Part shown: piece after piece, positions 1 to 46,124 of the stretch
How the letters are laid out: each line of letters begins with the position of its first letter
Position numbering within the stretch: position 1 is the stretch's first letter
Virus record (IMG/VR): IMGVR_UViG_2547132255_000002
Source: a virus
Lineage: Duplodnaviria; Heunggongvirae; Uroviricota; Caudoviricetes
DNA length: 46,124 nt
Strand: one strand, 5' to 3'
Translations under genes and position numbers: made by a program
The notes under the pieces: generated by a model
What the model saw: the letters and a program-made list of their open reading frames with translations, nothing else
The model's database searches: none
What the model was told of the DNA's origin: nothing

Positions 1-1284
1 CTACTTCTTCGCCTCTGCAACCACTTTGCTACCCACGCCGCGGTTATTGTATTCCCACATGCGGTTGTAGTTAGTGTCATTCAGATTGCGCTGTACTTCG
101 TCGTTATCATCAACGCTGCCGGTGTTACCCGCAAATGGACGATTAGAGATCACCGCATCAGCCCACGGTTTGGCTGTGTTAAAACCTTCGTTGATGGCGC
201 TATCACGGATCACTACCTGACCGTTGGTATTGGCATCAACATCCAGCGAGCGGCCCAGTTGCGCCACGCCATCACCGGAAGCATTGAAACGGCTGTTTAC
301 GGCGAGGAAACCGTAGTAAATGTTGGACAGCGTAGCCGGTGCAAACACATACGCTTCTTGCTGGGTACGGGAGTTCACCACGCGGAATTCGGTGTTATCG
401 AACACCACTGCGCCGCGACCAGAAACGATATCCACATCCCCTTCAATATAGCTGTTGGTCACCAGCGTACGCGGCTGACGATTCGTTTCCAGACGGTTCT
501 GCACACCGCTGTTGGTGACAAAGAAGGTGTTCTGACGACCGAGAATGTTGACGTTATTGATCTGCACTTTGTCGCCATCAGTACGCAGTGCCACCGCCGG
601 ATGGTTACCCGCATCTACGCTATCGCCCAGCGTGTTTTCGATGGTCAGGTTTTGCAGTTGCAGGCCATTGTTTTGTGACCAGAAGACCGCAGAGCAGAGA
701 ACACCGATACTGTCGCTGCGTTTACTCTGGCAGCTATCGTACATATACCACGCCGGTTTACCTGGCATATATTTGCCGCGCGGGTTGACGTCGTGACGCC
801 AGTCGGCAGGGCTCATGCCACCATCAAGGGAAAGCCCAATCTTCACATCAATCGGTTTTTCACCCGTACCGTACAGAGTAATTCCACCCGGAGCGGCAGG
901 GACATACACCGTTCCCTGATACTCACCAGGCATCACGGCAATATACTGGCGCTTGTTGGTACGCTTGATAATTGCCGCATCTACCGCCGCCTGAATCGTG
1001 GTATGCGTTACACCTTGAGTACCCGCCGGGCCGACAACAAAGTCAGGTTGCGCAGGCAGGGTAATCGGGGAAGGATTCCACGCTGCCGCACCTGGTGTCA
1101 GGGATGCAAAATAGTGTTGAGCATCGAAATTCTGCGCTTCTTTTGCCGACAGAATCGGGCGCGAAGAGGTACCAGGCGCGGTTTGATCAGAAGGACGTTG
1201 ATCGGGCGGTGTTGAGCTACAGGCGGTCAGCGTCACGCCAAAAGCCAATGCCAGCGCCAGACGGGAAACTGAAAATGTGTTCAC
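1..1284 (-). CDS. ybhC: Host outer-membrane lipoprotein YbhC (pectinesterase-family), flanking lambda attB
   Basis: 427-aa ORF with lipoprotein signal (LTACSS); lies immediately outside the attL core; name rests on recalled ybhC-attB-ybhB neighbourhood. Confidence 0.7.
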   Translation of the reverse strand: MNTFSVSRLALALAFGVTLTACSSTPPDQRPSDQTAPGTSSRPILSAKEAQNFDAQHYFASLTPGAAAWNPSPITLPAQPDFVVGPAGTQGVTHTTIQAAVDAAIIKRTNKRQYIAVMPGEYQGTVYVPAAPGGITLYGTGEKPIDVKIGLSLDGGMSPADWRHDVNPRGKYMPGKPAWYMYDSCQSKRSDSIGVLCSAVFWSQNNGLQLQNLTIENTLGDSVDAGNHPAVALRTDGDKVQINNVNILGRQNTFFVTNSGVQNRLETNRQPRTLVTNSYIEGDVDIVSGRGAVVFDNTEFRVVNSRTQQEAYVFAPATLSNIYYGFLAVNSRFNASGDGVAQLGRSLDVDANTNGQVVIRDSAINEGFNTAKPWADAVISNRPFAGNTGSVDDNDEVQRNLNDTNYNRMWEYNNRGVGSKVVAEAKK

Positions 1285-1330
1285 AGGTTGCTCCGGGCTA
1301 TGAAATAGAAAAATGAATCCGTTGAAGCCT

Positions 1331-1345
1331 GCTTTTTTATACTAA
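1331..1345. other. attL common core (B-O-P' junction)
   Basis: GCTTTTTTATACTAA preceded by host sequence gaagcctg and followed by the lambda P' arm (gttggcattataaaaaagcattgcttatcaatttgttgcaacgaacaggtcactat). Confidence 0.9.
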
Positions 1346-1418
1346 GTTGGCATTATAAAAAAGCATTGCTTATCAATTTGTTGCAACGAACAGGTCACTA
1401 TCAGTCAAAATAAAATCA
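1346..1418. promoter_or_regulatory. attP P' arm (Int arm-type and IHF binding region)
   Basis: Matches recalled lambda P' arm sequence up to the int stop codon. Confidence 0.75.
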
Positions 1419-2489
1419 TTATTTGATTTCAATTTTGTCCCACTCCCTGCCTCTGTCATCACGATACTGTGATGCCATGGTGTCCGACTTATGCCCGAGA
1501 AGATGTTGAGCAAACTTATCGCTTATCTGCTTCTCATAGAGTCTTGCAGACAAACTGCGCAACTCGTGAAAGGTTGGCGGATCCCCTTCGAAGGAAAGAC
1601 CTGATGCTTTTCGTGCGCGCATAAAATACCTTGATACTGTGCCGGATGAAAGCGGTTCACGACGAGTAGATGCAATTATGGTTTCTCCGCCAAGAATCTC
1701 TTTGCATTTATCAAGTGTTTCCTTCATTGATATCCCGAGAGCATCAACATGCAATGCTGTTGGGATGGCAATTTTTACGCCTGTTTTGCTTTGCTCGACA
1801 TAAAGATATCCATCTACGATATCAGACCACTTCATTTCGCATAAATCACCAACTCGTTGCCCGGTAACAACAGCCAGTTCCATTGCAAGTCTTAGCCAAT
1901 ATGGTGATGATTCTGCTGCTTGATAAATTTTCAGGTATTCGTCAGCCGTAAGTCTTGATCTCCTTACCTCTGATTTTGCTGCGCGAGTGGCAGCGACCGG
2001 GTTTGTTGTTATATGGCCTTCAGCTATTGCCTCTCGGAATGCATCGCTCAGTGTTGATCTGATTAACTTGGCTGACGCAGCCTTGCCCTCGTCTATGTAT
2101 CCATTGAGCATTGCCGCAATTTCTTTTGTGGTGATGTCTTCAAGTGGAGCATCAGGCAGACCCCTCCTTATTGCTTTAATTTTGCTCATGTAATTTATGA
2201 GAGTCTTCTGCTTGATTCCTCTGCTGGCGAGGATTTTTTCGTAGCGATCAAGCCATGAATGTAACGTAACAGAATTATCACTGTTGATTCTCGCTGTCAG
2301 AGGCTTGTGTTTGTGTCCTGAAAATAACTCAATGTTGGCCTGTATAGCTTCAGTGATTGCGATTCGCCTGTCTCGGCCTAATCCAAACTCTTTACCCGTC
2401 CTTGGGTCCCTGTAGCAGTAATATCCATTGTTTCTTATATAAAGGTTAGGGGGTAAATCCCGGCGCTCATGACTTCGCCTTCTTCCCAT
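1419..2489 (-). CDS. int: Tyrosine integrase, lambda Int
   Basis: 356-aa product MGRRRSHERRDLPPNLYIRNNGYYCYRDPRTGKEF... matches recalled lambda Int over its full length. Confidence 0.97.
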   Translation of the reverse strand: MGRRRSHERRDLPPNLYIRNNGYYCYRDPRTGKEFGLGRDRRIAITEAIQANIELFSGHKHKPLTARINSDNSVTLHSWLDRYEKILASRGIKQKTLINYMSKIKAIRRGLPDAPLEDITTKEIAAMLNGYIDEGKAASAKLIRSTLSDAFREAIAEGHITTNPVAATRAAKSEVRRSRLTADEYLKIYQAAESSPYWLRLAMELAVVTGQRVGDLCEMKWSDIVDGYLYVEQSKTGVKIAIPTALHVDALGISMKETLDKCKEILGGETIIASTRREPLSSGTVSRYFMRARKASGLSFEGDPPTFHELRSLSARLYEKQISDKFAQHLLGHKSDTMASQYRDDRGREWDKIEIK

Positions 2490-2685
2490 TTCTGATCCTC
2501 TTCAAAAGGCTACCTGTTACTGGTCGATTTAAGTCAACCTTTACCGCTGATTCGTGGAACAGATACTCTCTTCCATCCTTAACCGGAGGAGGGAATATCC
2601 TGCACTCGCGTACCCATCGACGAACTGTTTCAAGGCTTCTTGGGCGTCGCTGGCGTGCGTTCCACTCCTGAAGTGTCAAGTACAT
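2467..2685 (-). CDS. xis: Excisionase, lambda Xis
   Basis: 72-aa product MYLTLQEWNARQRRPRSLETVRRWVRECRIFPPP... matches lambda Xis; overlaps int start as in lambda. Confidence 0.95.
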   Translation of the reverse strand: MYLTLQEWNARQRRPRSLETVRRWVRECRIFPPPVKDGREYLFHESAVKVDLNRPVTGSLLKRIRNGKKAKS

Positions 2686-2903
2686 CGCAAAGTCTCCGCA
2701 ATTACACGCAAGAAAAAACCGCCATCAGGCGGCTTGGTGTTCTTTCAGTTCTTCAATTCGAATATTGGTTACGTCTGCATGTGCTATCTGCGCCCACAGC
2801 ATCCAGTGGTCATAGCAGTCATTGATGTTCTCTGCTTCGATAACTCTGTTGAATGGTTCTCCATTCCATTCACCTGTGACTCGGAAGTGCATTTATCATC
2901 TCC

Positions 2904-2930
2904 ATAAAACAAAACTCGCCGTAGCGAGTT
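2904..2930 (-). terminator. Putative intrinsic terminator on the leftward (pL) transcript upstream of xis
   Basis: Hairpin AACTCGC-cgta-GCGAGTT followed on the minus strand by a U-run (TTTTGTTTTAT). Confidence 0.45.
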
Positions 2931-2964
2931 CAGATAAAAGAAATCCCCGCGAGTGCGAGGATTG

Positions 2965-3249
2965 TTATTCATTGCCGATATTCACCTTTATCGCGAACAC
3001 CTTTACCGGTTTATCACCGAAGTGGGGATGTGTGATTGTCTTGATTTCATATCCGTCATACGGGACGTCAATTCTGCGGCTGGAATCGTCGCGCTTCGGA
3101 TATCCCTTTGTGATAATCAGGCGGTCATACTCGCGGAACATAATTCGCTTATTCCAGTAGTCATTACACAGGCGATACTCTTCCGTTTTCTCTCCGCGAA
3201 TCATGGCATCGAAGTATTCACCTTTAACGGCAAGTTGCAGGTTAGCCAC
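2965..3249 (-). CDS. Hypothetical protein, possible ASCH/PUA-like fold
   Basis: 94-aa ORF; N-terminus LAVKGEYFDAMIRGEKTEEYR resembles the ASCH beta-barrel start motif; recalled similarity only. Confidence 0.45.
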   Translation of the reverse strand: MANLQLAVKGEYFDAMIRGEKTEEYRLCNDYWNKRIMFREYDRLIITKGYPKRDDSSRRIDVPYDGYEIKTITHPHFGDKPVKVFAIKVNIGNE

Positions 3250-3303
3250 GACCTTCCTCCTTTGGCTTGTGAATTTGTATCGTCATGCCGCTTTGAGTGG
3301 TGA

Positions 3304-3528
3304 CTACAACGACAGAACCAGGCTGAAGACTGTTAAGATTGAATGCTTCGTAAAACGAATCCAAGGCCAGCGCTTTTTATTCTTTCGGTTCCACCAACGC
3401 CATCCCTTGCTACAGGCTACACTGACAATCCACTGTCCACTCCTGTAAGCCATATAAAACCAGATGAGCAAAACCTGAAGGAAGGCTATCCAGTCAATAA
3501 TCGTATATTTCGCGAAGGAGTCCATCAC
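3304..3528 (-). CDS. Small hydrophobic (membrane) protein
   Basis: 74-aa ORF whose ATG overlaps the stop of the upstream gene (ATGA coupling); hydrophobic stretch IIDWIAFLQVLLIWFYMAY. Confidence 0.4.
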   Translation of the reverse strand: MMDSFAKYTIIDWIAFLQVLLIWFYMAYRSGQWIVSVACSKGWRWWNRKNKKRWPWIRFTKHSILTVFSLVLSL

Positions 3529-4421
3529 TTCACCTCCTGCTGCGGTGCTGCTGGCATTTCACGCCAGTGCGTAACTGAGTGCGGATCCGGATATTCGGTG
3601 CCATCATCCCAGCGATTGCCATTCCACATTGCAGACCACATCTCACCGTCTTCATACATGACCATTACCGGAATTAACTTATCCGGCATTCGCTCACTAC
3701 AGCTTATCCAACCATCCGGAGTTACCGGATAGTTGCCAGCCAGTCTACGCAAAACAGCCTTAACCGCCTCAATACGGTCATCATCGCAATTTTCCAGCGT
3801 ATCTATGCGGTCGAGCATGATGATGGCGTTATCAATATCAGGATTGCCGGTCCACTCATTACTGCGATTGGATTCGGCAGCCTGGTTGCCAGATGCTGGT
3901 TGATTGTCGGCTTGGCTATAGCTAACAGCACGGCAGGCATCCTCTACGCCTTTAACTGCATCTGCGCAGTAGTTATAGCGATTGCATTCCACTAACTTCT
4001 GCTTGAGATTTTCAATTGCTTGCGCGACATCAGCCTGTATTACCGGCGCTGGCGGAGTGGTATATAGTTTTCGGCATTTGTTTATCCAACCGGCATGGTC
4101 AGGCGTGTCTGTAAAGCGCAAATCGTCTTCGTAGCCCTCACGACTACGTTCTTTCCATTCCGTCCACGGAACACCGCTATTCCAGGTGGGGCGAGTGCAG
4201 GACTGATACAGAACAGGCTCTGATTCCAGCGATGCCAGCACAATTCGTGCCAGCTCACGCACAACTTCAGGGGGCGCGTGACGGTCATTCAGGTCATCCC
4301 ACAGCCGTAGCATGTTATCGCTATCAGGGTTAACATCCTCGTTAGTTCCGGCCAGCGCACTAATAACCTCATCGGCTGCTTCAATAATTTTCTGTGCCTG
4401 TTCTCTGGTAATAGTGGTCAT
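3525..4421 (-). CDS. Hypothetical phage protein with DUF551-like C-terminal domain
   Basis: 298-aa ORF; C-terminal segment (DGWISCSERMPD...VTHWREMP) resembles the DUF551 domain common in lambdoid early-left regions. Confidence 0.55.
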   Translation of the reverse strand: MTTITREQAQKIIEAADEVISALAGTNEDVNPDSDNMLRLWDDLNDRHAPPEVVRELARIVLASLESEPVLYQSCTRPTWNSGVPWTEWKERSREGYEDDLRFTDTPDHAGWINKCRKLYTTPPAPVIQADVAQAIENLKQKLVECNRYNYCADAVKGVEDACRAVSYSQADNQPASGNQAAESNRSNEWTGNPDIDNAIIMLDRIDTLENCDDDRIEAVKAVLRRLAGNYPVTPDGWISCSERMPDKLIPVMVMYEDGEMWSAMWNGNRWDDGTEYPDPHSVTHWREMPAAPQQEVK

Positions 4422-4422
4422 A

Positions 4423-5139
4423 TCACTCTCCTTTCCCCTGAAGCATGGCGTTGCTCCGCTCTATACCATCCAGCGCGATTCGCAGTGCCTGAATTGTGGT
4501 AATGCTATCGTTTGGGGCTATTCCATATCGCTCGAATACAGCGATATGACCGCGCATAATCTCAGGCGTAAGCTCTTTGTAAGCATAAGCAAGAGACTCT
4601 GATGCATTATCCGGCACTACTGGCGATGGCTGTTTAGCTTCTAAATCAGCAATTCTGTCAACCACGGCATCGACAGCATCTGAAAAGCCGAACCAGTTGC
4701 TCCACTCAGGCCTATCCCCGGTTGCTGCAAAATACATATCAGCTAAAGCAGACTCAGCATGGTCACGCTCGTTGATGAGTTGCTCTTCGCTTTTCTCCAG
4801 TTCAGCAATACGCTTACTTCCATCCGCGATTACTCCCTCGTAATACTCGCGTTGCTCGTTGAGTTTTGATTTTGCTTCCTCAAGCTCAACACGCAGCTTC
4901 CCTACCGTTAGCGCAATATCCTCGTTCTCCTGGTCACGGCGTTTGATGTATTGCTGGTTTCTTTCCCGTTCATCCAGAAGCGCCAGCACAATGTGTGGCG
5001 TTATTAAGGACTCAAATTCGGCAACAGCTTGCTCACCTCGCTTGTAATTCTTAATCCCACCTAAATCTTTCGCGTTCTGTGCCGCCTCACGCAGTGCCTG
5101 GTAATTAATTTCGCTCACTGGTTGCCTCCTTTGCGCCAC
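4423..5139 (-). CDS. Hypothetical coiled-coil protein (Ea22-like position)
   Basis: 238-aa ORF, charged coiled-coil-like middle; placement between xis and recombination genes. Confidence 0.5.
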
Positions 5140-5300
5140 ATCGCATTCAGATATTTGTTTTGATTCACGGACGGAAAAGAATTTCTCTTAAGCAATTCCT
5201 CTCTCGATGGCATTGGCTTTACGCGTTGGCGAATAATCATTTCTGCCGGAAGAATGCCGGGATTGTATGCAAGTCCTCTCATGGTAAATTCCTCAGTCAT
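5115..5300 (-). CDS. Hypothetical small protein
   Basis: Internal ATG ([10 protein letters not shown]...) of the 5115-5435 ORF placed right at the stop of the upstream gene; weak. Confidence 0.3.
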
Positions 5301-5589
5301 TACTGATAGCGCCATAGCGTGAGCGGTAATTACGCAGGCGCGGGTCGATATATTCAGGGAAGTGGGTATATGTGGCTTTGCGGAATGGTCGGATTGATGT
5401 CTGGTAAATTCGCTCGCGTTCTTCTTTCTCTGCAAGCCATATACAGTGGCGAGATTCCTTTTCCTCTTTCGTTTCCTGCGGTAGAGACATTATTCGATCG
5501 TAGTTTTTTCTGAATTTATCCAGCACCTCCGATACGGAATTGCCGGAACAGCGGCGCGCGTCATCCGCACCATACAGAGGCGCTGGCAT
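5293..5589 (-). CDS. Hypothetical protein
   Basis: 98-aa ORF in the leftward operon, 16 nt downstream of the exonuclease gene. Confidence 0.45.
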
Positions 5590-5605
5590 GGTTTTCTCCT
5601 GTTGA

Positions 5606-6154
5606 TTATTTAGCTAACTTTTTCCAGATCGCTGAAACGTATTTGGCTTGGTGAATGGCATCATCAAGCGCGTTGTGGCGAGTTCCTTTGAATGGCATAT
5701 CTCGCTTAGGGTCGAATCCTATTACCTTCCCAAGTTCGACGATTGTTCTTACGTCTCGGTCATTCCACCACTGCCACGGAACTGGCTGCCCTGTCAGCGA
5801 ATAACTGTTGCGGAGAATAACGCAGTCAAATGATGCTCCATTCCCCCAAACCTGAACGAATTTGTGGTTAGCGTTCTTTATGATGAATTCAGATAACCAT
5901 GAAAGAGCCGTTGAAAGCTCCTGAGTGTTGCTGGTTAGCGATTTTCTGGCTTCTTCACTCTGTTCCAGCCACCATAAAATCGTTGAAGCGTCAGGACGCG
6001 CCCGATATCGCATTGATGACTCAAGCGAGATATTTACCGAGAACTCTTCTCCTGTTTCTCCGGTATTCGGGTCAAAGAATACTGCCCCAATAGAAATAAC
6101 TGGCGCGTATGGCCCGTTGCCCATTGTTTCAAGGTCAACCATCAAGTGATTCAT
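5606..6154 (-). CDS. DEDDh-type 3'-5' exonuclease (DnaQ-like)
   Basis: 182 aa; Exo I motif MVDLETMG near the N-terminus and Exo III motif HNALDDA near the C-terminus; RBS aagga upstream. Confidence 0.7.
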   Translation of the reverse strand: MNHLMVDLETMGNGPYAPVISIGAVFFDPNTGETGEEFSVNISLESSMRYRARPDASTILWWLEQSEEARKSLTSNTQELSTALSWLSEFIIKNANHKFVQVWGNGASFDCVILRNSYSLTGQPVPWQWWNDRDVRTIVELGKVIGFDPKRDMPFKGTRHNALDDAIHQAKYVSAIWKKLAK

Positions 6155-6162
6155 GTAAGTCC

Positions 6163-6669
6163 TTAAATTGCGTGAATAGCGTGACGAGGGAAGGGGAGAG
6201 TTACTGGTGCAAAGGGTATATCGTCGTCAAAATCCATCGGAGGTTCGTTGTGTTGTGCTGGTGATGATTGCTGCTGTGGCTTCTGTGATTGCCTGCTGGC
6301 TGCTTGTTGTTTGCTGTCGCCAATGCCGCCAAGCATTTGCATCACGCCATTAATTCCGACATGAACCTCGGTTGTGTAACGGTCTTGTCCTGACTGGTCT
6401 TTCCACTTTCTGGTTCTCAGCATTCCCTCGAAATAAATCTGATCACCTTTTTTCACATACTGCCCCACGACCTCAGCCAGTTTCCCGGATACAGCAACAC
6501 GATGCCATTCAGTCAATTCCTTTTGCTCGCCAGTATTTTTATCTCGCCATTGTTCTGACGTGGCTATTGTCAGGTTAGCGAACGCTGTTCCTGATGGTGA
6601 GTATCGAACTTCCGGGTCTTGTCCTACCCGACCAAGGATAATCACCTTATTTACGCCTCTGCTTGCCAT
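6163..6669 (-). CDS. ssb: Single-stranded DNA-binding protein with C-terminal extension after DDDIPF
   Basis: [23 protein letters not shown]... OB-fold core closely matches E. coli SSB; acidic tip DFDDDIPF present but followed by 15 more codons. Confidence 0.9.
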
Positions 6670-7377
6670 TTATGCCGCCTGTTTTAGTTCGTTAACTCTG
6701 ATGTTCATTACCTGAACGCATTTAGCCTGCGCATCCTCATTGCCAGCCATTAATTGCCAGTCATGCTGATAACGTTCTATGAGTTTTTTCTTGTCAGTTT
6801 CTGTCGAAGCATAATCACTGAAGTCTTTCAGGATTTGTTCGCAGTCAACCGATGGAGATTTCTGGTTGGTATTTTCTGGTGATGGTTGATTGCCAGATGC
6901 TGGCATTGCCCATCCCGGCAGCGATGGAGGGGACCAGTAAAATCCTGTTCCATCTTTCAGTTTTGCCCTGTGCCATCCCTGCTTTTTATCGAGAGATGTT
7001 TGTGCGAAACCTTCCTCAAGGTTATACAGATACCGACCGATTCCCCACTGAACGGCAGCACGCTTCATTGCACCGGAACGACCACCTTTGACGGCTTCTA
7101 CCTGCGTGTTTTCAGCAGCATCCCATTTGGTTACCCATTCGGAATCAATCTTGATTGATATGCCGCATTCAACTCCGCCGTTGTTGGGAATATCGCGGTA
7201 TTCATTGCGCCATCCTGCTTTGCCGCAAACATCGTCCAGGCGTTTCATGATTGCCCTGTTCGTGACATAAGCCAGCACCATAGCCCACACCTTGCCATCG
7301 CGTGTTTTACCGCTTTGCTGTATTCGCCATTCGATATCTTCAGGGCTGAATGGCTCATCGAATTTGTTCAAATCCAT
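6670..7377 (-). CDS. Rad52-like single-strand annealing protein (Sak-type recombinase)
   Basis: 235-aa ORF directly upstream of ssb and exonuclease; strong RBS (gaggtg); family assignment from recalled Rad52/22-type prophage proteins. Confidence 0.6.
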   Translation of the reverse strand: MDLNKFDEPFSPEDIEWRIQQSGKTRDGKVWAMVLAYVTNRAIMKRLDDVCGKAGWRNEYRDIPNNGGVECGISIKIDSEWVTKWDAAENTQVEAVKGGRSGAMKRAAVQWGIGRYLYNLEEGFAQTSLDKKQGWHRAKLKDGTGFYWSPPSLPGWAMPASGNQPSPENTNQKSPSVDCEQILKDFSDYASTETDKKKLIERYQHDWQLMAGNEDAQAKCVQVMNIRVNELKQAA

Positions 7378-7476
7378 AATTCACCTCAGAATGGACACGG
7401 CCCAAGGAAATAACGCTGATTTAATACTTCGACTCGGGACAAATTAAGGCATACCCGCATTCCTTCGCGGTCGCCA

Positions 7477-7635
7477 TTATGGCGATACCAGAGAGCTTTC
7501 TGCGTGTACATGCGCCTCTGTAACTTGCTCTCCTTCACTGTGGTTGCAAGTGACATGAATATCTCCTTCGTTGCCGATTAATTCTTTCATCTGACGAATG
7601 AATTCTTCGTCTGACCAGTTATCTGTAAAACTCAT
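7477..7635 (-). CDS. Small protein translationally coupled to cIII (Kil-equivalent position)
   Basis: 52-aa ORF MSFTDNWSDEEFIRQMKEL...; its ATG overlaps the cIII stop (ATGA). Confidence 0.4.
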   Translation of the reverse strand: MSFTDNWSDEEFIRQMKELIGNEGDIHVTCNHSEGEQVTEAHVHAESSLVSP

Positions 7636-7802
7636 GGACGGCCTTGTTGTTTCAAAATATCCCAAAGCTTTTCGAGCAAGCTTTTCATTCTTGGTTGTTT
7701 AAAGTCTGCTCCGGTTAAAATATTTTTTCGTGAATGCTGTACCGATAAAATCGGGTTGAAAGGGCGAACCGATGCCACCCCTGCAATAGCGAACTGTTGC
7801 AT
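7632..7802 (-). CDS. cIII: cIII-like inhibitor of FtsH
   Basis: 56-aa MQQFAIAGVAS...MKSLLEKLWDILKQQGRP resembles lambda cIII (MQYAIAG...SLLERITRKLRDGWKRLIDILNQPG); GGAG RBS. Confidence 0.65.
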   Translation of the reverse strand: MQQFAIAGVASVRPFNPILSVQHSRKNILTGADFKQPRMKSLLEKLWDILKQQGRP

Positions 7803-7860
7803 AGGATGCTCCTTCTGTTTGATTGCATAACGAAAACGCCTCGAGTGAAGCGTTATTGGT

Positions 7861-7890
7861 ATGCATATAAAAAGGCCCTCACACTGGAGG
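7861..7890 (-). terminator. Putative intrinsic terminator in the pL operon (tL1-like)
   Basis: On minus strand: GCCCTC-cagtgt-GAGGGC followed by CTTTTTAT. Confidence 0.5.
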
Positions 7891-8026
7891 GCAAAGAAGA
7901 TTTCCAATAATCAGAACAAGTCGGCTCCTGTTTGGTTACGAGCGACATTGCTCCGTGTATTCACTCGTTGGAATGAATACACAGTGCAGTGTTTATTCTG
8001 TTGTTTATGCCAAAAATAAAGGACGA

Positions 8027-8650
8027 TTATGCGACCTCGGAAGGAAGTCCAATCATCTTATTCAAATCTTCTACCCGTAAAGCAGGAAGTGCTGTACTTG
8101 CTTTATCTGCTTCTTTTGGTAGCAACTCTTTGCTTTCAGGCCAAACTTCAATAAGTCGCTTAACTGTTGTGACTGAGTTCAAAGCAGCCCATACATTTGA
8201 TTCGATATCCTTTTTCTTGGCTTCAAGTTTTTGTTGCAATGCGCAGATTTCATCAAACCTTTTTGTTATTTCGTGTTCTGCGCTAAACATGCATTTATCT
8301 TTGGTCGGAGTAGGGAGCAATATATCTTCGCCGTTGCCGTCTTTCCCATATGAATACCAGCCAACCCTTCTGCCAGATACAGTCAGATAAATTGAAGTTG
8401 AACGGGCATCGCATGAGTAAAATGAACATCCCAGCTTTTCAAGTTCTTCGCTTATAGCCATTAACTTGGATGATAACTGATCCACTTCCTCAGTTTTCTT
8501 TTTACCGCCAAACGCAACAACTCTGGCGTCAAGTGCAAGCTGGTTCTTTAACTTTGTTACTTCTTCAAGCTCAGTGAAAACCCCAGATTTAATTAAAGCG
8601 TTACGAGCGATTTTCTCTTTCATTCTCGTAGTTAAGCGGATTGATGACAT
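8027..8650 (-). CDS. Hypothetical protein in the N-cIII moron slot
   Basis: 207 aa from ATG at 8650 (MSSIRLTTRMKEK...) with RBS GAGAGGA; no family recognised. Confidence 0.6.
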   Translation of the reverse strand: MSSIRLTTRMKEKIARNALIKSGVFTELEEVTKLKNQLALDARVVAFGGKKKTEEVDQLSSKLMAISEELEKLGCSFYSCDARSTSIYLTVSGRRVGWYSYGKDGNGEDILLPTPTKDKCMFSAEHEITKRFDEICALQQKLEAKKKDIESNVWAALNSVTTVKRLIEVWPESKELLPKEADKASTALPALRVEDLNKMIGLPSEVA

Positions 8651-8661
8651 ATTAATTCCTC

Positions 8662-8988
8662 TCAAATAAGTGGTTTGCTGCCTAATTTCATTTTCTGGCG
8701 ACCAACACAAGTCACACCCATTTCACTGCGTGGCTTGCTGTACCATGTGCGCTGATTCTTGCGCTCAATACGTTGCAGGTTGCTTTCAATCTGTTCGTGG
8801 TATTCAGCCAGCACCGTAAGGTCTATCGGATTCAGTGCGCTTTCTACTCGTGATTTCGGTTTGCGATTCAGCGAGAGAATAGGGCGGTTAACTGGTTTTG
8901 CGCTTACCCCAACCAACAGGGGATTTGCTGCTTTCCATTGAGCCTGTTTCTCTGCGCGACGTTCGCGGCGGCGTGTTTGTGCATCCAT
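8662..8988 (-). CDS. N: Antitermination protein N (lambda type)
   Basis: MDAQTRRRERRAEKQAQWKAANPLLVGVSAKPVNRPILSLNRKPKSRVESALNPIDLTVLAEYH... matches lambda N including the ARM. Confidence 0.95.
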   Translation of the reverse strand: MDAQTRRRERRAEKQAQWKAANPLLVGVSAKPVNRPILSLNRKPKSRVESALNPIDLTVLAEYHEQIESNLQRIERKNQRTWYSKPRSEMGVTCVGRQKMKLGSKPLI

Positions 8989-9145
8989 CTGGATTCTCCT
9001 GTCAGTTAGCTTTGGTTGTGTGTGGGAGTCGTAGTCCTGAACGAAAACACCCCGCAATGGCACATTGGCAGCTAATCCGGATTCGCACTTCCGGCCAATG
9101 CTTCGTTTCGTATCACACACACCAAAGCCTTCTGCTTTGAATGCT

Positions 9146-9176
9146 GCCCTTCTTCAGGGCTTAATTTTTAAGAGCC
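9146..9176 (-). promoter_or_regulatory. nutL (boxB hairpin plus boxA)
   Basis: Minus strand reads boxA GGCTCTTA (lambda CGCTCTTA), AAAATTAA spacer, boxB GCCCTGAAGAAGGGC, identical to recalled lambda nutL. Confidence 0.85.
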
Positions 9177-9208
9177 TCACCTTCATGGTGGTCAGTGCGT
9201 CCTGCTGA

Positions 9209-9244
9209 TGGCTAAATAGTACGATTTGTACTTTATCGAGTCAA
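9209..9244 (-). promoter_or_regulatory. pL promoter (-35 TTGACT, 17-bp spacer, -10 TACTAT)
   Basis: Minus strand TTGACT-N17-TACTAT-ttagcc-ATCAGCAGGACGCACTGACC; the transcribed leader matches lambda pL. Confidence 0.75.
9218..9232. promoter_or_regulatory. Operator-like 15-bp palindrome in oL
   Basis: AGTACGATTTGTACT; 13 of 15 bp shared with a site in oR (10097-10111, reverse complement AATACGATATGTACT). Confidence 0.55.
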
Positions 9245-9369
9245 TACAAAATGTTCTAAATATAACTACTTTTTTATAACGCTTTGTATTTAATGGGTTT
9301 ATATTTTGGAAAAAGAAAACCCGACGCTAAGGTCGGGTTATTGTTGTGTGTTTTAGAGTGGTGAGGCTG

Positions 9370-10029
9370 TTAACTAAATGTCTCTTCAGGCCACTGGCTG
9401 GCGATAACTTTCCCTACTACGGAACAGCTATCATTGCATGGAATCATTGGATATTGCGGGTTTAGTGGCTGTAGGAACACCTGACCGCTATCCCTGATCA
9501 GTTTCTTGAAGGTAAACTCGTCACCACCAAGTCTGGCTATGCAGAAATCACCTGGCTCAACAGCCTGCTCGGGGTCAACGAGAATTAACATCCCGTCAGG
9601 AAAGCTTGGCTTCGATCCTGTTGGCGCGGTCATGGAATTACCTTCAACTTCAAGCCAAAACGCACAATCACTGGCTTTTTTGGTTGTGCTGACCCATCTC
9701 TCCGCATCACCTTTGGTAAAGGTTCTAAGCTCAGGCGAGAACATCCCTGCCTGAACATGAGAAAAAACAGGGTACTCATATTGTTTTTTAACGGGGGCAG
9801 ATGAGTATTCGCCAACAGGTGAAAATGTACCGTCGTGGTTGAATGAGACGTTATCAATACCAAGGTATTTAAACACCACACCAATCTCGTCAAGAGATGG
9901 ATGACGAGATCCGCGCAACCAGTGACCAATTCCACCCTGCGTCATACCAAGCTCTTCAGCTAACTTCTCTTGAGTTATGCCGAGCTCTTTCATTCTGGAT
10001 CTAGCCAGTTCATACCATTTCATTTTCAT
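9370..10029 (-). CDS. cI: CI repressor, chimeric: foreign HTH N-terminal domain plus lambda-type S24 C-terminal domain
   Basis: From [39 protein letters not shown] to the end matches lambda cI; N-terminal ~95 aa ([33 protein letters not shown]...) does not. Confidence 0.9.
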
Positions 10030-10084
10030 ACCCTTATTATTACGCTCTGTACTAAAACCATCCATGCACAAGATGTATTTTTAT

Positions 10085-10113
10085 TTGCATTCTAAAAGTA
10101 CATATCGTATTAT
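10085..10113 (+). promoter_or_regulatory. pR promoter (-35 TTGCAT, 17-bp spacer, -10 TATTAT)
   Basis: Consensus-like hexamers 27-55 bp upstream of the cro start; the spacer contains the oR palindrome. Confidence 0.6.
10097..10111. promoter_or_regulatory. Operator-like palindrome in oR
   Basis: AGTACATATCGTATT, reverse complement near-identical to the oL site. Confidence 0.55.
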
Positions 10114-10139
10114 TGCTTCATGGTTACTATGGAGGGCAT

Positions 10140-10355
10140 ATGAGCAACCTACGAAAATATCGAGAGTCACTGAATATCTCTCAAACAACACTTGCTAAGG
10201 CAGTTGGATGCACACAGGGAGCTATCGGACATTGGGAATCTGGTCGTCGCTTCCCAGACCTTAAAACATGCCGTGCTCTTGTTGAGTGCCTAAACAAGTT
10301 AGGCGCAAAAGTCAGTCTTGATGACGTGTTCCCGCCGGAACACAAAGCCGCTTAA
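10140..10355 (+). CDS. cro: Cro-like HTH repressor (XRE family, non-lambda)
   Basis: 71 aa MSNLRKYRESLNISQTTLAKAVGCTQGAIGHWESG...; RBS GGAGGG; divergent from cI. Confidence 0.8.
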   Translation: MSNLRKYRESLNISQTTLAKAVGCTQGAIGHWESGRRFPDLKTCRALVECLNKLGAKVSLDDVFPPEHKAA

Positions 10356-10364
10356 GACATTCCA

Positions 10365-10395
10365 GCTCTTACACATCACAGCCCTGAAAAAGGGC
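10365..10395 (+). promoter_or_regulatory. nutR (boxA GCTCTTACA, boxB GCCCTGAAAAAGGGC)
   Basis: Matches recalled lambda nutR; followed by lambda-like tR1 region and cII leader. Confidence 0.85.
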
Positions 10396-10473
10396 ATCAA
10401 TTAAACCACACCTATGGTGTATGCATTTATTTGCATACATTCAATCAATTGTTATCTAAGGAAATACTTACAT

Positions 10474-10767
10474 ATGGTTCGTGCAAACAAACGCAACGAG
10501 GCTCTACGAATCGAGAGTGCGTTGCTTAACAAAATCGCAATGCTTGGAACTGAGAAGACAGCGGAAGCTGTGGGAGTTGATAAGTCGCAGATCAGCAGGT
10601 GGAAGAGGGACTGGATTCCAAAGTTCTCAATGCTGCTTGCTGTTCTTGAATGGGGTGTCGTTGACGACGACATGGCCCGATTGGCACGACAAGTTGCTTC
10701 GATTCTCACCAATAAAAAACGCCCGGCGGCAACCGAGCGTTCTGATCAAATACAAATGGAATTTTAA
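10474..10767 (+). CDS. cII: Transcriptional activator CII (lambda type)
   Basis: MVRANKRNEALRIESALLNKIAMLGTEKTAEAVGVDKSQISRWKRDWIPKFSMLLAVLEWGVVDDDMARLARQVA... matches lambda CII. Confidence 0.95.
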   Translation: MVRANKRNEALRIESALLNKIAMLGTEKTAEAVGVDKSQISRWKRDWIPKFSMLLAVLEWGVVDDDMARLARQVASILTNKKRPAATERSDQIQMEF

Positions 10768-10789
10768 CAACATCCAGCGAGGTAATTAT

Positions 10790-11062
10790 ATGCGAAACAA
10801 AGGCTTTAATCCACCTGATACACACAAAGAAGTTAAGCGTTTGCGCTTCCTTCGTTCCATTGATGAAAGAACTCAAATCTCTTTTGTGAAAGTTGCCAGA
10901 ACTGAGCTTCTGAAGGCTGAGGCGAGGGCGTTGCTCCCGTCTCTACCAAAAGAGGAGGGATATACGTTCATTCCAAACGCATTTCTGGAAAAGCTGCTCA
11001 AAGAAGACATATCCGTAAGTCAGTTTAACGATGTTCTTAAGGTCTTTCGTCAAGGCAGGTAG
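10790..11062 (+). CDS. Hypothetical protein between cII and the replication initiator
   Basis: 90 aa from ATG 10790 (MRNKGFNPPDTHKEVKRLRFL...) with RBS GAGGT; stop 2 nt before the initiator start. Confidence 0.5.
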   Translation: MRNKGFNPPDTHKEVKRLRFLRSIDERTQISFVKVARTELLKAEARALLPSLPKEEGYTFIPNAFLEKLLKEDISVSQFNDVLKVFRQGR

Positions 11063-11064
11063 TT

Positions 11065-12011
11065 ATGAGCAATACAGCAAAAATCTACGATTTCAGCGCC
11101 GCACACGAGCGCAGGAGCAACAGGATGGAGAACCAGAAAACTGGTTACATTCCGTTGTACCGGAGCATTCTGAAACAGTCATGGGCGAAAGATGTTTATC
11201 TTCGCACCCTGTGGGAAAACCTTCTCCTGAATGCCGCCAGAAAGCCATACAAAGCGAATTTCAAAGGTCATGAATGGCATCTGCAACCCGGTCAACTGGT
11301 TGTGACAGCAGCTGATTTAGGTCTTCAGTTATGCGACAGGCATGGCAAGCCGGCAAGCCGTGATCAGGTTGAGCGGATGCTTCAGGTTTTTGTGAAAGAG
11401 GGGATGATCTCCATTGATGGAGAGAAGCAAAAAGGTCGTGTGATCACCATCACAAATTACCATGAATATGCTCAAAAAATGGACGATTCACCCGCACATG
11501 AAGCCGCACAAACAACCGCACATGATGCCGCACATGATGAAGCCAGTAATGGCGCGGCATTCAGCGTACATGCCGCACATGAAAGCGCACATGAAGCCGC
11601 ACAAACAACCGCACATCATGAACAAGAAGGTATTAACAAGAATATAAATAATACCCCCTACCCCCCAATGGGGGAGGCGATGGGCAGGTTAAACCTGAAC
11701 GTCGCAAGGCAGAACGCATCGACTACGAATCCTTCCTGAACGCCTACAACACCGAAGTCGGTGACAGACTTCCACACGCTGTTGCGGTCAACGAGAAACG
11801 CAAACGCCGCCTGAAGAAAATCATCCCGCAACTGAAAACGCCAAACGTGGACGGTTTCAGAGCGTATGTCAGGGCGTTTGTGCATCAGGCCAAGCCGTTT
11901 TACTTCGGAGACAACGACACGGGCTGGACGGCAGATTTTGATTACCTGCTGAGGGAAGATTCGTTAACGGGAGTTCGGGAAGGGAAGTTTGCAGACAGGG
12001 GGATTGCATGA
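11065..12011 (+). pseudogene. Replication initiator (lambda O / P22 gp18-like), frame interrupted by an apparent 1-nt deletion near 11654-11674
   Basis: Frame-1 ORF 11065-11739 carries the N-terminal domain and the iterons; a start-less frame-3 ORF 11652-12011 carries a C-terminal domain ending in ATGA overlap with the helicase start. Confidence 0.6.
11491..11620. repeat. Origin iterons (about six copies of CCGCACATGA) inside the initiator gene, followed by an AT-rich tract
   Basis: Direct repeats at about 11492, 11516, 11528, 11571, 11586, 11609; AT-rich 11621-11653; lambda-ori-like architecture. Confidence 0.75.
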
Positions 12012-13384
12012 AACAGGATATCGAAGCGAGCGTTATCGGTGGCCTGCTGATTGGTGGATTAACACCGACTGCCAGTGACGTTCTGGCAACGCTTGAGCCG
12101 GAAGCGTTTTCAATTCCGCTCTACCGGAAAGCCTTCGAGGTTATCCGCAAGCAGGCGAGAAACAGAAACCTAATCGACGCGCTGATGGTTGCCGAGGCGT
12201 GCGGAGAGGAGCATTTCACGTCAATCCTGATGACCAGCAAAAACTGCCCGAGCGCCGCAAACCTGAAGGGATATGCCGGAATGGTCGCGGATAACTATCA
12301 CCGCCGTCTGGTGCTGGAAATCATGGATGAAATGCGTGAACCAATTCAGAGCGGAACCATCGACACATCGAGTCAGGCGATGGATGAGCTTGTAAAGCGT
12401 CTCTCAGCCATCAGAAAGCCCCGTGACGAGGTTAAACCGGTACGGTTAGGGGAAATCATCACTGACTACACCGACACGCTTGACAGGCGTCTGAGGAACG
12501 GAGAAGAGTCAGATACCCTGAAGACCGGAATCGAAGAACTTGATGCCATCACCGGAGGGATGAACGCAGAAGACCTTGTGATAATCGCTGCTCGTCCTGG
12601 TATGGGGAAAACCGAACTGGCGCTGAAGATTGCCGAAGGTGTTGCAAGCCGCGTTATTCCTGGTTCTGACGTCCGGAGCGGAGTATTGATTTTCTCAATG
12701 GAAATGAGCGCATTGCAGATTGCAGAGCGAAGCATTGCCAACGCCGGGAGGATGTCAGTTAGCGTGCTGCGAAATCCTGCATCGATGGATGACGAAGGCT
12801 GGGCGCGTGTTGCTAACGGCATGAGTCAGCTTGCAGATTTGGATGTGTGGGTAGTCGATGCCTCGCGGTTATCGGTCGAAGAAATTCGCTCAATCGCAGA
12901 ACGGCACAAACAGGAAAATCCAAACCTGTCACTCATCATGGTGGATTATCTTGGCCTGATTGAGAAGCCGAAAGCAGACCGCAACGACCTCGCAATTGCT
13001 CACATCTCCGGAAGCCTGAAGGCGATGGCGAAAGACCTGAAAACGCCTGTTATCTCCCTAAGTCAACTTTCGCGCGATGTTGAGAAGCGACCAAACAAAC
13101 GCCCGACAAACGCAGATTTGCGTGATTCAGGAAGCATTGAACAGGACGCAGACTCAATCATCATGCTCTATCGGGAAGCGGTATATGACGAGAACAGTAG
13201 CGCCGCGCCATTTGCTGAAATCATCGTGACGAAAAACCGTTTTGGCTCGCTTGGTACGGTTTACCAGCGGTTCTGCAACGGACACTTTGTTGCATGTGAC
13301 CAGGATGAAGCCAGACAGATTTGCACAGCATCAAATGCACCTGCTGCACGTGGCAGACGATATGCACAAGGGGCTGACGTATGA
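12008..13384 (+). CDS. Replicative DNA helicase, DnaB-like (P22 gp12-type)
   Basis: 458 aa; Walker A GMGKTE in [13 protein letters not shown] and DnaB-like C-terminal motifs. Confidence 0.9.
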
Positions 13385-13457
13385 CCATCTACATCACTGA
13401 GCTAATAACAGGCCTGCTGGTAATCGCAGGCCTTTTTATTTGGGGGAGAGGGAAGTC

Positions 13458-13898
13458 ATGAAAAAACTAACCTTTGAAATTCGATCTCCAGCACATCAGC
13501 AAAACGCTATTCACGCAGTACAGCAAATCCTTCCAGACCCAACCAAACCAATCGTAGTAACCATTCAGGAACGCAACCGCAGCTTAGACCAAAACAGGAA
13601 GCTATGGGCCTGCTTAGGTGACGTCTCTCGTCAGGTTGAATGGCATGGTCGCTGGCTGGATGCAGAAAGCTGGAAGTGTGTGTTTACCGCAGCATTAAAG
13701 CAGCAGGATGTTGTTCCTAACCTTGCCGGGAATGGCTTTGTGGTAATAGGCCAGTCAACCAGCAGGATGCGTGTAGGCGAATTTGCGGAGCTATTAGAGC
13801 TTATACAGGCATTCGGTACAGAGCGTGGCGTTAAGTGGTCAGACGAAGCGAGACTGGCTCTGGAGTGGAAAGCAAGATGGGGAGACAGGGCGGCATGA
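13458..13898 (+). CDS. ninB: Recombination protein NinB
   Basis: [56 protein letters not shown]... matches lambda NinB. Confidence 0.9.
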
Positions 13899-14071
13899 GG
13901 CGACAGCGACGAAGTATCACCGACATCATCTGCGAAAACTGCAAATACCTTCCAACGAAACGCTCCAGAAATAAACGCAAGCCAATCCCAAAAGAATCTG
14001 ACGTAAAAACCTTCAACTACACGGCTCACCTGTGGGATATCCGGTGGCTAAGACATCGTGCGAGGAAATGA
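13896..14071 (+). CDS. Small nin-region protein (NinD-like?)
   Basis: 58-aa [30 protein letters not shown]...; start overlaps ninB stop and stop overlaps methylase start. Confidence 0.5.
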
Positions 14072-15018
14072 CGATGACTGCGTATTACAACGAAATAGAT
14101 CCGTATGCAGCGCAATGGCTGCGTAACTTAATTGACGCTGGAGAAATTGCCCCCGGTTATGTAGATGAAAGGAGTATTGAAGATGTCACTCCAGGTGATT
14201 TGCGAGGATTTACCCAGCACCACTTTTTTGCAGGAATCGGAGTTTGGAGCTATGCACTTAGAAAAGCAGGATGGCCAGACAACAAGAGTATCTGGACAGG
14301 AAGTTGCCCATGCCAACCTTTCAGCTCGGCAGGCAAAGGAAAAGGGGTTGATGACGAGCGGCACTTATGGCCGGCATTCTTCTGGCTTATTGAAAAATGC
14401 AATCCTGGCATCGTTATTGGCGAACAGGTTGCAAGCGCAGACGGCCTCGCTTGGCTCGACCTTGTACAAACTGACTTGGAAGGTGCGAACTACACCTCTG
14501 CAGGTACCGATATTTGCGCTGCGGGCTTCGGTTCTCCGCACATTAGGCAGCGATTGTATTGGGTGGCCTACTCCAACGACAAATATCAACTTTCAGCCAG
14601 AGACGCGCAGGGGAATTCAGAACCTATCTGGATGCGTGAGACTAGCGGGATGGCAAACTCCTTTAGCGAACGATGCAACAGGTTCAACGCATTGCTACAG
14701 CGGAAAAGACAAGAGCGGAACCCCAAGAATCTGCTTGAAACTTCCCGGGACGGTGAAGCTATGTACCCATTACCGGTTAACGGCTTCTGGAGAGATGCAG
14801 ACTGGCTTTACTGTAGAGATGAAAAATATCGTCCAGTTAGACCCGGCTCATTCCCGATGGTTAATGGCATTGCCAAAAGCTTGGGACGAGGCAAGTCCAC
14901 ACTGGGAAGAATGGCAAAGCGCAATCAAGATCAGCGAATTATTGGATATGGAAACGCAATCAATGCAGAAGTAGCAACGGCATTCGTGAAAGTTTGTATG
15001 GAGGTTGTTAATGCTTAG
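14068..15018 (+). CDS. DNA (cytosine-5)-methyltransferase, orphan
   Basis: Motif [10 protein letters not shown], catalytic PCQ in [16 protein letters not shown], motif VI-like [13 protein letters not shown]; no adjacent restriction endonuclease. Confidence 0.85.
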
Positions 15019-15187
15019 CCCATCCCAATCCATTCAATACCAGAAAGAAAGCGTCGAGCGGGCTTTAACGTGCGCTAACTGCGGTCAGAAGCTGCATGTG
15101 CTGGAAGTTCACGTGTGTGAGCACTGCTGCGCAGAACTGATGAGCGATCCGAATAGCTCAATGTACGAGGAAGAAGACGATGAGTGA
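15005..15187 (+). CDS. Small Cys-rich nin-region protein (NinE-like?)
   Basis: 60 aa with CxxC...CxxCC (CANCGQKLHVLEVHVCEHCC), acidic tail. Confidence 0.5.
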   Translation: MLMLSPSQSIQYQKESVERALTCANCGQKLHVLEVHVCEHCCAELMSDPNSSMYEEEDDE

Positions 15188-15449
15188 TTTCTCTGAGCTT
15201 ATTTCCTTCAAAAAAGACAGAGAAGAAATGCAGACTGAATCTGTCTATTACGTTCAACACCGGAATAAACGCTCGGTGCTTGATCAGGAGCTGGTTATTA
15301 CCGGAGACCTGGCATTCAGAACATATAAGGCCAGAATGGAAATGAAGGATTTCCCTAAATGTGGTTCTGAAAGAGAAGCCGCGTTAAAGCTGGCAGAGTG
15401 GATGCAGAGAATGGCTGCTGCAATTGAGAATTACTGGAGCGAACCATAA
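15180..15449 (+). CDS. Hypothetical nin-region protein
   Basis: 89-aa ORF, start overlaps preceding stop; stop overlaps ninG start. Confidence 0.5.
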
Positions 15450-16060
15450 TGGCTAAACCAGCGCGAAGACGATGTAAAAACGATGAATGTCGGGAATGGT
15501 TTCACCCTGCATTCGCTAATCAGTGGTGGTGCTCTCCAGAGTGTGGAACAAAGATAGCACTCGAACGACGAAGCAAACAGCGCAAAAAAGCGGAAAAAGC
15601 AGCAGAGAAGAAACGACGACGAGAGGAGCAGAAACAGAAAGATAAACTGAAGATTCGAAAACTCGCCTTAAAGCCCCGCAGTTACTGGATTAAACAAGCC
15701 CAACAAGCCGTAAACGCCTTCATCAGAGAAAGAGACCGCGACTTACCATGTATCTCGTGCGGAACGCTCACGTCTGCTCAGTGGGATGCCGGACATTACC
15801 GGACAACTGCTGCGGCACCTCAACTCCGATTTGATGAACGCAATATTCACAAGCAATGCGTGGTGTGCAACCAGCACAAAAGCGGAAATCTCGTTCCGTA
15901 TCGCGTCGAACTGATTAGCCGCATCGGGCAGGAAGCAGTAGACGAAATCGAATCAAACCATAACCGCCATCGCTGGACTGTCGAAGAGTGCAAGGCGATC
16001 AAGGAAGAGTACCAACAGAAACTTAAAAAACTGCGAAATAGCAGAAGTGAGGCTGCATGA
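15449..16060 (+). CDS. ninG: NinG (Rap-like recombination protein)
   Basis: 203 aa, N-terminal Cys cluster ([24 protein letters not shown]) and basic linker as in lambda NinG. Confidence 0.85.
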
Positions 16061-16911
16061 CGTTCTCAGTAAAAACCATTCCAGACATGCTCGTTGAAGC
16101 ATATGGAAACCAGACAGAAGTAGCACGCAGACTGAAATGTAGTCGCGTTACGGTCAGAAAATACGTTGATGATAAAGACGGGAAAATGCACGCCATCGTC
16201 AACGACGTTCTCATGGTTCATCGCGGATGGAGTGAAAGAGATGGCTATTACGAAAAAATTGATGGCAGCAAATACCGAAATATTTGGGTAGTTGGCGATC
16301 TGCACGGATGCTACACGAACCTGATGAAAAAACTGGAGACGATAGGATTCGACACCAAAAAAGACCTGCTTATCTCGGTTGGCGATTTGGTTGATCGTGG
16401 TGCAGAGAACGTTGAATGCCTGGAATTAATCACATTCCCCTGGTTCAGAGCTGTACGTGGAAACCATGAGCACATGATGATTGATGGCTTATCAGAGCGT
16501 GGAAACGTCAATCACTGGCTGCTTAATGGCGGTGGCTGGTTCTTTAATCTCGATTACGACAAAGAAATTCTGGCTAAAGCTCTTGCCCATAAAGCAGATG
16601 AACTTCCGTTAATCATCGAGCTGGTGAGCAAAGATAAAAAATATGTCATTTGCCACGCCGATTATCCTTGTAACGAATACGAGTTTGGAAAGCCAGTTGA
16701 TCATCAGCAGGTAATCTGGAACCGCGAACGACTCAGCAACTCACAAGACGGGATCGTGAAAGAAATCAAAGGCGCGGACACGTTCATCTTTGGTCATACG
16801 CCAGCAGTGAAACCACTCAAATTTGCCAACCAGATGTATATCGATACCGGCGCAGTGTTCTGCGGAAACCTCACATTGATTCAGGTACAGGGAGAAGGCG
16901 CGTGGGCATAA
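16057..16911 (+). CDS. ninI: NinH-NinI in-frame fusion ORF (NinI = Ser/Thr protein phosphatase)
   Basis: First ~63 aa match lambda NinH; the remainder ([23 protein letters not shown]...GNHE...) matches the lambda phosphatase; the separate ninI start frame terminates after 17 codons. Confidence 0.8.
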
Positions 16912-17420
16912 GAGAACTAAACCTCACCAAAGAACAGCATGAGTGGCTGAATGGCTGGCTTGAACTGTGGGGCGCATGGGTTTATTCAGGTCGTCTGGAA
17001 AAGCGCATGAGCAGCGTAATAGCGAAGTTCATGGAGAGCGTAGAGCCGGGAAGAGTTATGACAAGGCCAATGTGTAATGATGATGATGGAATGTTGATTT
17101 CTCAGGTCGTCGATTCCGTCATGTACATTGACAAGAAAGCCTTTGGCATCCTCCTCAGCTACTACGCTCATGGTTCATCTAAGCGAGCAATTGCATCCTA
17201 CTATCACGCGACTGCAAAGCCACGCAAGATGTGTGGACGTGGTGGCGAGGGATGGAGAAAACCTTCACTGGCAACCTGTAGAAACGAAATTGACGACATC
17301 CTGAAAGCGTCGTTATTTGTTTTGTACCAGCCAATGCAAAATGCTTTCAAAATGCGTAAACGTGTTGAGAAAGTTAAGCATGTTGCTGTTAAAAGCCTTG
17401 ACATGCAATTATCCATTTAG
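16902..17420 (+). CDS. Q: Late antiterminator Q (QuuD / phage 82-type, not lambda Q)
   Basis: 172 aa from GTG with RBS GGAGAAGG; [11 protein letters not shown] and [11 protein letters not shown] resemble the QuuD family; position before pR' and the lysis genes. Confidence 0.7.
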
Positions 17421-17428
17421 CCATAATT
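17399..17428 (+). promoter_or_regulatory. Late promoter pR' (-35 TTGACA, -10 CATAAT)
   Basis: Consensus -35 with 18-bp spacer overlapping the end of Q. Confidence 0.6.
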
Positions 17429-17440
17429 AGAAGGTAAGCT

Positions 17441-17480
17441 GCCGTTAGTGACTCTTAAGTTGCAACGGTGGCTTTTTTTG
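17441..17480 (+). terminator. tR'-like intrinsic terminator
   Basis: Hairpin (GCCGTT...AACGGTGGC) followed by TTTTTTTGTTTG; sequence then rejoins the lambda late leader (GCACAACAGGTAAGAGCATTGA...). Confidence 0.6.
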
Positions 17481-17919
17481 TTTGCACAACAGGTAAGAGC
17501 ATTGAACCCTCAGACCTCGCGGAATTGGTGAAAGGTGCCGCGCAGTGCTCTTATCGTTGTGGTGAATGCACAGGCTGATGTGTAAGGGCAAGAATCTTTC
17601 GCTGGATTCGGTGTGGCCACGTAGCCCGCTGTAGGCAGTTGCAGCAAACCGGAGATCAGCACCGGTCGCCACAATCCAAACTGAGCCGTAGCCACTGGCT
17701 ATCCTGAACTCATCAGTGATAGTTATGCTGCGGCCTTCTACATATGACCTTCGTGAAAGCGGGTGGCAAGAGGCTGCGCTAACAACCTCATGCCGTTTTG
17801 CCCGTGCATATCGGTCACGAACAAATCTGATTACTAAACACAGTAGCCTGGATTTGTTCTATCAGTAATCGACCTTATTCCTAATTAAATAGAGCAAATC
17901 CCCTTATTGGGGGTAAGAC

Positions 17920-18243
17920 ATGAAGATGCCAGAAAAACATGACCTGTTAGCCGCCATTCTCGCGGCAAAGGAACAAGGCATCGGGGCAATCCTTGCGTTT
18001 GCAATGGCGTACCTTCGCGGCAGATATAATGGCGGTGCGTTTACAAAAACAGTAATCGACGCAACGATGTGCGCCATTATCGCCTGGTTCATTCGTGACC
18101 TTCTCGACTTCGCCGGACTAAGTAGCAATCTCGCTTATATAACGAGCGTGTTCATCGGCTACATCGGCACTGACTCGATTGGTTCGCTTATCAAACGCTT
18201 CGCTGCTAAAAAAGCCGGAGTAGAAGATGGTGGAAATCAATAA
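17920..18243 (+). CDS. S: Holin S (lambda type, dual-start MKM)
   Basis: 107 aa [43 protein letters not shown]... matches lambda S. Confidence 0.95.
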
Positions 18244-18703
18244 TCAACGTAAGGCGTTCCTCGATATGCTGGCGTGGTCAGAGGGAACTGATAACGGACG
18301 TCAGAAAACCAGAAATCATGGTTATGACGTCATTGTTGGCGGAGAGCTATTCACTGATTACTCAGATCACCCTCGCAAACTTGTCACGCTAAACCCCAAA
18401 CTCAAATCAACAGCAGCCGGACGTTACCAGCTTCTTTCCCGTTGGTGGGATGCCTATCGTAAGCAGCTTGGCCTGAAAGACTTCTCTCCCAAAAGCCAGG
18501 ACGCTGTTGCGCTGCAGCAGATTAAGGAGCGTGGCGCTTTGCCGATGATTGATCGCGGTGATATCCGTCAGGCTATCGACCGTTGCAGCAATATCTGGGC
18601 TTCACTGCCGGGCGCTGGTTATGGTCAGTTCGAGCATAAGGCTGACAGCCTGATTGCAAAATTCAAAGAAGCAGGCGGAACGGTCAGAGAGATTGAGGTA
18701 TGA
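18227..18703 (+). CDS. R: Endolysin R (lytic transglycosylase)
   Basis: 158 aa [42 protein letters not shown]... matches lambda R. Confidence 0.95.
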
Positions 18704-28071: not shown

Positions 28072-29490
28072 ATGCCTATTCAGCAACTTCCGCTTATGAA
28101 AGGTGTCGGCAAAGACTTTCGAAACGCCGACTATATCGACTATCTGCCAGTGAATATGTTGGCCACCCCCAAAGAAATCCTCAACAGCAGCGGATATCTT
28201 CGCTCATTCCCGGGCATTGCCAAACGATCTGATGTGAACGGTGTATCTCGCGGCGTCGAGTACAACATGGCGCAGAGTGCTGTTTATCGCGTGTGTGGTG
28301 GCAAACTGTACAAAGGAGAAAGTGAGGTCGGTGATGTTGCCGGAAGTGGTCGCGTATCAATGGCGCATGGTCGGACATCACAGGCGGTAGGCGTTAATGG
28401 TCAACTTATCGAGTATCGCTATGATGGCACGGTTAAAACCGTCTCAAACTGGCCTACAGACAGTGGATTCACGCAGTATGAGTTAGGCTCAGTCCGCGAC
28501 ATTACGCGCTTGCGTGGGCGTTATGCGTGGTCAAAAGACGGCACTGATTCATGGTTTATCACTGACCTTGAAGACGAATCACATCCTGACCGATACAGCG
28601 CACAATATCGTGCCGAGTCTCAGCCTGACGGCATCATCGGTATCGGAACATGGCGAGACTTCATCGTCTGCTTTGGTTCATCGACGATTGAATATTTCTC
28701 CCTGACGGGGGCAACCACCGTTGGTGCCGCTTTGTATGTCGCCCAGCCATCGCTGATGGTGCAGAAAGGCATTGCCGGGACTTACTGCAAAACGCCATTC
28801 TCTGATTCATATGCGTTCATCAGCAATCCGGCAACAGGTGCGCCGTCTGTGTACATCATCGGCTCCGGTCAGGCATCACCAATCGCCAGCGCGAGCATTG
28901 AGAAAATACTACGCTCCTACACTGCTGATGAACTGGCTGATGGCGTGATGGAGTCTCTGCGATTTGATGCGCATGAGTTGCTGATTATTCACCTGCCGCG
29001 CCATGTACTCGTGTACGACGCATCTTCAAGCGCCAATGGTCCGCAATGGTGTGTGTTGAAAACTGGCTTGTATGACGATGTGTACCGCGCTATCGACTTC
29101 ATTTACGAAGGCAATCAGATAACGTGCGGCGATAAGCTGGAATCGGTTACCGGTAAATTGCAGTTCGATATCAGCAGCCAGTATGGTCTTCAACAGGAAC
29201 ATATTTTATATTCTCCTTTAATAAAGGCAGATAACGCTTTAATAAATGACCTTGAATTAGAAACATCGGGCGGCGTGTGTGATAGAATAGATAAAATATT
29301 TATATCAGCCACTACAGATGGAATTAGTTACGGTCGTGAGCAAATGGTCGTATTACAAAAACCATTTGTATATGACAATCGCGTTTTATGGCGAAAAGTT
29401 GGTCGAGTTAGACGCCTCATTGGATTTAAATTCAGAGTTATTGCAAAAGGTCCTGTTACATTATCAGGCCTTTCTATTCGTGTAACATAA
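28072..29490 (+). CDS. Head completion protein (P22 gp10-like)
   Basis: 472 aa, same length as P22 gp10; synteny. Confidence 0.65.
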   Translation: MPIQQLPLMKGVGKDFRNADYIDYLPVNMLATPKEILNSSGYLRSFPGIAKRSDVNGVSRGVEYNMAQSAVYRVCGGKLYKGESEVGDVAGSGRVSMAHGRTSQAVGVNGQLIEYRYDGTVKTVSNWPTDSGFTQYELGSVRDITRLRGRYAWSKDGTDSWFITDLEDESHPDRYSAQYRAESQPDGIIGIGTWRDFIVCFGSSTIEYFSLTGATTVGAALYVAQPSLMVQKGIAGTYCKTPFSDSYAFISNPATGAPSVYIIGSGQASPIASASIEKILRSYTADELADGVMESLRFDAHELLIIHLPRHVLVYDASSSANGPQWCVLKTGLYDDVYRAIDFIYEGNQITCGDKLESVTGKLQFDISSQYGLQQEHILYSPLIKADNALINDLELETSGGVCDRIDKIFISATTDGISYGREQMVVLQKPFVYDNRVLWRKVGRVRRLIGFKFRVIAKGPVTLSGLSIRVT

Positions 29491-29511
29491 ATCGAAACTA
29501 AAGGAGTAGAT

Positions 29512-30056
29512 ATGTTGAGTGAAAACGCAAAAGATATTCCTGGATATGAAGGTTTATATGCCGTAACAGAGGATGGGCGAGTATATTCTCACTCACGTGT
29601 TGTTAAGGCTGCGCATGGCAGCACGCAACTCAGAAAGGGGCGGTGGCTAAAACAACACGAGAATAATAAAGGTTATCTATATTTGCCACTTAGTGTTGAT
29701 GGAGTTAAAGTAAAATGGCTTGTGCATAGGCTTGTCGCTCTTGCTTTCGTCCCCAATCCAGAAGGCAAGCCGTTCATAAATCACATAGATAACAACCGAA
29801 AAATAATAATGCTTCTAATTTAGAGTGGTGTACTCAAAAGGAGAATATGAAGCATTGCTCATCTCAAGGCAGGGTGAAGTTTCCGGCTTTAAAAGGAGAA
29901 AATAATCCAATTTCAAAGCTCTCATATGAGCAAGTAATAGAAATAAAGAAATCAAAGGGAGTTAATCAAAGAGAGCTTGCTAAAAAATACTGTGTCAGTC
30001 AGACGGTGATTCACAATATCCAGTCTGGTAAATCGTGGAGGCATGTTAATGGCTGA
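29512..30056 (+). pseudogene. HNH homing endonuclease (NUMOD4 plus HNH_3), frame broken at an A5 run (29799-29803)
   Basis: Frame 1 gives IPGYEGLYAVTEDGRVYS...FINHIDNNRK then stops; frame 3 continues NNASNLEWCTQKENMKHC...; one extra A would restore HIDNNRKNNNASNLEW. Confidence 0.65.
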
Positions 30057-30897
30057 TTCGAATCTCAACACCCCTGTTATTGTTCAGGCGACGCAGCTCG
30101 ATACATCAATCCTTCCACGCAATATCTTCTCGCAGTCGTATCTGCTTTACGTTATCGCACAGGGTACTGATGTTGGTAACGTGGCGAACAAGGCCAACGA
30201 GGCCGGACAGGGCGCTTATGACGCACAAGTCAGGAACGATGAGCAGGATGTGATTCTCGCTGACCATGAGCAGCGAATTTCTGCTGCGGAAGCAACGCTT
30301 GTTAATCATGAGGAGCGAATCAGCCAGGCAGAATCAACTCTTCAGGAACATGAAACACGAATAGCGCAGAATGAAAGCGATATTGCGTCGCTTGATACCA
30401 GAGTTCAGTCGCTGGAGTCGCAGGTTTCAGACCATGAAACGCGCATTGATGCTCTGGAGTATGCAACCACGCGCAAGAAGTCAGAGGTTGTTTACTCTGG
30501 CGTATCAGTAACCATTCCGACAGCGCCGACCAACCTTGTTAGCCTGCTGAAAACGCTCACGCCGTCATCAGGCTCGTTGGCACCATTCTTCGACACCGTT
30601 AACAACAAGATGGTTGTGTTCAACGAGAACAAAACCCTGCTCTTCAAGTTGTCGATTGTCGGCACGTGGCCCAGCGGAACCTCCAACAGGTCAATGCAGC
30701 TAACCTTTTCCGGCTCTGTTCCTGACACACTGGTAAGCAGTCGCAACTCGGCGACAACAACCGATAACATTCTGTTAGCTACGTTCTTCAGCGTGGATAA
30801 AGACGGCTTTCTTGCCACAAATGGCAGTACGTTAACCATTCAGTCAAATGGTGCGGCGTTTACTGCCACAACCATCAAAATCATTGCGGAGCAGTGA
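30049..30897 (+). CDS. Tail needle (P22 gp26-like) with C-terminal knob
   Basis: [43 protein letters not shown]... matches the P22 gp26 N-terminus; heptad coiled coil; extra ~100-aa C-terminal domain. Confidence 0.85.
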
Positions 30898-31376
30898 TGG
30901 AAATAAAGCTCATCGATAATCCGGTGAAGCTTGCAGAATTCCTCAACAACCCGGCAAACACGGGAAATATCGTAGACAGTGGAGATAAATACTACATCAA
31001 GCCTGATGCGGTATATCTCGGCATCTACGAAGGATTAGTGCTGGCTGGAGTTCATGAAGTGCGCAACTTCTGGCATAGCGTTGTTGAATGCCATGCGGTG
31101 TACGACCCCGGATTCCGTGGTGAATATGCACTGCAAGGGCATCGATTATTCTGCAAATGGCTTCTCGAAAACTCACCATTCCTTAACAGCATCACCATGG
31201 TTCCTGACACAACGAAATACGGACGGGCAATTATCCGTTTGCTTGGCGCTACCCGTGTTGGTCACCTTGATGATGCTTATACCAGCAATGGAAAGCCTGT
31301 AGGCATCACGATTTATCAGTTACCGCGCTCAAAATACGAGGAGCTAAAGAATGTTAATTTTCCAGATTGCCAATAA
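30894..31376 (+). CDS. P22 gp14-like protein
   Basis: 160 aa; synteny between needle and gp7-like gene. Confidence 0.55.
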
Positions 31377-31609
31377 GCACCTCAGCAAAGCTGTGTACTG
31401 CAAAGGTGGCAGTGATAGCGGTTCAAAGGCACAGGCACGCGCAACTGAAAAGGGCATCGAATTGCAGCGTGAAATGTGGCAGACGAACATGCAAAACCTT
31501 GCACCGTTCACGCCACTCGCTCAGCAGTACGTATCACAGTTGCAAAATCTTTCCTCTCTTCAGGGGCAAGGTCAGGCGCTTAACCAGTATTACAACTCCC
31601 AGCAGTACA

Positions 31610-33563
<1,954 letters not shown>

Positions 33564-33978
33564 GTACAAAGACCTTGCAGGTCAGGCGCGTTACCAGAGT
33601 CTGGCAGCAGCAGAGGCAACGGGTGGATTAGGCTCTACAGCAACAGGAAACCAGTTAGCAGCAATCGCACCTACACTCGGTCAAAACTGGCTGTCAGGTC
33701 AGATGAACAACTACAACAATCTGGCAAACATTGGCCTTGGTGCTCTTACAGGTCAGGCAAATGCCGGACAGACCTATGCAAACAATGCCAGTCAGTTGTA
33801 TCAACAGCAGGCAGCAGCAGTCGCAGCAAATGCCAACCGACCATCTACAGGTCAGAAATTGATTGGTGGAATAGGTTCTGGTGCTGCTATTGGTGGCAGT
33901 GTTGGTGGTCCATGGGGAGCAGCAATTGGTGCAGGTGTAGGTGCTCTCGGCTCTCTTCTTTACTGATGGAGGTGAACA

Positions 33979-35361
33979 GTGGCAACTTGGCAACAGAGCA
34001 TCAACTCCGGTGGTTTTCTGGCTGGAATTGGTGCGCAAAATGAGAATGCGCCAAAGGCGAGTGATGTAAATGAGACACTGGCTTACATTCGTCAGAATAA
34101 TGAGGATGCCAGGCTTGGTCGCAACAATATCGGTCTGCAGGCTCTGCAGGGAATAACAAGCACAATGCAAGGATTGCAGCAATATGATCAGCAGAAGCAA
34201 GAGGCAGCATTCAGAAAGGATTATGCTTCTGCTATTCAATCAGGTGATCGACAGCAGGTTCGAGATCTGATGACCAAATATCCTGGTCAATTAGAGAAGA
34301 TTCAGTCTGGTATGAAGTGGGCAGACGAAGACCAGCGCAATTCTATCGGCACCTTAGCGGCTGGCGCACGACTTGCAGCCTCGTCTCCAGAAGCAATGCA
34401 ATCATGGCTGCAAAACAACGCCAAGGAACTGACTCGCGTCGGTGTTGACCCTAATAACGTTGCTCAGATGTATCAGCAGAATCCTTCAGGATTTGGTGAG
34501 TTTGTTGATCACCTTGGAATGTCAGCGCTTGGTCCTAATGATTATTTCAATGTTCAGGACAAGATGGCTGGTCGTGAGATTGACCGAGGCAGGCTGGCAG
34601 AGACAATCCGCAGCAATCAGGCTGGCGAGGCACTTCAGGCGAGAGGGCAAAACCTTTCCTATCAGTCAGCAATGACTGGACACGGACTTGCAGCAGAAAG
34701 ACTGGCACTTGATAAGCAGAAATTCGGTTTTGAAGTACAACAGGCACAAAAGAAGGCCGATGAACTTATTAATGCTGCGCCAAAACTATCCGTGAACATG
34801 GAAAAGGCTATAGAAAAATCAGCAGGTGATGCGGCAGCTAGTCGTAATGCTGCCGATTCAATGACAACGCTTGCTGACACGCTGGAGAAGGAGAAGCCAA
34901 CTCCTGGTTTGTTCGGTAACGCTGAAAATATGTTCACTAAGCTTACGGGGCAAGATAACTACCTCCGAGATATGCGGATTAGATTCAACCAACTAGCCAA
35001 TGCGCAGGCAACCAAGCTTCTCCCTCCCGGCCCTGCATCAGATAAGGATATTGAGTTTGCAAGGAAAGGCATTCCAAGCGAAACGGATAATCCAATGGTC
35101 ATGGCTCGATGGTTAAGGGGTATGGCAAAAATGGAAAGTAATAACGCGAAGTTCAACGAGTTTAGGTCAGAGTGGATGAGTGCAAATGGCAGCCCAGGAC
35201 AATCTGATCGCAACCGAAACATCATGGGGATGGATGTTAAGAAGGGTGAATCATTGAACTCTGCGGCAAAACGTTTTCTTTCCTCAAGTTATGGCGATAG
35301 CCAACCTCAACAGCAATTGTCCGATGACGAATTAATTAGCAAATATCTCGGAGGGCAGTAA
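33979..35361 (+). CDS. Ejection protein (P22 gp20-like)
   Basis: 460 aa from GTG with RBS GGAGGT; synteny and size. Confidence 0.65.
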
Positions 35362-37481
35362 TGGCCTATAGTCGTGAACAGTTGATGACGGCGTTAAGGA
35401 ATGCTGATGCTGCCGGCGATACTGAGGGAGCACGTCGCATTGCTCAGATGCTGTCTTCTGGTGATCAATCCACTCAAAACCAATCGCAGCCAGAAGAACA
35501 ATCTCTGGTGGGAAAAGCTACTAACTGGCTCACTGGTGGTCAAAGTGCAGGGCAAATTGCAGAACAGGCTGGTCGTGGTCTGGTAAACATACCATTTGAC
35601 GTATTGCAGGGTGGCGCAAGTCTGATTAATGCAATCAGTCAGGGGCTTGGTGGCCCCAAGGTTTTGGATGATGTTTATCGCCCAGTAGACAGACCTACAG
35701 ACCCCTACGCGCAAGCCGGTGAAACTATTGGTGGGTATCTCCTGCCAATTGGCACAGCGGCAAAAGCTGCTGGAGCGCCAGCAAAGCTCGCTGAAGATAT
35801 CGGTTCCGCAGGAAACATGATTGCAGGTTCTCTTGCTGATGCTGCAAATCAGGAGGGCGACTTTGCACAAAATGCTGCCATTAACGGTGGTATCAATATT
35901 GGTGCTCAGGGGATACTTTCTGGGGCTGGAAGGATCTTAACCTCTAAATCACCTCAAGCTCTTGGTGGCGGGGCAATAAATTCCGCTGCTGATGTTTCGA
36001 AAATGGCAAAGTCTGGTACAGGAAGAGAGATTATTGCCAGACAGTCAGCTAACGTGTCAGACGAAATAGCAAAAGCAGCAGATACTGCTGGAATAGATAT
36101 CAACGCATTAACTCCTGGCATGAGATCAGGTAGTCGTGGTCTTGCTCAGGCAGAGGGGATTCTGGCGTCAAAGCCCGGAATTACACAGGATGCACATACC
36201 AAAGCATTCAGTGAAATAGAGTCGAAATTTAACTCAGCATTGGATGAGTTTGGGGCTGAAGCAGGAACTGCATCAGAAAAAAGTGCAGCCATAAAACAAA
36301 GGGTTTTGGCAAGTATTGATAAAATGAAAAATTCAGAAAAGGCCGCATGGGATAGCGTCCGCTCCACGATGCCTGACGCAAAGGCCAGAATGTCAAATCT
36401 GAACGCTACAATTCAGGGTGATATTTTGGCTGGCATGCCGCTAACTCCTGAGATGAAACAATTCGCATCTGCTTATGCTAAAACTGGTAAAAAAGGAATC
36501 ACGTTTGATGCCATGAAGGCATGGCGAAGTAAACTTGCTGACGCAGAGCAGAAGTATATAAGGTCTGGTGAGGCAAATACGGCAAGGCGAATGGCTGAGC
36601 TTCGTGATGCAGCAACGGAAGATATGCGCATAATGGCTCAAAATGGCGGTTTTCTTGATGACTGGCAAAAAGCTAATGATCTGTCAAAGGCAAGATTTAC
36701 AGCACAAGAACAGGCTGAAGCAGCGTTTGGTAGAGACCTTGCAACTGATCAGTTGGTAACTAATGGCTCTAAGGCGTTACAGGGTTCAGCAAAAAGTGGA
36801 ACAGGTCAGTTCCATAAAATAATAAGCGCCCTACCTGAGTCGGAACGCGCGCCAGCAATTGCGTCAATATTACAAGATGCAATGTCGCAAGGGGTACGCG
36901 GAGGTAAGTCTGAAGAGGCTGGAATTAAGCATATCGCGACTATTCTTACCCCACAAAACGTGAAGGCAATTAGTCGATATTCTCCAGAACTTGGCAGGAT
37001 TACAAGTTCATACGGAGAACTTGCACGAGCAGCAACAAAGCCACTTCGATATGTTGAACAGACAGGGCGATCTATGCCAGCCATTAGCACTCTTGAGAAT
37101 GGCCTTCATCCAGTTTTAGAGAGCGCATTGTCTGGCGCTTTTAGAACTACTGGCACTATCGCAGGGTTCTCTGGAGGAGGCGTTATTGGAGCAATAGCGG
37201 GTGGCGCTGCAGGTGGAGCAATTGATGCAATGGCAAAAGGAGCGATAGCGAAATTATCCGCAACTAGAAGCGGTCGTTACGCTATTGAAAAGGCTGTTCA
37301 AGAGGCAACAAAGGCCGTTAAGGTTGGGGCAAGTGATGGTGCATTAGCGGCGGCGGAACGCAGATTTATGGCAAATAAGGCCGCCGTAAAAGCAATACGT
37401 GATGCAGTCGGAAACGAAGAGTTTCAGCGCTTAGCGAGGGCTGGTATTGTGGCATCGCTAAGCGGAATGGCACAGGAGTAA
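35361..37481 (+). CDS. Ejection protein (P22 gp16-like)
   Basis: 706 aa, Gly/Ala-rich; start overlaps gp20 stop (TAATG); synteny. Confidence 0.6.
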
Positions 37482-37810
37482 TCAATCATCCATGGATGGA
37501 TTGAGCTTATCTCGTGTTGATGTGGCAATTTTCCCAACATTTTTCAACCAAGATTTTAAGAAGGATATGTCGTCCTTAATATCATGAATATCCTCATTCT
37601 TTATACGATCAACCTTATCCTCTAGGCTCTCTATAGAACGCTCAATGCTAGACAGAGAGATTTTTAAGTCTCCTTGCTCACGTTCCAGTGAGGATTTGAG
37701 AGCACAATATTCGTTTTCTAGAATTCCTATTTTTTTGTTAGAGAGTGCATTCGATACTCATACACCAAACCAGAAACGACTAATGCAGCCAACAGAAACC
37801 ATTCAAGCAC
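37482..37810 (-). pseudogene. Small membrane-anchored coiled-coil protein, frame broken at an A7 run
   Basis: Minus strand: RBS AAGGAGG, GTG, TM helix VLEWFLLAALVVSGLVYEY, then stop at the A-run; the next frame continues IGILENEYCALKSSLEREQGDLK... to 37482 with no start of its own. Confidence 0.45.
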
Positions 37811-37870
37811 ACCAACCTCCTTAGTTTTGAGCAGGATACCAGATGATAATGTGTAGTTGGAGTAGCGCGG

Positions 37871-37965
37871 TTGTAATGCAAGCATTTTGTTTTGGTTTTA
37901 TGCTTGCTTGTATGTGTGTACAGTGTATATAATGCAAGCATATATCGCAACAAGGTGCTTGCATT
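37871..37965 (+). promoter_or_regulatory. Repeat-structured leader/promoter with four alternating TGCAAGCA / TGCTTGCA elements
   Basis: ATGCAAGCAT (37876), ATGCTTGCTT (37900), ATGCAAGCAT (37932), GTGCTTGCAT (37956, overlapping the start codon); TATATAAT at 37925-37932. Confidence 0.5.
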
Positions 37966-38952
37966 ATGACAGAAAAGAAAAGTAGTGAAGGGAAAGCTAA
38001 GGGCGGGATCGCTCGCGCAAAGTCGCTGACTAAAGAGCAGCGTTCTGAAATAGCAAAGAAAGCAGCGGCAAAACGATGGGAAGGTAAGCCACTAAGAGCG
38101 ATTAGAAAGGGTAACTTCATTGATGATTTCGGCATTGATGCAGAATGTTACGTACTTGATGATAATGATAAAACGGTTGTAGTTAGTAAAACTGGTCTGG
38201 CTAAATTACTAGGAATCGGTGAGCATGGTAGGGATGTAGACCGTTTTCTAAATACGAATTATATGGCTGATTTTGTCGATCCATTTTTGCTAGAAAAATT
38301 CAAAAAACCTCTTATTTTTCAATGGAGAAGTCCGGTCCCAAACTCAGCCCCAAATCCACTCGCTGATGAGGCTCACGGTTACGATATTGCCCTTATCGGT
38401 GATATAGCCACAGCAATGATTAATGCCGATCGAGCTGGCGCTCTACCGCCTTCAAGATCAAAATCTGCCAGCCTTGCCCAAAGACTTGTTACCGCATCAA
38501 TGAAAGCAGGGCTTAAAGGACTTGGTTATGCTATTGCAGGATATCGACCTGAAGTACAGGAGGTTATTGATTCCTTCAAGGCCTTTGTTCGTGAAGAGGC
38601 GAGGCAGTATGAAAAAGAATTTCCAGATGAGCTATATGAGGAGTGGTATCGACTGTACGGCCTGAACAGGCCAGAGAAGGGACGTCCAATTCGTTTTGGG
38701 CAGCTAACCAACATGCAGATATACACTCCGCTAGCAAAGAGTAAAGGTAAAATCCTTGAACAGATTCGAGCCAGCCGAGACGAGAACGGAAAACAATCTG
38801 ATAAGTTGCACCTGTTCCTTTCTGAAATTGGTGTCAAGGCTTTGCGTCAGCATATCGGTAAGCTTCTTGGTGTCGCAGCGATGAGCGAGACAAGAGAAGA
38901 ATACGAAAAAGGAATAGAAAAGGTTTTTGGAAGAATAAAACCAGAAATCTAA
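37966..38952 (+). CDS. Hypothetical protein (possibly P63C-like) in the sieA-equivalent slot
   Basis: 328 aa; basic N-terminus KGGIARAKSLTKEQRSEIAKKAAAKRW; family assignment is a weak recollection. Confidence 0.55.
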   Translation: MTEKKSSEGKAKGGIARAKSLTKEQRSEIAKKAAAKRWEGKPLRAIRKGNFIDDFGIDAECYVLDDNDKTVVVSKTGLAKLLGIGEHGRDVDRFLNTNYMADFVDPFLLEKFKKPLIFQWRSPVPNSAPNPLADEAHGYDIALIGDIATAMINADRAGALPPSRSKSASLAQRLVTASMKAGLKGLGYAIAGYRPEVQEVIDSFKAFVREEARQYEKEFPDELYEEWYRLYGLNRPEKGRPIRFGQLTNMQIYTPLAKSKGKILEQIRASRDENGKQSDKLHLFLSEIGVKALRQHIGKLLGVAAMSETREEYEKGIEKVFGRIKPEI

Positions 38953-38967
38953 TTAAAAAACCCACCT

Positions 38968-39222
38968 TCAGGTGGGTTTTTTATCTTCTCCGTACATGCT
39001 GCTGAGAGTCTTTAGAAGAGCCTCCCTAAATTTTTCAGATTCTTGTTGAGCAAAACCTTCTATTGTTCTTGGTGATTTTTCTTCATCAATAGCAGCTTGC
39101 AAGATCATAACTATTTCTGAATTTAATGAGCGTCCGTTTTTCGATGCTCTTATGGTCAGGTCGCGCTTGAGGCTATCTGGCATTCTTACGCTATATGGGG
39201 CTATGTCTCTAACCTTCGTCAT
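38968..39222 (-). CDS. mnt: Mnt-like ribbon-helix-helix repressor
   Basis: 84 aa; RMPDSLKRDLTIRASKNGRSLNSEIVMILQ resembles P22 Mnt (RMPMEVREKLKFRAEANGRSMNSELLQIV). Confidence 0.8.
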   Translation of the reverse strand: MTKVRDIAPYSVRMPDSLKRDLTIRASKNGRSLNSEIVMILQAAIDEEKSPRTIEGFAQQESEKFREALLKTLSSMYGEDKKPT

Positions 39223-39331
39223 ACTTACACCGTGATAATCACATTGATATCACAGTGTATTCAAAAAAATTTTGACTTGATATACTCACGGTGATATGTT
39301 TGTGATTCACAATAACTCACGTGGTGGCAAT
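39223..39331. promoter_or_regulatory. Divergent mnt/arc promoter-operator region
   Basis: Palindromic elements GTGATAATCAC, TGATATCA, GGTGATATG, GTGATTCAC; TTGACT -35-like hexamer. Confidence 0.55.
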
Positions 39332-39484
39332 ATGGAAAAAGAAGTTAGCAGAATTTTGGTGAGAATGCCTCAGTCGCTAAAAGATGCGATTACTGGAAAG
39401 GCCAAAGAAGAATGCCGGTCGTTTAACTCGGAAGTGATTAAGCGATTGCTGGACAGCCTGAAGAGAGAGGGGGTAGTGGTATGA
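39332..39484 (+). CDS. arc: Arc-like ribbon-helix-helix repressor
   Basis: 50 aa MEKEVSRILVRMPQSLKDAITGKAKEECRSFNSEVIKRLL, RHH beta-strand motif as in P22 Arc. Confidence 0.75.
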   Translation: MEKEVSRILVRMPQSLKDAITGKAKEECRSFNSEVIKRLLDSLKREGVVV

Positions 39485-39672
39485 AAAACCGCAGATGTTG
39501 TTTTTGTGGGTGTAGTAAAGAAACGACTGGCAGGGGCTTTGTTGTGTCAAAAAATACCGAAGAAGCAATTTGTGACTCATGCGTTACAGATATTGTTATT
39601 TTCATGCATGGCGAGAAGGGGTTAGATGAAAAGCTAGAGAGTATTCCAGTTGAAGGCGCTGATAAAAGTTGA
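39481..39672 (+). CDS. Small Cys-rich protein (putative zinc ribbon)
   Basis: 63 aa with CCFCGC...CDSC; start overlaps arc stop (ATGA). Confidence 0.5.
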   Translation: MKNRRCCFCGCSKETTGRGFVVSKNTEEAICDSCVTDIVIFMHGEKGLDEKLESIPVEGADKS

Positions 39673-39734
39673 AGCCCCAACTGCTGTAACAGTCAGGGCT
39701 TCGGTTGTCGGTAAATCCTTGGAGAAAAACCAAC

Positions 39735-40637
39735 ATGAATAGTATAGCAATTTTAGAAGCAGTGAACACCTCTTACGTGCCTTTCAATGGTCAGCAGATT
39801 TTAACCGCTGTGGCTGCCGGAGTGACTTATGTAGCGATGCGTCAAATTGTGGAAAACATTGGTATAGACTGGACTGGTCAATCTGTTAAGTTGCGTAAAA
39901 TGAAGGACAAATTCAACTGTAGAGATATCTCTATGGTTGCCGCTGATGGCAAGTTACGTAAGCTTTTATGCATACCGCTGAAGAAACTCAATGGATGGCT
40001 GTTCAGCATCAACCCTGAGAAAGTTCGTGCTGACATCCGTGATAAACTGATTCAGTACCAGGAGGAATGCTTTAGCGTGCTGCATGACTACTGGACGAAG
40101 GGAAAGGCAGAAAATGCACGTAAGAAAACATCTGTTGATGACAGGACTCCGCTTCGTGATGCTGTAAATATGCTAGTCAGCAAAAAGCATCTAATGTACC
40201 CAGAAGCTTATGCAATGATTCATCAGCGTTTCAACGTGGAAAGTATTGAAGAGCTTGATGCATCTCAGATACCGCAAGCCGTAGAGTACATCCACAGGGT
40301 AGTGCTTGAAGGTGAATTCATCGGCAAACAAGAGAAGAAAGCAAACGAGCTTTCTGCAAAAGAAGCAAACAGTCTTGTATGGTTATGGGATTATGCCAAC
40401 CGCTCACAGGCATTATTCCGCGAACTGTATCCGGCGCTAAAACAAATTCAATCGAACTATTCCGGCAGATGCTACGACTACGGTCATGAGTTCTCGTATG
40501 TTATCGGAATGGCGAGAGATGTTTTAATTAATCACACACGAGATGTTGATATCAATGAGCCAGACGGACCAACGAATCTTTCCGCATGGATGAGACTTAA
40601 GAATAAAGAATTACCTCCTTCAGTACATAACTACTGA
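39735..40637 (+). CDS. ant: Antirepressor Ant-like protein
   Basis: ~300 aa after arc, as in P22 immI; ATG 39735 has a GGAG RBS (ORF opens at TTG 39705). Confidence 0.7.
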
Positions 40638-40656
40638 CAGATAACCAACGCAACGA

Positions 40657-40679
40657 CCCAGCTTCGGCTGGGTTTTTTT
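40657..40679 (+). terminator. Intrinsic terminator after ant
   Basis: CCCAGC-ttcg-GCTGGG hairpin followed by TTTTTTTA. Confidence 0.8.
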
Positions 40680-40737
40680 ATGCCCAAAATTCACCGTAGC
40701 CATGCTGCGGCGATTCCTTGCATCTGGAGCAAATTAA

Positions 40738-43683
40738 ATGACAGACATTACAGCCAATGTTGTGGTAAGCATGCCTTCGCAACTCTTCACTATGGCGCGT
40801 TCTTTTAAAGCCGTAGCCAATGGCAAAATTTATATCGGTAAAATTGACACTGACCCGGTAAATCCTGAAAACCAGATTCAGGTTTATGTGGAGAACGAAG
40901 ACGGTTCTCACATTCCTGTTTCGCAACCAATAATGATTAACGCTGCTGGATATCCGGTATATAACGGACAGATTGCCAAATTCGTAACCGTGCAAGGCCA
41001 TTCTATGGCTGTTTATGATGCGTATGGTACACAGCAGTTCTATTTTCCTAATGTGCTGAAGTATGATCCTGATCAGTTACGGCAGCAATTAGAAGACCCA
41101 GATGGAGCGAATAAATACCCAAAACTTCAGATAGCAAGATGGAGAGACAGTTATGATGTAAGAGGTTGGGGGGCTATTGGTGATGGTGTTCATGATGATA
41201 CATCAGCTCTATCAGAATTACTTTCTGTTGCAACAGGTGGTGAAAAGATAGATGGGCGAGGGCTTACTTTTAAAGTATCAACTCTTCCAGATGTCAGTCG
41301 ATTTAAAAATGCTCGTTTTTTATTTGAGAGAATACCGGGTCAGCCTCTTTTTTATGCTTCTGAAGATTTTATCCAGGGAGAGTTATTTAAAATTACAGAT
41401 ACACCGTGGTACAACGCCTGGACGCAGGATAAAACGTTTGTATATGACAATGTCATCTATGCGCCTTTTATGGCTGGAGACCGCCATGGTGTAAATAACC
41501 TCCATGTTGCATGGGTTCGCTCAGGAGATGACGGGAAGACCTGGACAACGCCGGAATGGCTTACAGATTTACATGAAAACTATCCCACAGTTAACTATCA
41601 CTGCATGAGTATGGGGGTTGTCAGAAATCGCCTTTTTGCTGTAATTGAGACGCGGACCGTGAGCGGAAATAAACTGCAGGTTGCAGAGTTGTGGGATCGC
41701 CCAATGAGTCGCAGCCTTCGCGTTTATGGTGGTATAACGAAAGCAGCAAATCAGCAAGTCGCTTATATTCGCATTACTGATCACGGATTATTTGCTGGTG
41801 ATTTTGTCAACTTCTCAAACTCTGGTGTTACAGGTGTTACCGGGAATATGACGGTGACTACTGTTATTGATAAAAATACTTTTACAGTTACGACGCAAAA
41901 TACCCAGGATGTGGATCAGAATAACGAGGGTAGATACTGGAGTTTTGGTACATCATTTCACTCGTCACCATGGAGAAAAACCAGTCTTGGAACTATTCCT
42001 TCTTTTGTTGACGGAAGCACTCCTGTTACTGAGATTCATAGTTTTGCGACGATTAGCGATAACAGTTTTGCTGTTGGCTACCATAATGGTGATATTGATC
42101 CACGTGAGCTTGGGATACTCTATTTCTCTGATGCTTTCGGTTCTCCTGGTAGCTTTGTTCGCAGACGCATACCTGCAGAATATGAGGCGAATGCATCTGA
42201 GCCATGTGTAAAATATTATGATGGCATTCTGTATCTGACGACCAGGGGGACATTAAGTACTCAACCCGGTAGTTCATTGCACAGAAGCTCTGATTTAGGT
42301 ACATCATGGAATTCTCTTCGCTTCCCAAATAATGTTCATCACTCAAACCTTCCTTTTGCCAAAGTTGGCGATGAGCTGATTATTTTTGGCAGTGAGCGCG
42401 CATTTGGTGAGTGGGAAGGAGGAGAACCTGATAACCGTTATGCAGGAAATTATCCAAGAACATTTATGACCAGAGTTAACGTCAATGAGTGGAGTCTGGA
42501 TAATGTAGAGTGGGTTAATGTTACTGATCAGATTTATCAGGGCGGAATAGTTAACTCTGCGGTTGGTGTTGGTTCAGTTTGTATCAAAGACAACTGGCTG
42601 TACTACATTTTCGGTGGGGAAGACTTTCTAAACCCATGGAGCATAGGGGATAACAACAGAAAATATCCTTATGTTCACGATGGTCACCCGGCTGATTTGT
42701 ATTGTTTCAGGGTGAAAATTAAACAGGAAGAATTTGTTTCAAGGGATTTTGTCTACGGAGCCACTCCTAACAGAACGCTTCCTACTTTTATGTCGACGTC
42801 AGGCGTGAGGACGGTTCCTGTACCCGTTGATTTCACAGATGATGTTGCCGTCCAGTCACTGACTGTCCATGCAGGTACATCAGGACAAGTTCGCGCGGAA
42901 GTCAAACTTGAGGGTAATTACGCCATTATTGCGAAGAAAGTACCGTCTGATGATGTTACCGCTCAGAGATTAATCGTTAGCGGAGGTGAAACAACGTCTT
43001 CAGCAGATGGTGCAATGATAACGTTGCATGGTTCCGGAAGCAGTACTCCACGTCGCGCGGTATATAACGCACTCGAACATCTTTTTGAGAACGGAGATGT
43101 TAAACCTTATCTTGATAATGTAAATGCTCTTGGTGGTCCGGGAAACAGGTTCTCGACAGTTTATCTTGGCTCCAATCCTGTGGTTACCAGTGACGGAACA
43201 TTAAAGACAGAGCCGGTCTCTCCTGACGAAGCATTGCTGGATGCCTGGGGTGACGTCAGGTATATCGCTTATAAATGGCTGAACGCTGTCGCTATAAAGG
43301 GGGAAGAAGGGGCGAGGATACATCATGGTGTAATCGCGCAGCAACTTCGTGATGTTCTTATTTCTCACGGACTCATGGAAGAAGAAAGCACAACATGCCG
43401 CTATGCCTTTCTTTGCTATGACGATTATCCCGCAGTATATGATGACGTCATTACTGGCCAAAGGGAAATGCCGCTGACTGATAATGACGGGAGCATCATT
43501 GTTGATGAGGATGATAATCCAGTGATGGTAATGGAAGACATCATTGAGCGCGTTGAAATAACGCCAGCAGGATCTAGATGGGGGGTCAGACCTGATCTCT
43601 TATTCTATATCGAGGCAGCATGGCAGCGCAGAGAAATAGAAAGAATAAAAGCTAGGTTAGACTTAATAGAAGGGAAGCACTAA
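40738..43683 (+). CDS. Tailspike: P22 gp9-like head-binding domain, endosialidase-like receptor domain, C-terminal intramolecular chaperone
   Basis: N-terminal ~115 aa ([43 protein letters not shown]...) match P22 gp9; two Asp-boxes SGDDGKTW and SSDLGTSW; ~160-aa C-terminal tail after a TSD site. Confidence 0.8.
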
Positions 43684-43829
43684 ATGTTTCGTTGGCGTCA
43701 AAAATATGAACTGCTCACATAAAGAAGTAAGCACATTGGCAAAAAACATTGACGTCAACGAAATTAAATATAAAACATCATGCAGACATATTACCAATAT
43801 TAATATAAGGTAATAAAAATATAATTTAC

Positions 43830-43855
43830 AAAAAAGCCCGTTGGAAGCGACGGGC
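43830..43855 (-). terminator. Putative intrinsic terminator for leftward transcription (tI-like)
   Basis: GCCCGTCGCTTCCAACGGGC hairpin followed on the minus strand by TTTTTTGT. Confidence 0.5.
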
Positions 43856-44122
43856 ATTAACCGCGGTAATGGATAAATTATTAATGTTTTTAGATTGTGA
43901 ACGATATCATATTGTGCGGAAGTAGTGAAGTAACCATGTAAAATGATTGTTTCATAGCCTATGAGACACACAAGGCTTTGTGCTCTTCGATAGTTGTTAA
44001 GGCGGATCACTCCACCTTTTCATCAAGCCAGTCAGCCCACCACTGCATCATTTCTCTGCGCTTATCGAGATACTGAGCATGGTTGTAAATTCAGCAAACG
44101 ACGTAATGTGTTTGACAAAAAA

Positions 44123-44157
44123 TTAGCGCAAGAAGACAAAAAATCACCTTGCGCTAA
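44123..44157. promoter_or_regulatory. sib-like inverted repeat next to the P arm
   Basis: TTAGCGCAAG-N15-CTTGCGCTAA, 10-bp perfect stem, located where lambda sib sits relative to attP. Confidence 0.4.
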
Positions 44158-44303
44158 TGCTCTGTTACAGGTCACTAATACCATCTAAGTGGTTGATTCA
44201 TAGTGACTGGATATGTTGTGTTTTGTAGCATTGTGCAGTATATTTTTTAGACTAAAAATATTGTAATGCATTGATATTAATGGTTTTTAATGTTTCACGT
44301 TCA
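44158..44303. promoter_or_regulatory. attP P arm
   Basis: gctctgttacaggtcactaataccatctaagt...gttcag matches recalled lambda P arm with scattered substitutions. Confidence 0.75.
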
Positions 44304-44318
44304 GCTTTTTTATACTAA
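44304..44318. other. attR common core (P-O-B' junction)
   Basis: GCTTTTTTATACTAA followed by host B' sequence cttgagcgaaacgggaaggtaaaaag. Confidence 0.9.
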
Positions 44319-44408
44319 CTTGAGCGAAACGGGAAGGTAAAAAGACAAAAAGTTGTTTTTAATACCTTTAAGTGATACCAGATGGCATTGCGCCATCTGG
44401 CAGAGTGA

Positions 44409-44885
44409 TTAACTAAACATCGCAGTAATCGAGGCACTCGCCAGAGAGTGAAAATGAACGTTAAACCCGACCATCGCGCCGCTGGCACCTTCATCGACAT
44501 CAATACGTTCTACATCCAGCGCGTGAACGGTAAAAATGTAGCGATGGGTTTCGCCTTTCGGCGGCGCTGCGCCATCGTACCCGGTTTTACCAAAGTCGGT
44601 ACGCGTCTGCAAAACGCCGTCTGGCATAGCTACCAGACCAGAGCCAAACCCTTGCGGTAATACGCGGGTATCAGCGGGTAAATTAACAACTACCCAGTGC
44701 CACCAGCCGGAGCCGGTTGGCGCATCCGGGTCATAGCAGGTGACAACAAAACTTTTCGTTCCCGCAGGAACATCATCCCACGCCAGATGCGGTGAAATAT
44801 TATCGCCATCGTAACCCATGCCGTTAAAGACATGACGATGCGGCAGCTTATCGCCATCGCGCAGATCGTTACTGATGAGTTTCAT
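44409..44885 (-). CDS. ybhB: Host PEBP-family protein YbhB
   Basis: 158-aa ORF adjacent to attR on the bio side of lambda attB; PEBP-like motifs (DPDAP, HRY). Confidence 0.75.
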   Translation of the reverse strand: MKLISNDLRDGDKLPHRHVFNGMGYDGDNISPHLAWDDVPAGTKSFVVTCYDPDAPTGSGWWHWVVVNLPADTRVLPQGFGSGLVAMPDGVLQTRTDFGKTGYDGAAPPKGETHRYIFTVHALDVERIDVDEGASGAMVGFNVHFHSLASASITAMFS

Positions 44886-44993
44886 TAGAATGCCTCCGGG
44901 AAACCTCGGCCTTCAGACCGGGGAGGAAAGGAGGCGGTTTTCCGACTAACTGTACTTTGCATAATCACATTTTCCTCTTTAGTATGTGAACAC

Positions 44994-46124
44994 ATGAAAC
45001 GCGCATATAAATACCGGTTTTACCCGACAACTGAGCAGGCTGAGCTTTTAGCTCAGACGTTTGGCTGTGTGCGCTTCGTCTACAATTCCATCCTTCGTTG
45101 GCGTACCGATGCGTACTACGAGCGAAAAGAAAAGATCGGTTATCTACAGGCCAACGCTCGCCTTACGGCGCTCAAAAAAGAGCCTGAATACATATGGCTG
45201 AATGATGTTTCCTGCGTTCCCCTCCAGCAGTCGTTGCGCCACCAACAAGCCGCCTTTGCTAACTTCTTTGCCGGACGAGCTGCATATCCGGCTTTCAAAA
45301 GCAAACGGCACAAACAGGTGGCTGAGTTCACTGCCAGCGCGTTTAAACACCGTGACGGCGAGTTGTATATAGCAAAGAGCAAGTCGCCGCTGGATGTTCG
45401 CTGGAGTCGAGAATTACCATCTGCGCCGTCAACCGTTACCATTTCCAGAGATAGCGCTGGCAGGTACTTTGTTTCCTGCCTGTGTGAGTTTGAACCTGTA
45501 TCAATGCCTGTTACCGCTAAAACGGTCGGCATTGATGTGGGCTTAAAAGATTTATTCGTCACCGATACCGGATTCAAAACCGACAATCCCCGCCACACCG
45601 CTAAATATGCGAAGCGATTAACGCTGCTACAGCGACGTTTAAGCAGGAAGCAAAAAGGCTCAAGAAACCGAATTAAAGCCCGCTTAAAGGTCGCCCGACT
45701 CCACGCGAAAATCGCCGATTGCCGGATGGACAATCTGCACAAGTTGTCCCGCAAACTGATTAACGAAAACCAAGTTGTTTGCGTCGAATCCCTCAAGGTG
45801 AAAAACATGATCCGCAACCCGAAGCTGTCTAAAGCAATAGCTGACGCAGGCTGGAGCGAACTTGTTCGCCAGCTCCAGTACAAAGGCAAATGGGCCGGGC
45901 GGTCAGTGGTCGCCATTGACCAGTATTTACCGTCCTCAAAATGCTGTAGTTGCTGCGGTTTCACCATGCAAAAAATGCCTCTTAATGTTCGTAAATGGCA
46001 CTGCCCTGAATGCGGCGCAGACCATGATCGCGACATTAACGCGGCACGTAATATTAAAGCTGCCGGGCTGGCAGTGTTAGCCCACGGAGAGCCTGTAAAC
46101 CCTGAATCGCAGCACGCGGCTTAG
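44994..46124 (+). CDS. tnpB: IS200/IS605-family TnpB (OrfB) RuvC-like nuclease, no adjacent TnpA
   Basis: 376 aa; N-terminus MKRAYKYRFYPTTEQAELL typical of OrfB/TnpB; C-terminal zinc finger CCGFTMQKMPLNVRKWHCPECGADHDRDINAARNI. Confidence 0.8.
   Translation: MKRAYKYRFYPTTEQAELLAQTFGCVRFVYNSILRWRTDAYYERKEKIGYLQANARLTALKKEPEYIWLNDVSCVPLQQSLRHQQAAFANFFAGRAAYPAFKSKRHKQVAEFTASAFKHRDGELYIAKSKSPLDVRWSRELPSAPSTVTISRDSAGRYFVSCLCEFEPVSMPVTAKTVGIDVGLKDLFVTDTGFKTDNPRHTAKYAKRLTLLQRRLSRKQKGSRNRIKARLKVARLHAKIADCRMDNLHKLSRKLINENQVVCVESLKVKNMIRNPKLSKAIADAGWSELVRQLQYKGKWAGRSVVAIDQYLPSSKCCSCCGFTMQKMPLNVRKWHCPECGADHDRDINAARNIKAAGLAVLAHGEPVNPESQHAA

Follow-up and report, generated by a model that had tools for sequence, protein, structure and literature searches.

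The genes between xis and the recombination genes have been described for several lambdoid phages. In P22 the 'ea' genes follow the order xis-eaC-eaG-eaA-eaI-eaD-eaF-orf45-eaE-orf56-abc2-abc1-erf, and in lambda the exo-xis region (ea8.5, ea22, orf61, orf63, orf60a, orf73) is found on the pL strand, with xis on one side and the recombination genes on the other. The slot in HK446 and HK75 reads xis - accessory gene(s) - DUF2737 - (gp29) - abc2 - ... - SSAP - gp33. The HK446 locus was called an anti-defence hotspot by its authors; its Oad2 is a direct OLD inhibitor related to P22 EaE, and Oad2 was also found fused to EaD/Ea22 proteins (bioRxiv 10.64898/2026.07.10.737580). P22 Abc2 binds RecC, redirects RecBCD and alters the Chi response (eLife 2022 PMC9836394; Genome Res 2025 PMC12315714), and the structure of the P22 Abc2-RecBCD complex has been solved (PDB 8B1T). 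The ea22 gene has been reported to favour lysogeny even though its sequence is highly diverse; the full-length protein forms tetramers and its C-terminal domains (CTDs) vary, and one Stx variant carries DUF551 (PMC7093339; PMC10834534).

The window, i.e., the whole stretch of 46,124 nucleotides analysed here (IMGVR_UViG_2547132255_000002), belongs to a P22-like prophage with a K1 endosialidase tailspike, integrated between ybhC and ybhB at the attachment site used by lambda. The markers of this context are the sar RNA, P22 antirepressor domains, the endosialidase tailspike, whose N-terminus is of the head-binding type as in P22, and ybhB. The sar RNA was the sole Rfam match at the gathering threshold and lies far outside the block studied here; at E<=1 Rfam gave two sub-threshold chance matches on the hairpins described below and none other. 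Six mechanically called ORFs are present at 2965-5589, all on the minus strand: 2965-3249 (94 aa), 3304-3528 (74 aa), 3525-4421 (298 aa), 4423-5139 (238 aa), 5115-5435 (106 aa) and 5293-5589 (98 aa). A sequence-only reading had described them as six ORFs of unknown function. Their positions held, but Pfam and PHROG profile searches assigned all six genes to families, Abc2 has a known function and the 74-aa ORF is a frameshift fragment. The block is very probably the distal 'ea' (P22) or 'exo-xis' (lambda) segment of the leftward delayed-early operon of this prophage, and not part of the b region, which the sequence-only reading had named together with ea. From the pL side the order is the Rad52-type annealing protein, SSB and 3'-5' exonuclease, then abc2, DUF2737 and EaD/Ea22, followed by the EaA-like DUF551 gene, the frameshifted DUF4752 gene, the ASCH-fold gene, two terminator hairpins, orf55, a third hairpin, pI, xis and int. 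The features of this region are as follows.

5293-5589, minus strand: abc2, anti-RecBCD protein 2 (98 aa), the first block gene transcribed and functionally part of the recombination module
5115-5282, minus strand: DUF2737 gene (55 aa, ATG start), homologue of P22 orf56 and HK97 gp38
5086-5135, minus strand: conserved junction ('linker') made up of the DUF2737 end (..KGGNQ*), a AAAGGAGG Shine-Dalgarno, GTGA and the first 11 ea22/eaD codons
4423-5118, minus strand: EaD/Ea22-family gene, 231 aa from GTG 5118 (mechanical ORF of 238 aa from 5139)
3525-4421, minus strand: EaA-like protein, 298 aa, with C-terminal DUF551 (PF04448, phrog_60)
3242-3525, minus strand: DUF4752 gene, frameshifted (-1), seen as 74-aa and 40-aa ORFs, with an N-terminal membrane helix
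3374-3378, minus strand: A5 run, site of a 1-nt deletion (A6 in intact homologues)
2965-3249, minus strand: ASCH-fold protein, 94 aa (phrog_625), with a GxKxxExR motif, the last gene of the variable block
2904-2963, minus strand: two terminator-like hairpins in tandem, with U-tracts and with stems at 2963-2942 and 2931-2912, separating the ASCH gene from orf55
2725-2892, minus strand: homologue of lambda orf55 (lambdap35), 55 aa (phrog_676, E=3.7e-40)
2698-2735, minus strand: third terminator-like hairpin (2735-2716) and a TTGC-N6-TTGC box (2711-2698) at the pI position, just upstream of xis

This is a known and ordinary variable region, and what is new is the particular combination of genes from known phage families. 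Comparison with seven loci gave a mosaic map. The earlier view that accessory genes vary in the interval from xis to the recombination module is borne out: DUF2737 stands alone in the slot of mEp235, and HK106, 720R6, HF4s, P22, lambda and E. coli KCJ3K291 each have a different gene set. No phage record and no complete RefSeq E. coli genome covered at least 80% of 2400-6200. The junction at 5086-5135 is 85-100% identical in mEp235, HK106, 720R6, HK446 and lambda despite differing flanking genes. The comparison with lambda, P22, HK106, mEp235, HK446 and others points to exchange of cassettes, with short conserved junctions as the crossover points and the ribosome-binding site of the following gene inside each junction; whole genes as well as sub-gene segments would be traded between phages by recombination there. 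The C-terminal ends KGE, KGGNQ and QEV(K/NRG) recur because the junctions encode the Shine-Dalgarno of the next gene, and both the segment swapping and these conserved ends are visible in the EaA-like and Ea22-like alignments. A search for repeats over 2300-7700 yielded nothing beyond short low-identity pairs. The block illustrates cleanly the rebuilding of the ea/exo-xis hotspot through junctions holding the next gene's ribosome-binding site.

The genes of the block are tied to one another. Overlapping or abutting stop and start codons were read from the sequence at successive junctions (GTGA 5118-5115, TGAtATG 4425-4419, TGATG 3527-3523 and an 8-nt overlap at 3249-3242), in agreement with the translational coupling noted before. 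The sequence-only reading had also spoken of morons. As morons, the genes would be independent units, each with a promoter and a terminator of its own, and the resting prophage would express them to the host's benefit. The terminator-like hairpins that close the block fit this proposal, but each gene start overlaps or abuts the preceding stop, the GC content of the block (46-53%) is the same as that of the flanks, and a crude sigma-70 consensus scan of 2400-6300, which would miss weak or activator-dependent promoters, gave 0 promoter-like sites where 4.9 were expected. Morons are therefore very improbable here. Under the delayed-early reading, and by analogy with lambda and P22 biology, the block would be transcribed from pL only, with N-antiterminated polymerase reading through the hairpins, so that its expression would come early in infection or induction and not from the resting prophage. 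The same analogy suggests that the block genes are dispensable accessory functions.

The 98-aa ORF had been listed as one of two small proteins. Its product matches PF11043 over its full length (E=7.2e-60, 199.6 bits against a cut-off of 25, residues 1-98, 97 profile positions), phrog_656 and chain A of PDB 8B1T (E=2.8e-54), and it is 91% identical to P22 Abc2. Given the strong PF11043 and 8B1T matches this ORF is not of unknown function; judged by sequence it is Abc2, an anti-RecBCD protein, and an AGGAG Shine-Dalgarno is located 7 nt upstream of its ATG. By the published P22 mechanism it would bind RecC and turn RecBCD to the use of the phage recombinase. Abc2 is the only product of the block with a known function. 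The other small protein is not the 106-aa TTG ORF (5115-5435), which overlaps abc2, but the 55-aa DUF2737 product; the domain (PF10930, E=4.9e-31) covers residues 52-102 of the 106-aa ORF. This product is 77% identical to P22 orf56 and 94% to HK446 gp28, and the annotations of mEp235 and KCJ3K291 give it a gene of 168 nt. Among 50,697 phage records searched, 200 of the 231 that match abc2 and DUF2737 cover at least 80% of them, and the two genes are contiguous with the recombination module in mEp235. The pair is a conserved unit, and the truly variable part is therefore about 2968 to about 5086.

The 238-aa ORF, described before as a coiled-coil protein, belongs to the EaD/Ea22 family (PF13935, E=1.9e-27, 97 bits against a cut-off of 27), and its heptad pattern fits a coiled coil, with 59% of the a/d positions hydrophobic in one register. 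The gene most likely starts at GTG 5118, because the alignment with lambda Ea22 begins there and the codon is preceded by the AAAGGAGG Shine-Dalgarno. The protein is 72% identical to residues 1-104 of lambda Ea22 and 42% identical to P22 EaD. Its N-terminus and coiled coil are of the lambda type and its C-terminal domain is not: the lambda Ea22 alignment ends at residue 118, the CTD aligns solely at the final KGE, and the lambda-type CTD known from an NMR structure was not found, with no PDB match. This CTD is common only to the proteins P0241-P0244 and is elsewhere split between proteins. None of the 335 phage records that match the gene (50,697 searched) covers 80% of it. The coiled coil also matched phrog_4790 'RecBCD nuclease inhibitor' (E=1e-7); this match was set aside as weak and probably due to coiled-coil composition.

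The DUF551-like C-terminus reported for the 298-aa protein was recovered at residues 237-294 (PF04448, E=7.6e-18, 65.6 bits against a cut-off of 22, profile positions 1-68 of 68). The protein is 33% identical to the C-terminus of P22 EaA, and 73 contigs are listed as carrying an identical protein (P0121). In the alignment conserved and swapped stretches alternate, so that at least five segments make up this intragenic mosaic, and 0 of 318 matching records among the 50,697 cover 80% of it. An AF2 model built from a 28-sequence alignment had a pLDDT of 44; PDB searches with the ASCH, EaA-like and Ea22-like proteins, and NCBIfam and PADLOC searches of the block proteins, returned nothing useful. 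Most likely Ea22/EaD and EaA serve as conserved scaffolds whose C-terminal domains can be interchanged and are offered to host partners. For YfdS, which also has DUF551, a link to H2O2 tolerance has been described and, jointly with YfdQRT, one to inhibition of replication initiation (PMC4776307). These YfdS phenotypes, the published pro-lysogenic effect of ea22 (PMC7093339; PMC10834534) and the lambda Ea22 N-terminus and coiled coil kept at 72% identity are consistent with a block that tunes the developmental decision and host survival, a role reported for exo-xis in lambda and in Stx phages, with a pro-lysogenic Ea22-like protein. This reading is tentative, one possibility among others, because the lambda CTD is replaced here while according to the literature the CTD does not suffice by itself for the effect, most of the published phenotypes were obtained with multicopy plasmids, and the conserved lambda/Stx cassette orf60a-orf63-orf61(-orf73) is missing from the window, where neither a DUF1317/DUF1382 match nor a nucleotide match to lambda 30.4-31.4 kb was found.

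The 74-aa ORF had been reported as a hydrophobic protein. Its N-terminus is indeed hydrophobic (KD19 = 1.78, residues 8-26), but it is not a gene product of its own. Its residues 9-53 match positions 2-45 of DUF4752 (PF15944), positions 48-84 are matched in another frame by the overlapping 40-aa ORF at 3242-3364, and the last 22 residues of the 74-aa ORF are out of frame. No single intact frame spans the domain, and a 1-nt deletion is responsible: where HK106 gp31 has an A6 run in the alignment, the window is one A short. A sequencing error was ruled out because two independent public E. coli assemblies (L004, L005) share the A5 version. The A5 61-mer of the window had no exact match in any of the 490 RefSeq complete genomes carrying the 61-mer, and the best-matching RefSeq genomes annotate the locus as a DUF4752 family protein. 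Programmed frameshifting was rejected, as the run is not a canonical X-XXY-YYZ heptamer and the exact A5 is absent from those 490 genomes, which makes the frameshift a derived mutation. Exactly the intact DUF4752 protein would be given back by a -1 slip on U-AAA-AAG. Leaky restoration of the frame at the A5 run may occur.

IS21 is inserted among the structural genes of the prophage. Given this insertion and the DUF4752 frameshift, the prophage may be decaying, and some genes may no longer be under selection. The block could then be cargo of a defective prophage with no present function, a reading in line with the inheritance of the frameshift in at least three assemblies. It is nevertheless improbable, since the remaining five genes are unbroken and nearly the same as their counterparts in plaque-forming phages, and the substitutions in the ASCH gene are concentrated at third codon positions. 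The same substitutions decided the status of a plus-strand ORF at 2953-3303 (phrog_20945, E=4e-65), which was dismissed as a shadow ORF, given that 22 of 34 fall at third positions of the ASCH frame, which are first positions of the plus-strand ORF.

The 94-aa protein had been called ASCH-like. The motif and the predicted fold agree with this, but the Pfam threshold was missed: PF04266 scored 14.3 bits against a gathering score of 21.2, and residues 6-28 alone align. The GxKxxExR motif that defines ASCH (PMC6803910) is present as G19-E-K21-T-E-E24-Y-R26 between helix 1 and strand 2, with G19, K21, E24 and R26 invariant in 29 homologues, and the modelled structure has a PUA-like beta-barrel fold. 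The gene is covered to at least 80% in 145 of 176 matching records (50,697 phage records searched). N4-acetylcytidine (ac4C) amidohydrolase or RNA-binding activity was shown for other ASCH members (bioRxiv 10.64898/2026.02.27.708502), and a Lys/Glu catalytic dyad was reported for TthASCH; the 94-aa protein has a lysine and a glutamate at those positions. It most likely binds or deacetylates modified cytidine in RNA.

The sequence-only reading had expected anti-defence or host-modulating genes. For host-modulating genes this stands for the region, with abc2 here and Oad2 in the HK446 slot. A stronger form, in which the block is an anti-defence island and at least one of the ASCH, EaA-like, EaD-like and DUF2737 products besides Abc2 inhibits a host immune system, is possible but doubtful; its likely targets would be systems that sense phage tampering with RecBCD (OLD, retrons, Gabija). 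Oad2 occupies the same slot in HK446 (xis - X - DUF2737 - abc2), the window carries a homologue of the OLD trigger Gp33 (7477-7635, 86.5% identical), and phages have exchanged C-terminal modules in both the EaA- and the EaD-like proteins, as an arms race predicts. On the other hand, no window protein resembles Oad2, no PADLOC or anti-defence PHROG match other than abc2 was obtained, the weak phrog_4790 lead aside, and mosaicism is general in lambdoid genomes and by itself no sign of an arms race. Since both an inhibitor and a trigger of OLD came from this type of locus, it would be reasonable to include the EaA- and EaD-like genes in anti-defence screens. Two further readings are unlikely, though conceivable. 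In one, the widely conserved ASCH protein is a phage-encoded ac4C eraser or reader that would act early on host RNA, e.g., ac4C34 of elongator tRNA-Met; in the other, the EaA/EaD C-terminal modules are fast-evolving immune-inhibitor specificity domains like Oad2. Many P22-like and Stx phages (145 records) thus have an ASCH-fold protein with the dyad Lys and Glu in their early operon. As ASCH proteins have been shown to erase ac4C, the idea is directly testable here.

On the int-xis side, the hairpin reported at 2904-2930 between the block and xis was confirmed, with its stem at 2912-2931 and its U-tract down to about 2904, and an additional hairpin at 2942-2963 was absent from that account. 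Together the two hairpins reach -26.8 kcal/mol against -13.9 +/- 2.5 for shuffles (z = -5.1), and both lie within a 97%-identical lambda-like segment at 2400-2968. The orf55 homologue, in the same position in lambda, HK106 and KCJ3K291, is part of the conserved int-xis module outside the variable block. In mEp235 the same TTGC-N6-TTGC box bears the annotation of a putative cII site.

The main value of this analysis is a correction, from an anonymous six-gene block to known families with one well-studied function and one pseudogene. As compared to the ASCH superfamily (YqfB, TthASCH, EOLA1, ZmASCH), the 94-aa protein has the motif residue numbers of EOLA1 and a glutamate at the fourth conserved position, which makes it the 'GKER' type; unlike known ASCH proteins it is shorter and phage-borne and has an extra invariant T73-H74-x-H76-F77-G78 patch, and it has no sequence-level match to any solved ASCH protein. 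The block resembles the P22 'ea' region in position, strand and the order of EaA-like, EaD-like, orf56/DUF2737 and abc2 genes, and the phage type is also that of P22 by its sar RNA, antirepressor domains and head-binding tailspike N-terminus. It differs from P22 in lacking eaC, eaG, eaI, eaF and eaE and in having the ASCH, DUF4752 and lambda orf55 genes; the EaA match is confined to the DUF551 end (33%), EaD is 42% identical, and in place of erf/abc1/arf the recombination module consists of a Rad52-type SSAP, SSB and a DEDDh exonuclease. Like lambda exo-xis, the block has xis on one side and the recombination genes on the other and belongs to the pL strand, and int-xis-orf55 with the two hairpins is 97% identical to lambda up to 2968. 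Unlike in lambda, ea8.5, orf60a, orf61, orf63 and orf73 are missing from the window, the Ea22 CTD differs, and the anti-RecBCD gene is abc2 instead of gam. The block proteins have no significant BLASTP match to HK446 gp27 (Oad2) or P22 EaE, and unlike HK446 the slot holds Ea22-like, EaA-like, DUF4752 and ASCH genes. The slot itself is the same as the HK446/HK75 hotspot, and DUF2737, Abc2 and Gp33 are 94%, 97% and 86.5% identical, respectively, to those of HK446.

The block of six minus-strand accessory genes between xis and the recombination genes is a real feature, placed roughly rightly by the sequence-only reading, whose general idea of a variable accessory region holds with its details corrected. 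The description that suits it best is that of a new combination of genes within a hypervariable region that is well known. It lies in the leftward early operon of a prophage, with an N-like antiterminator, a CI-like repressor, sar RNA, a P22-type antirepressor, a tailspike and ybhB to its right.

Prophage setting in the window
1-1284, minus, ybhC, at the left end
1419-2489, minus, lambda-type int
2467-2685, minus, xis
2725-2892, minus, lambda orf55 homologue
31676-33477, minus, IS21-family element (IstA-like transposase, 340 aa; IstB ATPase, 260 aa)
39667-39734, minus, sar antisense RNA (Rfam RF00262, 94 bits)
39705-40637, plus, P22-type antirepressor gene, its start overlapped by sar RNA
40738-43683, plus, 981-aa tailspike, P22 head-binding domain fused to K1 endosialidase domains
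44409-44885, ybhB, on the right side
44994-46124, plus, IS605-family OrfB/TnpB (HTH, OrfB_IS605 and Cas12f1-like TNB domains)

This gene content makes the element a P22-like (CUS-3-like) prophage in the lambda attachment site. The sar RNA and antirepressor form the P22 immI region, and the tailspike, with beta-propeller, catalytic and intramolecular-chaperone endosialidase domains, indicates a CUS-3-like, K1 capsule-specific phage. The IS21-family insertion sits among virion and ejection-protein genes, and OrfB/TnpB lies directly past ybhB and extends to the window end. The prophage is probably defective.

Genes of the block
5293-5589, minus, Abc2, anti-RecBCD protein 2, 98 aa (PF11043, E=7e-60)
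5115-5282, minus, DUF2737 gene, 55-aa ATG ORF (match to residues 52-102 of the 106-aa ORF 5115-5435)
4423-5139, minus, Ead/Ea22 family protein, 238-aa ORF (PF13935, E=1.9e-27)
3525-4421, minus, EaA-like DUF551 protein, 298 aa
3304-3528 and 3242-3364, minus, DUF4752 gene, domain halves of 74 aa and 40 aa in different frames
2965-3249, minus, ASCH protein, 94 aa, phrog_625 (Pfam ASCH E=0.068, under the cut-off)

All six ORFs were present where they had been reported, but they are not six of unknown function: family search identified the 98-aa product as Abc2, and the 74-aa product is a frameshifted part of DUF4752. Abc2 shares 91% identity with P22 Abc2 and matches the RecBCD-Abc2 complex structure 8B1T; by published accounts it attaches to RecC where Chi is recognised and puts RecBCD to use for the phage recombinase (PMC9836394, Wilkinson et al. 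2022; PMC12315714, Genome Res 2025). It is functionally part of the adjacent set of Rad52-type annealing protein, SSB and DEDDh exonuclease, and is the only block gene with an established mechanism. The DUF2737 gene, 77% identical to its homologue P22 orf56, carries this annotation both in mEp235 and in E. coli KCJ3K291. The DUF551 C-terminus was borne out (residues 237-294, E=7.6e-18), and the match to P22 EaA is limited to that end (33% identity). The proposed coiled-coil protein is of the Ead/Ea22 family, the coiled coil being common to lambda Ea22; identity to lambda Ea22 is 72% over the N-terminus and coiled coil, but the C-terminal domains differ, and identity to P22 EaD is 42%.

The suggested translational coupling of several genes was confirmed by overlapping or abutting stops and starts. 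AGGAG precedes abc2, and 10 nt after the abc2 stop comes the ATG of the DUF2737 gene, which ends at 5118-5115 in GTGA, where stop and GTG overlap; this GTG is preceded by AAAGGAGG. Because the lambda Ea22 alignment begins exactly there, the start of the Ea22-like gene is probably 5118 (231 aa). Two earlier boundaries change, that of DUF2737 moving to 5115-5282. One base separates the Ea22-like stop from the EaA-like ATG (TGAtATG), the stop of the EaA-like gene shares bases with the ATG of DUF4752 (TGATG), and the DUF4752 stop lies 8 nt within the ASCH gene. The terminator-like hairpin proposed before xis is real (2931-2912) and stands in tandem with a second at 2963-2942, both with U-tracts and both downstream of the ASCH stop; the pair taken together is much more stable than shuffles (-26.8 vs -13.9 kcal/mol, z = -5.1); a third (2735-2716, minus) precedes xis, upstream of which a TTGC-N6-TTGC box occupies the pI position. 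The term morons does not fit these coupled genes, as no sigma-70-like promoters were found in 2400-6300 against 4.9 expected. By analogy with lambda and P22, the block would be read solely by antiterminated transcription from pL.

Seven other genomes compared between xis and abc2 each had their own gene set.

Gene content between xis and abc2
mEp235: DUF2737 only
HK446: Oad2, DUF2737, gp29
HK106: DpdA-like gene, DUF4752, two HK620-like genes
720R6: ten genes
HF4s: ten genes
P22: eaC-eaG-eaA-eaI-eaD-eaF-orf45-eaE-orf56
lambda: ea8.5-ea22-orf61-63-60a

The label of variable block is thus right for this interval but not for abc2/DUF2737, a pair covered to at least 80% in 200 of 231 matching phage records; DUF2737 travels with abc2. 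No phage record and none of the 5,426 complete RefSeq E. coli genomes covered 80% of 2400-6200, and the variant therefore seems rare; two GenBank E. coli assemblies (GCA_026357155.1, CP165286.1) equal the window there, one base apart. A lambda-like module (97% identity) stops at 2968, just past the ASCH stop. The ASCH gene was covered to at least 80% in 145/176 matching phage records; the small genes are units of movement. The large genes reached 80% cover in none of the matching records (0/318 EaA-like, 0/335 Ea22-like), and both are internally mosaic. In alignment A3 of EaA-like proteins, conserved blocks are interspersed with changing ones: the N-terminus comes in at least five alternative forms, the middle segment in two, and the DUF551 core varies strongly between the conserved ends WISCSERMP and THWMPLPEPPQE. 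Identity across the 50-nt junction at 5086-5135 is 85-100% in mEp235, HK106, 720R6, HK446 and lambda, whatever flanks it. KGE, KGGNQ and QEV(K/NRG), which recur as C-terminal ends, are the next gene's Shine-Dalgarno sequence, translated. The pattern fits exchange through recombination at conserved junctions, reportedly long described for lambdoid phages in HK97/HK022 and P22 comparative papers.

Aligned with HK106 gp31, the DUF4752 gene has one A fewer in an A6 run (3374-3378). The 74-aa protein's hydrophobic N-terminus is a genuine DUF4752 membrane helix (KD19 hydrophobicity score 1.78), but its last 22 residues are out of frame, and the gene is a pseudogene. A sequencing read error was rejected because A5 is also found in two public E. 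coli assemblies that agree with the window at every other position across 6.7 kb. Of 490 RefSeq complete genomes with this 61-mer, none exactly matched the window version, and the deletion is a private, derived mutation. A -1 slip at UAAAAAG would restore the intact protein, which makes leaky expression conceivable; there is no sign of programmed frameshifting.

The ASCH-like assignment missed the Pfam cut-off but is upheld by a confident AF2 model (pLDDT 86) and the ASCH motif GxKxxExR (PMC6803910), here G19, K21, E24 and R26, invariant in 29 homologues from many Enterobacterales. GKTR- and GKER-type ASCH proteins are reported to strip ac4C from tRNA with a Lys/Glu dyad (2026 preprint, bioRxiv 10.64898/2026.02.27.708502), and the window protein is of the GKER type. 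An antisense ORF (2953-3303, plus; phrog_20945, E=4e-65) was rejected as a gene: out of 34 substitutions, 22 hit third codon positions in the ASCH frame, which makes it a shadow ORF and phrog_20945 probably an assembly of mis-annotated genes. In HK106 (locus L003, 3051-3851) the ASCH slot is taken by a gene whose annotation is queuine tRNA-ribosyltransferase (DpdA-like), and nucleic-acid-modification functions seem to recur there in the ea region. A 227-aa protein (8027-8710, minus) with a full-length nucleotide modification associated domain 5 (Nmad5, E=6e-71) belongs to the same early operon as the ASCH protein, whose fold binds modified bases; the Nmad5 gene lies in a low-GC (~40%) stretch upstream of cIII, adjoining and partly overlapping the N-like antiterminator ORF.

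The single-strand annealing protein (6670-7377, minus) is chimeric: residues 4-136 match Rad52/Rad22 (Pfam), and the last 70 residues share 68% identity with the P22 Erf C-terminus and 36% with that of HK446 Erf. The core appears exchanged and the partner-binding tail retained. Directly upstream, a 52-aa protein (7477-7635, minus; phrog_2123, labelled 'recombinase') is 86.5% identical to HK446/HK75 Gp33.

The uncharacterised block genes may modulate the lysis-lysogeny decision: in the exo-xis region Ea22 is reported to be pro-lysogenic and a tetramer with portable C-terminal domains, one Stx variant having DUF551 there (PMC7093339, PMC10834534). The DUF551 protein YfdS has been tied to tolerance of oxidative stress and, together with YfdQRT, to the inhibition of replication initiation (PMC4776307). 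The uncharacterised genes may also be immune inhibitors, as HK446 gp27 (Oad2, EaE-related) is reported to inhibit directly the OLD abortive-infection nuclease, from a locus termed an anti-defence hotspot; Gp33 alone is reportedly enough to trigger P2 OLD, and the same preprint suggests that Gp33 is a new RecBCD manipulator (2026, bioRxiv 10.64898/2026.07.10.737580). The two readings conflict neither with one another nor with the view of the block as a newly combined gene set in a hypervariable region. HK446 carries Oad2 in the slot, whereas no Oad2 homologue was found in the window, but the slot architecture is the same in both and the OLD trigger gp33 has its homologue in the window.

Follow-up and report, generated by a model that had tools for sequence, protein, structure and literature searches.

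A conserved tail beyond the acidic tip of SSB proteins from enterobacterial mobile elements, and a putative homing cassette at the tip/tail boundary

The chromosomal SSB (single-stranded DNA-binding) protein of Escherichia coli consists of an OB-fold core, a disordered linker and an acidic C-terminal tip (SSB-Ct) that acts as a hub for partner proteins. Canonical partners bury Pro176 and Phe177 of the tip within a hydrophobic pocket, with Arg132 of RecO anchoring the terminal carboxyl group (PMC3152348). Canonical SSBs of mobile elements, among them Sf6 gp27, the HK620 protein and those of many large E. coli plasmids, are likewise encoded in recombination or leading-region modules and end at an aromatic residue. 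The acidic, aromatic-ended tip of the HK620 SSB (NDYPPF) recruits Sak4, and the last six residues of this protein are needed for both the binding and the stimulation of Sak4 (PMC5928155). Lambdoid phages also carry boundary sequences, annotated as 'bsq' in the Sf6 record, in the form of short near-identical stretches between differing modules. Free-standing homing endonuclease genes of phages, in turn, are present or absent at one exact site whose flanks are otherwise nearly the same; the sequence next to the insert is altered, several unrelated endonuclease genes may occupy the same spot, and the targets are very conserved coding sequences.

The prophage SSB described here resembles the E. 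coli chromosomal protein in its OB core, in the plan of its disordered linker and in its tip, which is identical; unlike that protein, however, it continues for 15 conserved residues after the tip, and thus lacks the Phe carboxylate that is offered to partners (PMC3152348). It is matched by the SSBs of large E. coli plasmids only through the tip and, whereas canonical mobile-element SSBs end at the aromatic residue, members of the class to which it belongs run 15–16 residues further. The short block of DNA that ends the gene is comparable to a lambdoid boundary sequence, except that it lies within a coding region and that the peptide is kept where the DNA has diverged. A cassette inserted at the tip/tail boundary in relatives is alike to free-standing homing endonuclease genes in each of the respects listed above. 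No description of the 15-residue extension, or of the family of endonucleases encoded beside ssb, was found in the literature searched, the sole earlier notice found being a remark in the Sf6 GenBank record on '14 contiguous amino acids' in common with an E. coli SSB.

The ssb gene and its neighbours

The DNA analysed (46,124 nucleotides, IMGVR_UViG_2547132255_000002, referred to here in its entirety as the window) is that of a P22/HK620/CUS-3-like E. coli prophage. The ssb gene comprises 168 codons and a TAA stop (positions 6163–6669, minus strand) and, in the list of open reading frames, abuts an upstream gene for a Rad52/Rad22-family single-strand annealing protein (6670–7377, minus strand; Pfam PF04098, 5.1e-26), which ends at 6670. 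Downstream are genes for an Rv2179c-like 3'-5' exonuclease (5606–6154, minus strand; PF16473, 2.9e-73) and for the anti-RecBCD protein Abc2 (abc2, 5293–5589, minus strand; PF11043, Anti-RecBCD_p2, 7.2e-60), such that the recombination module is ordered annealase, ssb, exonuclease and abc2, all on the minus strand. Other neighbours identified via Pfam include Ead/Ea22 and DUF551 genes; the gene therefore resides on a mobile element as opposed to the chromosomal ssb locus.

The predicted product matches the Pfam SSB family (PF00436) with an E-value of 1.6e-36 over residues 6–104 and PHROG 44 ('single strand DNA binding protein') with 1.6e-66, and its identity to the SSBs annotated in phages HK75, mEp235 and mEpX2 is complete or 99%. 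Residues 1–114 (positions 6328–6669, minus strand) form the OB-fold, presumed ssDNA-binding core as delimited by AlphaFold2 and Pfam, with an AlphaFold2 monomer model calculated from 67 homologues placing the strands of the OB barrel within residues 11–110 at pLDDT values of 80–92. The core is identical at 78–79 of 114 positions to the chromosomal SSBs of Salmonella and Citrobacter. It is followed by a Gln/Pro/Ser-rich linker of low pLDDT (residues 115–142; 6244–6327, minus strand), which differs between homologues in both length and sequence, and then by the acidic SSB-Ct tip (residues 143–153; 6211–6243, minus strand), all 11 residues of which are identical to the tips of chromosomal SSBs. 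Its fold, linker and tip, the latter including the acidic Asp-Asp-Asp-Ile-Pro-Phe motif after the disordered linker, place the protein in the SSB family. The family would usually present Ile-Pro-Phe (IPF) as a free C-terminus, whereas in this case the tip is internal and 15 more codons (154–168; 6166–6210, minus strand) precede the stop. The model predicts disorder throughout residues 115–168 (pLDDT 31–35), and the 15-residue extension, referred to here as the tail, has the character of a conserved short linear motif within a disordered region. The TAA stop at 6163–6165 overlaps the AAGGA Shine–Dalgarno sequence (6160–6164) of the downstream exonuclease gene, the ATG of which is at 6154–6152.

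A previous reading of the locus from sequence only had described an SSB core, an acidic tip and 15 extra residues ending at the ribosome-binding site of the exonuclease gene, and translation of the open reading frame, together with the DNA itself and the Pfam matches, agrees with each of these elements. Since the extra codons occupy 6166–6210 and the stop 6163–6165, the stretch that had attracted attention is the extension plus its stop codon. The premise of that reading, namely that partner proteins dock to a free C-terminal IPF, was already established from the Pro176/Phe177 pocket and the anchoring of the carboxyl group (PMC3152348), and the block to partner binding that it led that reading to expect is plausible.

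Spread and conservation of the tail

The tail is not confined to the window. Isolated phages mEp235, mEpX2 and HK75 encode the same 168-residue SSB, Salmonella phages epsilon34 and g341c have an identical tail at 90% DNA identity to the window, and phage ECP1 and the CP-1639 prophage have the same tail despite SSB genes that are only 72–75% identical at the DNA level. A 15-residue tail follows IPF in 109 of the best 120 homologues listed from a large protein collection, the named sources among these being Klebsiella, Citrobacter, Salmonella, Enterobacter, Kluyvera, Phytobacter and Pluralibacter. Of 5426 complete E. coli genomes, 405 possess the tail-coding block, and in 297 of the 405 it runs on from the tip without a break, within a RefSeq-annotated ssb gene. 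Overall, the extension recurs across hundreds of independent sequences.

Searches of DNA from one genome per species and of IMG/VR revealed more than 40 tail variants of 15–16 residues, to which the pattern [AS]P[VIALF][TG]L[PQ][FY][PSG][RK]H[AT][IV][HY][AVS][IL] is common, the tail in the window being the commonest variant. A looser class pattern, x-P/G-hydrophobic-G/T-L/Y-x-aromatic-x-basic-x-A-I/L-H/Y-x-I/L, also accommodates the window tail. Variants include APIGLPYPRHAIYVI in Providencia-type prophages and AYIGLQYPSHAIHSI in Mixta, in addition to APFGLQYGKSRIYAL, IGFGYDCSRVAIHAL and LGHGYGVSRKAIYAIS. Among 80 species-level genome matches, seven are tailed, all of them in prophage- or ICE-like contexts, while the remaining 73 are without such a tail, nearly all stopping exactly at IPF and one at PPF; no chromosomal-type SSB with a tail was found among these 80. 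A search of representative sequences with the last 30 residues returned 13 matches, mostly fragments, a number to be read in light of the fact that canonical SSBs stand for tailed ones at 50% clustering. A degenerate DNA pattern, when used against IMG/VR, gave no unrelated protein family with the tail peptide among the matches listed, which comprised SSBs, the endonuclease described below and remnants only. The length of the open frame is in itself unremarkable, since the chance of encountering 15 sense codons after IPF is (61/64)^15, or ∼0.5; the non-random part is its conservation.

This conservation is evident in the pattern of nucleotide substitution. Relative to the window, the tail of lineage L132 shows seven synonymous and no non-synonymous differences, with corresponding values of five and none for L133, five and one for L161, four and two for L120, and 5.8 and 3.2 for L144, although the lineages behind these counts are few and are not independent. 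When the distant lineages are pooled, pS for the tail is ∼0.40 and pN ∼0.04. Similarly, the 11 tip codons of the distant tailed lineages L012, L142, L143 and L144 differ from the window by seven to nine synonymous changes and by no non-synonymous change. Silent change accompanied by little or no amino-acid change in distant lineages indicates that the tail is translated and under purifying selection and, judged from the same kind of comparison, the now-internal tip is constrained as well as the tail. Since it is under purifying selection and the tip beside it is fully conserved, the extension looks functional as opposed to defective. The suspicion that it might be an oddity or an error is thus not upheld: the same extension is widespread among homologues and is encoded by plaque-forming phages. 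Our favoured interpretation, held with moderate confidence, is that a genuine, translated and selectively maintained tail defines a class of mobile-element SSBs in the Enterobacterales, with putatively changed docking and an associated, putatively homing cassette.

The insertion site between tip and tail

Matched pairs of relatives (Huey with HK75, and Sf6 with CP-1639) place an empty insertion site at positions 6208–6238 (minus strand) of the window. The cassette carried at this site in relatives replaces GCA, the codon for Ala154, and the final ∼28 nt of tip codons are altered with it, in part or completely. Huey and HK75, for example, do not differ within ssb until 28 nt short of the stop, after which there are nine mismatches in the tip codons; a 438-nt insert in Huey, consisting of TAA, 15 nt and an endonuclease ORF up to ..GAGGAA, then stands in place of GCA, and identity resumes at CCAGTAACT. 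The right-hand boundary in the comparison of Sf6 with CP-1639 is the same. Since the cassette brings its own tip end and stop, the SSB ends canonically and the endonuclease ORF reads into the old tail. In Sf6 the SSB (gp27) accordingly terminates with ...FDDSDIPF*, and the product of the next gene, gp26, ends with the tail of the window; Huey and CurroJimenez are arranged as Sf6, with two endonuclease types that differ in their N-terminal halves. The sequence-only reading had missed that, in Sf6-like phages, an HNH-type endonuclease ORF has these 14 codons as its 3' end.

The cassette usually encodes a putative HNH-type endonuclease of PHROG 2340 preceded by its own '...(S/E)DIPF-stop', but the contents of the site vary. 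The L266 endonuclease uses a different frame of the block (..LDSPTHATLFM*); L316 and L260 have an unrelated 184-residue ORF inserted, with the intact block downstream of it as untranslated DNA; and an AT-rich HNH_3 endonuclease gene has taken the place of the block, now lost, in L119 and L136. Among endonuclease homologues, the tail is restricted to the closest relatives of the Sf6 and Huey types, the majority ending at or near ...HNKPIY or in unrelated short tails. These homologue ends, the L266 frame, the L316/L260 insert and the L119/L136 replacement together show that the tail is ancestral to the ssb clade as opposed to a relic of the endonuclease. Within the clade of the window, canonical endings are confined to genes with a cassette inserted behind IPF, an insert being present after every canonical-ending SSB examined. 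The tip/tail boundary is thus an insertion hot spot, of which the window represents the unoccupied state. In E. coli, the block is detached from the tip in ∼108 of the 405 genomes that contain it; in L254, the one detached genome that was checked, an unannotated stretch of ∼500 nt lies between ssb and abc2, and these ∼108 loci, or about a quarter of the total, are probably occupied sites. The endonuclease genes of the cassettes are unannotated in RefSeq E. coli genomes. Pairs of natural phages with and without the tail (HK75 and Huey, CP-1639 and Sf6) amount to ready-made isogenic comparisons.

The association between the endonuclease family and SSB tips extends beyond this clade. In 55 of 80 endonuclease loci from IMG/VR the upstream ORF ends in [ILVMP]PF*, with more ending in near variants, and the ORFs concerned include unrelated SSB types. 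The tips that precede the endonuclease have the form DDSDIPF in 24 of 49 cases, with DDEIPF and DDQDIPF occurring too; among 94 tail-bearing SSBs, on the other hand, FDDDIPF is found in 59 and DDSDIPF in none. As far as can be judged from these arrangements, the coding DNA of the SSB tip, which is highly conserved, is probably the homing target of the endonuclease family, which bears a variant tip of its own. A family that is found nearly always immediately after an SSB tip would add a homing target that is defined by a protein-interaction motif.

Explanations for the tail

An internal IPF should not dock in the canonical manner, since partners anchor the free carboxyl group of the terminal Phe. 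The tail motif, approximately IPF-AP[VI][TG]L[PQ][FY]P[RK]H[AT]I[HY][AV][IL]-COOH, is predicted to be disordered and places the tip inside the chain. It is proposed that the tail may prevent or alter canonical docking by host SSB-interacting proteins, and perhaps offer a second peptide to which some factor present in all of these hosts could dock. The SSB of the element would then coat ssDNA without passing it to host nucleases or RecFOR, or would pass it to a different partner, whereas an endonuclease cassette that invades the tip would supply a canonical end, uncap the SSB and take over the tail. In its most complete form, the proposal would have enterobacterial phages, ICEs and IncN plasmids sharing a 'capped-tip' SSB, with the tail switching the hub away from nucleases, RecO and helicases and possibly towards another common factor, ssDNA being hidden or redirected as a result, and with an HNH family that homes on the tip DNA and uncaps the protein. 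This complete scheme is advanced tentatively, and it is doubtful that all of its parts will hold.

Mere silencing of the tip is argued against because a silenced tip should decay, yet the tip in tailed SSBs is as conserved as in chromosomal SSBs. Its perfect conservation instead suggests that tip and tail form a composite motif, that the tail is clipped off, or that partners accept IPF in an internal position. For growth, at least, the tail is evidently dispensable, since Sf6 and Huey grow with SSBs that end canonically and L119 and L136 are without the block. Several more specific roles were considered also. Intramolecular docking of the tail upon the OB fold is unsupported by the AlphaFold2 monomer model, which is weak evidence given that the protein is expected to be a tetramer. 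Peptides that bind the beta clamp conform to QL[SD]LF or QLxLxL, with Gln first and Leu or Phe at the last two hydrophobic positions; PVTLPF in the tail resembles such a hexapeptide without the Gln, but the variants IGFGY, LGHGY and GLMH do not fit, and this candidate was rejected. A translocation signal for type IV secretion, an idea suggested by the IncN and ICE-like carriers, is unlikely to be the sole explanation as most carriers are phages.

The DNA of the locus could be what is conserved, with the 45-nt block serving as a recombination junction, or as the recognition or repair flank of a homing endonuclease, and its translation being incidental. The block, CCAGTAACTCTCCCCTTCCCTCGTCACGCTATTCACGCAATTTAA, spans codons 155–168 and the stop as defined by cross-phage alignment (6163–6207, minus strand) and ends ssb in the window. 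Across lambdoid and P22-like phages of E. coli and Salmonella it (CCAGTAAC...ATTTAA) varies by zero to two silent changes, being identical in eight phages and carrying one synonymous change in ECP1, while the sequence on either side differs: upstream is ssb or the endonuclease gene, and downstream the exonuclease gene or, in some other phages, abc2 directly. The nucleotides of the block are unchanged even where ssb differs by 10–28% and where the downstream gene is exonuclease or abc2, and in these phages pS is 0–0.16 for the tail as opposed to 0.4–0.8, or near silent saturation, for the OB domain. The block is, moreover, intact as untranslated DNA in L316 and L260, is cut in the middle by module exchange in L328 and L360, and has counterparts in the other 'bsq' boundary sequences annotated in the Sf6 record. 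Near-identity between differing flanks is typical of a junction between modules that recombination has homogenised, and part of the apparent conservation in E. coli and Salmonella phages reflects recent recombination and not selection on the peptide. Beyond E. coli and Salmonella, however, the DNA diverges while the peptide stays, as exemplified by seven silent changes within 45 nt in L132, five in L133, and a tail that matches at 13 of 15 positions in IncN plasmids. No promoter-like or terminator-like site was found between positions 5200 and 7600, and no unusual RNA folding in or around the block (z-score 0.51), which rules out an explanation at the RNA level; nor was a frame-shifted or stop-containing block seen after IPF in HNH-free genomes, which speaks against the DNA as sole cause. 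Conservation of the DNA alone is accordingly unlikely to account for the tail, although conservation at the DNA and peptide levels can be compatible, each at a different scale.

The tail might instead set the amount or the maturation of the SSB, either as a putative non-polar C-terminal degradation signal or as a pro-peptide whose removal would free IPF. In all variants the last five residues are non-polar and follow a basic residue (AIHAI, AIYVI, RIYAL, AIYAIS, HLAGA), an arrangement that resembles C-terminal degrons. ClpX degrons of the ssrA or MuA kind have a terminal LAA-COOH or a basic-rich ..KKAI-COOH, respectively, and the AIHAI, RIYAL and HLAGA endings match neither. Clipping would account for the perfectly conserved tip, and a gene for an SprT-family metalloprotease adjoins ssb in IncN plasmids. 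Nevertheless, there is no protease gene beside ssb in the phages, and a degron would have no need for some 15 conserved positions, P155, L158 and P159–H163 among them. An effect upon protein amount or maturation is considered improbable, yet a serious alternative.

By analogy with the HK620 SSB, the last six residues of which are needed for Sak4 (PMC5928155), the tail might dock the phage's own Rad52-like annealase or Rv2179c-like exonuclease. The gene order would suit such a role, ssb having the annealase gene on one side and the exonuclease gene on the other, with signals that abut or overlap. Similar tails, however, are found with quite different neighbours. The upstream gene is of the Rad52/22 type in the window, L142 and L144; AAA_24/Sak4-like in L012 (by Pfam) and in L120, L133, L137 and L161 (by a common N-terminal sequence); RecT in L020; and ERF in L135 (by Pfam) and L143 (by sequence resemblance), with or without an exonuclease gene. 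In ICE-like contexts, DUF3577 precedes ssb (L011 and L066 by Pfam; L015, L044 and L061 by sequence resemblance), and in these islands, as in IncN plasmids, the SSB is tailed even though phage-type single-strand annealing proteins or exonuclease do not adjoin the gene. The SSB of the IncN plasmid pTR4 matches the window at 13 of 15 tail positions and at 80 of 114 positions in the OB core, with a linker of other length and composition, and several other, non-homologous types of SSB core bear the same tip and tail. The tail is therefore independent of the adjacent recombinase, exonuclease or type of element. Being tied to no single partner gene or kind of element argues against a cognate phage partner, docking to which we regard as very unlikely, and for a host factor, SSB itself or DNA.

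The existence of the cassette suggests a neutral origin also, in which an HNH endonuclease gene behind a canonical ssb was deleted in frame, its final 14 codons being left joined to the SSB as a meaningless remnant. In Sf6, Huey and CurroJimenez the endonuclease ORF does finish with these 14 residues, deletion fusions among the ssb, endonuclease and exonuclease genes do exist (P0011, P0014, P0053 and P0060), and CP-1639 pairs a tip of the 'occupied' type (NFDDEIPF) with the tail. Against this, most endonuclease homologues are without the tail and L266 reads the block out of frame; diverged tails occur where there is no such endonuclease, namely in ICE-like islands, in IncN plasmids and in prophages of the Providencia and Mixta types; and synonymous changes far exceed amino-acid changes in distant lineages. 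A neutral scar is thus largely refuted and is held to be highly improbable. A sequencing or assembly error, or a pseudogene that has lost the stop after DIPF, finds favour only in the unusual position of the tip and can be dismissed with near certainty, given that the identical frame recurs in numerous sequences of independent origin, from phages, prophages, plasmids and metagenomes, and that the codon after Phe153 is GCA, which is not a mutated stop.

Returning to the favoured reading of a translated, selectively maintained tail that would alter docking, its interest is that work on the SSB hub assumes IPF to be the free C-terminus, an assumption from which a large, maintained natural class, restricted to mobile elements, departs. 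If the tail does change the recruitment of partners, it would represent a general means by which phages, plasmids and ICEs protect or channel ssDNA. Possible settings, if this is true, include recombination modules, conjugative entry and avoidance of the SOS response, and the same would bear on the choice of SSB partner in recombineering.

Other tail lengths and carriers of the tailed SSB

The 15-residue tail that follows the acidic tip in the window's SSB is accompanied among the homologues by other extensions. A common tailed variant (P0078, with 588 member sequences, from Salmonella) is three residues shorter, ending in PFPRHAI. Shorter extensions after IPF, namely LPLHHLAGA, RPLQYLAGA, RHRHWLS and a single N, were observed in SSBs of environmental phages, in each case in the ORF directly upstream of position 1501 (L219, L225, L226, L233, L236, L237, L245, L234, L202 and L238); in these loci the stop codon of the extended ssb is followed by an endonuclease gene. 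The tail-bearing SSB is encoded also by IncN plasmids, in pTR4 (L372:2005-3353) and in a second plasmid locus, L373, where a gene for a SprT-family zinc metalloprotease is convergent to ssb and antirestriction genes are located close to the pair.

Rearranged and disrupted ssb regions

Six retrieved proteins (P0011, P0014, P0024, P0053, P0060 and P0063) are chimeric, comprising either the N-terminal part of SSB joined to the C-terminal part of the endonuclease and the tail, or an endonuclease fragment fused to the exonuclease. These chimeras are decay products of the ssb-endonuclease-exonuclease region, formed by deletion or frameshift, and the junction in P0014 appears to fall at an 'IVG' microhomology common to both parts. 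Separately, one IMG/VR contig carries approximately 1.9 kb of foreign DNA immediately before the last codons of a disrupted ssb (L351:1606-3506, reverse strand); the 620-aa reading frame that spans it looks like the antisense of another gene. In E. coli 2013C-4974 an IS3-family element splits the exonuclease gene just 3' of ssb (L255:1597-3084), the latter being identical to the window ssb across the 88 bases compared.

Occupants of the junction between tip and tail

A third, unrelated and AT-rich endonuclease of 165-174 aa was observed at the same ssb/abc2 junction in two loci (L119:2671-3300 and L136:2149-2780; Pfam HNH_3, 1.6e-13), where it has displaced the tail block, the 45 nt that end ssb in the window, together with the beginning of abc2. 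In L316 (5811-6416, reverse strand) and also in L260, an insert consisting of an unrelated 184-aa ORF (beginning MDNTQLCIESYSRHKNLKLVG) separates an SSB with the ending DDMIPF from the tail block; the block 3' of this ORF (ending IGLPYPRHAIYVI and a stop codon) is intact but no longer translated. In a Providencia-type prophage (L266:4964-5925, reverse strand) the SSB ends in DDSDIPF; the endonuclease that comes next belongs to the Sf6 gp26-type family, and its ORF crosses the tail block in another frame (ending LDSPTHATLFM).

In the complete genome of E. coli XB2 (NZ_CP162303.1; L254:1058-1559), an ssb-abc2 interval of approximately 500 nt, which is the place of the Sf6-type endonuclease gene in related phages, is without RefSeq/PGAP annotation, and the feature under the match was 'none' in all three listed genomes that match the 45-nt block only.

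The Sf6 gp26-type endonuclease family

Endonucleases of the Sf6 gp26 type form a family that corresponds to PHROG 2340 and lacks a Pfam model; representative genes are found at L169:2034-2947, L170:2031-2992 and L172:2061-2974, within the loci L169-L173. Of 80 diverse phage contigs from IMG/VR (L174-L253), at least 55 have the gene placed 3-75 nt 3' of the stop codon of an SSB acidic tip. The SSBs encoded upstream are of unrelated types, and variant tips (DDSDIPF, DDQDIPF, DDEIPF) predominate among those preceding the endonuclease. These enzymes look like a homing family aimed at the DNA that encodes the SSB tip.

Follow-up and report, generated by a model that had tools for sequence, protein, structure and literature searches.

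A stand-alone Nmad5-family gene next to N in a CUS-3/P22-like prophage

The open reading frame at positions 8027-8650 of the window (the whole stretch of 46,124 nt that was analysed, IMG/VR record IMGVR_UViG_2547132255_000002) is confirmed as a real gene. It is almost certainly a functional gene whose product is a stand-alone Nmad5-family protein, carried by a CUS-3/P22-like prophage in its leftward early operon as a promoterless single-gene cassette immediately after N. The gene is already catalogued in Pfam, PHROGs, RefSeq and several named phages, and as a finding it is ordinary. An earlier note, made from the sequence alone, had presented it as a moron without a recognisable domain, and this reading is partly supported. 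The features on which the analysis rests are as follows.

7632-7802, minus strand: cIII gene (MQQFAIAG...), the next gene downstream, from ORF and translation; annotated in HK542, AR_0017 and mEp235
7826-7854, minus strand: second terminator-like hairpin, stem 7854-7835, just upstream of cIII, from a scan
7865-7892, minus strand: intrinsic-terminator-like hairpin followed by a T-run, from the scan
7953-7984, minus strand: RNA hairpin with a 14-bp stem and a 4-nt loop, lacking a T-run, from RNA folding (-24.9 kcal/mol)
8023-8686, no strand assigned: cassette without a counterpart in lambda, from blastn against lambda
8027-8650, minus strand: Nmad5-family gene, 207 aa plus stop, from ORF, Pfam, PHROG, RefSeq copy and dN/dS
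8657-8663, minus strand: Shine-Dalgarno sequence GAGAGGA, 6 nt 5′ of the ATG, read from the sequence
8662-8988, minus strand: N antiterminator gene of the lambda type, from its translation and 94% nt identity to lambda N; annotated as N in HK542
9146-9160, minus strand: nutL boxB hairpin GCCCTGAAGAAGGGC, from a hairpin scan; lambda nutL aligns there
9216-9244, minus strand: pL promoter-like site TTGACT-17-TACTAT, from a consensus scan; it equals the pL annotated in HK542

The gene and its protein family

The coding region runs on the minus strand from an ATG at 8650-8648 to a TAA stop codon at 8029-8027, and its Shine-Dalgarno sequence shares bases with the N stop codon (TGA, 8664-8662). The well-initiated 207-aa ORF with ribosome binding site GAGAGGA and ATG at 8650, as described in the earlier note, is thus seen in full in the sequence. 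The ATG at 8650 is preferred over the longer TTG-8710 start of the Kapi1 record, because all homologues share the N-terminus MSS/MTS-(I/V)-RLT. That the ORF arose by chance is discounted on the grounds of the Pfam match given below, of intact copies in 81 of 83 lambdoid loci, and of a dN/dS of 0.28 (69 alleles of the gene), which indicates purifying selection.

The product, in which no domain had been recognised, consists of a full-length Nmad5 domain. In a Pfam profile search residues 4-203 align to positions 1-206 of the 206-position PF18757 profile (239.7 bits, cut-off 27, E=4e-71), and PHROG 1965 is matched with E=1e-81. A 100% identical copy is found in E. coli AR_0017 (WP_000095087.1), with the RefSeq name "Nmad5 family putative nucleotide modification protein". 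Proteins with 93-100% identity occupy the same place behind N, i.e., HK542 gp33, mEp235 gp37, Kapi1_018 and WP_000095087.1. The family comprises 2306 cluster representatives at 50% identity, the best 150 of which are 180-230 aa in length. PF18757 is the sole domain given for 120 Nmad5 matches; all 120 are single-domain, and no domain fusion offers a clue to the role of the family. The phages that carry it infect Escherichia, Pseudomonas, Vibrio, Bordetella and other hosts, and strictly virulent phages are among them (N4-like, YuA-like, Dhillonvirus). Presence is patchy, with 211 of 5426 complete E. coli genomes (3.9%) having the gene. The literature on PF18757, phrog_1965, the RefSeq accession, mEp235 and PhiR12 contained nothing on function, and papers that use the Nmad5 name do so without biochemistry. 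The Nmad families were reportedly defined by Iyer et al. in 2013 (NAR). It should be noted that the "NMAD" domain listed by DefensePredictor in validated or predicted defence systems is Nmad2 (PF18753), not Nmad5, and has no relevance here.

Conserved residues were taken as those with at least 90% conservation in 148 sequences of 25-60% identity. The window protein keeps R5, I14, A18, R43, G48, G93, T162, L166 and W170-P171-E172, as well as E175, L176, P178, P189, L196, N197 and G201. The polar residues R5, R43, T162, E172, E175 and N197 could form an active site equally as well as a binding surface. Conservation is concentrated in a C-terminal module, whose first part is T-x-K-(K/R)-L-L-x-x-W-P-E-x-x-E-L-L-P; a linker of variable sequence and constant length (9 residues) follows, and then a second part, L-P-A-h-x-V-x-D-L-N-x-h-I-G-L-P, near the C-terminus. 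This motif may resemble clamp-binding peptides.

The AlphaFold model of the product (pLDDT 85-92) is mostly helical. No relatives of the model were found in the PDB, and the predicted fold appears to resemble no known enzyme fold; in BFVD the sole significant structural matches are other Nmad5 proteins (TM 0.74, probability 1.0). The product is basic, with a pI of 8.2 (family median 7.65), and its hydropathy (maximum Kyte-Doolittle 0.61 in a 19-residue window, GRAVY -0.34, no transmembrane segment) points to a soluble protein. A DNA mimic of the strongly acidic Ocr/ArdA type was rejected on the pI, and a membrane or exclusion protein of the SieB or RexB type on the hydropathy.

Position in the leftward early operon

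N lies immediately upstream in the same transcription unit, with a gap of 11 nt from its stop codon to the Nmad5 start. No promoter-like site was detected between pL (9244-9216) and the ATG at 8650 in a consensus scan, which a weak internal promoter would escape. Once the phage infects or is induced, the cassette would thus be expressed as one transcription unit with N from pL. Because of this, and because the first terminator-like sites are downstream of the gene, the protein is probably made very early in the lytic cycle and repressed in the lysogen. Translation would initiate from the gene's own Shine-Dalgarno sequence overlapping the N stop.

In blastn comparisons the cassette replaces lambda 34,081-35,061, which holds ral, orf28 and sieB. 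Its left flank, 7865-8022 (158 bp), corresponds to lambda 33,923-34,080 in the ral-ea10 spacer with 96.8% identity, and its right flank, 8687-9210, to the lambda N-nutL region with 94.3% identity. The G+C content of the gene is lower than that of the window (40.7% vs 47.1%). It is absent from lambda and present in only some lambdoid phages, and the view of the earlier note that it is accessory is supported; the N-cIII region in which it lies is variable. It is the sole plausible gene between N and cIII (ATG at 7802), as had also been claimed. The absence of rexAB between cI and N was likewise verified: the interval between the end of cI (9370) and the pL -35 (9244) holds solely a bidirectional terminator-like hairpin at 9318-9339. 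Farther down the pL operon are genes for a Rad52-type annealase, an SSB, an Rv2179c-like exonuclease and Abc2.

About 80 lambdoid loci of IMG/VR, as well as HK542, mEp235, Kapi1 and PhiR12, show the same order, with the gene directly after one of the N or Nun type. The recombination modules with which it is combined are of four or more kinds, the N alleles differ as well, and AR_0017 has its identical copy in a different mosaic background. Five related loci have a Ral homologue (PHROG 1055) between N and the Nmad5 gene, and Ea10 or other cassettes on the far side of the latter. The idea that the gene takes the slot of ral and sieB holds for the replacement of ral, orf28 and sieB in this phage. 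However, Ral and Ea10 are neighbours of Nmad5 rather than alternatives to it, because they are found next to it in some relatives.

Two structures on the 3′ side of the gene had been pointed out previously. The terminator, placed at 7861-7890, was recovered with a stem at 7892-7875 and a T-run extending to 7865; it is the first terminator-like site downstream of pL in a consensus scan, which a Rho-dependent terminator would escape. The same scan gave the lambda orthologues of the terminator-like hairpins at 33,952-33,931 (first) and 33,512-33,493 (second). Presumably the window terminators represent the lambda tL2 cluster, reportedly described by Luk & Szybalski in 1983. The perfect 9-bp hairpin, placed at 7955-7982, is longer when modeled as RNA, with a 14-bp stem at 7953-7984. 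The 228-nt spacer 3′ of the gene has a folding z of -5.45 relative to shuffled sequences, and an Rfam search gave sub-threshold chance matches at most. The 7953-7984 hairpin lies within the lambda-like block of 96.8% identity and is nearly invariant in 60+ related loci; with the block so little varied, covariation support for the hairpin is not obtainable. Of 80 related loci, 24 have further cassettes that separate the Nmad5 gene from this block. Both hairpin and terminator are backbone DNA and not the gene's own, because the block is 96.8% identical to the lambda ral-ea10 spacer.

Possible roles of the protein

Nmad5 genes of unrelated phages are repeatedly found near genes of replication and nucleotide metabolism. 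In N4-like phages they adjoin genes for ThyA/ThyX, primase and a gp42-like putative nuclease. Elsewhere the neighbours are a 5-hmdU kinase and a dU hydroxymethylase in YuA and MW2, an RNase_T exonuclease and a PurZ cluster (PurZ/MazZ/DatZ-like) in one context, and an Rv2179c-like exonuclease in another; replication protein O, helicase-primase and PolA are further neighbours. In Aeromonas-type prophages the gene is near Dam, Dcm or MT-A70 methylases. The family owes its name to such nucleotide and base-modification gene neighbours. Genes for base modification or nucleotide pathways are present in roughly half of the non-lambdoid contexts that were sampled, which leaves some room for a catalytic or cofactor role. 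In Dhillonvirus-like phages the gene is in the head module, away from replication genes, a location that does not suit a link to DNA metabolism. That Nmad5 accompanies phage DNA methylases as a general rule, such as in a role against modification-dependent restriction, was rejected, since mEp235 and Kapi1 carry it without a methylase.

Our preferred reading, which is tentative and may well be wrong, is that Nmad5 is an autonomous early binding protein that serves DNA metabolism or host takeover. It would act without a phage-encoded partner enzyme, because it occurs with varied recombination modules and N alleles, in AR_0017 in another background, and in mEp235 and Kapi1, in which no methylase or nucleotide-modification gene was found. 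From genomic context and conservation we infer that it would work by binding rather than by catalysis, with the nearly invariant C-terminal module as the likely surface. This is suggested by the conservation of that module on both sides of its linker, and by genetics of the Dhillonvirus nmad5, where the K296E substitution lets the phage escape Tmn defence but deletion of the gene is without effect on the Tmn outcome (PMC11846954). A link to DNA metabolism is suggested by the replication and nucleotide genes that are neighbours in unrelated phages, together with the annealase, SSB, exonuclease and Abc2 of the window operon. The protein, probably soluble, mildly basic and mostly helical, would act at the interface of the host cell with phage DNA replication and nucleotide metabolism, in a host-takeover or replication-support role that is dispensable but advantageous; it would not modify bases in this phage.

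A counter-defence protein, first made after infection and neutralising or evading host immunity as Ral does, with no role in replication, is a somewhat unlikely alternative that nevertheless accounts for several observations. The gene occupies the accessory slot that has ral in lambda, and among the occupants of this slot in relatives are Ral, unknown cassettes and a protein that PHROG labels "superinfection exclusion". The sporadic distribution in E. coli, the low G+C and the different positions of Nmad5 in different phage groups are in keeping with it, as are the dispensability of the Dhillonvirus gene and the escape of its point mutant from Tmn (PMC11846954). However, the wild-type gene gives no protection from Tmn and is, if anything, linked to being sensed (PMC11846954). 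The product matches no known defence or anti-defence family: there was no similarity to Ral, SieB or RexAB in Pfam, PHROGs, NCBIfam and PADLOC, and no PADLOC-DB family was matched at E<=1. It is not acidic, which argues against DNA mimicry, and in some phages its gene co-occurs with ral instead of replacing it. The repeated replication and nucleotide neighbourhood in unrelated phages would be left unexplained.

It is unlikely that the protein takes part in modifying nucleotides or DNA bases, either as an enzyme or as an obligatory cofactor, together with host enzymes or with the C5-cytosine methylase of the phage. The family does have a 5-hmdU DNA kinase and a dU hydroxymethylase as neighbours, is given as part of the thymidine-hypermodification cassette of SN1 (PMC9476957), and is also found near the PurZ/MazZ/DatZ-like cluster and near Dam, Dcm and MT-A70; conserved polar residues are present as well. 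These pathways (T hypermodification, Z base, methylation) are, however, chemically unrelated, which argues against a specific chemistry. The C5-cytosine methylase of the window, at 14032-15018, belongs to the rightward nin region, at a distance of 5.4 kb. No nucleotide- or base-modification enzymes were found in the pL operon of the window and no hypermodification enzymes anywhere in the window, and the modeled fold is like no known enzyme. mEp235 and Kapi1 are devoid of modification genes, as noted above, and none was found in the examined 9.5-kb early region of HK542.

A more far-reaching view is one that we consider decidedly unlikely, namely that Nmad5 proteins are phage effectors of a new class, made very early and with a fold that the PDB lacks, whose invariant C-terminal module docks onto a Proteobacteria-wide component and so redirects or protects DNA synthesis. 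Candidates for docking would be a replisome protein (sliding clamp or SSB), a nuclease or an immune sensor. If true, this would explain why Nmad5 travels with every kind of modification and replication module, why a cloned homologue is toxic, and why a charge reversal in the module, and not deletion of the gene, changes the outcome with Tmn.

Least probable is the proposal of the earlier note, a moron active in the lysogen that keeps out superinfecting phages or shields the host in the manner of sieB or rexAB: the lambda slot does hold sieB, rexAB is missing here, and an accessory gene with 3′ hairpins, patchy presence and deviant G+C has some features of a moron, but the gene showed no promoter-like site of its own in the consensus scan, has no terminator of its own, lies 11 nt past N in the repressed pL operon next to a hairpin and terminator that belong to the lambda-like backbone, encodes a soluble product without a PADLOC match or the transmembrane segment expected of a SieB-like protein, and is of a family that many strictly virulent phages carry, for which a function in lysogeny makes no sense.

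As a sequence feature the gene changes nothing; its value is that of a pointer, as a candidate for experiment. The family numbers about 2300 sequence clusters, and the phages concerned, both temperate and virulent, infect many Proteobacteria. Its fold is neither solved nor recognisable, and Tmn is the one defence system to which genetics connects it. The lambdoid gene appears to be placed for production together with N at the onset of infection. mEp235, HK542 and Kapi1 are easy to engineer and can be propagated on laboratory E. coli, which probably makes such lambdoid carriers the most convenient systems for the study of Nmad5 function. For the lambdoid copies, "nucleotide modification protein" is a name to be treated with caution.

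Comparison with known systems

The Nmad5 domain is also present in Dhillonvirus SM_S22 CDS6, designated "nmad5" (E=1e-55), and K296 of that protein aligns with R165 of the window protein within the conserved TTVK(K/R)L..WPE motif. However, CDS6 has 334 aa, with an 80-residue N-terminal extension, compared with 207 aa here; its C-terminal half alone is alignable by BLAST, with 31% identity, and its gene, from a virulent siphovirus, lies within the module of head genes and on the opposite strand. The Dhillonvirus homologue is dispensable to the phage and was toxic to clone (PMC11846954).

YuA gp15, MW2 gp16 and SN1_019 have the same domain at full length (YuA gp15 matches PF18757 with E=4e-56) and, as in the window, an early or DNA-metabolism location. 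Identity to the window protein is about 30-44% over part of the protein. These three are flanked by a 5-hmdU DNA kinase, a dU hydroxymethylase and PolA, which the window phage does not have.

The ral, orf28, sieB and ea10 genes of lambda are in the same interval between the same flanks, and they too are small independent leftward cassettes of the pL operon, but there is no sequence or family relationship between them and Nmad5. SieB has its own expression in lysogens. The closest counterparts are HK542 gp33, mEp235 gp37, Kapi1_018 and WP_000095087.1, which represent the same gene as that of the window, with no substantive difference.

Identity and distribution of the Nmad5 gene

The open reading frame between N and cIII was described in the earlier note as an unknown gene without a recognised domain. 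This no longer holds. The product matches Pfam family PF18757, Nmad5 ("nucleotide modification associated domain 5"), from end to end (239.7 bits, E=4e-71), and the E. coli AR_0017 gene, which is 100% identical, is named "Nmad5 family putative nucleotide modification protein" in RefSeq. The product also matches PHROG 1965 (E=1e-81), whose function is unassigned in PHROG, and no match was found in PADLOC or NCBIfam. That the gene is real and belongs to Nmad5 is settled. When the window sequence was re-read, the note's description of the ORF, the Shine-Dalgarno sequence, the downstream structures and the absence of rexAB proved accurate. The features, from the window sequence unless stated, are:

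ATG 8650 to TAA 8029-8027, minus: Nmad5-family ORF, 207 aa
8663-8657, minus: Shine-Dalgarno GAGAGGA, 6 nt before the Nmad5 ATG, overlapping the N stop
8664-8662, minus: N stop codon TGA
8662-8988, minus: lambda-type N gene, upstream of Nmad5 (94% nt identity to lambda)
ATG 7802, minus: cIII, next gene downstream (by translation)

Only 126 bp separate the cI end (9370) from the pL -35 (9244), and rexAB is not present there.

This is a catalogued gene and not a rare one: 211 of the 5426 complete E. coli genomes searched have a copy at ≥95% nt identity, and phages HK542, HK244, mEp235, Kapi1, the PhiR12 series and many Stx1a phages are also carriers; phage copies are mostly annotated "hypothetical protein". 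Full-length lambdoid copies are intact in 81 of 83 cases, and the gene is under purifying selection, since dN/dS is 0.28 across 69 alleles. Stx2a phages (Stx2_716, 2400-3022, and ~48 other records) have a copy that lacks the first 33 codons and has unrelated upstream sequence with no obvious start codon; it is probably a remnant.

When 1.84 billion cluster representatives were searched with a profile (E≤1e-3), 2306 members emerged, the best 150 of which are essentially all 180-230 aa long. In a second search PF18757 was the sole domain listed for each match; thus there are no domain fusions. Members come from phages of Escherichia, Salmonella, Klebsiella, Vibrio, Pseudomonas, Bordetella, Edwardsiella and an alphaproteobacterium.

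The cassette, its expression and the downstream spacer

Comparison of the window with lambda was used to set the limits of the inserted segment. Window 8687-9210 aligns to lambda N through nutL, 7865-8022 is 96.8% identical to lambda 33,923-34,080 (the ral-ea10 spacer), and 7774-7864 aligns to the start region of lambda cIII. With lambda matches on both flanks, segment 8023-8686, i.e., the ORF and ~36 nt upstream, is thus a clean cassette. It takes the place of the lambda ral-orf28-sieB segment, and ea10 is missing from the window.

A consensus scan of the window found no promoter-like site between pL (9244-9216) and the Nmad5 ATG; the gene thus rides in the pL operon without a promoter of its own. 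The first intrinsic-terminator-like sites downstream of pL come after the gene. Nmad5 is translated from the Shine-Dalgarno that overlaps the N stop codon, and we infer, with good support, that it is co-expressed with N from pL in the first moments of lytic growth and silent in the lysogen.

The Nmad5-cIII spacer (7803-8026) folds far better than shuffled sequences (z = -5.45) and has three structures:

7953-7984: 14-bp RNA hairpin, -24.9 kcal/mol, without a T-run, containing the 9-bp stem of the earlier note (RNA folding)
stem 7892-7875, T-run to 7865: intrinsic-terminator-like hairpin (scan)
7854-7835: second terminator-like hairpin (scan)

All three sit in lambda-like backbone, and the same scan run on lambda places the counterparts of the terminator-like sites at 33,952-33,931 and 33,512-33,493. 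Luk and Szybalski reportedly mapped the lambda tL2 cluster "between bet and ral", and we take these sites and their counterparts to lie at the place of that cluster. The 14-bp hairpin is common to the lambda ral-ea10 spacer and nearly invariant in >60 lambdoid loci, from which no covariation could be obtained; it may be an RNA processing or stability site.

Genomic neighbourhoods

Eighty IMG/VR lambdoid loci carry the gene at 93-100% protein identity. In 53 of these the hairpin/terminator block directly follows the Nmad5 stop codon, and in 24 other cassettes are inserted between the two after a 30-45 nt linker. An N-type gene always precedes Nmad5, usually lambda-type, sometimes of another type or Nun-like. 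In some loci N and Nmad5 are separated by Ral (PHROG 1055) or by small unknown ORFs; Ral is a neighbour of Nmad5 and not an alternative to it. Other loci have Ea10, a PHROG-1510 "superinfection exclusion" protein, a 340-aa coiled-coil protein or several unknowns between Nmad5 and cIII. Recombination modules downstream are of at least four kinds: Rad52-type with SSB (as in the window), Erf, RecT and an ATPase type. With such varied neighbours and recombination modules, Nmad5 is therefore a module of its own, tied to no particular phage partner.

In mEp235 (6980-7626) and ~8 IMG/VR loci (cluster 37), an HK620-type N is followed by a Nun-like gene and then by Nmad5; the antitermination or exclusion genes that accompany the cassette therefore differ. 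The window module (5606-6154, 6163-6669, 6670-7377 and 5293-5589) consists of a Rad52-type annealase, SSB, an Rv2179c-like 3'-5' exonuclease and Abc2. The same exonuclease family recurs beside Nmad5 in one of the following unrelated phages:

N4-like phages: thymidylate synthase (ThyA/ThyX), Nmad5, gp42-like putative PD-(D/E)XK nuclease (sub-threshold Pfam match), primase
Pam3-like phage (L098/L099, 6633-10789): Nmad5 adjoins an RNase_T exonuclease and a PurZ/MazZ/DatZ-like cluster
55-kb phage contig L100: Nmad5 directly beside the Rv2179c-like exonuclease
Vibrio phage Athena1: Nmad5 just ahead of replication protein O
eiAU: Nmad5 after helicase-primase
phage locus L107: Nmad5 before PolA
Aeromonas-type prophages: Dam/Dcm or MT-A70 methylases and SSB share the early-left operon with Nmad5
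Dhillonvirus-like phages: Nmad5 on the opposite strand, within the head module

Genes of early DNA replication and of nucleotide metabolism recur in these contexts. The Pam3-like cluster (PurZ, adenylosuccinate-synthetase-like; dGTP diphosphohydrolase; dATP-dGTP pyrophosphohydrolase; HD) is a signature of 2-aminoadenine (Z-base) genomes.

Protein conservation, possible functions and the prophage background

In an alignment of 148 family sequences, most of which share 25-35% identity with the query, conserved positions cluster in the last 45 residues. A first block, T162-x-K-(K/R)-L-L-x-x-W-P-E-x-x-E-L-L-P178, is joined by a linker of variable sequence and constant length (9 residues) to a second, L188-P-A-h-x-V-x-D-L-N197-x-h-I-G-L-P203, behind which the protein ends in a tail of 3-6 residues. 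Only N197 is invariant; conservation also reaches ≥90% at R5, I14, A18, R43, G48 and G93. AlphaFold2 with these sequences gave pLDDT 91.9 and pTM 0.82 (pLDDT 85.3 in an earlier run with 29 sequences), and the model has:

residues 8-72: three long helices
residues 86-100: beta-hairpin
between the beta-hairpin and the next helix: irregular segment
residues 127-158: long helix
after 158: two short helices with the WPE motif
residues 184-189: low-confidence linker
residues 193-200: final helix

The predicted fold has no match in the PDB and no pointer to a known enzyme class. The protein is mildly basic (pI 8.2) and, with a maximum hydropathy of 0.61, predicted to be soluble.

Genetic data come from Dhillonvirus phages, where escape from the Tmn defence maps to a single Nmad5 substitution, K296E in SM_S22 or K216E in SMA8; reversion restores sensitivity, deletion of Nmad5 gives no escape, and the wild-type gene could not be cloned, being apparently toxic (PMC11846954). 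In our alignment K296 of SM_S22 CDS6 corresponds to R165 of the window protein, where a basic residue is conserved (113 of the 148 sequences have K or R). As it lies within TTVK(K/R)L..WPE, this C-terminal module matters in vivo.

Tentatively, Nmad5 may be an autonomous, non-catalytic early protein that supports phage DNA replication/metabolism or host takeover, the C-terminal module binding a host or nucleic-acid target. We lean to this reading because no phage partner is needed, replication and nucleotide genes are neighbours in unrelated phages, the fold is not enzyme-like, and the genetics of the Dhillonvirus homologue point the same way. That Nmad5 is purely a counter-defence factor is somewhat unlikely. 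The DefensePredictor "NMAD" domain was considered as a defence link and set aside, as it is Nmad2. A true modification enzyme or cofactor is unlikely. Nmad5 is listed within the thymidine-hypermodification cassette of phage SN1 (PMC9476957), and modification pathways lie near it in about half of cases and are chemically unrelated; the lambdoid carriers mEp235 and Kapi1 lack methylase and modification genes altogether, and none was found in the 9.5-kb early region examined in HK542. The only DNA-modification gene of the window, a C5-cytosine DNA methylase (14032-15018), is in the rightward nin region, unlinked to Nmad5. The lysogen-expressed exclusion moron proposed in the earlier note is highly improbable, as the gene has no promoter of its own, its terminator is borrowed from the lambda-like backbone, the protein appears soluble and the family is abundant in strictly virulent phages.

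The gene is thus ordinary and already catalogued; its family is known, though uncharacterised, and so is the variable region that holds it. The family itself is large and probably early-expressed, with a fold unmatched in the PDB, and lambdoid carriers offer an easy experimental entry.

The prophage lies between ybhC and a ybhB-like PEBP gene, beside a tyrosine integrase (1-1284, 1419-2489, 44409-44885), which is the classical lambda attB neighbourhood. Despite this insertion site the virion module is P22/CUS-3-like. An IS21-family element within the late/virion region (31676-33477, minus; istA 32455-33477, istB 31676-32458) may have inactivated the prophage. The tailspike (40738-43683) is a K1-type endosialidase, which implies a K1-capsulated host, and its P22 head-binding domain and C-terminal S74 chaperone complete the same make-up as that of the CUS-3 tailspike.

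Follow-up and report, generated by a model that had tools for sequence, protein, structure and literature searches.

A very probable VT2-Sakai-type lysis/lysogeny switch in a P22-like E. coli prophage

Organization of the region

The stretch of DNA analyzed in this work (46,124 nucleotides; hereafter, the window) is, as a whole, a P22-like prophage (Lederbergvirus; HK620/Sf6/CUS-3-like) with a lambdoid early region. In this early region, the cI repressor gene and cro are divergently transcribed, and predicted operators overlap the promoters on both sides of cI (Table 1).

Table 1. Features of the immunity region and of its flanks. Positions are those of the window; joints are boundaries of lambda similarity, and each predicted operator is given with its VT2-Sa orthologue.
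Feature	Position	Strand	Description
N antiterminator gene	8662-8988	minus	Lambda-like, 108 aa, begins MDAQTRRRERR; flank, outside the immunity module
nutL	9146-9176	minus	boxA GGCTCTTA (9176-9169), boxB GCCCTGAAGAAGGGC (9160-9146)
pL	9209-9244	minus	-35 TTGACT (9244-9239), 17-nt spacer, -10 TACTAT (9221-9216), start near 9209
Joint	9210		pL transcription start (+1)
oL1 (predicted)	9217-9233	none	TAGTACGATTTGTACTT; within pL spacer/-10; contains the oL palindrome proposed earlier; VT2-Sa OL1 TAGTACGATATGTACTT
oL2 (predicted)	9242-9258	none	CAATACAAAATGTTCTA; overlaps pL -35; VT2-Sa OL2 CAATACAATTTGTTCTA
oL3 (predicted)	9275-9291	none	TATAACGCTTTGTATTT; VT2-Sa OL3 TACAACGCTTTGTATTT
Intrinsic terminator	9318-9339	minus	Just downstream of cI; stem CCCGAC/GTCGGG, then T-run; from a terminator scan
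cI	9370-10029	minus	219 aa from MKMKW; 217 aa with the second ATG (usage of ON470605 and Nil2)
cI residues 84-219	9370-9780	minus	Lambda-type cleavage region (Ala94-Gly95) and S24 peptidase/oligomerization domain (Ser132, Lys175)
Joint	~9375		Last codon and stop of cI
Joint	9780		In the cI linker, at Y84; the cleavage site follows ten residues later
cI residues 1-83	9781-10029	minus	VT2-Sakai-type HTH_3 domain for DNA binding, with the upper part of the linker; TQGGIGHWL as recognition helix
pRM (probable)	10037-10064	minus	-35 TGGATG (10064-10059), 16-nt spacer, -10 TAATAA (10042-10037)
oR3 (predicted)	10038-10054	none	TATTACGCTCTGTACTA; inside pRM spacer/-10; VT2-Sa OR3 TATTACGCTCTGTACTG
oR2 (predicted)	10064-10080	none	ATGCACAAGATGTATTT; adjoins pRM -35; VT2-Sa OR2 ATGCACAATGTGTATTT
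pR	10085-10113	plus	-35 TTGCAT, 17-nt spacer, -10 TATTAT
oR1 (predicted)	10096-10112	none	AAGTACATATCGTATTA; within pR spacer/-10; contains the oR palindrome proposed earlier; VT2-Sa OR1 AAGTACATATTGTATTT
cro	10140-10355	plus	71 aa, all-helical HTH_3 protein; Pfam HTH_3 E=1.4e-12
Joint	10362		6 nt past the cro stop, at nutR boxA
nutR	10364-10395	plus	boxA AGCTCTTA (10364-10371), boxB GCCCTGAAAAAGGGC (10381-10395)
cII	10474-10767	plus	Lambda-like; cassette flank; lambda-like block stops at the cII stop codon
Joint	~10763		cII stop

Based on blastn alignments, window positions 8687-9210 are 94.3% identical to lambda 35062-35583, which includes N, nutL and pL +1, and positions 10362-10763 are 96.8% identical to the lambda nutR-tR1-cII segment. 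These two blocks agree with the first-pass annotation of the window, in which N, nutL, pL past its +1, nutR, tR1 and cII had been described as lambda-like. The boxB sequences of nutL and nutR are identical to those of lambda, and the boxA sequences of both differ from the lambda boxA (CGCTCTTA) in their first base. A shorter match of 89% identity was found between window 9312-9347 and lambda 35799-35834, just downstream of the rexB stop codon; we take this lambda segment to be the timm terminator. The terminator hairpin that follows cI is kept with respect to lambda through a compensatory G-C to A-T change, and rexA and rexB are absent between cI and the terminator. This timm-like terminator after cI without rexAB, as well as the oL2, oL3, oR2 and oR3 sites, were features absent from the first-pass annotation.

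The same blastn search against lambda detected no homology in positions 9211-9311 or 9781-10361. Ungapped boundary alignments showed that the joints with lambda are sharp, i.e., defined within a few bases, and two of them fall where the recombination joints had been proposed, in the cI linker and just downstream of cro. These mosaic joints coincide with functional boundaries: the transcription start of pL, the linker of cI, and the stop codons of cro and cII.

The cI repressor and Cro

From Y84 (YEYPVF...) to the C-terminal end, 133 of the 136 residues of cI are the same as in lambda cI in the protein alignment, the only substitutions being S139C, E217D and G236S (lambda numbering). At the DNA level this part is 92.7% identical to lambda, with 26 synonymous and 3 non-synonymous codon differences, and blastn gave 93.3% for window 9376-9780. 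The previous description of cI as lambda-identical to its end is thus correct as near-identity and not as full identity, and the residue that precedes YEYPVF is Q rather than E. Residues Ala94-Gly95, Ser132 and Lys175 align with A111-G112, S149 and K192 of lambda; the Pfam matches of the protein are HTH_3 at residues 11-58 (E=8e-11) and Peptidase_S24 (E=9e-29), and the best match among solved structures is the lambda repressor, PDB 3bdn (E=2e-96). The protein therefore combines the HTH_3 domain, the Ser/Lys dyad and the Ala-Gly cleavage site of a lambda-type (LexA-like, S24) CI. Since its cleavage region and C-terminal domain are nearly identical to those of lambda, cI would be expected to undergo RecA-stimulated self-cleavage and thereby to allow prophage induction.

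Residues 1-83 have essentially no relation to the lambda N-terminal domain, and their 52% nucleotide identity is about the chance level. The non-lambda character of the N-terminus had been recognized before, with a length of about 95 aa that corresponds to the longest open reading frame, starting at TTG 10071; counted from ATG 10029, this part has 83 aa. A start at TTG 10071, or at the ATG annotated in AP005153, was discarded since either would place oR3 and pRM within the coding sequence; the shorter start is used by other annotated records. The alignments support the view that cI, relative to lambda, is a mosaic of a lambda-type cleavage-site/S24 module and an unrelated HTH module, and that cro and the operators were exchanged along with the latter. 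This retains the mosaic part of the initial proposal of a foreign DNA-binding domain joined to the lambda cI C-terminus; the direction of joining implied by that wording was an assumption, as it is not inferable from the sequences.

This Cro protein is placed by Pfam in HTH_3, a family different from that of lambda Cro. It is a paralogue of the cI N-terminal domain (35% identity, E=5e-13), and the two proteins have a common recognition helix, TQGAIGHW in Cro and TQGGIGHW in cI.

Promoters and operators

As in lambda, the starts of pR and pL lie ~16-17 bp downstream of the oR1 and oL1 centers, respectively. A strict consensus promoter scan picked up pL and pR and missed the weak pRM; the same elements are present in AP005153, where they are annotated as a putative maintenance promoter. 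The distance from the oR2 center to the cI ATG is 43 bp (42 bp in lambda), and transcription from pRM would probably begin at or beside this ATG (10029), so that the cI mRNA would be leaderless, like that of lambda. With divergent cI and cro genes, operators over pR and pRM, and a second set of operators on pL, the region has the arrangement of a lambda-type CI switch.

The predicted operators are three plus three pseudo-palindromic 17-bp sites with the half-site consensus wARTACr, in which A5 and C6 are invariant in 12 of 12 half-sites. The two palindromes of the first-pass annotation were located where it had placed them: AGTACGATTTGTACT at 9218-9232 is the core of oL1, and AGTACATATCGTATT (reverse complement AATACGATATGTACT), at 10097-10111 in the pR spacer/-10, is the core of oR1. 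Its statement that a 15-bp palindrome replaces the lambda operators holds as regards their non-lambda nature and has to be modified as regards their number and size, with six 17-bp sites instead of one 15-mer per side. In the 46 kb, ARTACN5GTAYT has only two exact matches, which are these two cores. When up to one mismatch was allowed, five matches were found vs 2.6 expected, with four of the five in the two intergenic regions; up to two mismatches gave 54 found vs 45 expected. The genome-wide enrichment of the palindrome is not significant by itself, and the weight of the prediction rests on the position and clustering of the sites and on their conservation. The four sites other than oL1 and oR1 keep the invariant AC-N5-GT frame.

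Conservation was evaluated in 86 loci, consisting of 80 IMG/VR loci with the same Cro plus phage records, among which 30 distinct oR and 38 distinct oL variants were compared. Variable columns amounted to 4 of 60 in the half-site cores, 11 of 30 in the operator centers and 49 of 110 in the spacers, the difference between cores and spacers being highly significant (Fisher p=9e-8). The center-to-center spacing in the window is 32 bp for oR1-oR2, 26 bp for oR2-oR3, 25 bp for oL1-oL2 and 33 bp for oL2-oL3. The oR2-oR3 and oL1-oL2 spacings are invariant in 82-86 loci, and the oR1-oR2 spacing ranges from 32 to 35 bp across natural alleles because of a T-run of variable length. It should be mentioned that promoter geometry also fixes the oR2-oR3 and oL1-oL2 spacings. 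A pattern and site scan of the window oR found no fourth operator of the H-19B kind.

Comparison with the VT2-Sakai immunity type

The cI-oR-cro block of the window is collinear with that of the Stx1-converting phage AP005153, with 92.8% identity, and its identity to the blocks of Stx2-phi-II, Nil2, 1717, 2851, YYZ-2008, PA4-type phages and VT2-Sakai (Sp5) is the same. In the VT2-Sa/Stx1-phage cI, 80 of 83 N-terminal residues are those of the window, with substitutions D47S, E48D and V61I outside the helix-turn-helix; Cro is the same in 70 of 71 residues, and the recognition helices of both proteins are identical. The lambda-like C-terminal domain of the VT2-Sakai-type cI, as well as its junction, are as in the window. 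According to what a 2023 paper (PMC10742460) relates of Fattah et al. 2000, VT2-Sa CI has a lambda-like C-terminus and a divergent N-terminus; cross-immunity with lambda is also reported in that account.

AP005153 carries annotations for promoters and for three plus three 17-bp 'putative operators', whose sequences reappear in Table S1 of PMC10742460 under the names VT2-Sa OR1-3 and OL1-3. The six VT2-Sa operators are orthologous to those of the window, with unchanged half-site cores and the same oL1-oL2 (25 bp), oL2-oL3 (33 bp) and oR2-oR3 (26 bp) spacings. Each pair differs at 1-3 of 17 positions, mainly central (7-11) and flanking (1, 17); oL3 also differs from OL3 at position 3 (T for C). 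The near-identity of the cI N-terminal domain and Cro, together with six operators that match OL1-3 and OR1-3, assigns the window to this type. The type is thus a known one, and its published and annotated operators carry the sequences that the first-pass annotation had proposed. Judged by these sequences, the region is the known natural immunity type VT2-Sakai/Nil2/Stx1-phi/1717 and not a new chimera. Our literature search retrieved no direct binding experiments with the cognate repressor and these operators; the one EMSA retrieved was performed with lambda CI.

The window and the Stx type also present differences. At the nucleotide level, oL is only 78% and oR 85% identical, compared with 95% for the cI N-terminal domain and 98% for cro. 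No gene separates cI from oL in the window, which places oL1 and oR1 879 bp apart, vs about 2.3 kb in the Stx type. The flanks of AP005153 are annotated as HK97-type N and HK022-type cII, whereas those of the window are lambda-type N and cII. Finally, the cassette is hosted by a P22-like podovirus genome in the window and by Stx phages in the case of the VT2-Sakai type.

Comparison with other phage switches

The region shares with lambda the divergent cI/cro arrangement, the tripartite oR and oL, the cI cleavage site and C-terminal domain, the timm-like terminator, and N, nutL, nutR and cII. It differs from lambda in its unrelated N-terminal domain, operators (TATCACCGC-type in lambda) and Cro fold family (HTH_3 here, unlike lambda Cro) and in the lack of rexAB; the cI N-terminal domain plus linker is 18 residues shorter than that of lambda. 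The spacing differs as well, with 24 bp for oR1-oR2 and 20 bp for oL2-oL3 in lambda vs 32 and 33 bp in the window. The lambda N-terminal domain, the lambda Cro and TATCACCGC-type operators that define imm-lambda are all missing in the window.

The Salmonella phages L (c2/cro) and epsilon34 (gp46/gp47) have recognition helices in common with the window, TQGxIGHWL in cI and CTQGAIGHxESGRR in Cro, although their N-terminal domains are only about 54% identical to that of the window. In phage L, the oL region contains CAATACAAAATGTACTT twice, which is of the same operator family as the window sites, and the C-terminal domain of c2 is a distant allele, unlike that of the window. The epsilon34 repressor is a diverged version of the entire protein, with a lambda-like C-terminal domain that is about 80% identical. 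For this phage, an operator consensus WTACRAWWTGTAT has been described, the VT2-Sa and Nil2 repressors have been placed among the closest relatives of the repressor N-terminus, and the repressor has been reported to have a lambda/HK97-like C-terminal domain; the specificity of the epsilon34 repressor has been predicted to differ (PMC2629481).

Phages 933W, BAA2326 and H-19B have lambdoid cI/cro switches with S24-type repressors, whose N-terminal domains and operators differ from those of the window. Five operator sites and a lack of cooperativity have been reported for 933W; the BAA2326 repressor is partly lambda-like (61% identical overall) and its sites are weakly symmetric; four oR sites have been reported for H-19B. 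Considered as members of the same type, 933W and BAA2326 were rejected on account of their different operators and N-terminal domains, and H-19B was rejected as the source of this immunity type given that neither its cI nor its Cro is related in sequence to that of the window.

Distribution and modularity

The block comprising the N-terminal domain, oR and cro (9781-10355) was found in 776 of 5426 complete E. coli genomes (14%, about one in seven); by identity class, there were 92 genomes at ≥99%, 120 at 95-99% and 566 at 90-95%. About 205 complete E. coli genomes, as well as the P22-like coliphages vB_EcoP-720R6, 683R2, Dewey and Louie, carry the whole 1.3 kb at ~99% identity. Throughout the 80 IMG/VR loci, oL, the terminator, the C-terminal and N-terminal domains, oR and cro occur together wherever the locus is long enough. 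On the N side, these loci have a lambda-type flank, a variant at 87% or no such flank; on the cII side, they have a lambda-type flank, a variant at 65% or none. The bounds of the cassette are accordingly those deduced earlier, as the N and cII flanks change in type around a block that remains intact, and the lambda-like flanks of the window are one among several flank combinations.

The three alleles of the cI C-terminal domain (window, lambda and VT2-Sa type) are about equidistant, with 91-93% nucleotide identity and mostly synonymous differences, and between the window and the Stx type the N-terminal domain (95%) and cro (98%) are closer than the C-terminal domains. These relations show that the region is not the product of a recent cross with lambda and leave the direction of the swap not inferable; the junction in the cI linker may have been used more than once. 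Overall, one specificity cassette circulates among Stx phages of siphovirus and podovirus type and P22-like coliphages. It is a textbook-style modular immunity cassette, known from VT2-Sakai-type Stx phages through earlier sequencing, annotation and discussion, and it is very common in E. coli. It carries little weight as a discovery and has a modest value as an illustration of modularity and of mosaic joints at functional boundaries.

Alternative interpretations

In our view, this part of the P22-like E. coli prophage very likely constitutes its lysis/lysogeny switch, an immC-type immunity module that belongs to the VT2-Sakai immunity type. The sharp junctions with lambda and the 94-97% lambda identity of the flanks could instead suggest a recent, novel recombinant between lambda and a hetero-immune phage, with a new chimeric type private to this genome. 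Such an origin is hardly credible and is refuted by the wide distribution of the same cI: the protein and its junction recur in the VT2-Sakai, Stx1-phi, Stx2-II, Nil2, 1717, 2851, YYZ-2008 and PA phages, the P22-like coliphages match at ~99%, and the distribution extends to 80 of the 80 IMG/VR loci examined and to 776 of the 5426 E. coli genomes. Moreover, the C-terminal domain departs from lambda by 7% of its nucleotides, nearly all of the differences being synonymous, which marks it as a separate allele and not as lambda DNA.

The number and the specificity of the operators could also be read differently. Given that oL1 and oR1 are the sole sites without a mismatch to the strict palindrome, each side might have a single operator formed by the 15-bp palindrome, with no tripartite oL or oR. 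This is very improbable because the four further sites, in addition to preserving the AC-N5-GT frame, lie at the expected places (pL -35, pRM -35 and pRM -10), remain conserved among relatives whose spacers have diverged, and coincide with the published VT2-Sa OL2, OL3, OR2 and OR3. A drift of the window subtype to a new specificity, which would make it hetero-immune to VT2-Sakai-type phages, is slightly less improbable but still very unlikely. Three N-terminal residues, one Cro residue and up to three bases per operator differ from VT2-Sa; oR (85%) and oL (78%) are far less similar than the N-terminal domain (95%) and cro (98%); and the differences between the operators are concentrated in their central bases, which can tune affinity in other repressors. 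Nevertheless, the two subtypes have identical recognition helices in both cI and Cro, the half-site cores are unchanged, and D47S, E48D and V61I fall outside the helix-turn-helix.

Proposed mechanism of the switch

Considering the position of the sites and lambda biology, cI dimers of this VT2-Sakai-type switch would bind the six 17-bp operators through the HTH_3 N-terminal domain. Binding at oL1 and oL2 (pL) and at oR1 (pR) would shut off the lytic promoters. From oR2, which adjoins the pRM -35 at a lambda-like distance, cI would activate its own transcription, and from oR3, inside pRM, it would exert negative autoregulation. During lytic growth, Cro, with the same recognition helix as cI, would bind the same sites. 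RecA-stimulated cleavage is expected at Ala94-Gly95, as in lambda. Dimerization would be driven by the C-terminal domain, probably with dimer-dimer cooperativity as in lambda, and with a DNA specificity unlike that of lambda. Given that cI is of the lambda allele from 10 residues before the Ala-Gly site onward, its cleavage, dimerization and probable cooperativity should be lambda-like. The oL, cI N-terminal domain, oR and cro, with the lambda-type C-terminal domain and the terminator, would move as one cassette from the pL start to the cro stop and recombine into differing N and cII/replication backgrounds.

With oR1 and oR2 separated by 32 bp here and by 32-35 bp in relatives, compared with 24 bp in lambda, cooperativity of the lambda style between these two sites is an assumption, and the report that 933W lacks cooperativity indicates that lambda rules are not always transferable. 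A strict lambda-like cooperative geometry of oR1-oR2 is not obviously required. Mixed oligomers with lambda-type repressors are conceivable from a C-terminal domain that is of the lambda allele (133 of 136 aa) and a DNA-binding end that is not. That such mixed dimers or tetramers form in poly-lysogens is a speculative and rather doubtful proposal, and so is the separate idea, based on the variable oR1-oR2 spacing, of a switch independent of lambda-style oR1-oR2 cooperativity. If true, the mixed oligomers would lead to cross-talk between hetero-immune prophages, in the form of partial cross-immunity or dominant-negative destabilization.

Phage background of the immunity region

The window (1-46124) is a P22-like prophage, with structural genes about 96-97% identical to those of HK620, Sf6 and vB_EcoP-611R6. 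Its replication module encodes a DnaB-type helicase instead of the O/P proteins of lambda; thus, the lambda-like parts of its early region are only short patches. Two conserved ORFs of unknown function lie outside, beside these lambda-like blocks (see table). The boxB hairpins of nutL and nutR are the same as in lambda, while the first base of boxA differs from lambda CGCTCTTA at both sites (GGCTCTTA in nutL and AGCTCTTA in nutR).

Features of the window in and around the immunity region
Feature	Coordinates	Strand	Location or homology	Match
Conserved phage ORF, 207 aa, function unknown	8027-8650	-	Downstream of N	phrog_1965, E=1e-81
nutL boxA	9169-9176			
Terminator	9318-9339		3′ of cI; homologous to lambda sequence directly downstream of rexB	
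T-run	10081-10084		Between oR2 and pR -35	
nutR boxA	10364-10371			
Conserved phage ORF, 90 aa, function unknown	10791-11062	+	Between cII and replication genes	phrog_2519, E=2e-57

Operator spacing

Based on the comparison of related immunity loci (L007-L086 and the window), the T-run that follows oR2 differs in length among natural alleles; therefore, the centre-to-centre spacing of oR2 and oR1 varies from 32 to 35 bp. This spacing is 33 bp in 58 loci, 32 bp in 17, including the window, 34 bp in 10 and 35 bp in one. Unlike it, the oR3-oR2 (26 bp) and oL1-oL2 (25 bp) spacings are constant.

The region between cI and oL

The cI-oL slot, occupied by rexAB in lambda, is empty in the window (9292-9369), where oL1 and oR1 are 879 bp apart. 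In 61 loci, 878-882 bp separate the two operators, and 20 other loci have them 1.6-2.3 kb apart. In relatives (L002, L006, L088 and L089), the slot holds 0.7-1.4 kb of unrelated cargo; orf22 of VT2-Sa/Nil2 and the 348-aa Orf11 of phi458 are such cargo. The lambda counterpart of the terminator following cI is presumably timm, and the stems differ by a compensatory change (CCCGAC/GTCGGG in the window versus CCCGGC/GCCGGG in lambda).

In the VT2-Sakai reference (L089, NC_000902, about 2401-3096), the cI recognition helix contains an in-frame stop (GMT*GGIGHW), which is why cI is annotated in RefSeq as truncated, alongside a 'c1 repressor fragment'. This stop could be either a true mutation or a sequencing error.

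Follow-up and report, generated by a model that had tools for sequence, protein, structure and literature searches.

The replication initiator gene of the prophage described here appears divided between two reading frames, which raises the question of whether the prophage is replication-defective or whether the break belongs to the assembly. The stretch of DNA analyzed (46,124 nucleotides, hereafter the window) contains a P22-like (Lederbergvirus-type) prophage in a host chromosome of the E. coli type. The flanking genes and the genes around the initiator are:

1-1284, minus strand: ybhC, left flank
9370-10071, minus strand: cI
10113-10355: cro
10414-10767: cII
10791-11062: a 90-aa ORF between cII and the initiator
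from 11065, plus strand: the initiator, after the 90-aa ORF
12008-13384, plus strand: DnaB-type replicative helicase gene (458 aa; Pfam DnaB and DnaB_C)
44409-44885, minus strand: ybhB, right flank

Downstream of the helicase gene lie ninB and the remainder of the nin region.

In the sequence as given, the initiator is read from two open frames:

11065-11739, plus strand: frame 1, with ATG at 11065 and the stop codon at 11737-11739, 224 aa
11652-12011, plus strand: frame 3, open for 120 codons (stop included) and encoding the authentic C-terminal third of the initiator

The first-pass annotation of this DNA, made from the letters alone, had reported these frames with their stops, an ATGA overlap with the helicase gene and three runs of C or G, and all of them are present in the sequence. 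The frame-3 opening is directly preceded by TAA (11649-11651) and the frame is closed by TGA (12009-12011), which the helicase ATG at 12008 overlaps as ATGA; the earliest start codon possible in this frame is a GTG at 11847. The region where the two frames overlap (11652-11739) holds a C5 run at 11654-11658, a C6 run at 11661-11666 and a G5 run at 11670-11674. Residues 1-197 of the frame-1 product are authentic and consist of the Phage_rep_O N-terminal domain and an iteron-encoded linker. From codon 11659 onward its tail, 'YPPMGEAMGRLNLNVARQNASTTNPS', is out-of-frame nonsense resulting from the missing base, and the frame-3 stretch encodes …PLPPNGGGDGQVKPERRKAERIDYESF…GKFADRGIA. It had been predicted that one added base would give an initiator of about 315 aa. 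Addition of one C to the first C run did give a 948-nt, 315-aa ORF, identical to the protein of the near-identical assembly AEZY02. Only with this C restored does the gene form a single ORF colinear with its family over the full length; the window text as given does not.

The restored protein was assigned to the lambda O family. Pfam PF04492 (Phage_rep_O) matched residues 20-132 over the full profile (1-95) with 56.8 bits, against a cut-off of 28.7, and the precomputed Pfam result for the identical AEZY02 gene agrees with this assignment. In addition, residues 2-315 matched positions 1-295 of the 297 in phrog_345 ('replication initiation O-like') with E = 7e-100. No relative of the restored initiator was found in the PDB by sequence, and the C-terminal third matched no Pfam family. 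PGAP-style gene callers start the initiator at Met21, giving 295 aa instead of the 315 aa of the full ORF. PHROG 27581 ('unknown function', profile of 216 aa) also matched residues 1-207 of the restored initiator (E = 1e-102); shortened or mosaic copies of the initiator in phage records may be the source of this family.

The length of the C run in homologues was determined by megablast of 11065-12011, which matched 121 phage records and 715 E. coli records. The full-length matches among those listed were all 948 nt long, compared with 947 nt in the window. Alignment with four phage or prophage sequences, including JEP4, CUS-3 and an Stx2a phage, revealed a single gap, C5 in the window against C6 in the others, which locates the missing base in the first C run (11654-11658). 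The suggestion that a single-base change within the cluster of C/G runs had broken the iteron-bearing initiator was therefore correct, one C being missing at that position. An 86-nt query centred on the C run was then searched against complete E. coli genomes and phage records. Neither the approximately 276 complete E. coli genomes nor the 55 phage records gave a gap-free full-length match to this C5 query; the best matches were all 87 nt long, with 98.9% identity, and these comparators all have C6 at 11654 and one continuous ORF. An exact look-up of the 224-aa shortened product returned no record in the assembly collection. An exact 46-mer carrying C5 had no match in the GTDB species representatives, a set that is uninformative here, as it holds one genome per species. 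The 54-aa C-terminal ORF starting at the GTG was looked up as a marker of disrupted initiators and revealed no frameshift at the C run; it gave only short contigs and mosaic variants, in which the junction lies near gene position 574-586 and is accompanied by an in-frame 3-nt insertion.

The closest known counterparts are the CUS-3 replication protein 'O' (ABQ88421.1), JEP4 (QOC67893.1), Gally and many Stx2a-converting phages, with 98-99% nucleotide identity over 948 nt. Phages of the CUS-3/JEP4 type have the same gene order (cII, a small ORF, the initiator and a DnaB-type helicase with overlapping stop and start), and the iteron block and the cluster of C/G runs are likewise present. They differ from the window in having C6 instead of C5 and by a few substitutions, and after correction of the run no meaningful difference is left. 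The corrected gene is a routine member of an initiator family widespread in P22-like and Stx-converting phages.

A first audit of the gaps, based on relatives of 94-98% identity, revealed three 6-to-5 contractions in coding DNA that only the window has, at 3374, 11654 and 29799, the other indels being non-coding only. That audit could not tell error from mutation and was superseded by a comparison with near-identical assemblies, which were retrieved by exact-protein look-ups. Contig AEZY02000006.1 of GCA_000194475.2 (AEZY02 version 2), another assembly of the same strain, showed no substitutions relative to window positions 5451-46124 (40.7 kb) and shares with it an IS100-like insertion in a gp7-like gene and a 284-aa NinH-phosphatase fusion. 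The two sequences differ only by four one-base gaps, all in homopolymers of at least six bases, and the window is the shorter at all four:

10073-10077: T run in the cI-cro intergenic region, T5 here, T6 in AEZY02 version 2 and GCA_026357155.1
11654-11658, plus strand: C run in the initiator, the site of the frame break, C5 here, C6 in every comparator
29799-29803, plus strand: A run in a NUMOD4/HNH gene, A5 here, A6 in AEZY02 version 2 and GCA_031618215.1
37730-37736: T run in non-coding DNA, T7 here, T8 in AEZY02 version 2

In AEZY02 the gene call for the initiator is intact, a Phage_rep_O gene of 295 aa directly adjoining the helicase gene. The run at 29799 is A6 in all 16 complete E. coli genomes that hold that stretch, and T8 at 37730 was also found in Logan SRR387489, Logan SRR25691301 and GCA_031618215.1. 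Both of these Logan sequences, which are assembled reads and not pile-ups, carry the strain-specific fusion gene and have C6 in the initiator; otherwise, 11,326 bp of SRR387489 and 7,282 bp of SRR25691301 are the same as the window, SRR25691301 being a sister isolate (one SNP at 34791) and not necessarily the same culture. On the other hand, the Logan assembly of run SRR066815 has the short A5 at 29799 and agrees with the window at every base over 4,090 bp (100% identity), indicating that the short alleles track the read set rather than the lineage. The version-2 sequence contains 52 runs of six bases, four of seven and one of eight. Shortening in the window affected 3/52, 0/4 and 1/1 of these, respectively; the 482 runs of four or five bases were all unchanged, no run was lengthened and no base was substituted.

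These results indicate that the frame break is very probably a homopolymer under-call in this assembly version rather than a feature of the prophage, with C6 as the true state of the run at 11654. Four contractions without any substitution between assemblies of one strain are the signature of homopolymer under-calling and not a pattern of evolution. Substitutions outnumber indels about ten-fold in E. coli mutation spectra, and this spectrum, together with the known sequencing error modes, is the basis of the inference. The differences resemble the homopolymer under-calling of flow-based and nanopore assemblies in being contractions only, in runs of at least six bases, free of substitutions and bound to a read set; the rate, 4 of the 57 long runs, is moderate. 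The first-pass annotation had warned against calling the prophage defective until systematic homopolymer error was excluded, and this caveat proved to be the answer, since version 2 of AEZY02 has C6. Its description of a split initiator is true of the window text but not of the organism, the longer homopolymer being present in version 2 and in two read-based assemblies. The restored gene is one 948-nt ORF encoding an ordinary lambda-O-type initiator that is already known, with nothing new about it. Taken at face value, the window would lead to misannotation of the initiator and of the homing-endonuclease gene as pseudogenes and of the prophage as replication-defective, and the operator spacing in the cI-cro region would be mis-measured, any promoter or operator interpretation based on spacing there being off by one. 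All four discrepancies vanish in the later assembly version.

The isolate could instead truly have C5, that is, carry a loss-of-function frameshift leaving a 224-aa protein without the C-terminal part, in which case the prophage would be unable to initiate replication on induction. Homopolymer slippage is the commonest natural route to a frameshift, so the mechanism itself would be the usual one, and the prophage already has real lesions (the IS100-like insertion and the read-supported NinH-phosphatase fusion) as well as a T5 allele in a DUF4752 gene that is common to another assembly. Nevertheless, this would take four independent homopolymer contractions over 40.7 kb, and not one substitution, between two assemblies of a single strain, the remaining data for the lineage are all C6, and the C5 allele occurs in no other genome or phage searched. 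We therefore consider a genuine frameshift improbable. A variant of this explanation, which we regard as less probable still, is that the short alleles were real in the source DNA: a subculture, perhaps a transient mutator, could have contracted several homopolymers including the C run beside the origin, turning off the C-terminal part and leaving an iteron-binding N-terminal fragment that might act as a replication inhibitor.

A mixed or phase-variable population, in which C5 and C6 cells coexist and different sequencing runs sample different majorities, would be consistent with the reappearance of A5 at 29799 in SRR066815 and not in the other read sets, but it would require four unlinked runs all to be short in one preparation. 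Known phase-variable tracts are far longer than the runs of six considered here, and it is not apparent why the four sites, two of them in non-coding DNA, should switch together, which makes this explanation very unlikely. The least tenable is a native two-frame gene expressed by programmed -1 ribosomal frameshifting or by transcriptional slippage on the C runs: the presence of C5, C6 and G5 in the overlap would in principle allow tRNA-Pro slippage, but efficient transcriptional slippage needs longer runs than these, and the intact homologues, comparison with which had been proposed as a check, have C6 and a single ORF, the two-frame arrangement being absent from the approximately 276 E. coli genomes, the 55 phage records and the three other assemblies of the lineage, so that it is not native to the gene family and programmed frameshifting is excluded. 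Programmed frameshifting and phase variation were both rejected, the two-frame state being conserved nowhere.

The other frame breaks in the prophage had been described as all lacking one base at short runs, like that of the initiator. The genes and elements concerned are:

~3241-3528, minus strand: DUF4752 family gene, frameshifted at a T5 run (3374-3378)
16057-16911: NinH-phosphatase fusion, ninH and a Metallophos (NinI-like) phosphatase gene joined in one 284-aa ORF
29512-30057: NUMOD4/HNH homing-endonuclease-like gene, between the gp10 and tail-needle genes
31610-33563: IS21-family (IS100-like) element of 1,954 bp with 28-nt imperfect terminal inverted repeats
31676-32458, minus strand: istB, 260 aa
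32455-33477, minus strand: istA, 340 aa

The description was right for the run at 29799, where the A5 under-call reduces the NUMOD4/HNH gene to 103 aa; in AEZY02 version 2 it encodes 181 aa. Of 5,426 complete E. coli genomes, only 16 have this gene. The description did not apply to the NinH-phosphatase fusion, which was caused by a one-base deletion at about 16243, outside any homopolymer (GATGCGCTAT in relatives, GATGGCTAT here). This fusion is genuine, being shared by AEZY02 version 2 and the two Logan read assemblies, and similar 289-aa fusions have been called in other genomes. For the DUF4752 gene, the break is indeed at the T5 run, which is T6 in all 538 complete E. coli genomes holding the stretch, but the left arm of GCA_026357155.1, with one substitution and no gaps over window positions 1-8002, has T5 too. 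Judged solely from that assembly, the DUF4752 frameshift is probably a real inherited pseudogene and not an error of the kind that had been supposed.

The IS100-like element interrupts the gene for the P22 gp7-like ejection protein, leaving pieces of 93 and 87 aa. The insertion is real, since AEZY02 version 2 has it too and the borders of the element are where the Logan contigs stop, and it probably blocks the formation of infectious particles whatever the state of the initiator. The real defects of the prophage therefore lie elsewhere than in the initiator, namely in this insertion and, probably, in the DUF4752 frameshift. In the sister prophage of GCA_026357155.1 the IS100-like insertion is absent and the gp16 region differs; it carries an IS3-family insertion (a 382-aa transposase call) adjoining an Nmad5 gene, at the equivalent of window positions 7996-8002, which is absent from the window.

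With the under-call corrected, the initiator gene contains both elements of a lambda-type origin within its coding sequence:

11492-11620, plus strand: putative origin iterons, eight copies of SCGCACA with exact 12-nt spacing
11621-11653, plus strand: putative unwinding element, AT-rich (about 30% G+C), to the right of the iterons and to the left of the C run

The iterons form two blocks of four (11492-11539 and 11573-11620), corresponding to initiator codons ~143-186, and they account for 8 of the 18 SCGCACA matches in the whole window. The under-called C run lies in the linker, just to the right of the putative unwinding element. In lambda the origin is located within the initiator gene and consists of iterons and an AT-rich stretch. 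The same arrangement was found here, with the N-terminal domain matching the lambda O family (PF04492) above the curated cut-off, the iterons followed by the AT-rich stretch inside the coding sequence, and the C-terminal part encoded downstream. The two systems differ in the iterons, which are eight, short, spaced by 12 nt and in two blocks here but four of about 19 bp in lambda, and in the downstream partner, which is a DnaB-type helicase here (as P22 gene 12) but the loader P in lambda.

The ATGA overlap couples translation of the helicase gene to that of the initiator. By analogy with lambda O and its origin and with the P22 gene 18/12 pair, the initiator would bind its own iterons, presumably through its N-terminal domain, and may open the adjacent AT-rich DNA. 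The gene order and the ATGA coupling suggest that the C-terminal third, the part lost from the 224-aa product, could bring in the DnaB-type phage helicase encoded downstream. If the C run was indeed under-called, the prophage has an intact replication module.

In both short-read Logan assemblies the contig starts at window position 11587, within the array of iterons in the initiator gene. The 12-nt repeats evidently make k-mer assembly collapse at this gene, which leads to truncated initiator fragments at contig ends in public data.

Two further genes are found in the window. An intact gene for a DNA cytosine methyltransferase (PF00145, 314 aa, 14074-15018) sits in the nin region, in the ninE/ninF interval; a 269-aa alternative-frame ORF (14165-14974) overlaps it and is no sign of a frameshift. 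Outside the prophage, an IS605-type TnpB gene (OrfB_IS605/Cas12f-like, 376 aa, 44994-46124) adjoins ybhB and reaches the end of the window.

Follow-up and report, generated by a model that had tools for sequence, protein, structure and literature searches.

Natural two-chain C5 methyltransferases

The closest described systems to the locus analysed here are C5 cytosine methyltransferases that are naturally built from two chains. In M.EcoHK31I, the alpha chain has about 309 aa and the beta chain about 176 aa, and M.EaeI is reportedly built in the same way. M.EcoHK31I comes from E. coli HK31, has the target YGGCCR and is a natural heterodimer (Lee, Kam & Shaw 1995, via PMC2836561 and PMC3404938). 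Its beta chain is encoded wholly inside the alpha gene in another reading frame and carries motif IX, and both chains are needed (PMC2836561, PMC3404938). Internal Met codons of the beta gene can initiate, and the N-terminal part of this chain is tolerant (PMC2836561, PMC3404938). M.AquI is another C5 methyltransferase with an alpha and a beta subunit (PMC3404938).

Here, we compare these systems with a gene of a lambdoid E. coli prophage, found within a window of 46,124 nucleotides (the whole stretch of DNA that was analysed). Two overlapping reading frames of this gene are considered, referred to as frame A and frame B:

14068-15018, + strand: frame A ('alpha-like') coding sequence, 316 aa, predicted C5 cytosine methyltransferase catalytic large domain
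14183-14974, + strand: frame B ('beta-like') coding sequence, 263 aa, read in the +1 frame and lying wholly inside frame A

Judging from its sequence features and by analogy, the locus probably encodes an orphan two-subunit phage C5 methyltransferase that would resemble M.EcoHK31I in architecture, a likeness drawn from published descriptions. In both cases, the small-chain gene is nested in the large-chain gene in another frame, the small chain ends in motif IX (in frame B, a putative motif IX-like segment), and the large chains are near in size (about 309 aa compared with 316 aa for frame A). However, M.EcoHK31I has a restriction-modification partner, whereas the gene studied here is an orphan in the nin region of a prophage. 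In the published view, the alpha chain of M.EcoHK31I contains the target-recognition domain; at the locus studied here, by contrast, constraint between motifs VIII and X falls mainly on the beta frame. Frame B is also longer than its counterpart (207-263 aa compared with about 176 aa) and has repeated W-x-T-P modules, and frame A differs from the M.EcoHK31I alpha chain in having motif II-like and III-like segments ahead of its motif I-like segment.

Other relatives share fewer of these features. M.AquI also occurs in nature as two separate chains that have to come together, but the split is end to end in the variable region (motifs I-VIII in alpha, IX-X in beta) and the subunits are not nested. 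The single-chain enzymes E. coli Dcm, M.HhaI and M.HaeIII and those of phages RB16, Kopi and phiARI0923 share with frame A the large-domain fold and motifs IV, VI, VIII and X, but in them this one frame also encodes the target-recognition domain and motif IX (RxLTPRECxRLQGFP). The N6-adenine methylases of lambdoid nin regions (ECP1, HK544, Sf101 and N7), which lie between ninB and ninE/ninF, occupy the same genomic niche and have the same presumed role, the protection of phage DNA made after induction; unlike the gene studied here, they are adenine-specific and belong to another fold family. A search of the literature on Mte8 and on overlapping or embedded phage methylase genes found no description of the nested gene of the frame B family.

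Genomic setting of the locus

The presence of an ORF of 316 aa homologous to C5 cytosine methyltransferases was confirmed at 14068-15018 on the + strand. Its assignment to the nin region of a lambdoid prophage, made in a preliminary description of this DNA, also holds, as the methylase is flanked by three nin genes:

13440-13898: NinB, on the upstream side of the methylase
13835-14071: NinE, directly 5' of the methylase
about 15011-15187: NinF, directly 3' of the methylase

The local gene order is ninB-ninE-MTase-ninF, which puts the methylase between ninE and ninF. A replacement of lambda ninC, as had been proposed, would lie between ninB and ninD/ninE, whereas the methylase follows ninE. Translational coupling to the small flanking nin ORFs had also been suggested, and what stands of this link is that the gene ends overlap: the ninE stop and the methylase ATG at 14068 overlap as ATGA, and the ninF ATG at 15011 overlaps the end of the methylase by 8 nt. 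The true start of frame A is probably ATG 14074, in place of 14068, because GAGG lies 8 nt upstream of it and the homologues share the consensus 'M-x-AYYNEID'.

Within about 4 kb on either side, the neighbouring genes include Phage_rep_O, DnaB, NinG, NinH-phosphatase, Q, holin and Rz. No restriction-system nuclease was found among the genes about 4 kb upstream and about 4 kb downstream, in agreement with the orphan status claimed earlier, and the methylase has no adjacent cognate endonuclease gene of the kind that marks a type II restriction-modification system. At an identity of at least 85%, the methylase gene is absent from the sequenced phages of the INPHARED set. It occurs in 11 of 5426 complete E. 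coli genomes.

Frame A and the catalytic chain

Profile and structure comparisons agree with the earlier identification of frame A as a C5 methyltransferase catalytic polypeptide. Frame A scores 52.6 bits against Pfam PF00145, for which the cut-off is 22 (E 6e-14), its whole length matches phrog_363 'DNA methyltransferase' (E 9e-92), and hhalign against eight canonical C5 methyltransferases gives a probability of 98% (E 8.5e-14). In the AlphaFold model, residues 1-172 and the C-terminal helix resemble M.HhaI and M.HaeIII (Foldseek E about 3e-9). As modelled, frame A carries the C5 methyltransferase large-domain fold. Its homologues number more than 8000, with 'DNA cytosine methyltransferase' as the source name. 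The following features were assigned in frame A:

14083-14100: motif II-like segment YYNEID, placed by hhalign
14164-14187: motif III-like segment DERSIEDV
14224-14250, + strand: motif I-like segment FFAGIGVWS, 3' of the motif II-like and III-like segments
14302-14334, + strand: motif IV, SCPCQPFS with PCQ, catalytic Cys at residue 82
14416-14430, + strand: motif VI, IGEQV, aligned to canonical ENV and its equivalent; G118, E119, Q120 and V121 invariant
14533-14562, + strand: motif VIII (IRQR), aligned to canonical PQxRxR; R160 and R162 invariant
14578-14757, + strand: unconstrained, length-variable linker, with purifying selection on frame B alone
14779-14868, + strand: conserved element of 30 aa, 5' of motif X, overlapping the C-terminal part of frame B
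14941-14976, + strand: motif X (GYGNAI), start of the C-terminal helix, aligned to canonical GNSV

The context of the catalytic Cys, on which the preliminary description had relied, withstands careful alignment: PCQ aligns with canonical GFPCQPFS and is invariant in 65 homologues. In motif X, Y294, G295, N296, A297 and I298 are invariant and the pLDDT is 87.

Frame A nevertheless departs from the ordinary single-chain 'Dcm-type' enzyme that had been described. The match to PF00145 stops at profile position 196 of 324, and the score against the NCBIfam model TIGR00675 (dcm) is 42.2 bits, under the cut-off of 100.65. The motif II-like and III-like segments precede the motif I-like segment. Local hhalign places YYNEID on motif II and global hhalign places FFAGIG on motif I, a disagreement that arises because FFAGIG follows the motif II-like and III-like segments. 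In the C-terminal half, hhalign recovered a match to motif X only, and motif IX was not recognisable. The AF2 model of frame A is confident for residues 1-172, with 1-80 included, and for residues 296-316; it contains no confidently folded small domain or target-recognition domain. Residues 173-295 have a pLDDT below 50, which could reflect a shallow alignment rather than disorder. Within this region, the conserved 30-aa element has F240-D251 invariant or nearly so and frame-A-type wobble at 14788-14832, with low AF2 confidence; it might act as a minimal recognition element.

A nested gene in the +1 frame

The nested +1-frame gene is missing from the preliminary description. Its open frame extends to 269 aa when read from ATG 14165. 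Searches with tblastn found frame B in 242 phage records, in the +1 frame of the annotated methylase in every case checked. This placement is seen in 66FD, N15, K1ind2, RcJoli, pangalan, KPN U2874, HC6, Csp-D17 and C72C1; in phage C72C1, frame B lies inside a short methylase of canonical motif order. Frame B matches phrog_1008 and phrog_31772, and a profile search places its family at 15,240 clusters at 50% identity. In GenBank, the 263-aa form is entered as 'hypothetical protein' and a 207-aa form is also present, with 'Mte8-like protein' and 'DNA methyltransferase' as sporadic other labels. Three parts can be told apart in frame B:

14387-14542, + strand: N-terminal module, a helix followed by a beta-hairpin, ending ALRASVLRT and overlapping frame A motifs VI-VIII
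14561-14692, + strand: two W-x-T-P-x-A-x-D modules (GWPTPTTN at 14561-14584, the second at 14645-14692)
14834-14890, + strand: motif IX-like segment, the best-conserved stretch (0.89), with W232, L233, L236, P237 and W240 invariant

When frame B is modelled alone with AF2, confidence is mostly low (mean pLDDT 45), and values of 70-76 are confined to the helix-hairpin module. One segment of this module reaches an identity of 0.90, above that of frame A over the same nucleotides. We propose that it may be the alpha-binding part, after the N-terminus of the M.EcoHK31I beta chain (PMC2836561). The copy number of the W-x-T-P-x-A-x-D module ranges from 0 to 5 among relatives. Based on their sequence, these modules are proposed as a putative DNA-recognition part; their likeness to the canonical 'APTLTxxxG' target-recognition modules is one seen by eye, and hhalign is not significant.

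The C-terminal segment is the one that aligns with a canonical motif. In hhalign, it falls in register with canonical RrLTprEcxRLxGFPd, with P 0.018 for the segment alone and P 0.0013 for the segment followed by frame A motif X at canonical spacing, with probabilities below 20% in both cases. A mosaic of motif IX from frame B and motif X from frame A scores higher than either alone (local 28.8 compared with 20.2 and 20.1; global 101.6 compared with 89.5). The assignment of motif IX rests on a short segment.

Broader comparisons gave no further matches. Compared over its full length with canonical methylases, frame B gave no hhalign signal, and HMMER, run with frame B and with its profile, found nothing among PDB sequences. 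A Pfam scan at E<=10 that covered 68 homologues of frame B returned only noise. No Pfam or NCBIfam model for frame B was found. Hand-made chimeras that join motifs I-VIII of frame A, the modules and motif IX of frame B, and motif X of frame A did not extend the PF00145 match in a Pfam scan and so lent a small-domain role of frame B no HMM support. In-frame fusions of a frame B-like sequence to PF00145 were absent from 166 viral loci and 80 genome loci, as well as from the weak tail of the tblastn matches and the longest proteins of the frame B family.

Selection on both frames

The openness of the two frames was examined in 156 distinct genes from phages or viromes and in 73 from bacteria, the latter retrieved by frame A motifs alone. 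Both frames are open in all 229 intact genes (156 viral and 73 bacterial). In the viral genes, both run for about 200-560 codons and the third frame for 2-125 codons. At the bacterial loci, open +1 runs measure at least 212 codons, with a median of 301 compared with 70 in the +2 frame. Of 2000 shuffles of the synonymous codons of frame A per gene, 0-1 reached the observed +1 run in 8 of 11 genes and 6-32 did so in the remaining 3.

Conservation of frame B peaks where that of frame A is lowest. Along the linker (14578-14757), identity is 0.16-0.39 in frame A compared with 0.38-0.58 in frame B, and the most variable nucleotide is A1, which corresponds to B3. Wobble moves from A3 to B3 at 14563-14740 and 14833-14922 and returns to A3 at 14923, and the switch to frame B coincides with the point where frame A conservation ends. 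The N-terminal 40 residues of frame B show the frame-A wobble pattern only. The overlap spans about 790 nt, of which about 270 nt (14338-14560 and 14788-14832) are constrained in both frames.

This pattern of two-frame openness and conservation holds from 48% to 71% GC. Frame B accompanies frame A wherever sampled, a range that begins with enteric phages and takes in Planctomycetes, Chloroflexi, Acidobacteria and CPR genomes. Both ORFs are under purifying selection across very distant lineages. A recent (de novo) overprint was considered as the origin of frame B and rejected, its taxonomic spread being no narrower than that of frame A.

Candidate start signals of frame B

Candidate start signals for frame B lie at two places within frame A:

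14169-14174, + strand: Shine-Dalgarno sequence AAGGAG, 8 nt upstream of ATG 14183, within the frame A codons GAA-AGG-AGT (Glu-Arg-Ser)
14351-14353, + strand: alternative downstream ATG, giving the 207-aa form and preceded by AAGGAAAAGGGG

At the upstream site, the Arg codon within the Shine-Dalgarno sequence is AGG or CGG in 103 of 128 sequences, against a background of 34%, and the Ser codon is AGT or AGC in 106 of 128, against 48%. The Asp codon that forms the frame B ATG is GAT in 117 cases and GAC in 4, compared with a background of 43:57. Synonymous codon choice in frame A preserves both GGAG and the ATG for frame B.

An ATG at -42 is present in 127 of the 156 viral genes. Outside the enteric clade, it is found in only 35 of 66, so this start site is not universal. 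In about 104 of the 156, PCQ is followed by an ATG at +11 or +14 codons. In N15, pangalan, L106 and L146, a frame-B stop lies upstream, and the start must therefore be near the equivalent of 14351.

A predicted two-chain enzyme and its alternatives

If the locus does encode a two-chain enzyme, frame A would supply the alpha-like chain, the large domain for AdoMet binding and catalysis, equipped with the Cys of motif IV (in PCQ), the Glu of motif VI, the Arg-x-Arg of motif VIII and the helix of motif X. From motif VIII to motif X, this chain would be a largely unconstrained linker. Ribosomes would initiate internally at the Shine-Dalgarno sequence and ATG (14169-14174 and 14183, alternatively 14351) and read the same mRNA in the +1 frame. 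The resulting beta-like chain would comprise the helix-hairpin as its contact with alpha, the W-x-T-P modules and the C-terminal motif IX-like segment, the latter two forming a small, DNA-facing domain. The alpha-like and beta-like chains would then assemble into the active enzyme. This enzyme would act after induction, once transcription reaches the nin region, and methylate a cytosine target on the phage DNA as it replicates; the progeny DNA would thereby be protected from restriction in the next host. We infer the translation of frame B, the assembly of the two chains, the need for frame B, methyl transfer and the biological role.

In an unlikely but substantial alternative, frame A is an orphan C5 methyltransferase that needs no partner, as proposed in the preliminary description, and frame B is a real, functionally separate overlapping gene. 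Such a gene could encode a regulator, for instance, or a protein that binds DNA or counters defence. Frame A does have the catalytic motifs and passes the Pfam threshold, the element at 14779-14868 between motifs VIII and X could be a small recognition element, and frame B has no significant HMM or structural tie to methyltransferases. However, the co-occurrence of the two frames in 229 of 229 intact genes, across many phyla, is what would be expected of an obligatory partner. Motif IX is not detectable in frame A, whereas the IX-like end of frame B lies at the canonical distance from frame A motif X, and the only characterised enzyme of like gene layout needs both chains (PMC2836561).

The alternatives in which frame B has no start of its own fare worse. 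Production of frame B by a programmed +1 frameshift from frame A, without independent initiation, would yield a fusion of the frame A N-terminus to frame B or, with a second shift, a mosaic chain. We consider this very improbable. An A>B>A reading would restore the canonical order I-VIII, IX, X, and selection returns from the B to the A phase at about 14920, just before motif X. Yet a single reading path cannot explain dual selection on the same nucleotides (14338-14560 and 14788-14832), in every gene frame A remains open across the linker, and the Shine-Dalgarno sequence and ATG for frame B are kept by synonymous codon choice. No slippery heptamer was noticed when 14880-14945 was read by eye, and the beta chain of M.EcoHK31I arises by internal initiation (PMC2836561). 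The frameshift fusion was rejected on the shuffle test, the conservation and wobble data and the codon choice at the start signals. It is scarcely credible that frame B is untranslated, its openness and conservation being by-products of frame A constraint or of base composition. The frame-A wobble of its first 40 residues would fit this explanation, as would the fact that long alternative ORFs are common in GC-rich DNA. However, frame B shows its strongest conservation where that of frame A is weakest, with B3 wobble there; the +2 frame, as a control, is short, the shuffle test speaks against chance, and the pattern spans 48% to 71% GC. The by-product explanation is effectively refuted by the shuffles, the conservation, the wobble phase and the 73 bacterial loci.

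For the proposed two-chain methyltransferase, the timing of expression bears on a further role raised in the preliminary description, that of altering host epigenetics in the lysogen. In phage lambda, transcription of the nin genes starts at pR and takes place only once the prophage has been induced. Extended to the studied prophage, this makes an epigenetic role in the lysogen doubtful. It also means that a comparison of methylation between a lysogen and a cured strain could be negative even with an active enzyme.

Implications for phage methyltransferases

In itself, the methylase gene is one more ordinary accessory gene in a lambdoid prophage, and the nested architecture has had a published precedent since 1995. 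Tentatively, and with somewhat less than even confidence, the nested beta-like gene may be no peculiarity of a single restriction system but ancient and obligatory in a family of C5 methyltransferases that ranks among the largest in phages and prophages. The DNA-recognition part (the W-x-T-P modules and motif IX) would have moved to the beta frame, and the alpha frame would read it as a spacer. The figures behind this interpretation are the >8000 frame A homologues, the 15,240 frame B clusters and the 229 of 229 intact genes.

[quoted passage not shown] Should frame B be needed, a codon-optimised or truncated clone of frame A would destroy it, and the methylase would falsely appear 'inactive'. 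Such a loss on cloning is relevant to the characterisation of phage methylases, the prediction of their specificity and their use to evade restriction.

At present, RefSeq/PGAP names frame A only, and annotation pipelines rarely annotate frame B or call it hypothetical. If the ancient, obligatory nested gene is real, Pfam, NCBIfam and PGAP would be without a model for the enzyme's other half, and thousands of entries named 'DNA cytosine methyltransferase' would each represent half an enzyme.

A cytosine methyltransferase gene between ninE and ninF

The open reading frame at 14068-15018 (+) is present as the preliminary description had it (316 aa; frame A, its product alpha). It is identified as a C5 cytosine methyltransferase homologue by Pfam PF00145 (52.6 bits against a cut-off of 22), by phrog_363 'DNA methyltransferase', which covers its full length (E 9e-92), and by more than 8000 homologues, named 'DNA cytosine methyltransferase' in their sources. 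The catalytic motifs ascribed to it were also located:

14302-14334, +, frame A motif SCPCQPFS
14416-14430, +, frame A motif GEQV
14533-14562, +, frame A motif IRQR
14941-14976, +, frame A motif GYGNAI

The locus is the early-right region of a lambdoid prophage, with the gene order Phage_rep_O, DnaB, NinB, NinE, methylase, NinF, an 89-aa ORF, NinG, a NinH-phosphatase ORF, Q, holin, lysozyme and Rz. No restriction gene lies near the methylase among these neighbours, from Phage_rep_O to Rz. The preliminary description is thus confirmed as an observation, and its interpretation of an orphan methylase is partly supported. The ninC position proposed there does not hold: the ninE stop overlaps ATG 14068 (ATGA), and ninF begins with an ATG at 15011 that still lies within the 3' end of the methylase, which places the gene between ninE and ninF. 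Translation is more likely to start at ATG 14074 than at 14068, since GAGG lies 8 nt upstream of the former. Of 5426 complete E. coli genomes, 11 have the gene at >=99% identity, in each case on the chromosome and between NinE and NinF. No sequenced phage in the collection searched has a copy at >=85% identity.

Three other features of this region were observed. The 89-aa ORF between ninF and ninG (15180-15449, +), whose start overlaps the ninF stop and whose end overlaps the ninG start, has no Pfam match. At 16057-16911 (+), one 284-aa ORF has NinH at residues 1-60 (Pfam E 3e-42) and, at residues 75-249, a calcineurin-like phosphoesterase domain. Phage lambda carries ninH and ninI separately, and this ORF may be a fusion or a read-through. 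Within the Phage_rep_O gene (11065-11739), the O-like protein is repetitive at 11450-11650 (AHEAAQTTAHDAAHDEA...AHESAHEAAQTTAH), with alternative frames repeating HMKPHKQPHMM. This looks like direct DNA repeats in the replication gene, possibly origin iterons.

A second reading frame within the methylase gene

Entirely inside frame A, in the +1 frame, lies a second open reading frame of 269 codons (14165-14974; frame B, its putative product beta). Its translation matches 242 phage records by tblastn, the best being Salmonella phage 66FD (E 1e-75, 50% identity, 97% of the query). In every record inspected (66FD, N15 gene 58, K1ind2, Rhodobacter phage RcJoli, Vequintavirus pangalan, KPN U2874, HC6 and Csp-D17), the match overlaps a CDS annotated as a cytosine methylase and is +1 relative to it. 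Among these, both CDSs are annotated only in K1ind2, the nested one as 'Mte8-like protein'. A frame B profile recovers 15,240 clusters (50% identity) at E<=1e-3 and 6979 at E<=1e-30. In GenBank, the nested protein is deposited as a 263-aa 'hypothetical protein' in older E. coli annotations (e.g. EQP02271.1) and once, under the same name, in a 207-aa form; it is omitted from RefSeq/PGAP records. A literature search for a nested gene in phage methylase families found no description.

The C5 methylase of phage C72C1 (OQ984150.1, locus 855-1682) is short, keeps the canonical motif order and has a low-complexity linker ahead of 'RVDRLKGLGNAIVPQ'. Its nested +1 ORF carries YLTWRPKATPAGR, LWPTPQAADYK, MWPTPTAHNSKEGG and LNPTWVEWLMGYPEGWTD, and the two-frame architecture therefore reaches beyond the family of the window gene. 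It seems to extend far beyond a single restriction system.

Two further loci were observed. In Krischvirus LF73P4, a T4-like phage assembly (OZ035795.1, locus ~900-1900), the A-like and B-like frames both shift by one base at the same mid-gene point, so that the gene is a pseudogene or its sequence contains an indel error. In Streptococcus phage P0094 (KY705254.1, locus 401-1264), the C5 methylase is of the canonical single-chain type and has its motif IX in the main frame; an annotated +1-frame CDS nested in it (552-971), also named 'DNA methyltransferase', may be a gene-calling artefact or another overlap.

Selection on both frames

Four independent tests (openness, shuffling, position-specific conservation and codon phase) place frame B beyond chance or by-product. 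Openness was assessed in IMG/VR, where a frame B search supplied 79 loci and a further 80 came from more distant relatives, together giving 156 distinct genes. Frame A is always -1 relative to frame B in these loci, and open runs span 257-554 codons in A, ~200-560 in B and 2-125 in the third frame. As a control without selection through frame B, 80 loci were retrieved by frame A motifs alone from species-representative bacterial genomes, including those of Acidobacteria, Verrucomicrobia, Planctomycetes, Chloroflexi, Nitrospira and CPR. The +1 frame is open for >=212 codons (median 301) in all 73 loci with a recognisable PCQ, the catalytic-Cys motif IV, against a +2 median of 70 codons, at 51%-71% GC. 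When synonymous codons of frame A were permuted in 11 diverse genes, the observed +1 run was reached in 0-1 of 2000 trials for eight genes and in 6-32 of 2000 for the other three.

Frame A is conserved at 14068-14570 and 14770-14990, and weakly so at 14578-14757 (identity to the window 0.16-0.39). Frame B is conserved at 14428-14487 (0.90), 14518-14577, 14638-14697 and 14788-14907 (0.89), so that its conservation peaks where that of frame A is lowest. The most variable nucleotide is the third codon position of frame A at 14068-14340 and from 14923 on, and its first position, which is the third of frame B, at 14563-14740 and 14833-14922. The pattern is mixed at 14338-14560 and 14788-14832, where conserved motifs of both proteins share nucleotides.

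Probable start signals of frame B

An ATG 42 codons upstream of PCQ (14183 in the window) is present in 127 of the 156 genes. It is made from the frame A codons Asp-Val, and this Asp codon is GAT:GAC 117:4, compared with 43:57 overall in these genes, in counts that are not independent because the sequences are phylogenetically related. The frame A Arg codon 8 nt upstream is (A/C)GG in 103/128 sequences (background 34%) and the adjoining Ser codon AG(T/C) in 106/128 (background 48%), again in related sequences whose counts are not independent; jointly, the two codons spell GGAG. The window has the following signal:

14169-14174, +, frame B Shine-Dalgarno sequence AAGGAG, then 8 nt, then ATG 14183

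Nearby frame A Asp and Val codons, serving as an internal control, vary freely. The bias is weaker in a broader bacterial set (GAT:GAC 37:16; ATG in 35/66 genes). In ~104 of the 156 genes, a second frame B ATG stands +11 or +14 codons from PCQ (in the window, at 14351); it is the only kind of start possible in N15, pangalan and two other viral loci (L106 and L146) because of an upstream frame B stop. The first ~40 residues of the long frame B show the wobble pattern of frame A only and are thus unconstrained. These signals suggest that frame B is probably started at the internal Shine-Dalgarno/ATG.

Features of the two proteins

The frame A model, built with 65 homologues, is confident at residues 1-172 (pLDDT 80-95) and in the C-terminal helix 296-316 (87), with residues 173-295 below 50. 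Its confident parts match the catalytic domains of M.HhaI, M.HaeIII, DNMT2 and DNMT1 (Foldseek E ~3e-9, ~200 columns). In a comparison with a profile of eight single-chain methylases of canonical type (Dcm of E. coli plus seven from phages), frame A aligned from motif II to motif VIII (probability 98%, E 8.5e-14) and its C-terminal half through motif X alone; motif IX was not found in frame A by this comparison. At the N-terminus (14083-14334, +), motif II-like YYNEID and motif III-like DERSIEDV precede motif I-like FFAGIG, with PCQ following shortly after. This apparent motif order is unusual for a C5 methyltransferase and causes local and global profile alignments to disagree over the N-terminus, which AF2 nonetheless modelled at pLDDT 83-95.

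The frame B model, built with 67 homologues, is mostly of low confidence (mean pLDDT 45), except for a helix and beta-hairpin at residues 75-122, and frame B has no match in Pfam, NCBIfam or PDB sequences. Across the family, it comprises a Ser-rich lead-in, a helix-hairpin 'SRLQ...GSxLYxLTWK...TPxG...ASxxRT', 0-5 W-x-T-P-x-A-x-D modules and a C-terminal 'LNPxxSRWLMG(Y/L)PxxW' segment. The last resembles canonical motif IX, e.g. Dcm RRLTPRECARLMGF and RB16 RRLTPRECFRLQGFPDSF, and hhalign places it in motif IX register with a weak match (P 0.018). When the end of frame B is joined to frame A motif X, the mosaic aligns to canonical IX + X at natural spacing with a score of 28.8 (P 0.0013), against ~20 for either part alone; in global mode, the full mosaic scores 101.6 and frame A alone 89.5. 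A Pfam scan of frame A/B chimeras did not extend the match. It is plausible, though unproven, that this segment is motif IX.

Comparison with M.EcoHK31I

The nested-beta architecture reportedly has a precedent from 1995. M.EcoHK31I consists of alpha and beta chains whose association is needed for activity, alpha carrying motifs I-VIII and X with a predicted target-recognition domain, and beta carrying motif IX (PMC2836561; PMC3404938). N-terminal truncations of its beta chain weaken association, and removal of the beta start codon is insufficient to abolish activity (PMC2836561; PMC3404938), as Met17 and Met26 could initiate. Compared with this published description, the window has the same layout of beta nested in alpha, an alpha without motif IX, and a putative beta that ends in a motif IX-like segment and has an apparently tolerant N-terminus with alternative possible starts. 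However, the window gene is an orphan in a prophage, its frame B is longer and contains W-x-T-P modules, constraint from motif VIII to motif X falls mainly on the beta frame, and the N-terminal motif order of frame A appears permuted.

Proposed mechanism and significance

In phage lambda, transcription from pR reaches the nin region once the prophage is induced, and by analogy the same would hold here. Ribosomes would make alpha from 14074 or 14068 and, by separate initiation at the internal Shine-Dalgarno/ATG, would read beta in the +1 frame. The beta helix-hairpin would dock on alpha, and the small domain that faces the DNA would be completed by the W-x-T-P modules together with the motif IX-like segment, making beta a required part of the enzyme. 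Alpha Cys82 (PCQ), Glu119 and Arg160/162 would then transfer the methyl group from AdoMet. The enzyme would probably serve to shield new phage DNA against restriction when the next host is infected; a methylation mark specific to the lysogen is not to be expected, because a stable lysogen does not express nin genes. The analysis directly supports the existence of the two ORFs, selection on both, the codon bias at the start signal and the fold of alpha, whereas translation of beta, its assembly with alpha, the need for it, the chemistry and the role are proposed.

On balance, we favour this account, in which the C5 methyltransferase consists of two polypeptides and the gene for beta is nested in that for alpha. 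The main rival, that alpha is sufficient alone and beta does something else, seems rather unlikely. A single frame-shifting reading path could not give rise to the doubly constrained stretches (14338-14560 and 14788-14832), and would leave the openness of frame A through its unconstrained middle unexplained.

In summary, the window methylase is an ordinary prophage accessory gene with an architecture that is already precedented. Worth recording are how deep and universal the dual coding is and that current annotation and family libraries lack it.

Follow-up and report, generated by a model that had tools for sequence, protein, structure and literature searches.

In the window, the whole 46,124-nucleotide stretch of Caudoviricetes DNA analysed here, the nin genes ninH and ninI are joined in one continuous open reading frame (ORF) on the plus strand (Table 1). 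This is exactly the single 284-aa frame with an ATG start that the initial annotation had described, and its ninI part lies between ninH and Q, the position that ninI also has in lambda. The ninH start is preceded by a GAGG Shine-Dalgarno (SD) sequence and overlaps the stop codon of ninG in the tetranucleotide ATGA, whereas at the other end the fused frame overlaps the start of the Q-like antiterminator gene by 10 nt. Pfam assigns residues 1–60 of the product to Phage_NinH (PF06322, E = 3.4e-42), with a score of 142.6 bits (cut-off 29.8) and with model positions 1–60 of 60 covered, and residues 75–249 to Metallophos (PF00149, E = 9.9e-17, 62.4 bits). The motifs GDLHG, GDLVDRG and GNHE are all found in the translation. 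The domains and motifs bear out the earlier description of a NinH-like N-terminus followed by a full Ser/Thr phosphatase.

Elsewhere in the nin region, between ninE and ninF, the window carries a gene for a cytosine-C5 DNA methyltransferase (14032..15018, plus strand; PF00145), which is 314 aa long as called on a public contig; lambda has no such gene at the ninE–ninF position. In the close relative Sf6, tRNA-Asn and tRNA-Thr genes lie between the phage-21-type Q gene and the holin gene. The window is without them at 17420..17920, and according to ARAGORN the whole of it, this interval included, is free of tRNA genes.

Table 1 Coordinates of the fused ninH–ninI frame, its parts and the adjoining genes in the window.
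Feature	Position	Strand	Description	Basis
Fused ninH–ninI ORF	16057..16911	+	284 aa; NinH(1–62)-Gly63-NinI(3–223)	ORF list, Pfam, KKA62460.1
NinH-derived part	16057..16242	+	codons 1–62	comparison with lambda NinH
Deletion site	16243..16244	+	between G16243 and G16244	alignment with lambda, Sf6, Stx2_5044; 107 homologs
SD sequence of the old ninI start	16229..16232	+	GGAG, 8 nt 5' of the ATG at 16241; intact	
Leftover ninI start codon, out of frame	16241..16291	+	16 codons and stop; within ORF 16166..16291	
NinI (lambda phosphatase) part	16246..16911	+	Tyr3 to end	1G5B alignment, residue mapping
Alternative product (NCBI PGAP)	16213..16911	+	232 aa, from internal Met53	P0005 / WP_113772403.1
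ninG	15449..16060	+	203 aa	ORF list; PF05766 on identical contig
Q-like antiterminator gene	16902..17420	+	172 aa, GTG start	ORF list; PF06530; Sf6 annotation

The ninH/ninI junction

The lambda reference has ninH at 43040..43246 and ninI at 43224..43889, with 23 nt common to both; the two are read in different frames, and that of ninI is +1 with respect to ninH (184 mod 3 = 1). The data give no reason to invoke programmed frameshifting as the origin of a fusion in the wild type. The initial annotation had stated that lambda ninH ends within the start of ninI in another frame, and this holds; the in-frame arrangement of the window is not one that lambda shares and that would make it ordinary. 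Alignment of the junction with lambda, Sf6 and Stx2-phage 5044 shows the window to be one base short of all three (GAGATG-GCTATTAC against GAGATGCGCTATTAC). What the window lacks is the base directly 3' of the ninI ATG, a C (lambda position 43227), where lambda has GAGATGCGCTATTAC and the window GAGATGGCTATTAC; the wild-type sequence at the site itself is ATGCGCTAT and that of the deletion allele ATGGCTAT. Within 140 nt around the deletion there is otherwise no difference between the window and lambda, and the context, ATG[C]GCT, contains no homopolymer. The junction Gly codon, GGC, consists of the last base of the ninI ATG and the GC that now follows it. For this stretch the window had been read correctly as GAT GGC TAT TAC, whereas the lambda sequence given beside it (GAT GCG TTA TTA CGA) was slightly off, the actual one being GAT GCG CTA TTA CGA.

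The loss of this base affects both genes. The frameshift has removed the ninH stop codon that would lie within ninI, so that a stand-alone NinH of ~60–70 aa is no longer encoded. Translation of NinI from its own SD sequence and ATG, which would give a protein beginning MRYY, is not possible either, as the frame of the ATG at 16241 ends after 16 codons; the 17 codons given in the initial annotation correspond to these 16 and the stop.

Because the ninI frame of lambda has no stop in the 105 nt 5' of its ATG, a −1 shift anywhere in a zone of ~125 nt at the ninH/ninI overlap is predicted to give a fusion instead of a truncation. With a permissive zone of this size, sporadic ninH–ninI fusion ORFs would be expected in databases with no selection needed. 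The overlap also holds an A6 run (A_AAA_AAT), located directly before the stop codon at the wild-type ninH end, CGA AAA AAT TGA; this site corresponds to 16252..16265 in the window and to 43236..43246 in lambda.

Distribution of the deletion

In all 107 full-length homologs, drawn from IMG/VR loci and reference phages, the additional base is present, NinH is 68 aa long and NinI begins MRYY. With the query of 855 b, each of the 40 best phage records covers 856 b, and the 60 best matches in complete E. coli genomes are likewise all one base longer than the query. With an 80-nt junction query, no match reaches 99% identity in any of the 420 complete E. coli genomes or 43 phage records containing the junction; the best match among these genomes and phages is 98.8%, that is, a single gap. 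Searches for the exact deletion pattern returned no matches in IMG/VR, in the GTDB species representatives or in the JGI metagenomes, and the wild-type junction pattern returned at least 120 in IMG/VR.

The allele was found in a small set of public assemblies. The contig AEZY02000006.1 (383 kb) encodes an identical 284-aa protein, deposited as KKA62460.1 under the name 'phage protein NinH [Escherichia coli 9.1649]', and the identical 284-aa ORF is present in the Logan assemblies of two SRA runs (SRR387489 and SRR25691301). In a TPA assembly (GCA_031618215.1) the junction DNA is identical, and PGAP calls only the 232-aa phosphatase from Met53. These carriers, which are identical over up to 21 kb, may represent the same strain or clone sequenced repeatedly. 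Beyond the deletion, the 855 bp contain one lineage-private nucleotide, which is synonymous. On these comparisons the deletion allele is very rare, of single origin and limited to one lineage. The event is also recent and without accompanying decay, given that the only other private change is synonymous, and decay through private non-synonymous changes was rejected on the same ground.

Product and origin of the fused frame

Residues 1–62 of the fusion are identical to lambda NinH (68 aa) except for G31V. The last six residues of lambda NinH (ALLRKN) and its own stop codon are missing, and whereas lambda NinH is a stand-alone protein, the NinH part of the fusion carries a 221-residue phosphatase at its C-terminus. 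Lambda NinH is a Fis-like DNA-binding and bending homodimer that dimerises via its C-terminal region, and a C-terminal truncation of it is insoluble (PMC7166090). The residues of its helix-turn-helix (HTH) that contact DNA (N18, R30, T32, R34 and K35) and those involved in dimerisation (H45, H55 and R56; PMC7166090) are all kept in the window protein. A C-terminal load of 25 kDa beside the dimerisation region could nevertheless disturb dimerisation or DNA binding. The substituted codon 31 (16147..16149) encodes a Val inside the HTH, adjoining the DNA-contact residues R30 and T32; at this position Gly is found in 100 of the 107 homologs and in lambda, Val in 4 and Cys in 3.

Residues 64–282 of the fusion align to residues 3–221 of lambda NinI (lambda protein phosphatase, ORF221; PDB 1G5B) over 219 residues with an E value of 4.9e-147. 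Only 8 substitutions separate the two, none of them lineage-private, and the metal-binding and catalytic residues D20, H22, D49, R53, N75, H76, H139, R162 and H186 of lambda NinI are all kept (D81, H83, D110, R114, N136, H137, H200, R223 and H247 in fusion numbering). The difference lies at the N-terminus, where Met1-Arg2 of lambda NinI are replaced by a 63-residue extension (NinH 1–62 and Gly) and the phosphatase has no in-frame start of its own. An AlphaFold2 model of the 284-aa protein (mean pLDDT 75, pTM 0.70) has a confident HTH at residues 8–37, pLDDT below 50 at residues 40–58 and a confident phosphatase core from residue ~61, which suggests a chimera of two modules on a flexible tether.

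Our preferred reading, to which we give a probability of roughly 85%, is that the fused frame results from a recent one-nucleotide deletion private to an E. coli lineage, an ordinary mutation in dispensable genes and no evolved architecture. The prophage concerned is P22-like/lambdoid, its hosts are strain 9.1649 and isolates nearly identical to it, and the C lost is the one next to the ninI start codon, within the 23 nt shared by ninH and ninI. Ribosomes starting at the ninH ATG (16057) would then read through into the ninI frame, and their translation is probably coupled to ninG, given that the ninG stop overlaps the ninH start. Their product would be a 284-aa chimera of NinH minus its last six residues, one Gly and the lambda Ser/Thr phosphatase from Tyr3. 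Ribosomes at the old ninI ATG would make only a 16-residue peptide, so that the phosphatase domain could be made only as a fusion or, improbably, from Met53. The Met53 ATG has no SD sequence 5' of it, and the PGAP start is for that reason unlikely to give a real product. Since all catalytic residues are intact, an active, NinH-tethered phosphatase is the probable product, its two modules connected via the flexible NinH tail, and through NinH it may be dimeric and DNA-bound. Translation still ends at the usual stop of ninI, with which the Q start at 16902 overlaps, so that coupling to Q and polarity on it should be unaffected. As lambda does not require its nin genes, ninH and ninI among them (PMC10695390), the deletion is most likely near-neutral.

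A functional knock-out or early pseudogenisation, in which the chimera misfolds or is degraded and NinI, perhaps with NinH, is lost in a decaying prophage, seems to us very unlikely. Independent initiation of ninI is indeed abolished, the 284-aa ORF is left uncalled by PGAP in the TPA assembly, the C-terminal dimerisation region of NinH, a protein that is insoluble when truncated at this end (PMC7166090), abuts the junction, and a loss of the nin genes, which are not essential, would be tolerated (PMC10695390). However, the ORF contains no further disabling changes, its one private substitution being synonymous, and in the AlphaFold2 model both folds are predicted confidently with only the tether between them at low confidence. 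On the public contigs, nothing else of the prophage seems to be missing. Furthermore, N-terminally tagged lambda phosphatase is routinely active, and such tags are well tolerated.

Whether NinH and the phosphatase are joined elsewhere bears on the possibility that the fusion was selected. The NinH part was searched against 1.84 billion (1.84e9) cluster representatives, and long matches were scanned with Pfam. The search returned 67 matches, nearly all of them stand-alone proteins of 52–111 aa; a few longer ones carry a Rha domain (P0133), HTH repeats or uncharacterised tails, and no protein with both NinH and a metallophosphatase is among the 67. When the whole fusion was used as the query, only three other clusters spanned both domains (P0001–P0003, 1 contig each), all of them ORFs from Logan assemblies, 272–284 aa long, with PF06322 and PF00149. 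As in the window, the read-through in these three goes back to a −1 frameshift in ninH, 5' of ninI. Unlike in the window, it is one A of the GGGAAAATG run (A4) at NinH codon 43/44 that is lost, the C-terminal third of NinH is destroyed and an 18-residue out-of-frame linker takes its place. Their ninI ATG is moreover in frame and normal NinI can still be made, whereas in the window it is out of frame. P0001–P0003 were rejected as instances of the same fusion on account of the different frameshift in the A4 run and the out-of-frame linker. A conserved NinH+Metallophos architecture was also rejected, as it does not recur in the 107 homologs, the 420 E. coli genomes, the 43 phages or the databases. 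Hence, of the alternatives offered in the initial annotation, a natural fusion or a single-base loss, what stands is a genuine allele that has lost one base relative to every relative examined, and what falls is the notion of a conserved architecture.

An adaptive fusion, with selection having favoured a DNA-tethered dimeric phosphatase as a bona fide new architecture, is in our view extremely unlikely. Such an origin would fit with both domains being intact and free of further damage, with the position of the deletion inside the narrow ~125-nt zone in which a −1 shift yields a fusion and no truncation, and with the fusion of NinH domains to other modules elsewhere, such as the Rha domain in P0133. 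Against this, the allele has a single origin, occurs on near-identical contigs only and is absent from every other collection searched; its domain combination is absent among the 1.84 billion representatives; and the only other 'fusions', P0001–P0003, stem from a different frameshift that leaves an 18-aa out-of-frame linker and a destroyed NinH C-terminus. A random −1 frameshift in the 125-nt permissive zone is also expected now and then without selection.

The lineage-private deletion is of little import for biology at large, as it is a frameshift in textbook lambda nin genes, which are not needed for plaques to form. An active chimera would still be a ready-made natural DNA-tethered lambda phosphatase and could hint, in a small way, at what NinH and NinI do in vivo. 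We regard it as a long shot that the chimera is both made on prophage induction and active, and so constitutes a natural phosphatase tethered to DNA via a Fis-like dimer; if it does, lambda phosphatase activity could concentrate on nucleoid- or phage-DNA-bound substrates, and two nin genes would be linked, with the hint that their products share a pathway. It is just as doubtful that a DNA-tethered phosphatase of this kind serves a function open to selection, or that the fusion points to NinH and NinI being functionally connected. In practical terms, the locus is annotated inconsistently, as a 284-aa 'phage protein NinH' in one record and by PGAP as a 232-aa phosphatase starting at an internal Met without an SD sequence.

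Other members of the gene chain also form joint frames. In P0012 (427 aa, 12 member sequences, 4 contigs), NinI is fused at its C-terminus to a lambda-Q-type antiterminator (PF03589) by ninI–Q read-through, and in P0010 (321 aa) the NinI phosphatase runs at its C-terminus into unrelated domains. In general, the overlapping stop/start junctions of the nin–Q gene chain seem prone to fusion ORFs.

Base-level accuracy of the window

Over 6.7–20.9 kb the window is identical to the carrier contigs save two homopolymer losses that only the window has. At position 10078 it has T5 where AEZY02000006.1 has T6, and at position 11654 it has C5 against C6 in three public contigs that otherwise match it (AEZY02, SRR387489 and SRR25691301). 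The C5 at 11654 frameshifts the replication initiator gene O (11125..~12012, plus strand) and cuts it after about residue 176 in the window only; on the same three contigs gene O is intact and encodes 295 aa. As a homopolymer-length change that the other contigs do not reproduce, the C5 is likely an assembly error, and it is probably the other single-base loss to which the initial annotation alluded. The window assembly contains homopolymer indel errors or private indels, and its base-level accuracy is imperfect.

The ninH/ninI deletion is a genuine allele and no assembly error, since it lies at a non-homopolymer site and is common to four other assemblies. A base-calling error that dropped the C from a genome with the ordinary ninH/ninI overlap is thus scarcely credible: the losses at 10078 and 11654, absent from otherwise identical public contigs, do point to indel errors or private indels in the assembly behind the window, but both lie in homopolymers, which the junction site does not, and the deletion is present in every other assembly found (AEZY02 as revised at NCBI, two Logan assemblies and one TPA assembly), all of which share it without the homopolymer losses of the window.

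Position 10078 itself is intergenic and falls in the operator/promoter region between the gene of a cI-like repressor (9370..10071, minus strand) and a divergent cro-like gene.

Follow-up and report, generated by a model that had tools for sequence, protein, structure and literature searches.

A frameshifted HNH/NUMOD4 endonuclease gene of homing type and its associated variant gp10 3′ end at the gp10/needle junction of a P22-like prophage

The stretch of DNA analyzed here, hereafter the window (46,124 nt; IMG/VR record IMGVR_UViG_2547132255_000002, Caudoviricetes), is, judged by its tailspike, a CUS-3-like, P22-like prophage of a K1 E. coli. A preliminary description, made from the letters of the window, had recognized an HNH/NUMOD4 endonuclease gene inserted into the otherwise syntenic morphogenesis cluster, between a gp10-like gene and the needle gene, with a reading frame that breaks in a run of five A's. 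The features of this junction are as follows:

27581-28063: gp4 (PF11650)
28072..29490, + strand: gp10, head closure / packaged-DNA stabilization protein, intact, 472 aa (PF11134, E 6e-280)
29202..29490, + strand: divergent 3′ segment of gp10, linked to the endonuclease gene and presumably its co-converted or immunity flank
29488..30046, + strand: insertion of net 559 nt, as aligned against the endonuclease-less Sf6 and HK620
29501..29506, + strand: Shine-Dalgarno sequence AAGGAG, 5 nt 5′ of the endonuclease ATG, read in the sequence and identical in all carriers
29512..29823, + strand: ORF A, N-terminal fragment of 103 aa with the NUMOD4 region and the first His of the HNH motif (H91)
29799..29803, + strand: A5 run, the frameshift site; A6 in relatives
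29847..30056, + strand: ORF B, C-terminal fragment of 69 aa with a helix-turn-helix tail (HTH_3, E 9e-4, below cut-off)
30049..30897, + strand: tail needle gene, gp26 homologue with an Sf6-type knob (PF16532, E 1e-115)
30894-31376: gene 14 homologue (DUF2824)

Both neighbours of the endonuclease gene are what they had been taken to be, as their Pfam matches indicate, and the gp10 of the window has the same length as those of Sf6 and HK620. Homology with Sf6 and HK620, together with the RefSeq annotation of relatives, places the start of the needle gene at ATG 30049 (MADSNLN...), the longest mechanically defined ORF beginning at ATG 30043. Alignment with the same two phages bounds the insertion by the TAA at 29488-29490 on one side and by the TAA of TAATGG at 30047-30049 on the other. 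Within it, ORF A extends from ATG 29512 to TAG 29821-29823 and, after the region of H91, runs through six out-of-frame codons before it stops (C-terminal end NHIDNNRKIIMLLI; final residues before the TAG, as translated, PFINHIDNNRKIIMLLI). ORF B, whose frame lies one base behind that of ORF A (−1) and is open from approximately 29793, starts at ATG 29847, just past the metal-binding Asn of the HNH motif, and stops at TGA 30054-30056. An AAGGAG at 29838-29843 lies 3 nt 5′ of its ATG and a small helix-turn-helix peptide might be produced from it; no sign of any function was found for ORF B. The TGA overlaps the start of the needle gene in ATGGCTGA, an overlap that had also been described. The needle gene has its own GGAGG (30037-30041, 7 nt 5′ of its ATG) within the end of the endonuclease ORF, and Sf6 has a Shine-Dalgarno sequence at the equivalent position, inside the end of gp10. 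Given this ribosome-binding site of its own, the premature endonuclease stop should have only a small polar effect on needle expression.

The run at 29799-29803 reads as exactly five A's. Insertion of one A fuses ORF A and ORF B into a single ORF of 181 aa, within which HIDNNRKNNNASNLEWCTQKEN and NHIDNNRKNNNASNLEWCTQKENMKH are read, and restores the HNH motif as proposed in the preliminary description. The repaired protein matches NUMOD4 (E 2.4e-11) and HNH_3 (E 1.7e-10; 40.8 bits against a cut-off of 24.8), both above the curated Pfam cut-offs, and its C-terminus gives an HTH_3 match below the curated cut-off. Taken singly, neither ORF yields the HNH_3 match in Pfam: ORF A matches only NUMOD4 (PF07463, E 9e-12, residues 7-60), and ORF B gives only a weak match to HTH_3. 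The best match of the repaired protein among solved structures is I-HmuI (1U3E, E 2e-12), with which both the NUMOD4 and HNH regions align, His75 of I-HmuI lying opposite H91 and Asn96 opposite N112. In I-HmuI the first of these residues acts as the general base and the second as a metal ligand. The frame breaks after Lys97, between His91 and Asn112, so that H91 belongs to ORF A while N112 is coded just before the start of ORF B (M113), in a frame that is used by no ORF. In the window copy, general-base His and metal-ligand Asn are thus not found on one polypeptide, and because the break separates them neither fragment holds a complete beta-beta-alpha-metal active site. We infer that the window copy has no nuclease activity and would represent a pseudogene of the HNH_3/I-HmuI type family, not a working member, with ORFs A and B the two halves of one I-HmuI-like HNH/NUMOD4 endonuclease gene. 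The locus is accordingly better annotated as one pseudogene, a frameshifted HNH/NUMOD4 endonuclease gene, than as two hypothetical ORFs.

The gene was also correctly described as an insertion. gp10 ends 3 nt before gp26 in P22, its stop overlaps the gp26 start as TAATG in Sf6, HK620 and CUS-3, and no endonuclease insert is present at the gp10/gp26 junction of any of these four phages. A megablast search with positions 29400-30200 of the window returned 22 matching phage records, 21 of which match only from 30047 onward, where the TAATGG of the needle start lies; the exception is Escherichia phage HZ41, whose match spans the endonuclease gene with 97% identity. The 5′ end of the needle gene was detected in about 736 of 5426 complete E. 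coli genomes, and the window endonuclease gene in 16 of these approximately 736. Among close relatives the gene is therefore only sporadically present, at a precise point flanked by conserved genes. A full-text literature search, whose matches did not extend to the 2011 Virology paper of Casjens and Thuman-Commike, found no paper on this protein and none that reports such a gene between gp10 and gp26 in P22-like phages. An unrelated HNH fusion in the early-left operon is mentioned in the epsilon34 paper.

Intact relatives are abundant. The repaired protein is 100% identical to WP_021514124.1 (“NUMOD4 domain-containing protein”), and the intact 181-aa protein was found in at least 1000 public contigs as compared to 5 for the truncated 103-aa product, an A5 share of approximately 0.5%. 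The preliminary description had conceded that its reading would fail if homologous phages carried the two-ORF arrangement with no intact single-ORF relatives; the intact form is instead the overwhelming majority. Fifteen complete E. coli genomes and HZ41 carry the gene at this gp10/needle junction. The 15 uninterrupted E. coli copies all measure 567 nt, against 566 nt in the window, and bear a single CDS annotation; HZ41 and three of the three E. coli copies examined at the run have A6 and one ORF (546-nt CDS). In these copies the CDS lies 22 nt past the end of gp10 and shares 8 nt with the start of the needle gene. A sixteenth E. coli copy (M160133, locus L007, 2553-3250) bears an IS1A near the 5′ end of the endonuclease gene, an independent disruption.

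The five contigs with A5 are of two kinds. One, from the Logan assembly of SRR066815 (4731 nt), is 100% identical to positions 26908-31638 of the window and ends at the boundary of an insertion sequence; it comes from the same strain, or possibly from the same reads re-assembled by another pipeline. The other four differ by 3-5% from the window and from each other across the gp10, endonuclease and needle genes, carry differing silent SNPs in the endonuclease gene and are no closer to one another than to A6 carriers. We considered that A5 could be a clonally inherited marker, which the divergence of the flanks and the differing silent SNPs rule out. Since the four backgrounds are unrelated, A5 arose, or was miscalled, several times independently. 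Its presence in these four prophages could stem from repeated true loss, from repeated misreading or from selection, and we read the A6 tract as a probable small mutational hotspot.

The same data bear on whether the organism carries an intact gene, the A5 being a homopolymer error of sequencing or assembly with A6 miscalled. Only one homopolymer base is at issue, the repaired protein is otherwise 100% identical to the commonest allele, and A5 is as rare (5 against at least 1000 contigs) and as scattered over unrelated backgrounds as sporadic errors would be; SRR066815 is moreover an early accession number, presumably from a 2010-era platform and possibly from pyrosequencing. On the contrary, the separate Logan assembly of SRR066815 also has A5, which points to the consensus of the reads, possibly those of the window itself, and not to an artefact of one assembler, while consensus errors at 5- to 6-mers are uncommon at normal coverage. 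A read error also fits poorly with a decaying prophage that carries an insertion sequence inside gene 7. We consider such an error unlikely, and assign a probability of about 0.8 to the reading that the window holds a degenerate free-standing HNH homing endonuclease gene which would have undergone a real A6 to A5 loss.

The state of the prophage is apparent from other features of the window:

1419-2489: lambda-type integrase
31610-33563: IS21-family element, 1954 bp, with IstA at 32455-33477 (− strand) and IstB at 31676-32458 (− strand)
40738-43683: K1 endosialidase tailspike with a P22 head-binding domain (PF12217, PF12219, PF12195, PF12218, S74 chaperone domain)

The IS21-family element has imperfect terminal inverted repeats of 28 nt and is flanked by a 5-bp duplication, GTACA (31605-31609 and 33564-33568). 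It splits ejection gene 7 after approximately codon 86, leaving an N-terminal ORF of 93 codons (31351-31632) that hits PF25688. With an insertion sequence in gene 7 the prophage is defective, and a defective prophage maintains neither phage nor endonuclease function, which fits a real inactivating mutation. Taken alone, the frameshift is an ordinary step of decay in a prophage that an IS had already disabled. An IS605 OrfB/TnpB-like ORF (44994-46124; PF01385, PF07282, PF12323) runs off the end of the window.

The two-ORF form could alternatively be functional, through programmed −1 frameshifting, transcriptional slippage or a reversible on/off switch in the A tract. ORF B does lie in the −1 frame relative to ORF A, the sequence A_AAA_AUA would permit the P-site tRNA-Lys to slip to AAA with AUA, a rare codon in E. 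coli, waiting in the A site, and A5 recurs on at least four haplotypes or backgrounds. However, the site is C_CGA_AAA_AUA, which has only five A's and forms no X_XXY_YYZ heptamer, no Shine-Dalgarno-like stimulator lies upstream of it, and the 97 nt downstream (29804-29900) fold at −21.3 kcal/mol, a z score of only −1.17 against shuffled sequences. Nor is the two-frame form conserved, the A6 single ORF being found in at least 1000 contigs against 5, and in HZ41. On the strength of these four checks (heptamer, Shine-Dalgarno-like element, RNA fold and conservation) we reject programmed frameshifting. Efficient transcriptional slippage takes an A/T run of at least 7-9 nt, for which five A's are too few. 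Overall, we regard a functional two-ORF form as exceedingly improbable. The A tract could also restrain a toxic endonuclease in a leaky or reversible manner, with traces of full-length enzyme made by −1 slippage and reversion of A5 to A6. If this were true, the cassette could stay silent in lysogens and homing activity could be regained; we hold it to be highly improbable.

Comparison of gp10 with that of Sf6 indicates that the endonuclease gene is not alone in setting this junction apart. Identity is 94.7% over the first 1130 nt of gp10 and drops to 55.7% (61% at the amino acid level) over the last 289 nt. In the phage collection this variant 3′ end occurs only in HZ41, the next best match (about 68%) being to a P22-type gp10. 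Fifty-six complete E. coli genomes carry it, and all 21 of those in which the junction was identified or inspected have an endonuclease gene there: 16 the window-type gene and 5 a different endonuclease gene at the exact position. Four of these five (K56-43-un, O111:H- 11128, K_EC180 and 503440) encode WP_000947776.1 (177 aa), and the fifth, KE40, encodes WP_042048397.1 (181 aa), which with WP_021514124.1 makes three allelic types at one site. Strain ES5, with an Sf6-type gp10 end, has no endonuclease gene at the gp10/needle junction.

The two other alleles occupy positions 2108-2653 of their loci (L015-L018). The WP_000947776.1 allele of K56-43-un begins with MLSENAKDI and ends with WRHVNG, as does the window gene. 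The variant gp10 end is also present in O111:H8/H- STEC and in porcine ETEC; the one O111 strain inspected (11128) has WP_000947776.1. We looked for a remnant of an Sf6-type gp10 3′ end past the endonuclease gene, and alignment returned only scattered matches (GTCTGG, TAATGG). Since the C-terminal WRHVNG is shared with another allele, we take this end region to be endonuclease coding sequence.

The mean pairwise difference among seven carriers was then followed along the region:

28139-29138: most of gp10, 4-9%
29139-29238: junction with the variant segment, 13%
29239-30037: variant gp10 end and endonuclease gene, 0-2.3%
30038 onward: needle gene, 11-50%

The peak of 13% at 29139-29238 probably marks where co-conversion tracts or recombination joints come to an end. 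This near-invariant block within diverged flanks has the appearance of a signature of intronless homing with a co-conversion tract. The profile argues for a mobile unit larger than the ORF, which would include the last ~289 nt of gp10, and a cassette of about 800 bp, composed of the endonuclease gene and the variant gp10 end, has clearly spread among related phages. The variant gp10 3′ end could also result from ordinary mosaic recombination and be linked to the gene by chance. The label “homing endonuclease” is applied here to a putative enzyme on the grounds of homology, distribution and this diversity profile.

Homing genes pass through a life cycle of invasion, fixation, degeneration and loss. 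In the scheme that we propose, the intact gene, having no promoter of its own, would be carried along in transcription of the late operon. In co-infected cells, or when a prophage and a phage meet, the enzyme would nick or cut an endonuclease-less allele in or near the gp10 3′ end, and repair with the carrier genome as template would introduce both the gene and the adjoining variant gp10 3′ end. The variant flank would presumably lack the recognition site, so that the carrier is protected. Most simply, the target would lie in or near the Sf6-type gp10 3′ end, and the variant end would confer immunity on carriers. Such a process would be intronless homing with co-conversion, like that of the T4 seg and mob genes, and the window copy would have become a dead gene upon loss of one A from its A6 tract.

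This scheme is consistent with the published account of free-standing phage endonucleases, which typically cut at a distance in a neighbouring conserved gene and drag flanking markers along, with co-conversion and marker exclusion (PMC2988022). As in the T4 mobA-mobE and seg cases (PMC2988022, PMC2790892), the window gene lies in a promoterless cassette between conserved genes of a polycistronic operon, is sporadic in close relatives, is inherited with a divergent flank and embeds the ribosome-binding site of an essential downstream gene (GGAGG 30037-30041). Unlike these cases, its host is a temperate P22-like podovirus or prophage and not a virulent T-even phage, and cleavage is putative; the T4 Mob proteins are not close sequence relatives, and neither they nor Seg proteins were found among the solved-structure matches. 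I-HmuI of Bacillus phage SPO1 (1U3E) offers the closer protein model: it likewise combines a NUMOD-type N-terminus, an HNH beta-beta-alpha-metal motif and a C-terminal helical DNA-binding tail, the alignment covers residues 7-152 and the general-base His and metal-ligand Asn are both kept in the repaired protein. I-HmuI differs in that it sits in a group I intron of a DNA polymerase gene, whereas the window gene is free-standing at an intergenic junction, and the two share approximately 35-40% identity over the aligned residues, the window copy being frameshifted. The WP_021514124.1 copies of E. coli P22-like prophages and HZ41 share with the window gene its position, its overlap and, once repaired, its entire protein; they differ from it in having A6 and an intact gene where the window has A5 and ORFs of 103 and 69 aa. 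The window copy also resembles the defunct T4 I-TevIII (PMC2790892), in which a small lesion kills the endonuclease ORF while the element persists and other copies in the population remain intact, although the lesion here is a single-base homopolymer deletion found in only about 0.5% of copies. The rarity of this lesion suggests that the family as a whole is still in an active, spreading phase.

We also considered that the HNH protein benefits the phage as an accessory factor lost here, either as a packaging or terminase helper like HK97 gp74 or as a nuclease directed against competitors. Its gene lies in the late morphogenesis operon, and some phage HNH proteins, HK97 gp74 among them, do have accessory roles. 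Yet most P22-like phages, which package by the headful (pac) mechanism, do without the gene, including P22, Sf6, HK620 and CUS-3; its best structural relative is a homing enzyme, down to the NUMOD-type DNA-binding N-terminus; and the low diversity of the cassette relative to its flanks, along with two other alleles at the site, fits selfish spread. An accessory role is in our judgment the least probable of the explanations considered.

The intact form is common and already carries a generic annotation in RefSeq; what is added here is modest, namely the structure of the cassette, the occupation of one site by three alleles and a further site at the opposite end of gp10. A decayed member of a homing endonuclease family at this junction provides a clear case of intronless homing among temperate P22-like phages, with a cassette of ~800 bp and a swapped C-terminal coding end of the essential gp10, and helps explain local mosaicism in a much-studied virion-assembly cluster in which gp10 is the probable target.

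The second site is the gp4/gp10 junction, where K56-43-un (locus L013, 2382-3107) and ES5 (locus L014, 2382-3106) carry a related HNH/NUMOD4 gene of 194 aa that shares its leader and first ~47 codons with the window gene at 88% DNA identity. The gene is preceded by a 93-nt remnant of an Sf6-type gp10 5′ end and followed by a recoded gp10 5′ end, whose start it overlaps. K56-43-un thereby has endonuclease genes on both sides of gp10. At roughly even odds, a homing site lies on either side of gp10 in P22-like phages, the divergent or recoded gp10 end that accompanies each gene providing immunity. In ES5, the gene at the gp4/gp10 site is split into ORFs of 83 and 108 aa by a break just before the HNH motif, and degeneration of these endonuclease genes is thus recurrent, as the life cycle of homing genes would predict.

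Follow-up and report, generated by a model that had tools for sequence, protein, structure and literature searches.

The DNA analysed here, a stretch of 46,124 nt from an IMG/VR virus record (IMGVR_UViG_2547132255_000002) that is referred to below as the window, carries a P22-like genome in which the tailspike gene stands at the end of the late operon, after the genes for the ejection proteins and an immI/ant region (Table 1). The region 5' of the tailspike gene also contains a gene with a P63C domain (Pfam). In the list of open reading frames, the tailspike gene has the start, strand and end at which it was first read, and its frame is intact throughout its 981 codons, unlike the copies in some relatives. 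The copy in CE10 is annotated as frameshifted, and copies split by insertion sequences are present in other genomes.

Two exact copies of GCTTTTTTATACTAA, which we take to be the lambda att core, are present in the window, compared with 0.01 expected by chance. Outside the left core lies ybhC (Pectinesterase family, 427 aa); outside the right core lie ybhB and a gene for an IS605-type TnpB, and in MS20659 bioA comes next.

Table 1. Features of the window, in order of position
Feature	Position (nt)	Strand	Details
attL core, GCTTTTTTATACTAA	1331..1345	+	exact; ybhC to the left, integrase to the right
Lambda-type integrase with arm-DNA-binding domain	1419..2489	-	PF00589 and PF09003
IS21-family insertion, istA and istB	31610..33563	-	1954 bp; Pfam rve and IstB_IS21; 5-bp GTACA target duplication
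immI-type region 5' of tailspike	38968..40637	mixed	Pfam Arc, P22_AR_N, P22_AR_C
Arc/Mnt gene (immI-type region)	38968-39222	-	
Arc gene (immI-type region)	39296-39484	+	
Antirepressor Ant gene (immI-type region)	39705-40637	+	
Endosialidase tailspike gene, orthologue of CUS-3 siaK1	40738..43683	+	ATG start; 981 aa and stop
P22-type head-binding (virion-attachment) domain	40738..41076	+	aa 1-113; PF09008
Linker from head-binding domain to endosialidase body	41077..41172	+	aa 114-145; no Pfam or PDB domain covers this stretch
Endosialidase N-terminal extension (End_N_terminal)	41173..41373	+	aa 146-212; PF12218, E=8.8e-37
Six-bladed beta-propeller catalytic domain (End_beta_propel)	41374..42723	+	aa 213-662; PF12217, E=3e-233
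Asp-boxes in propeller	41521-41544 and 42286-42309	+	S-x-D-x-G-x-x-W motif
Beta-barrel inserted in propeller (End_beta_barrel)	41707..41955	+	aa 324-406; PF12195, E=1.2e-46
Tailspike stalk domain (End_tail_spike)	42724..43188	+	aa 663-817; PF12219, E=7.5e-78
Intramolecular chaperone / self-cleaving domain	43189..43680	+	PF13884 Peptidase_S74 from aa 818, E=1.6e-10
Empty neuO site, one copy of TAAATATAAAA	43765..43775	+	same 11-mer flanks the neuO cassette in CUS-3 and CE10
Remnant of CUS-3 (argW-type) integrase	44007..44090	-	last 28 codons; 100% protein identity (tblastn)
attR core, GCTTTTTTATACTAA	44304..44318	+	exact copy of attL core

Domains and functional residues of the tailspike

A Pfam profile search finds six domains in the expected order in the 981-aa tailspike, all of them far over the curated cut-offs. 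At the N-terminus, aa 1-113 align to profile positions 1-113 of 113 of Head_binding (PF09008, E=1.6e-66). Among PDB structures, this domain matches Sf6 gp14 (7sg7, E=5e-67) and P22 gp9 (1lkt, 2vky and 8tvr, E=1e-46 to 1e-53); for aa 1-118, the matches to structures of these two proteins range overall from E=1e-44 to 1e-67. Identity over aa 1-113, counted from the alignments, is 92% with Sf6 gp14 and 75% with P22 gp9. The initial annotation had described this part of the protein as near-identical in pattern to P22 gp9. Its assignment to the P22 type holds, but at 75% identity the closeness to gp9 was put a little generously, and the closest version of the domain is that of Sf6 and CUS-3.

The remainder of the protein had been read as an endosialidase-like body, and it is a true endosialidase by its matches: five endosialidase Pfam domains lie far over their cut-offs (773.8 bits versus a cut-off of 24 for the propeller profile, and 157.1 bits versus 35 for that of the barrel), and aa 145-817 match structures of endoNF, the endosialidase of phage K1F (PDB 1v0e/3gvl), with E=0 and about 1050 bits. 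A non-sialidase fold as the best structural match had been named beforehand as the outcome that would speak against this reading; the best match is endoNF. Identity with endoNF, counted from the alignment, is 65.5% over 672 columns, and in the stalk the alignment extends to the last ordered residue of endoNF. The two sialidase Asp-boxes noticed at first, SGDDGKTW (aa 262-269) and SSDLGTSW (aa 517-524), are the sole matches to S.D.G..W in the protein.

Residue numbers of endoNF convert to those of the window tailspike by an offset of -100 before, and -93 after, a 7-residue insertion at about aa 424-430. The catalytic and binding residues H350, R549, E581, R596 and R647 of endoNF then correspond to H250, R456, E488, R503 and R554, all of which are identical, as are the second-shell residues (Q330, D331, H527, S528, K585 and N699 in endoNF). 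The roles of the propeller residues are taken from a K1F deep-mutational-scanning preprint (PMC12632334).

A segment of about 160 aa that follows a TSD site had been likened to the self-cleaving chaperone of endosialidases, and the comparisons agree with this. Peptidase_S74 begins at the serine of T817-S818-D819, after which 163 residues follow, and aa 698-979 match the C-terminal chaperone of endoNF (PDB 3gw6) with E=8e-95. Residues S818 and K823 correspond to S911 and K916 of endoNF; a Ser/Lys dyad of the chaperone, spaced i and i+5, has been described (PMC3742443). With this pair included, 13 of the 13 functional residues checked against endoNF are conserved. Since the Ser818/Lys823 pair is kept, the self-cleaving chaperone reading is supported, and release of the 163-aa C-terminal piece by self-cleavage is predicted.

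The prophage and its site without neuO

The prophage is a mosaic of the P22-like (Lederbergvirus) type, and it occupies the lambda attachment site, with ybhC on one side and ybhB on the other. Its structural genes match those of HK620, Sf6 and N7 at about 97%, and Lederbergvirus records also match, while for the early region the matches are 720R6, JEP4 and CUS-3. Coverage by any phage record is at most 51% for either half of the window. CUS-3 covers 31-40% of each half and is 91-97% identical in parts of both the early and the late region. Among the complete E. coli genomes in the collection, none covers 80% or more of window positions 39000-46124.

In CUS-3, neuO, which has 19 AAGACTC repeats, lies downstream of the tailspike gene, between it and the integrase gene. 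Two copies of TAAATATAAAA, 853 bp apart, flank the neuO cassette both in CUS-3 and in CE10, an E. coli O7:K1 strain; the window has a single copy. Window positions 43601-43775 align to CUS-3 just before neuO, and positions 43758-44090 align just after it. As the initial annotation had noted, neither neuO nor a heptanucleotide tract lies downstream of the tailspike gene: a pattern search with 2 mismatches and Tandem Repeats Finder at a low threshold find no AAGACTC tract in the window, and tblastn with the CE10 NeuO protein at E up to 10 finds no NeuO-like coding sequence there (best E=2.0). The neuO cassette is cleanly absent at the 11-bp repeat. Beyond the empty site lies the remnant of a CUS-3 integrase gene, which the annotations of MS20659 and CE10 give as an incomplete CDS. 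This remnant is the scar of the recombination that brought the tailspike module in, and it shows that the prophage acquired a CUS-3 tailspike module.

At this chromosomal site, CE10, ExPEC XM, PU-1 and IAI39 have neuO, and MS20659, 998, CUVET21-PYO5, 10035776-3 and about ten others are without it. Across complete genomes, the endosialidase module is found in 194 of 5426 and neuO in 161 of 5426; thus, at least 33 genomes have the tailspike without neuO, and the arrangement is not rare. Since the site is found both with neuO and without it, recombination may recur at the boundary of the cassette. A tentative extension, which we would put at somewhat below an even chance, is that neuO is a discrete 853-bp cassette gained and lost at the 11-bp TAAATATAAAA, and that the scarred CUS-3 tailspike module moved into a P22-like phage that integrates at the lambda att site. 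If this is true, K1 strains would have a lineage of endosialidase prophages that leaves the capsule without O-acetylation. With neuO absent, the prophage in the window is predicted to give no phase-variable O-acetylation of the capsule; O-acetylation has been connected with resistance both to phage and to killing by neutrophils (PMC13001214).

The IS21-family element in the late region splits a gene for a gene-7-type ejection protein; the same gene is contiguous and intact in 720R6. This type of ejection protein is essential for P22-like infection. Because the element splits its gene, the prophage is probably unable to make infectious particles. Its infectivity has thus probably been lost; the tailspike gene itself is intact. 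Given the insertion, the tailspike gene may have become a relic that is no longer expressed and on which selection is relaxed.

Activity, host capsule and alternative readings

Among phage records (megablast), the tailspike gene is 99.5% identical in DNA to that of vB_EcoP-720R6 (ON470605, URC09763.1) over 100% of its length, with 3 aa differences, 99.1% identical to CUS-3 siaK1 over 100%, and 99.4% identical to phage phiv205-1 over 93%. The CUS-3 SiaK1 protein (ABQ88383.1 / CAJ29292.1) is identical at 970 of 981 residues, with 11 differences and no indel; the tailspike of the MS20659 prophage (WP_187210376.1) differs from the window protein at 4 aa. None of the substitutions relative to CUS-3, 720R6 or MS20659 falls at a listed functional residue. 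GenBank describes CUS-3 siaK1 as "endosialidase tailspike protein" and credits it with endo-alpha-sialidase activity by direct assay (IDA, PMID 16689790). Cleavage of polysialic acid by the window tailspike is predicted from this annotated activity of a 99%-identical protein.

Taken as a whole, the locus is very probably best explained as a CUS-3-type endosialidase tailspike, acting by the mechanism inferred for such proteins, in the setting of a mosaic, neuO-less P22-like prophage. By homology to the P22 and Sf6 tailspikes and to endoNF, the protein would trimerise and, through its N-terminal 113 residues, attach to the tail of a P22-like podovirus. The stalk and the beta-propeller, into which the beta-barrel is inserted, would bind and cleave alpha-2,8-polysialic acid, the capsule of E. 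coli K1, and cleavage of the capsule would let the virion tunnel through to the outer membrane. During folding, the C-terminal 163 residues would serve as an intramolecular chaperone for the stalk, to be released by a cut after Ser818 through the Ser818/Lys823 pair.

Could the window instead be phage CUS-3 itself, integrated as a prophage? The tailspike genes are nearly the same, and the stretches of the early and late regions that are 91-97% identical point in this direction. However, the low coverage of each half of the window by CUS-3 does not fit, nor do the structural genes, which are closer to HK620 and Sf6. In addition, CUS-3 carries neuO beside the gene for a CUS-3-type integrase, while the window has no neuO, retains only 28 codons of that integrase, and carries a lambda-type integrase with att cores between ybhC and ybhB. 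These differences effectively rule this identity out. A defective prophage might also be expected to carry a decaying tailspike with no active enzyme, and the split ejection-protein gene is in keeping with this. Such decay is nevertheless unlikely in view of the intact frame, which contrasts with the broken copies in CE10 and elsewhere, and of a protein that lies 3-11 aa from the tailspikes of phage records with every functional residue checked still in place.

The CUS-3-type tailspike would act on the K1 capsule, and several observations bear on the host. Among complete genomes, the junction of tailspike, ybhB and TnpB genes is found only in MS20659, CUVET21-PYO5 and strain 998. The K1-type locus of MS20659 comprises kpsFEDUCS, genes for an alpha-2,8-polysialyltransferase, neuC, neuB, further neu genes, and ABC transporter genes; one gene of the locus is annotated as frameshifted. 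A search with a 3.5-kb probe across 5426 complete genomes finds K1 region 2 in 335 (6.2%). MS20659 and CUVET21-PYO5, but not strain 998, are among the 60 matches listed, as are S88, MS7163, PA45B, ATCC 11775, UPEC129, SF-468 and SF-088, which also have the tailspike. K1 hosts are named in 19 deposited records of CUS-3 siaK1. Since the two closest complete genomes checked carry K1 neu genes, the prediction of a K1 host is supported indirectly. The window itself holds no capsule genes, and the prediction that its source host was K1-encapsulated is well supported from these comparisons. Were the specificity different or shifted, for example towards O-acetylated polysialic acid or the K92 alpha-2,8/2,9 polymer, the host need not be K1; such a change might be sought in the 11 substitutions relative to CUS-3 or in the 7-residue insertion relative to endoNF. 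We consider this very unlikely: the CUS-3 protein is equally long and has no indel relative to the window protein, so the insertion is no peculiarity of this allele; the substitutions all lie outside the listed catalytic and binding residues; and the closest host genomes are K1. The CUS-3-type tailspike is a good marker of a source strain that is, or recently has been, K1-encapsulated. Strains of the K1 type form a group of extraintestinal pathogens that is associated with neonatal meningitis and urosepsis.

Relation to known tailspikes

Judged by its sequence, the tailspike is the already characterised, polysialic-acid-cutting protein of CUS-3 in a related P22-like prophage. As a known and named protein, it gains only modest additions here, all of them matters of context: the lambda att site, the absence of neuO, the integrase scar and the insertion sequence. 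By itself the finding matters little, since the protein had been characterised before and is a standard example of module exchange among tailspikes.

CUS-3 SiaK1 agrees with the window tailspike in length (981 aa), in the order of its domains, and in its position after ant at the end of the late operon. CUS-3 differs in having the neuO cassette and its own integrase 3' of the tailspike gene, both of which are missing from the window except for the 28-codon scar. The same neuO-less arrangement beside ybhB and the bio genes is present in 720R6 and in the MS20659 prophage, but the rest of 720R6 is only partly common to the window (34-41% coverage). The tail fibre of vB_EcoP_ZX5 (QTH80017.1) is 99.5% identical in DNA over gene positions 522-2914, which hold the catalytic and chaperone cassette; this phage has a different N-terminal adaptor and belongs to a different genus (Uetakevirus).

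The more distant relatives each share one portion of the protein. P22 gp9 and Sf6 gp14 have the N-terminal head-binding domain in common with the window tailspike, but the sequence likeness stops near aa 115-127; the P22 receptor domain is annotated as an endorhamnosidase, and the P22 and Sf6 receptor domains have been stated to differ completely from the endosialidase domain of CUS-3. Conversely, endoNF of K1F shares the propeller, barrel, stalk and chaperone, with all key residues kept, but is without the 7-residue insertion, and the K1F N-terminus is a T7-type adaptor rather than a P22-type head-binding domain (reviewed in PMC5380687). This chimeric architecture is already in the literature as a standard review example: the N-terminal domain is common to CUS-3, HK620, Sf6 and P22, the catalytic domain is common to CUS-3 and K1F, and the review cites Stummeyer 2006 for this as horizontal module exchange (PMC5380687).

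Boundaries of the tailspike module

In both CUS-3, an E. coli K1 phage that carries neuO 3' of its tailspike gene, and the O7:K1 strain CE10, the neuO cassette is bounded on each side by a copy of the 11-bp direct repeat TAAATATAAAA, whereas the window contains this sequence only once (see the table). This arrangement suggests that neuO has been gained or lost precisely at the repeat. Between the tailspike gene and attR, the right lambda att core, there is also a remnant of a CUS-3-type integrase gene. This remnant marks the join at which the CUS-3 tailspike module entered, by recombination, a phage whose integrase is of the lambda type.

Features of the window and of the compared loci
Feature	Location	Strand	Remarks
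TAAATATAAAA, CUS-3	L001 9028-9038, 9881-9891		two copies
TAAATATAAAA, CE10	L004 6501-6511, 7347-7357		two copies
TAAATATAAAA, window	43765-43775		single copy
CUS-3-type integrase remnant	window 44007-44090	-	last 28 codons, 100% protein identity
12-bp repeats, CCGCACATGAAG-like	window 11492-11616		two clusters, ~3.7 copies each
IS21-family element	window 31610-33563	-	1954 bp, istA + istB, 5-bp GTACA target duplication
istB	window 31679-32458	-	in IS21-family element
istA	window 32458-33477	-	in IS21-family element
P63C-domain protein gene	window 37966-38952		328 aa
IS605-type TnpB gene	window 44994-46124		RNA-guided endonuclease family; continues past window end
vB_EcoP_ZX5 locus	L007 1803-4922		catalytic + chaperone cassette

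Other genes of the prophage and its right flank

The IS21-family element splits a gene-7-type ejection protein gene, and the prophage is therefore probably defective. The P63C-domain gene is flanked by the last ejection-protein gene on one side and by the Arc/Mnt genes on the other; in P22-like phages this is a variable "ant moron" position. Both clusters of CCGCACATGAAG-like repeats fall within ORF 11065-11739; they are probably the iterons of a replication origin located inside an O-like replication gene. Beyond the prophage, the TnpB gene is situated between ybhB and bioA, and among the complete-genome matches listed, the window has the tailspike-ybhB-TnpB junction in common only with MS20659, CUVET21-PYO5, and strain 998.

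The tailspike module in other phages and genomes

In searches of an E. coli genome collection, some genomes had the endosialidase tailspike module more than once (2-4 copies); it is present, for example, at four places in ExPEC XM and at two in MS20659, an E. coli strain with a near-identical tailspike. Several of the copies are interrupted by an IS3 or IS66 element or carry a frameshift, as in CE10. In the K1 capsule locus of MS20659, the gene that occupies the neuE position (L006 11066-12215) carries a frameshift according to its annotation, which may reflect an error of sequencing or a true defect of the capsule; it is flanked by the polysialyltransferase gene on one side and neuC on the other.

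Positions 522-2914 of the tailspike gene share 99.5% DNA identity with the cassette of vB_EcoP_ZX5 (Uetakevirus, MW722083). Such identity across genera, together with unlike adaptors, points to a very recent exchange of the module between phage genera. The catalytic and chaperone cassette is common to vB_EcoP_ZX5 and the window tailspike, but the N-terminal adaptor and the phage genus differ.
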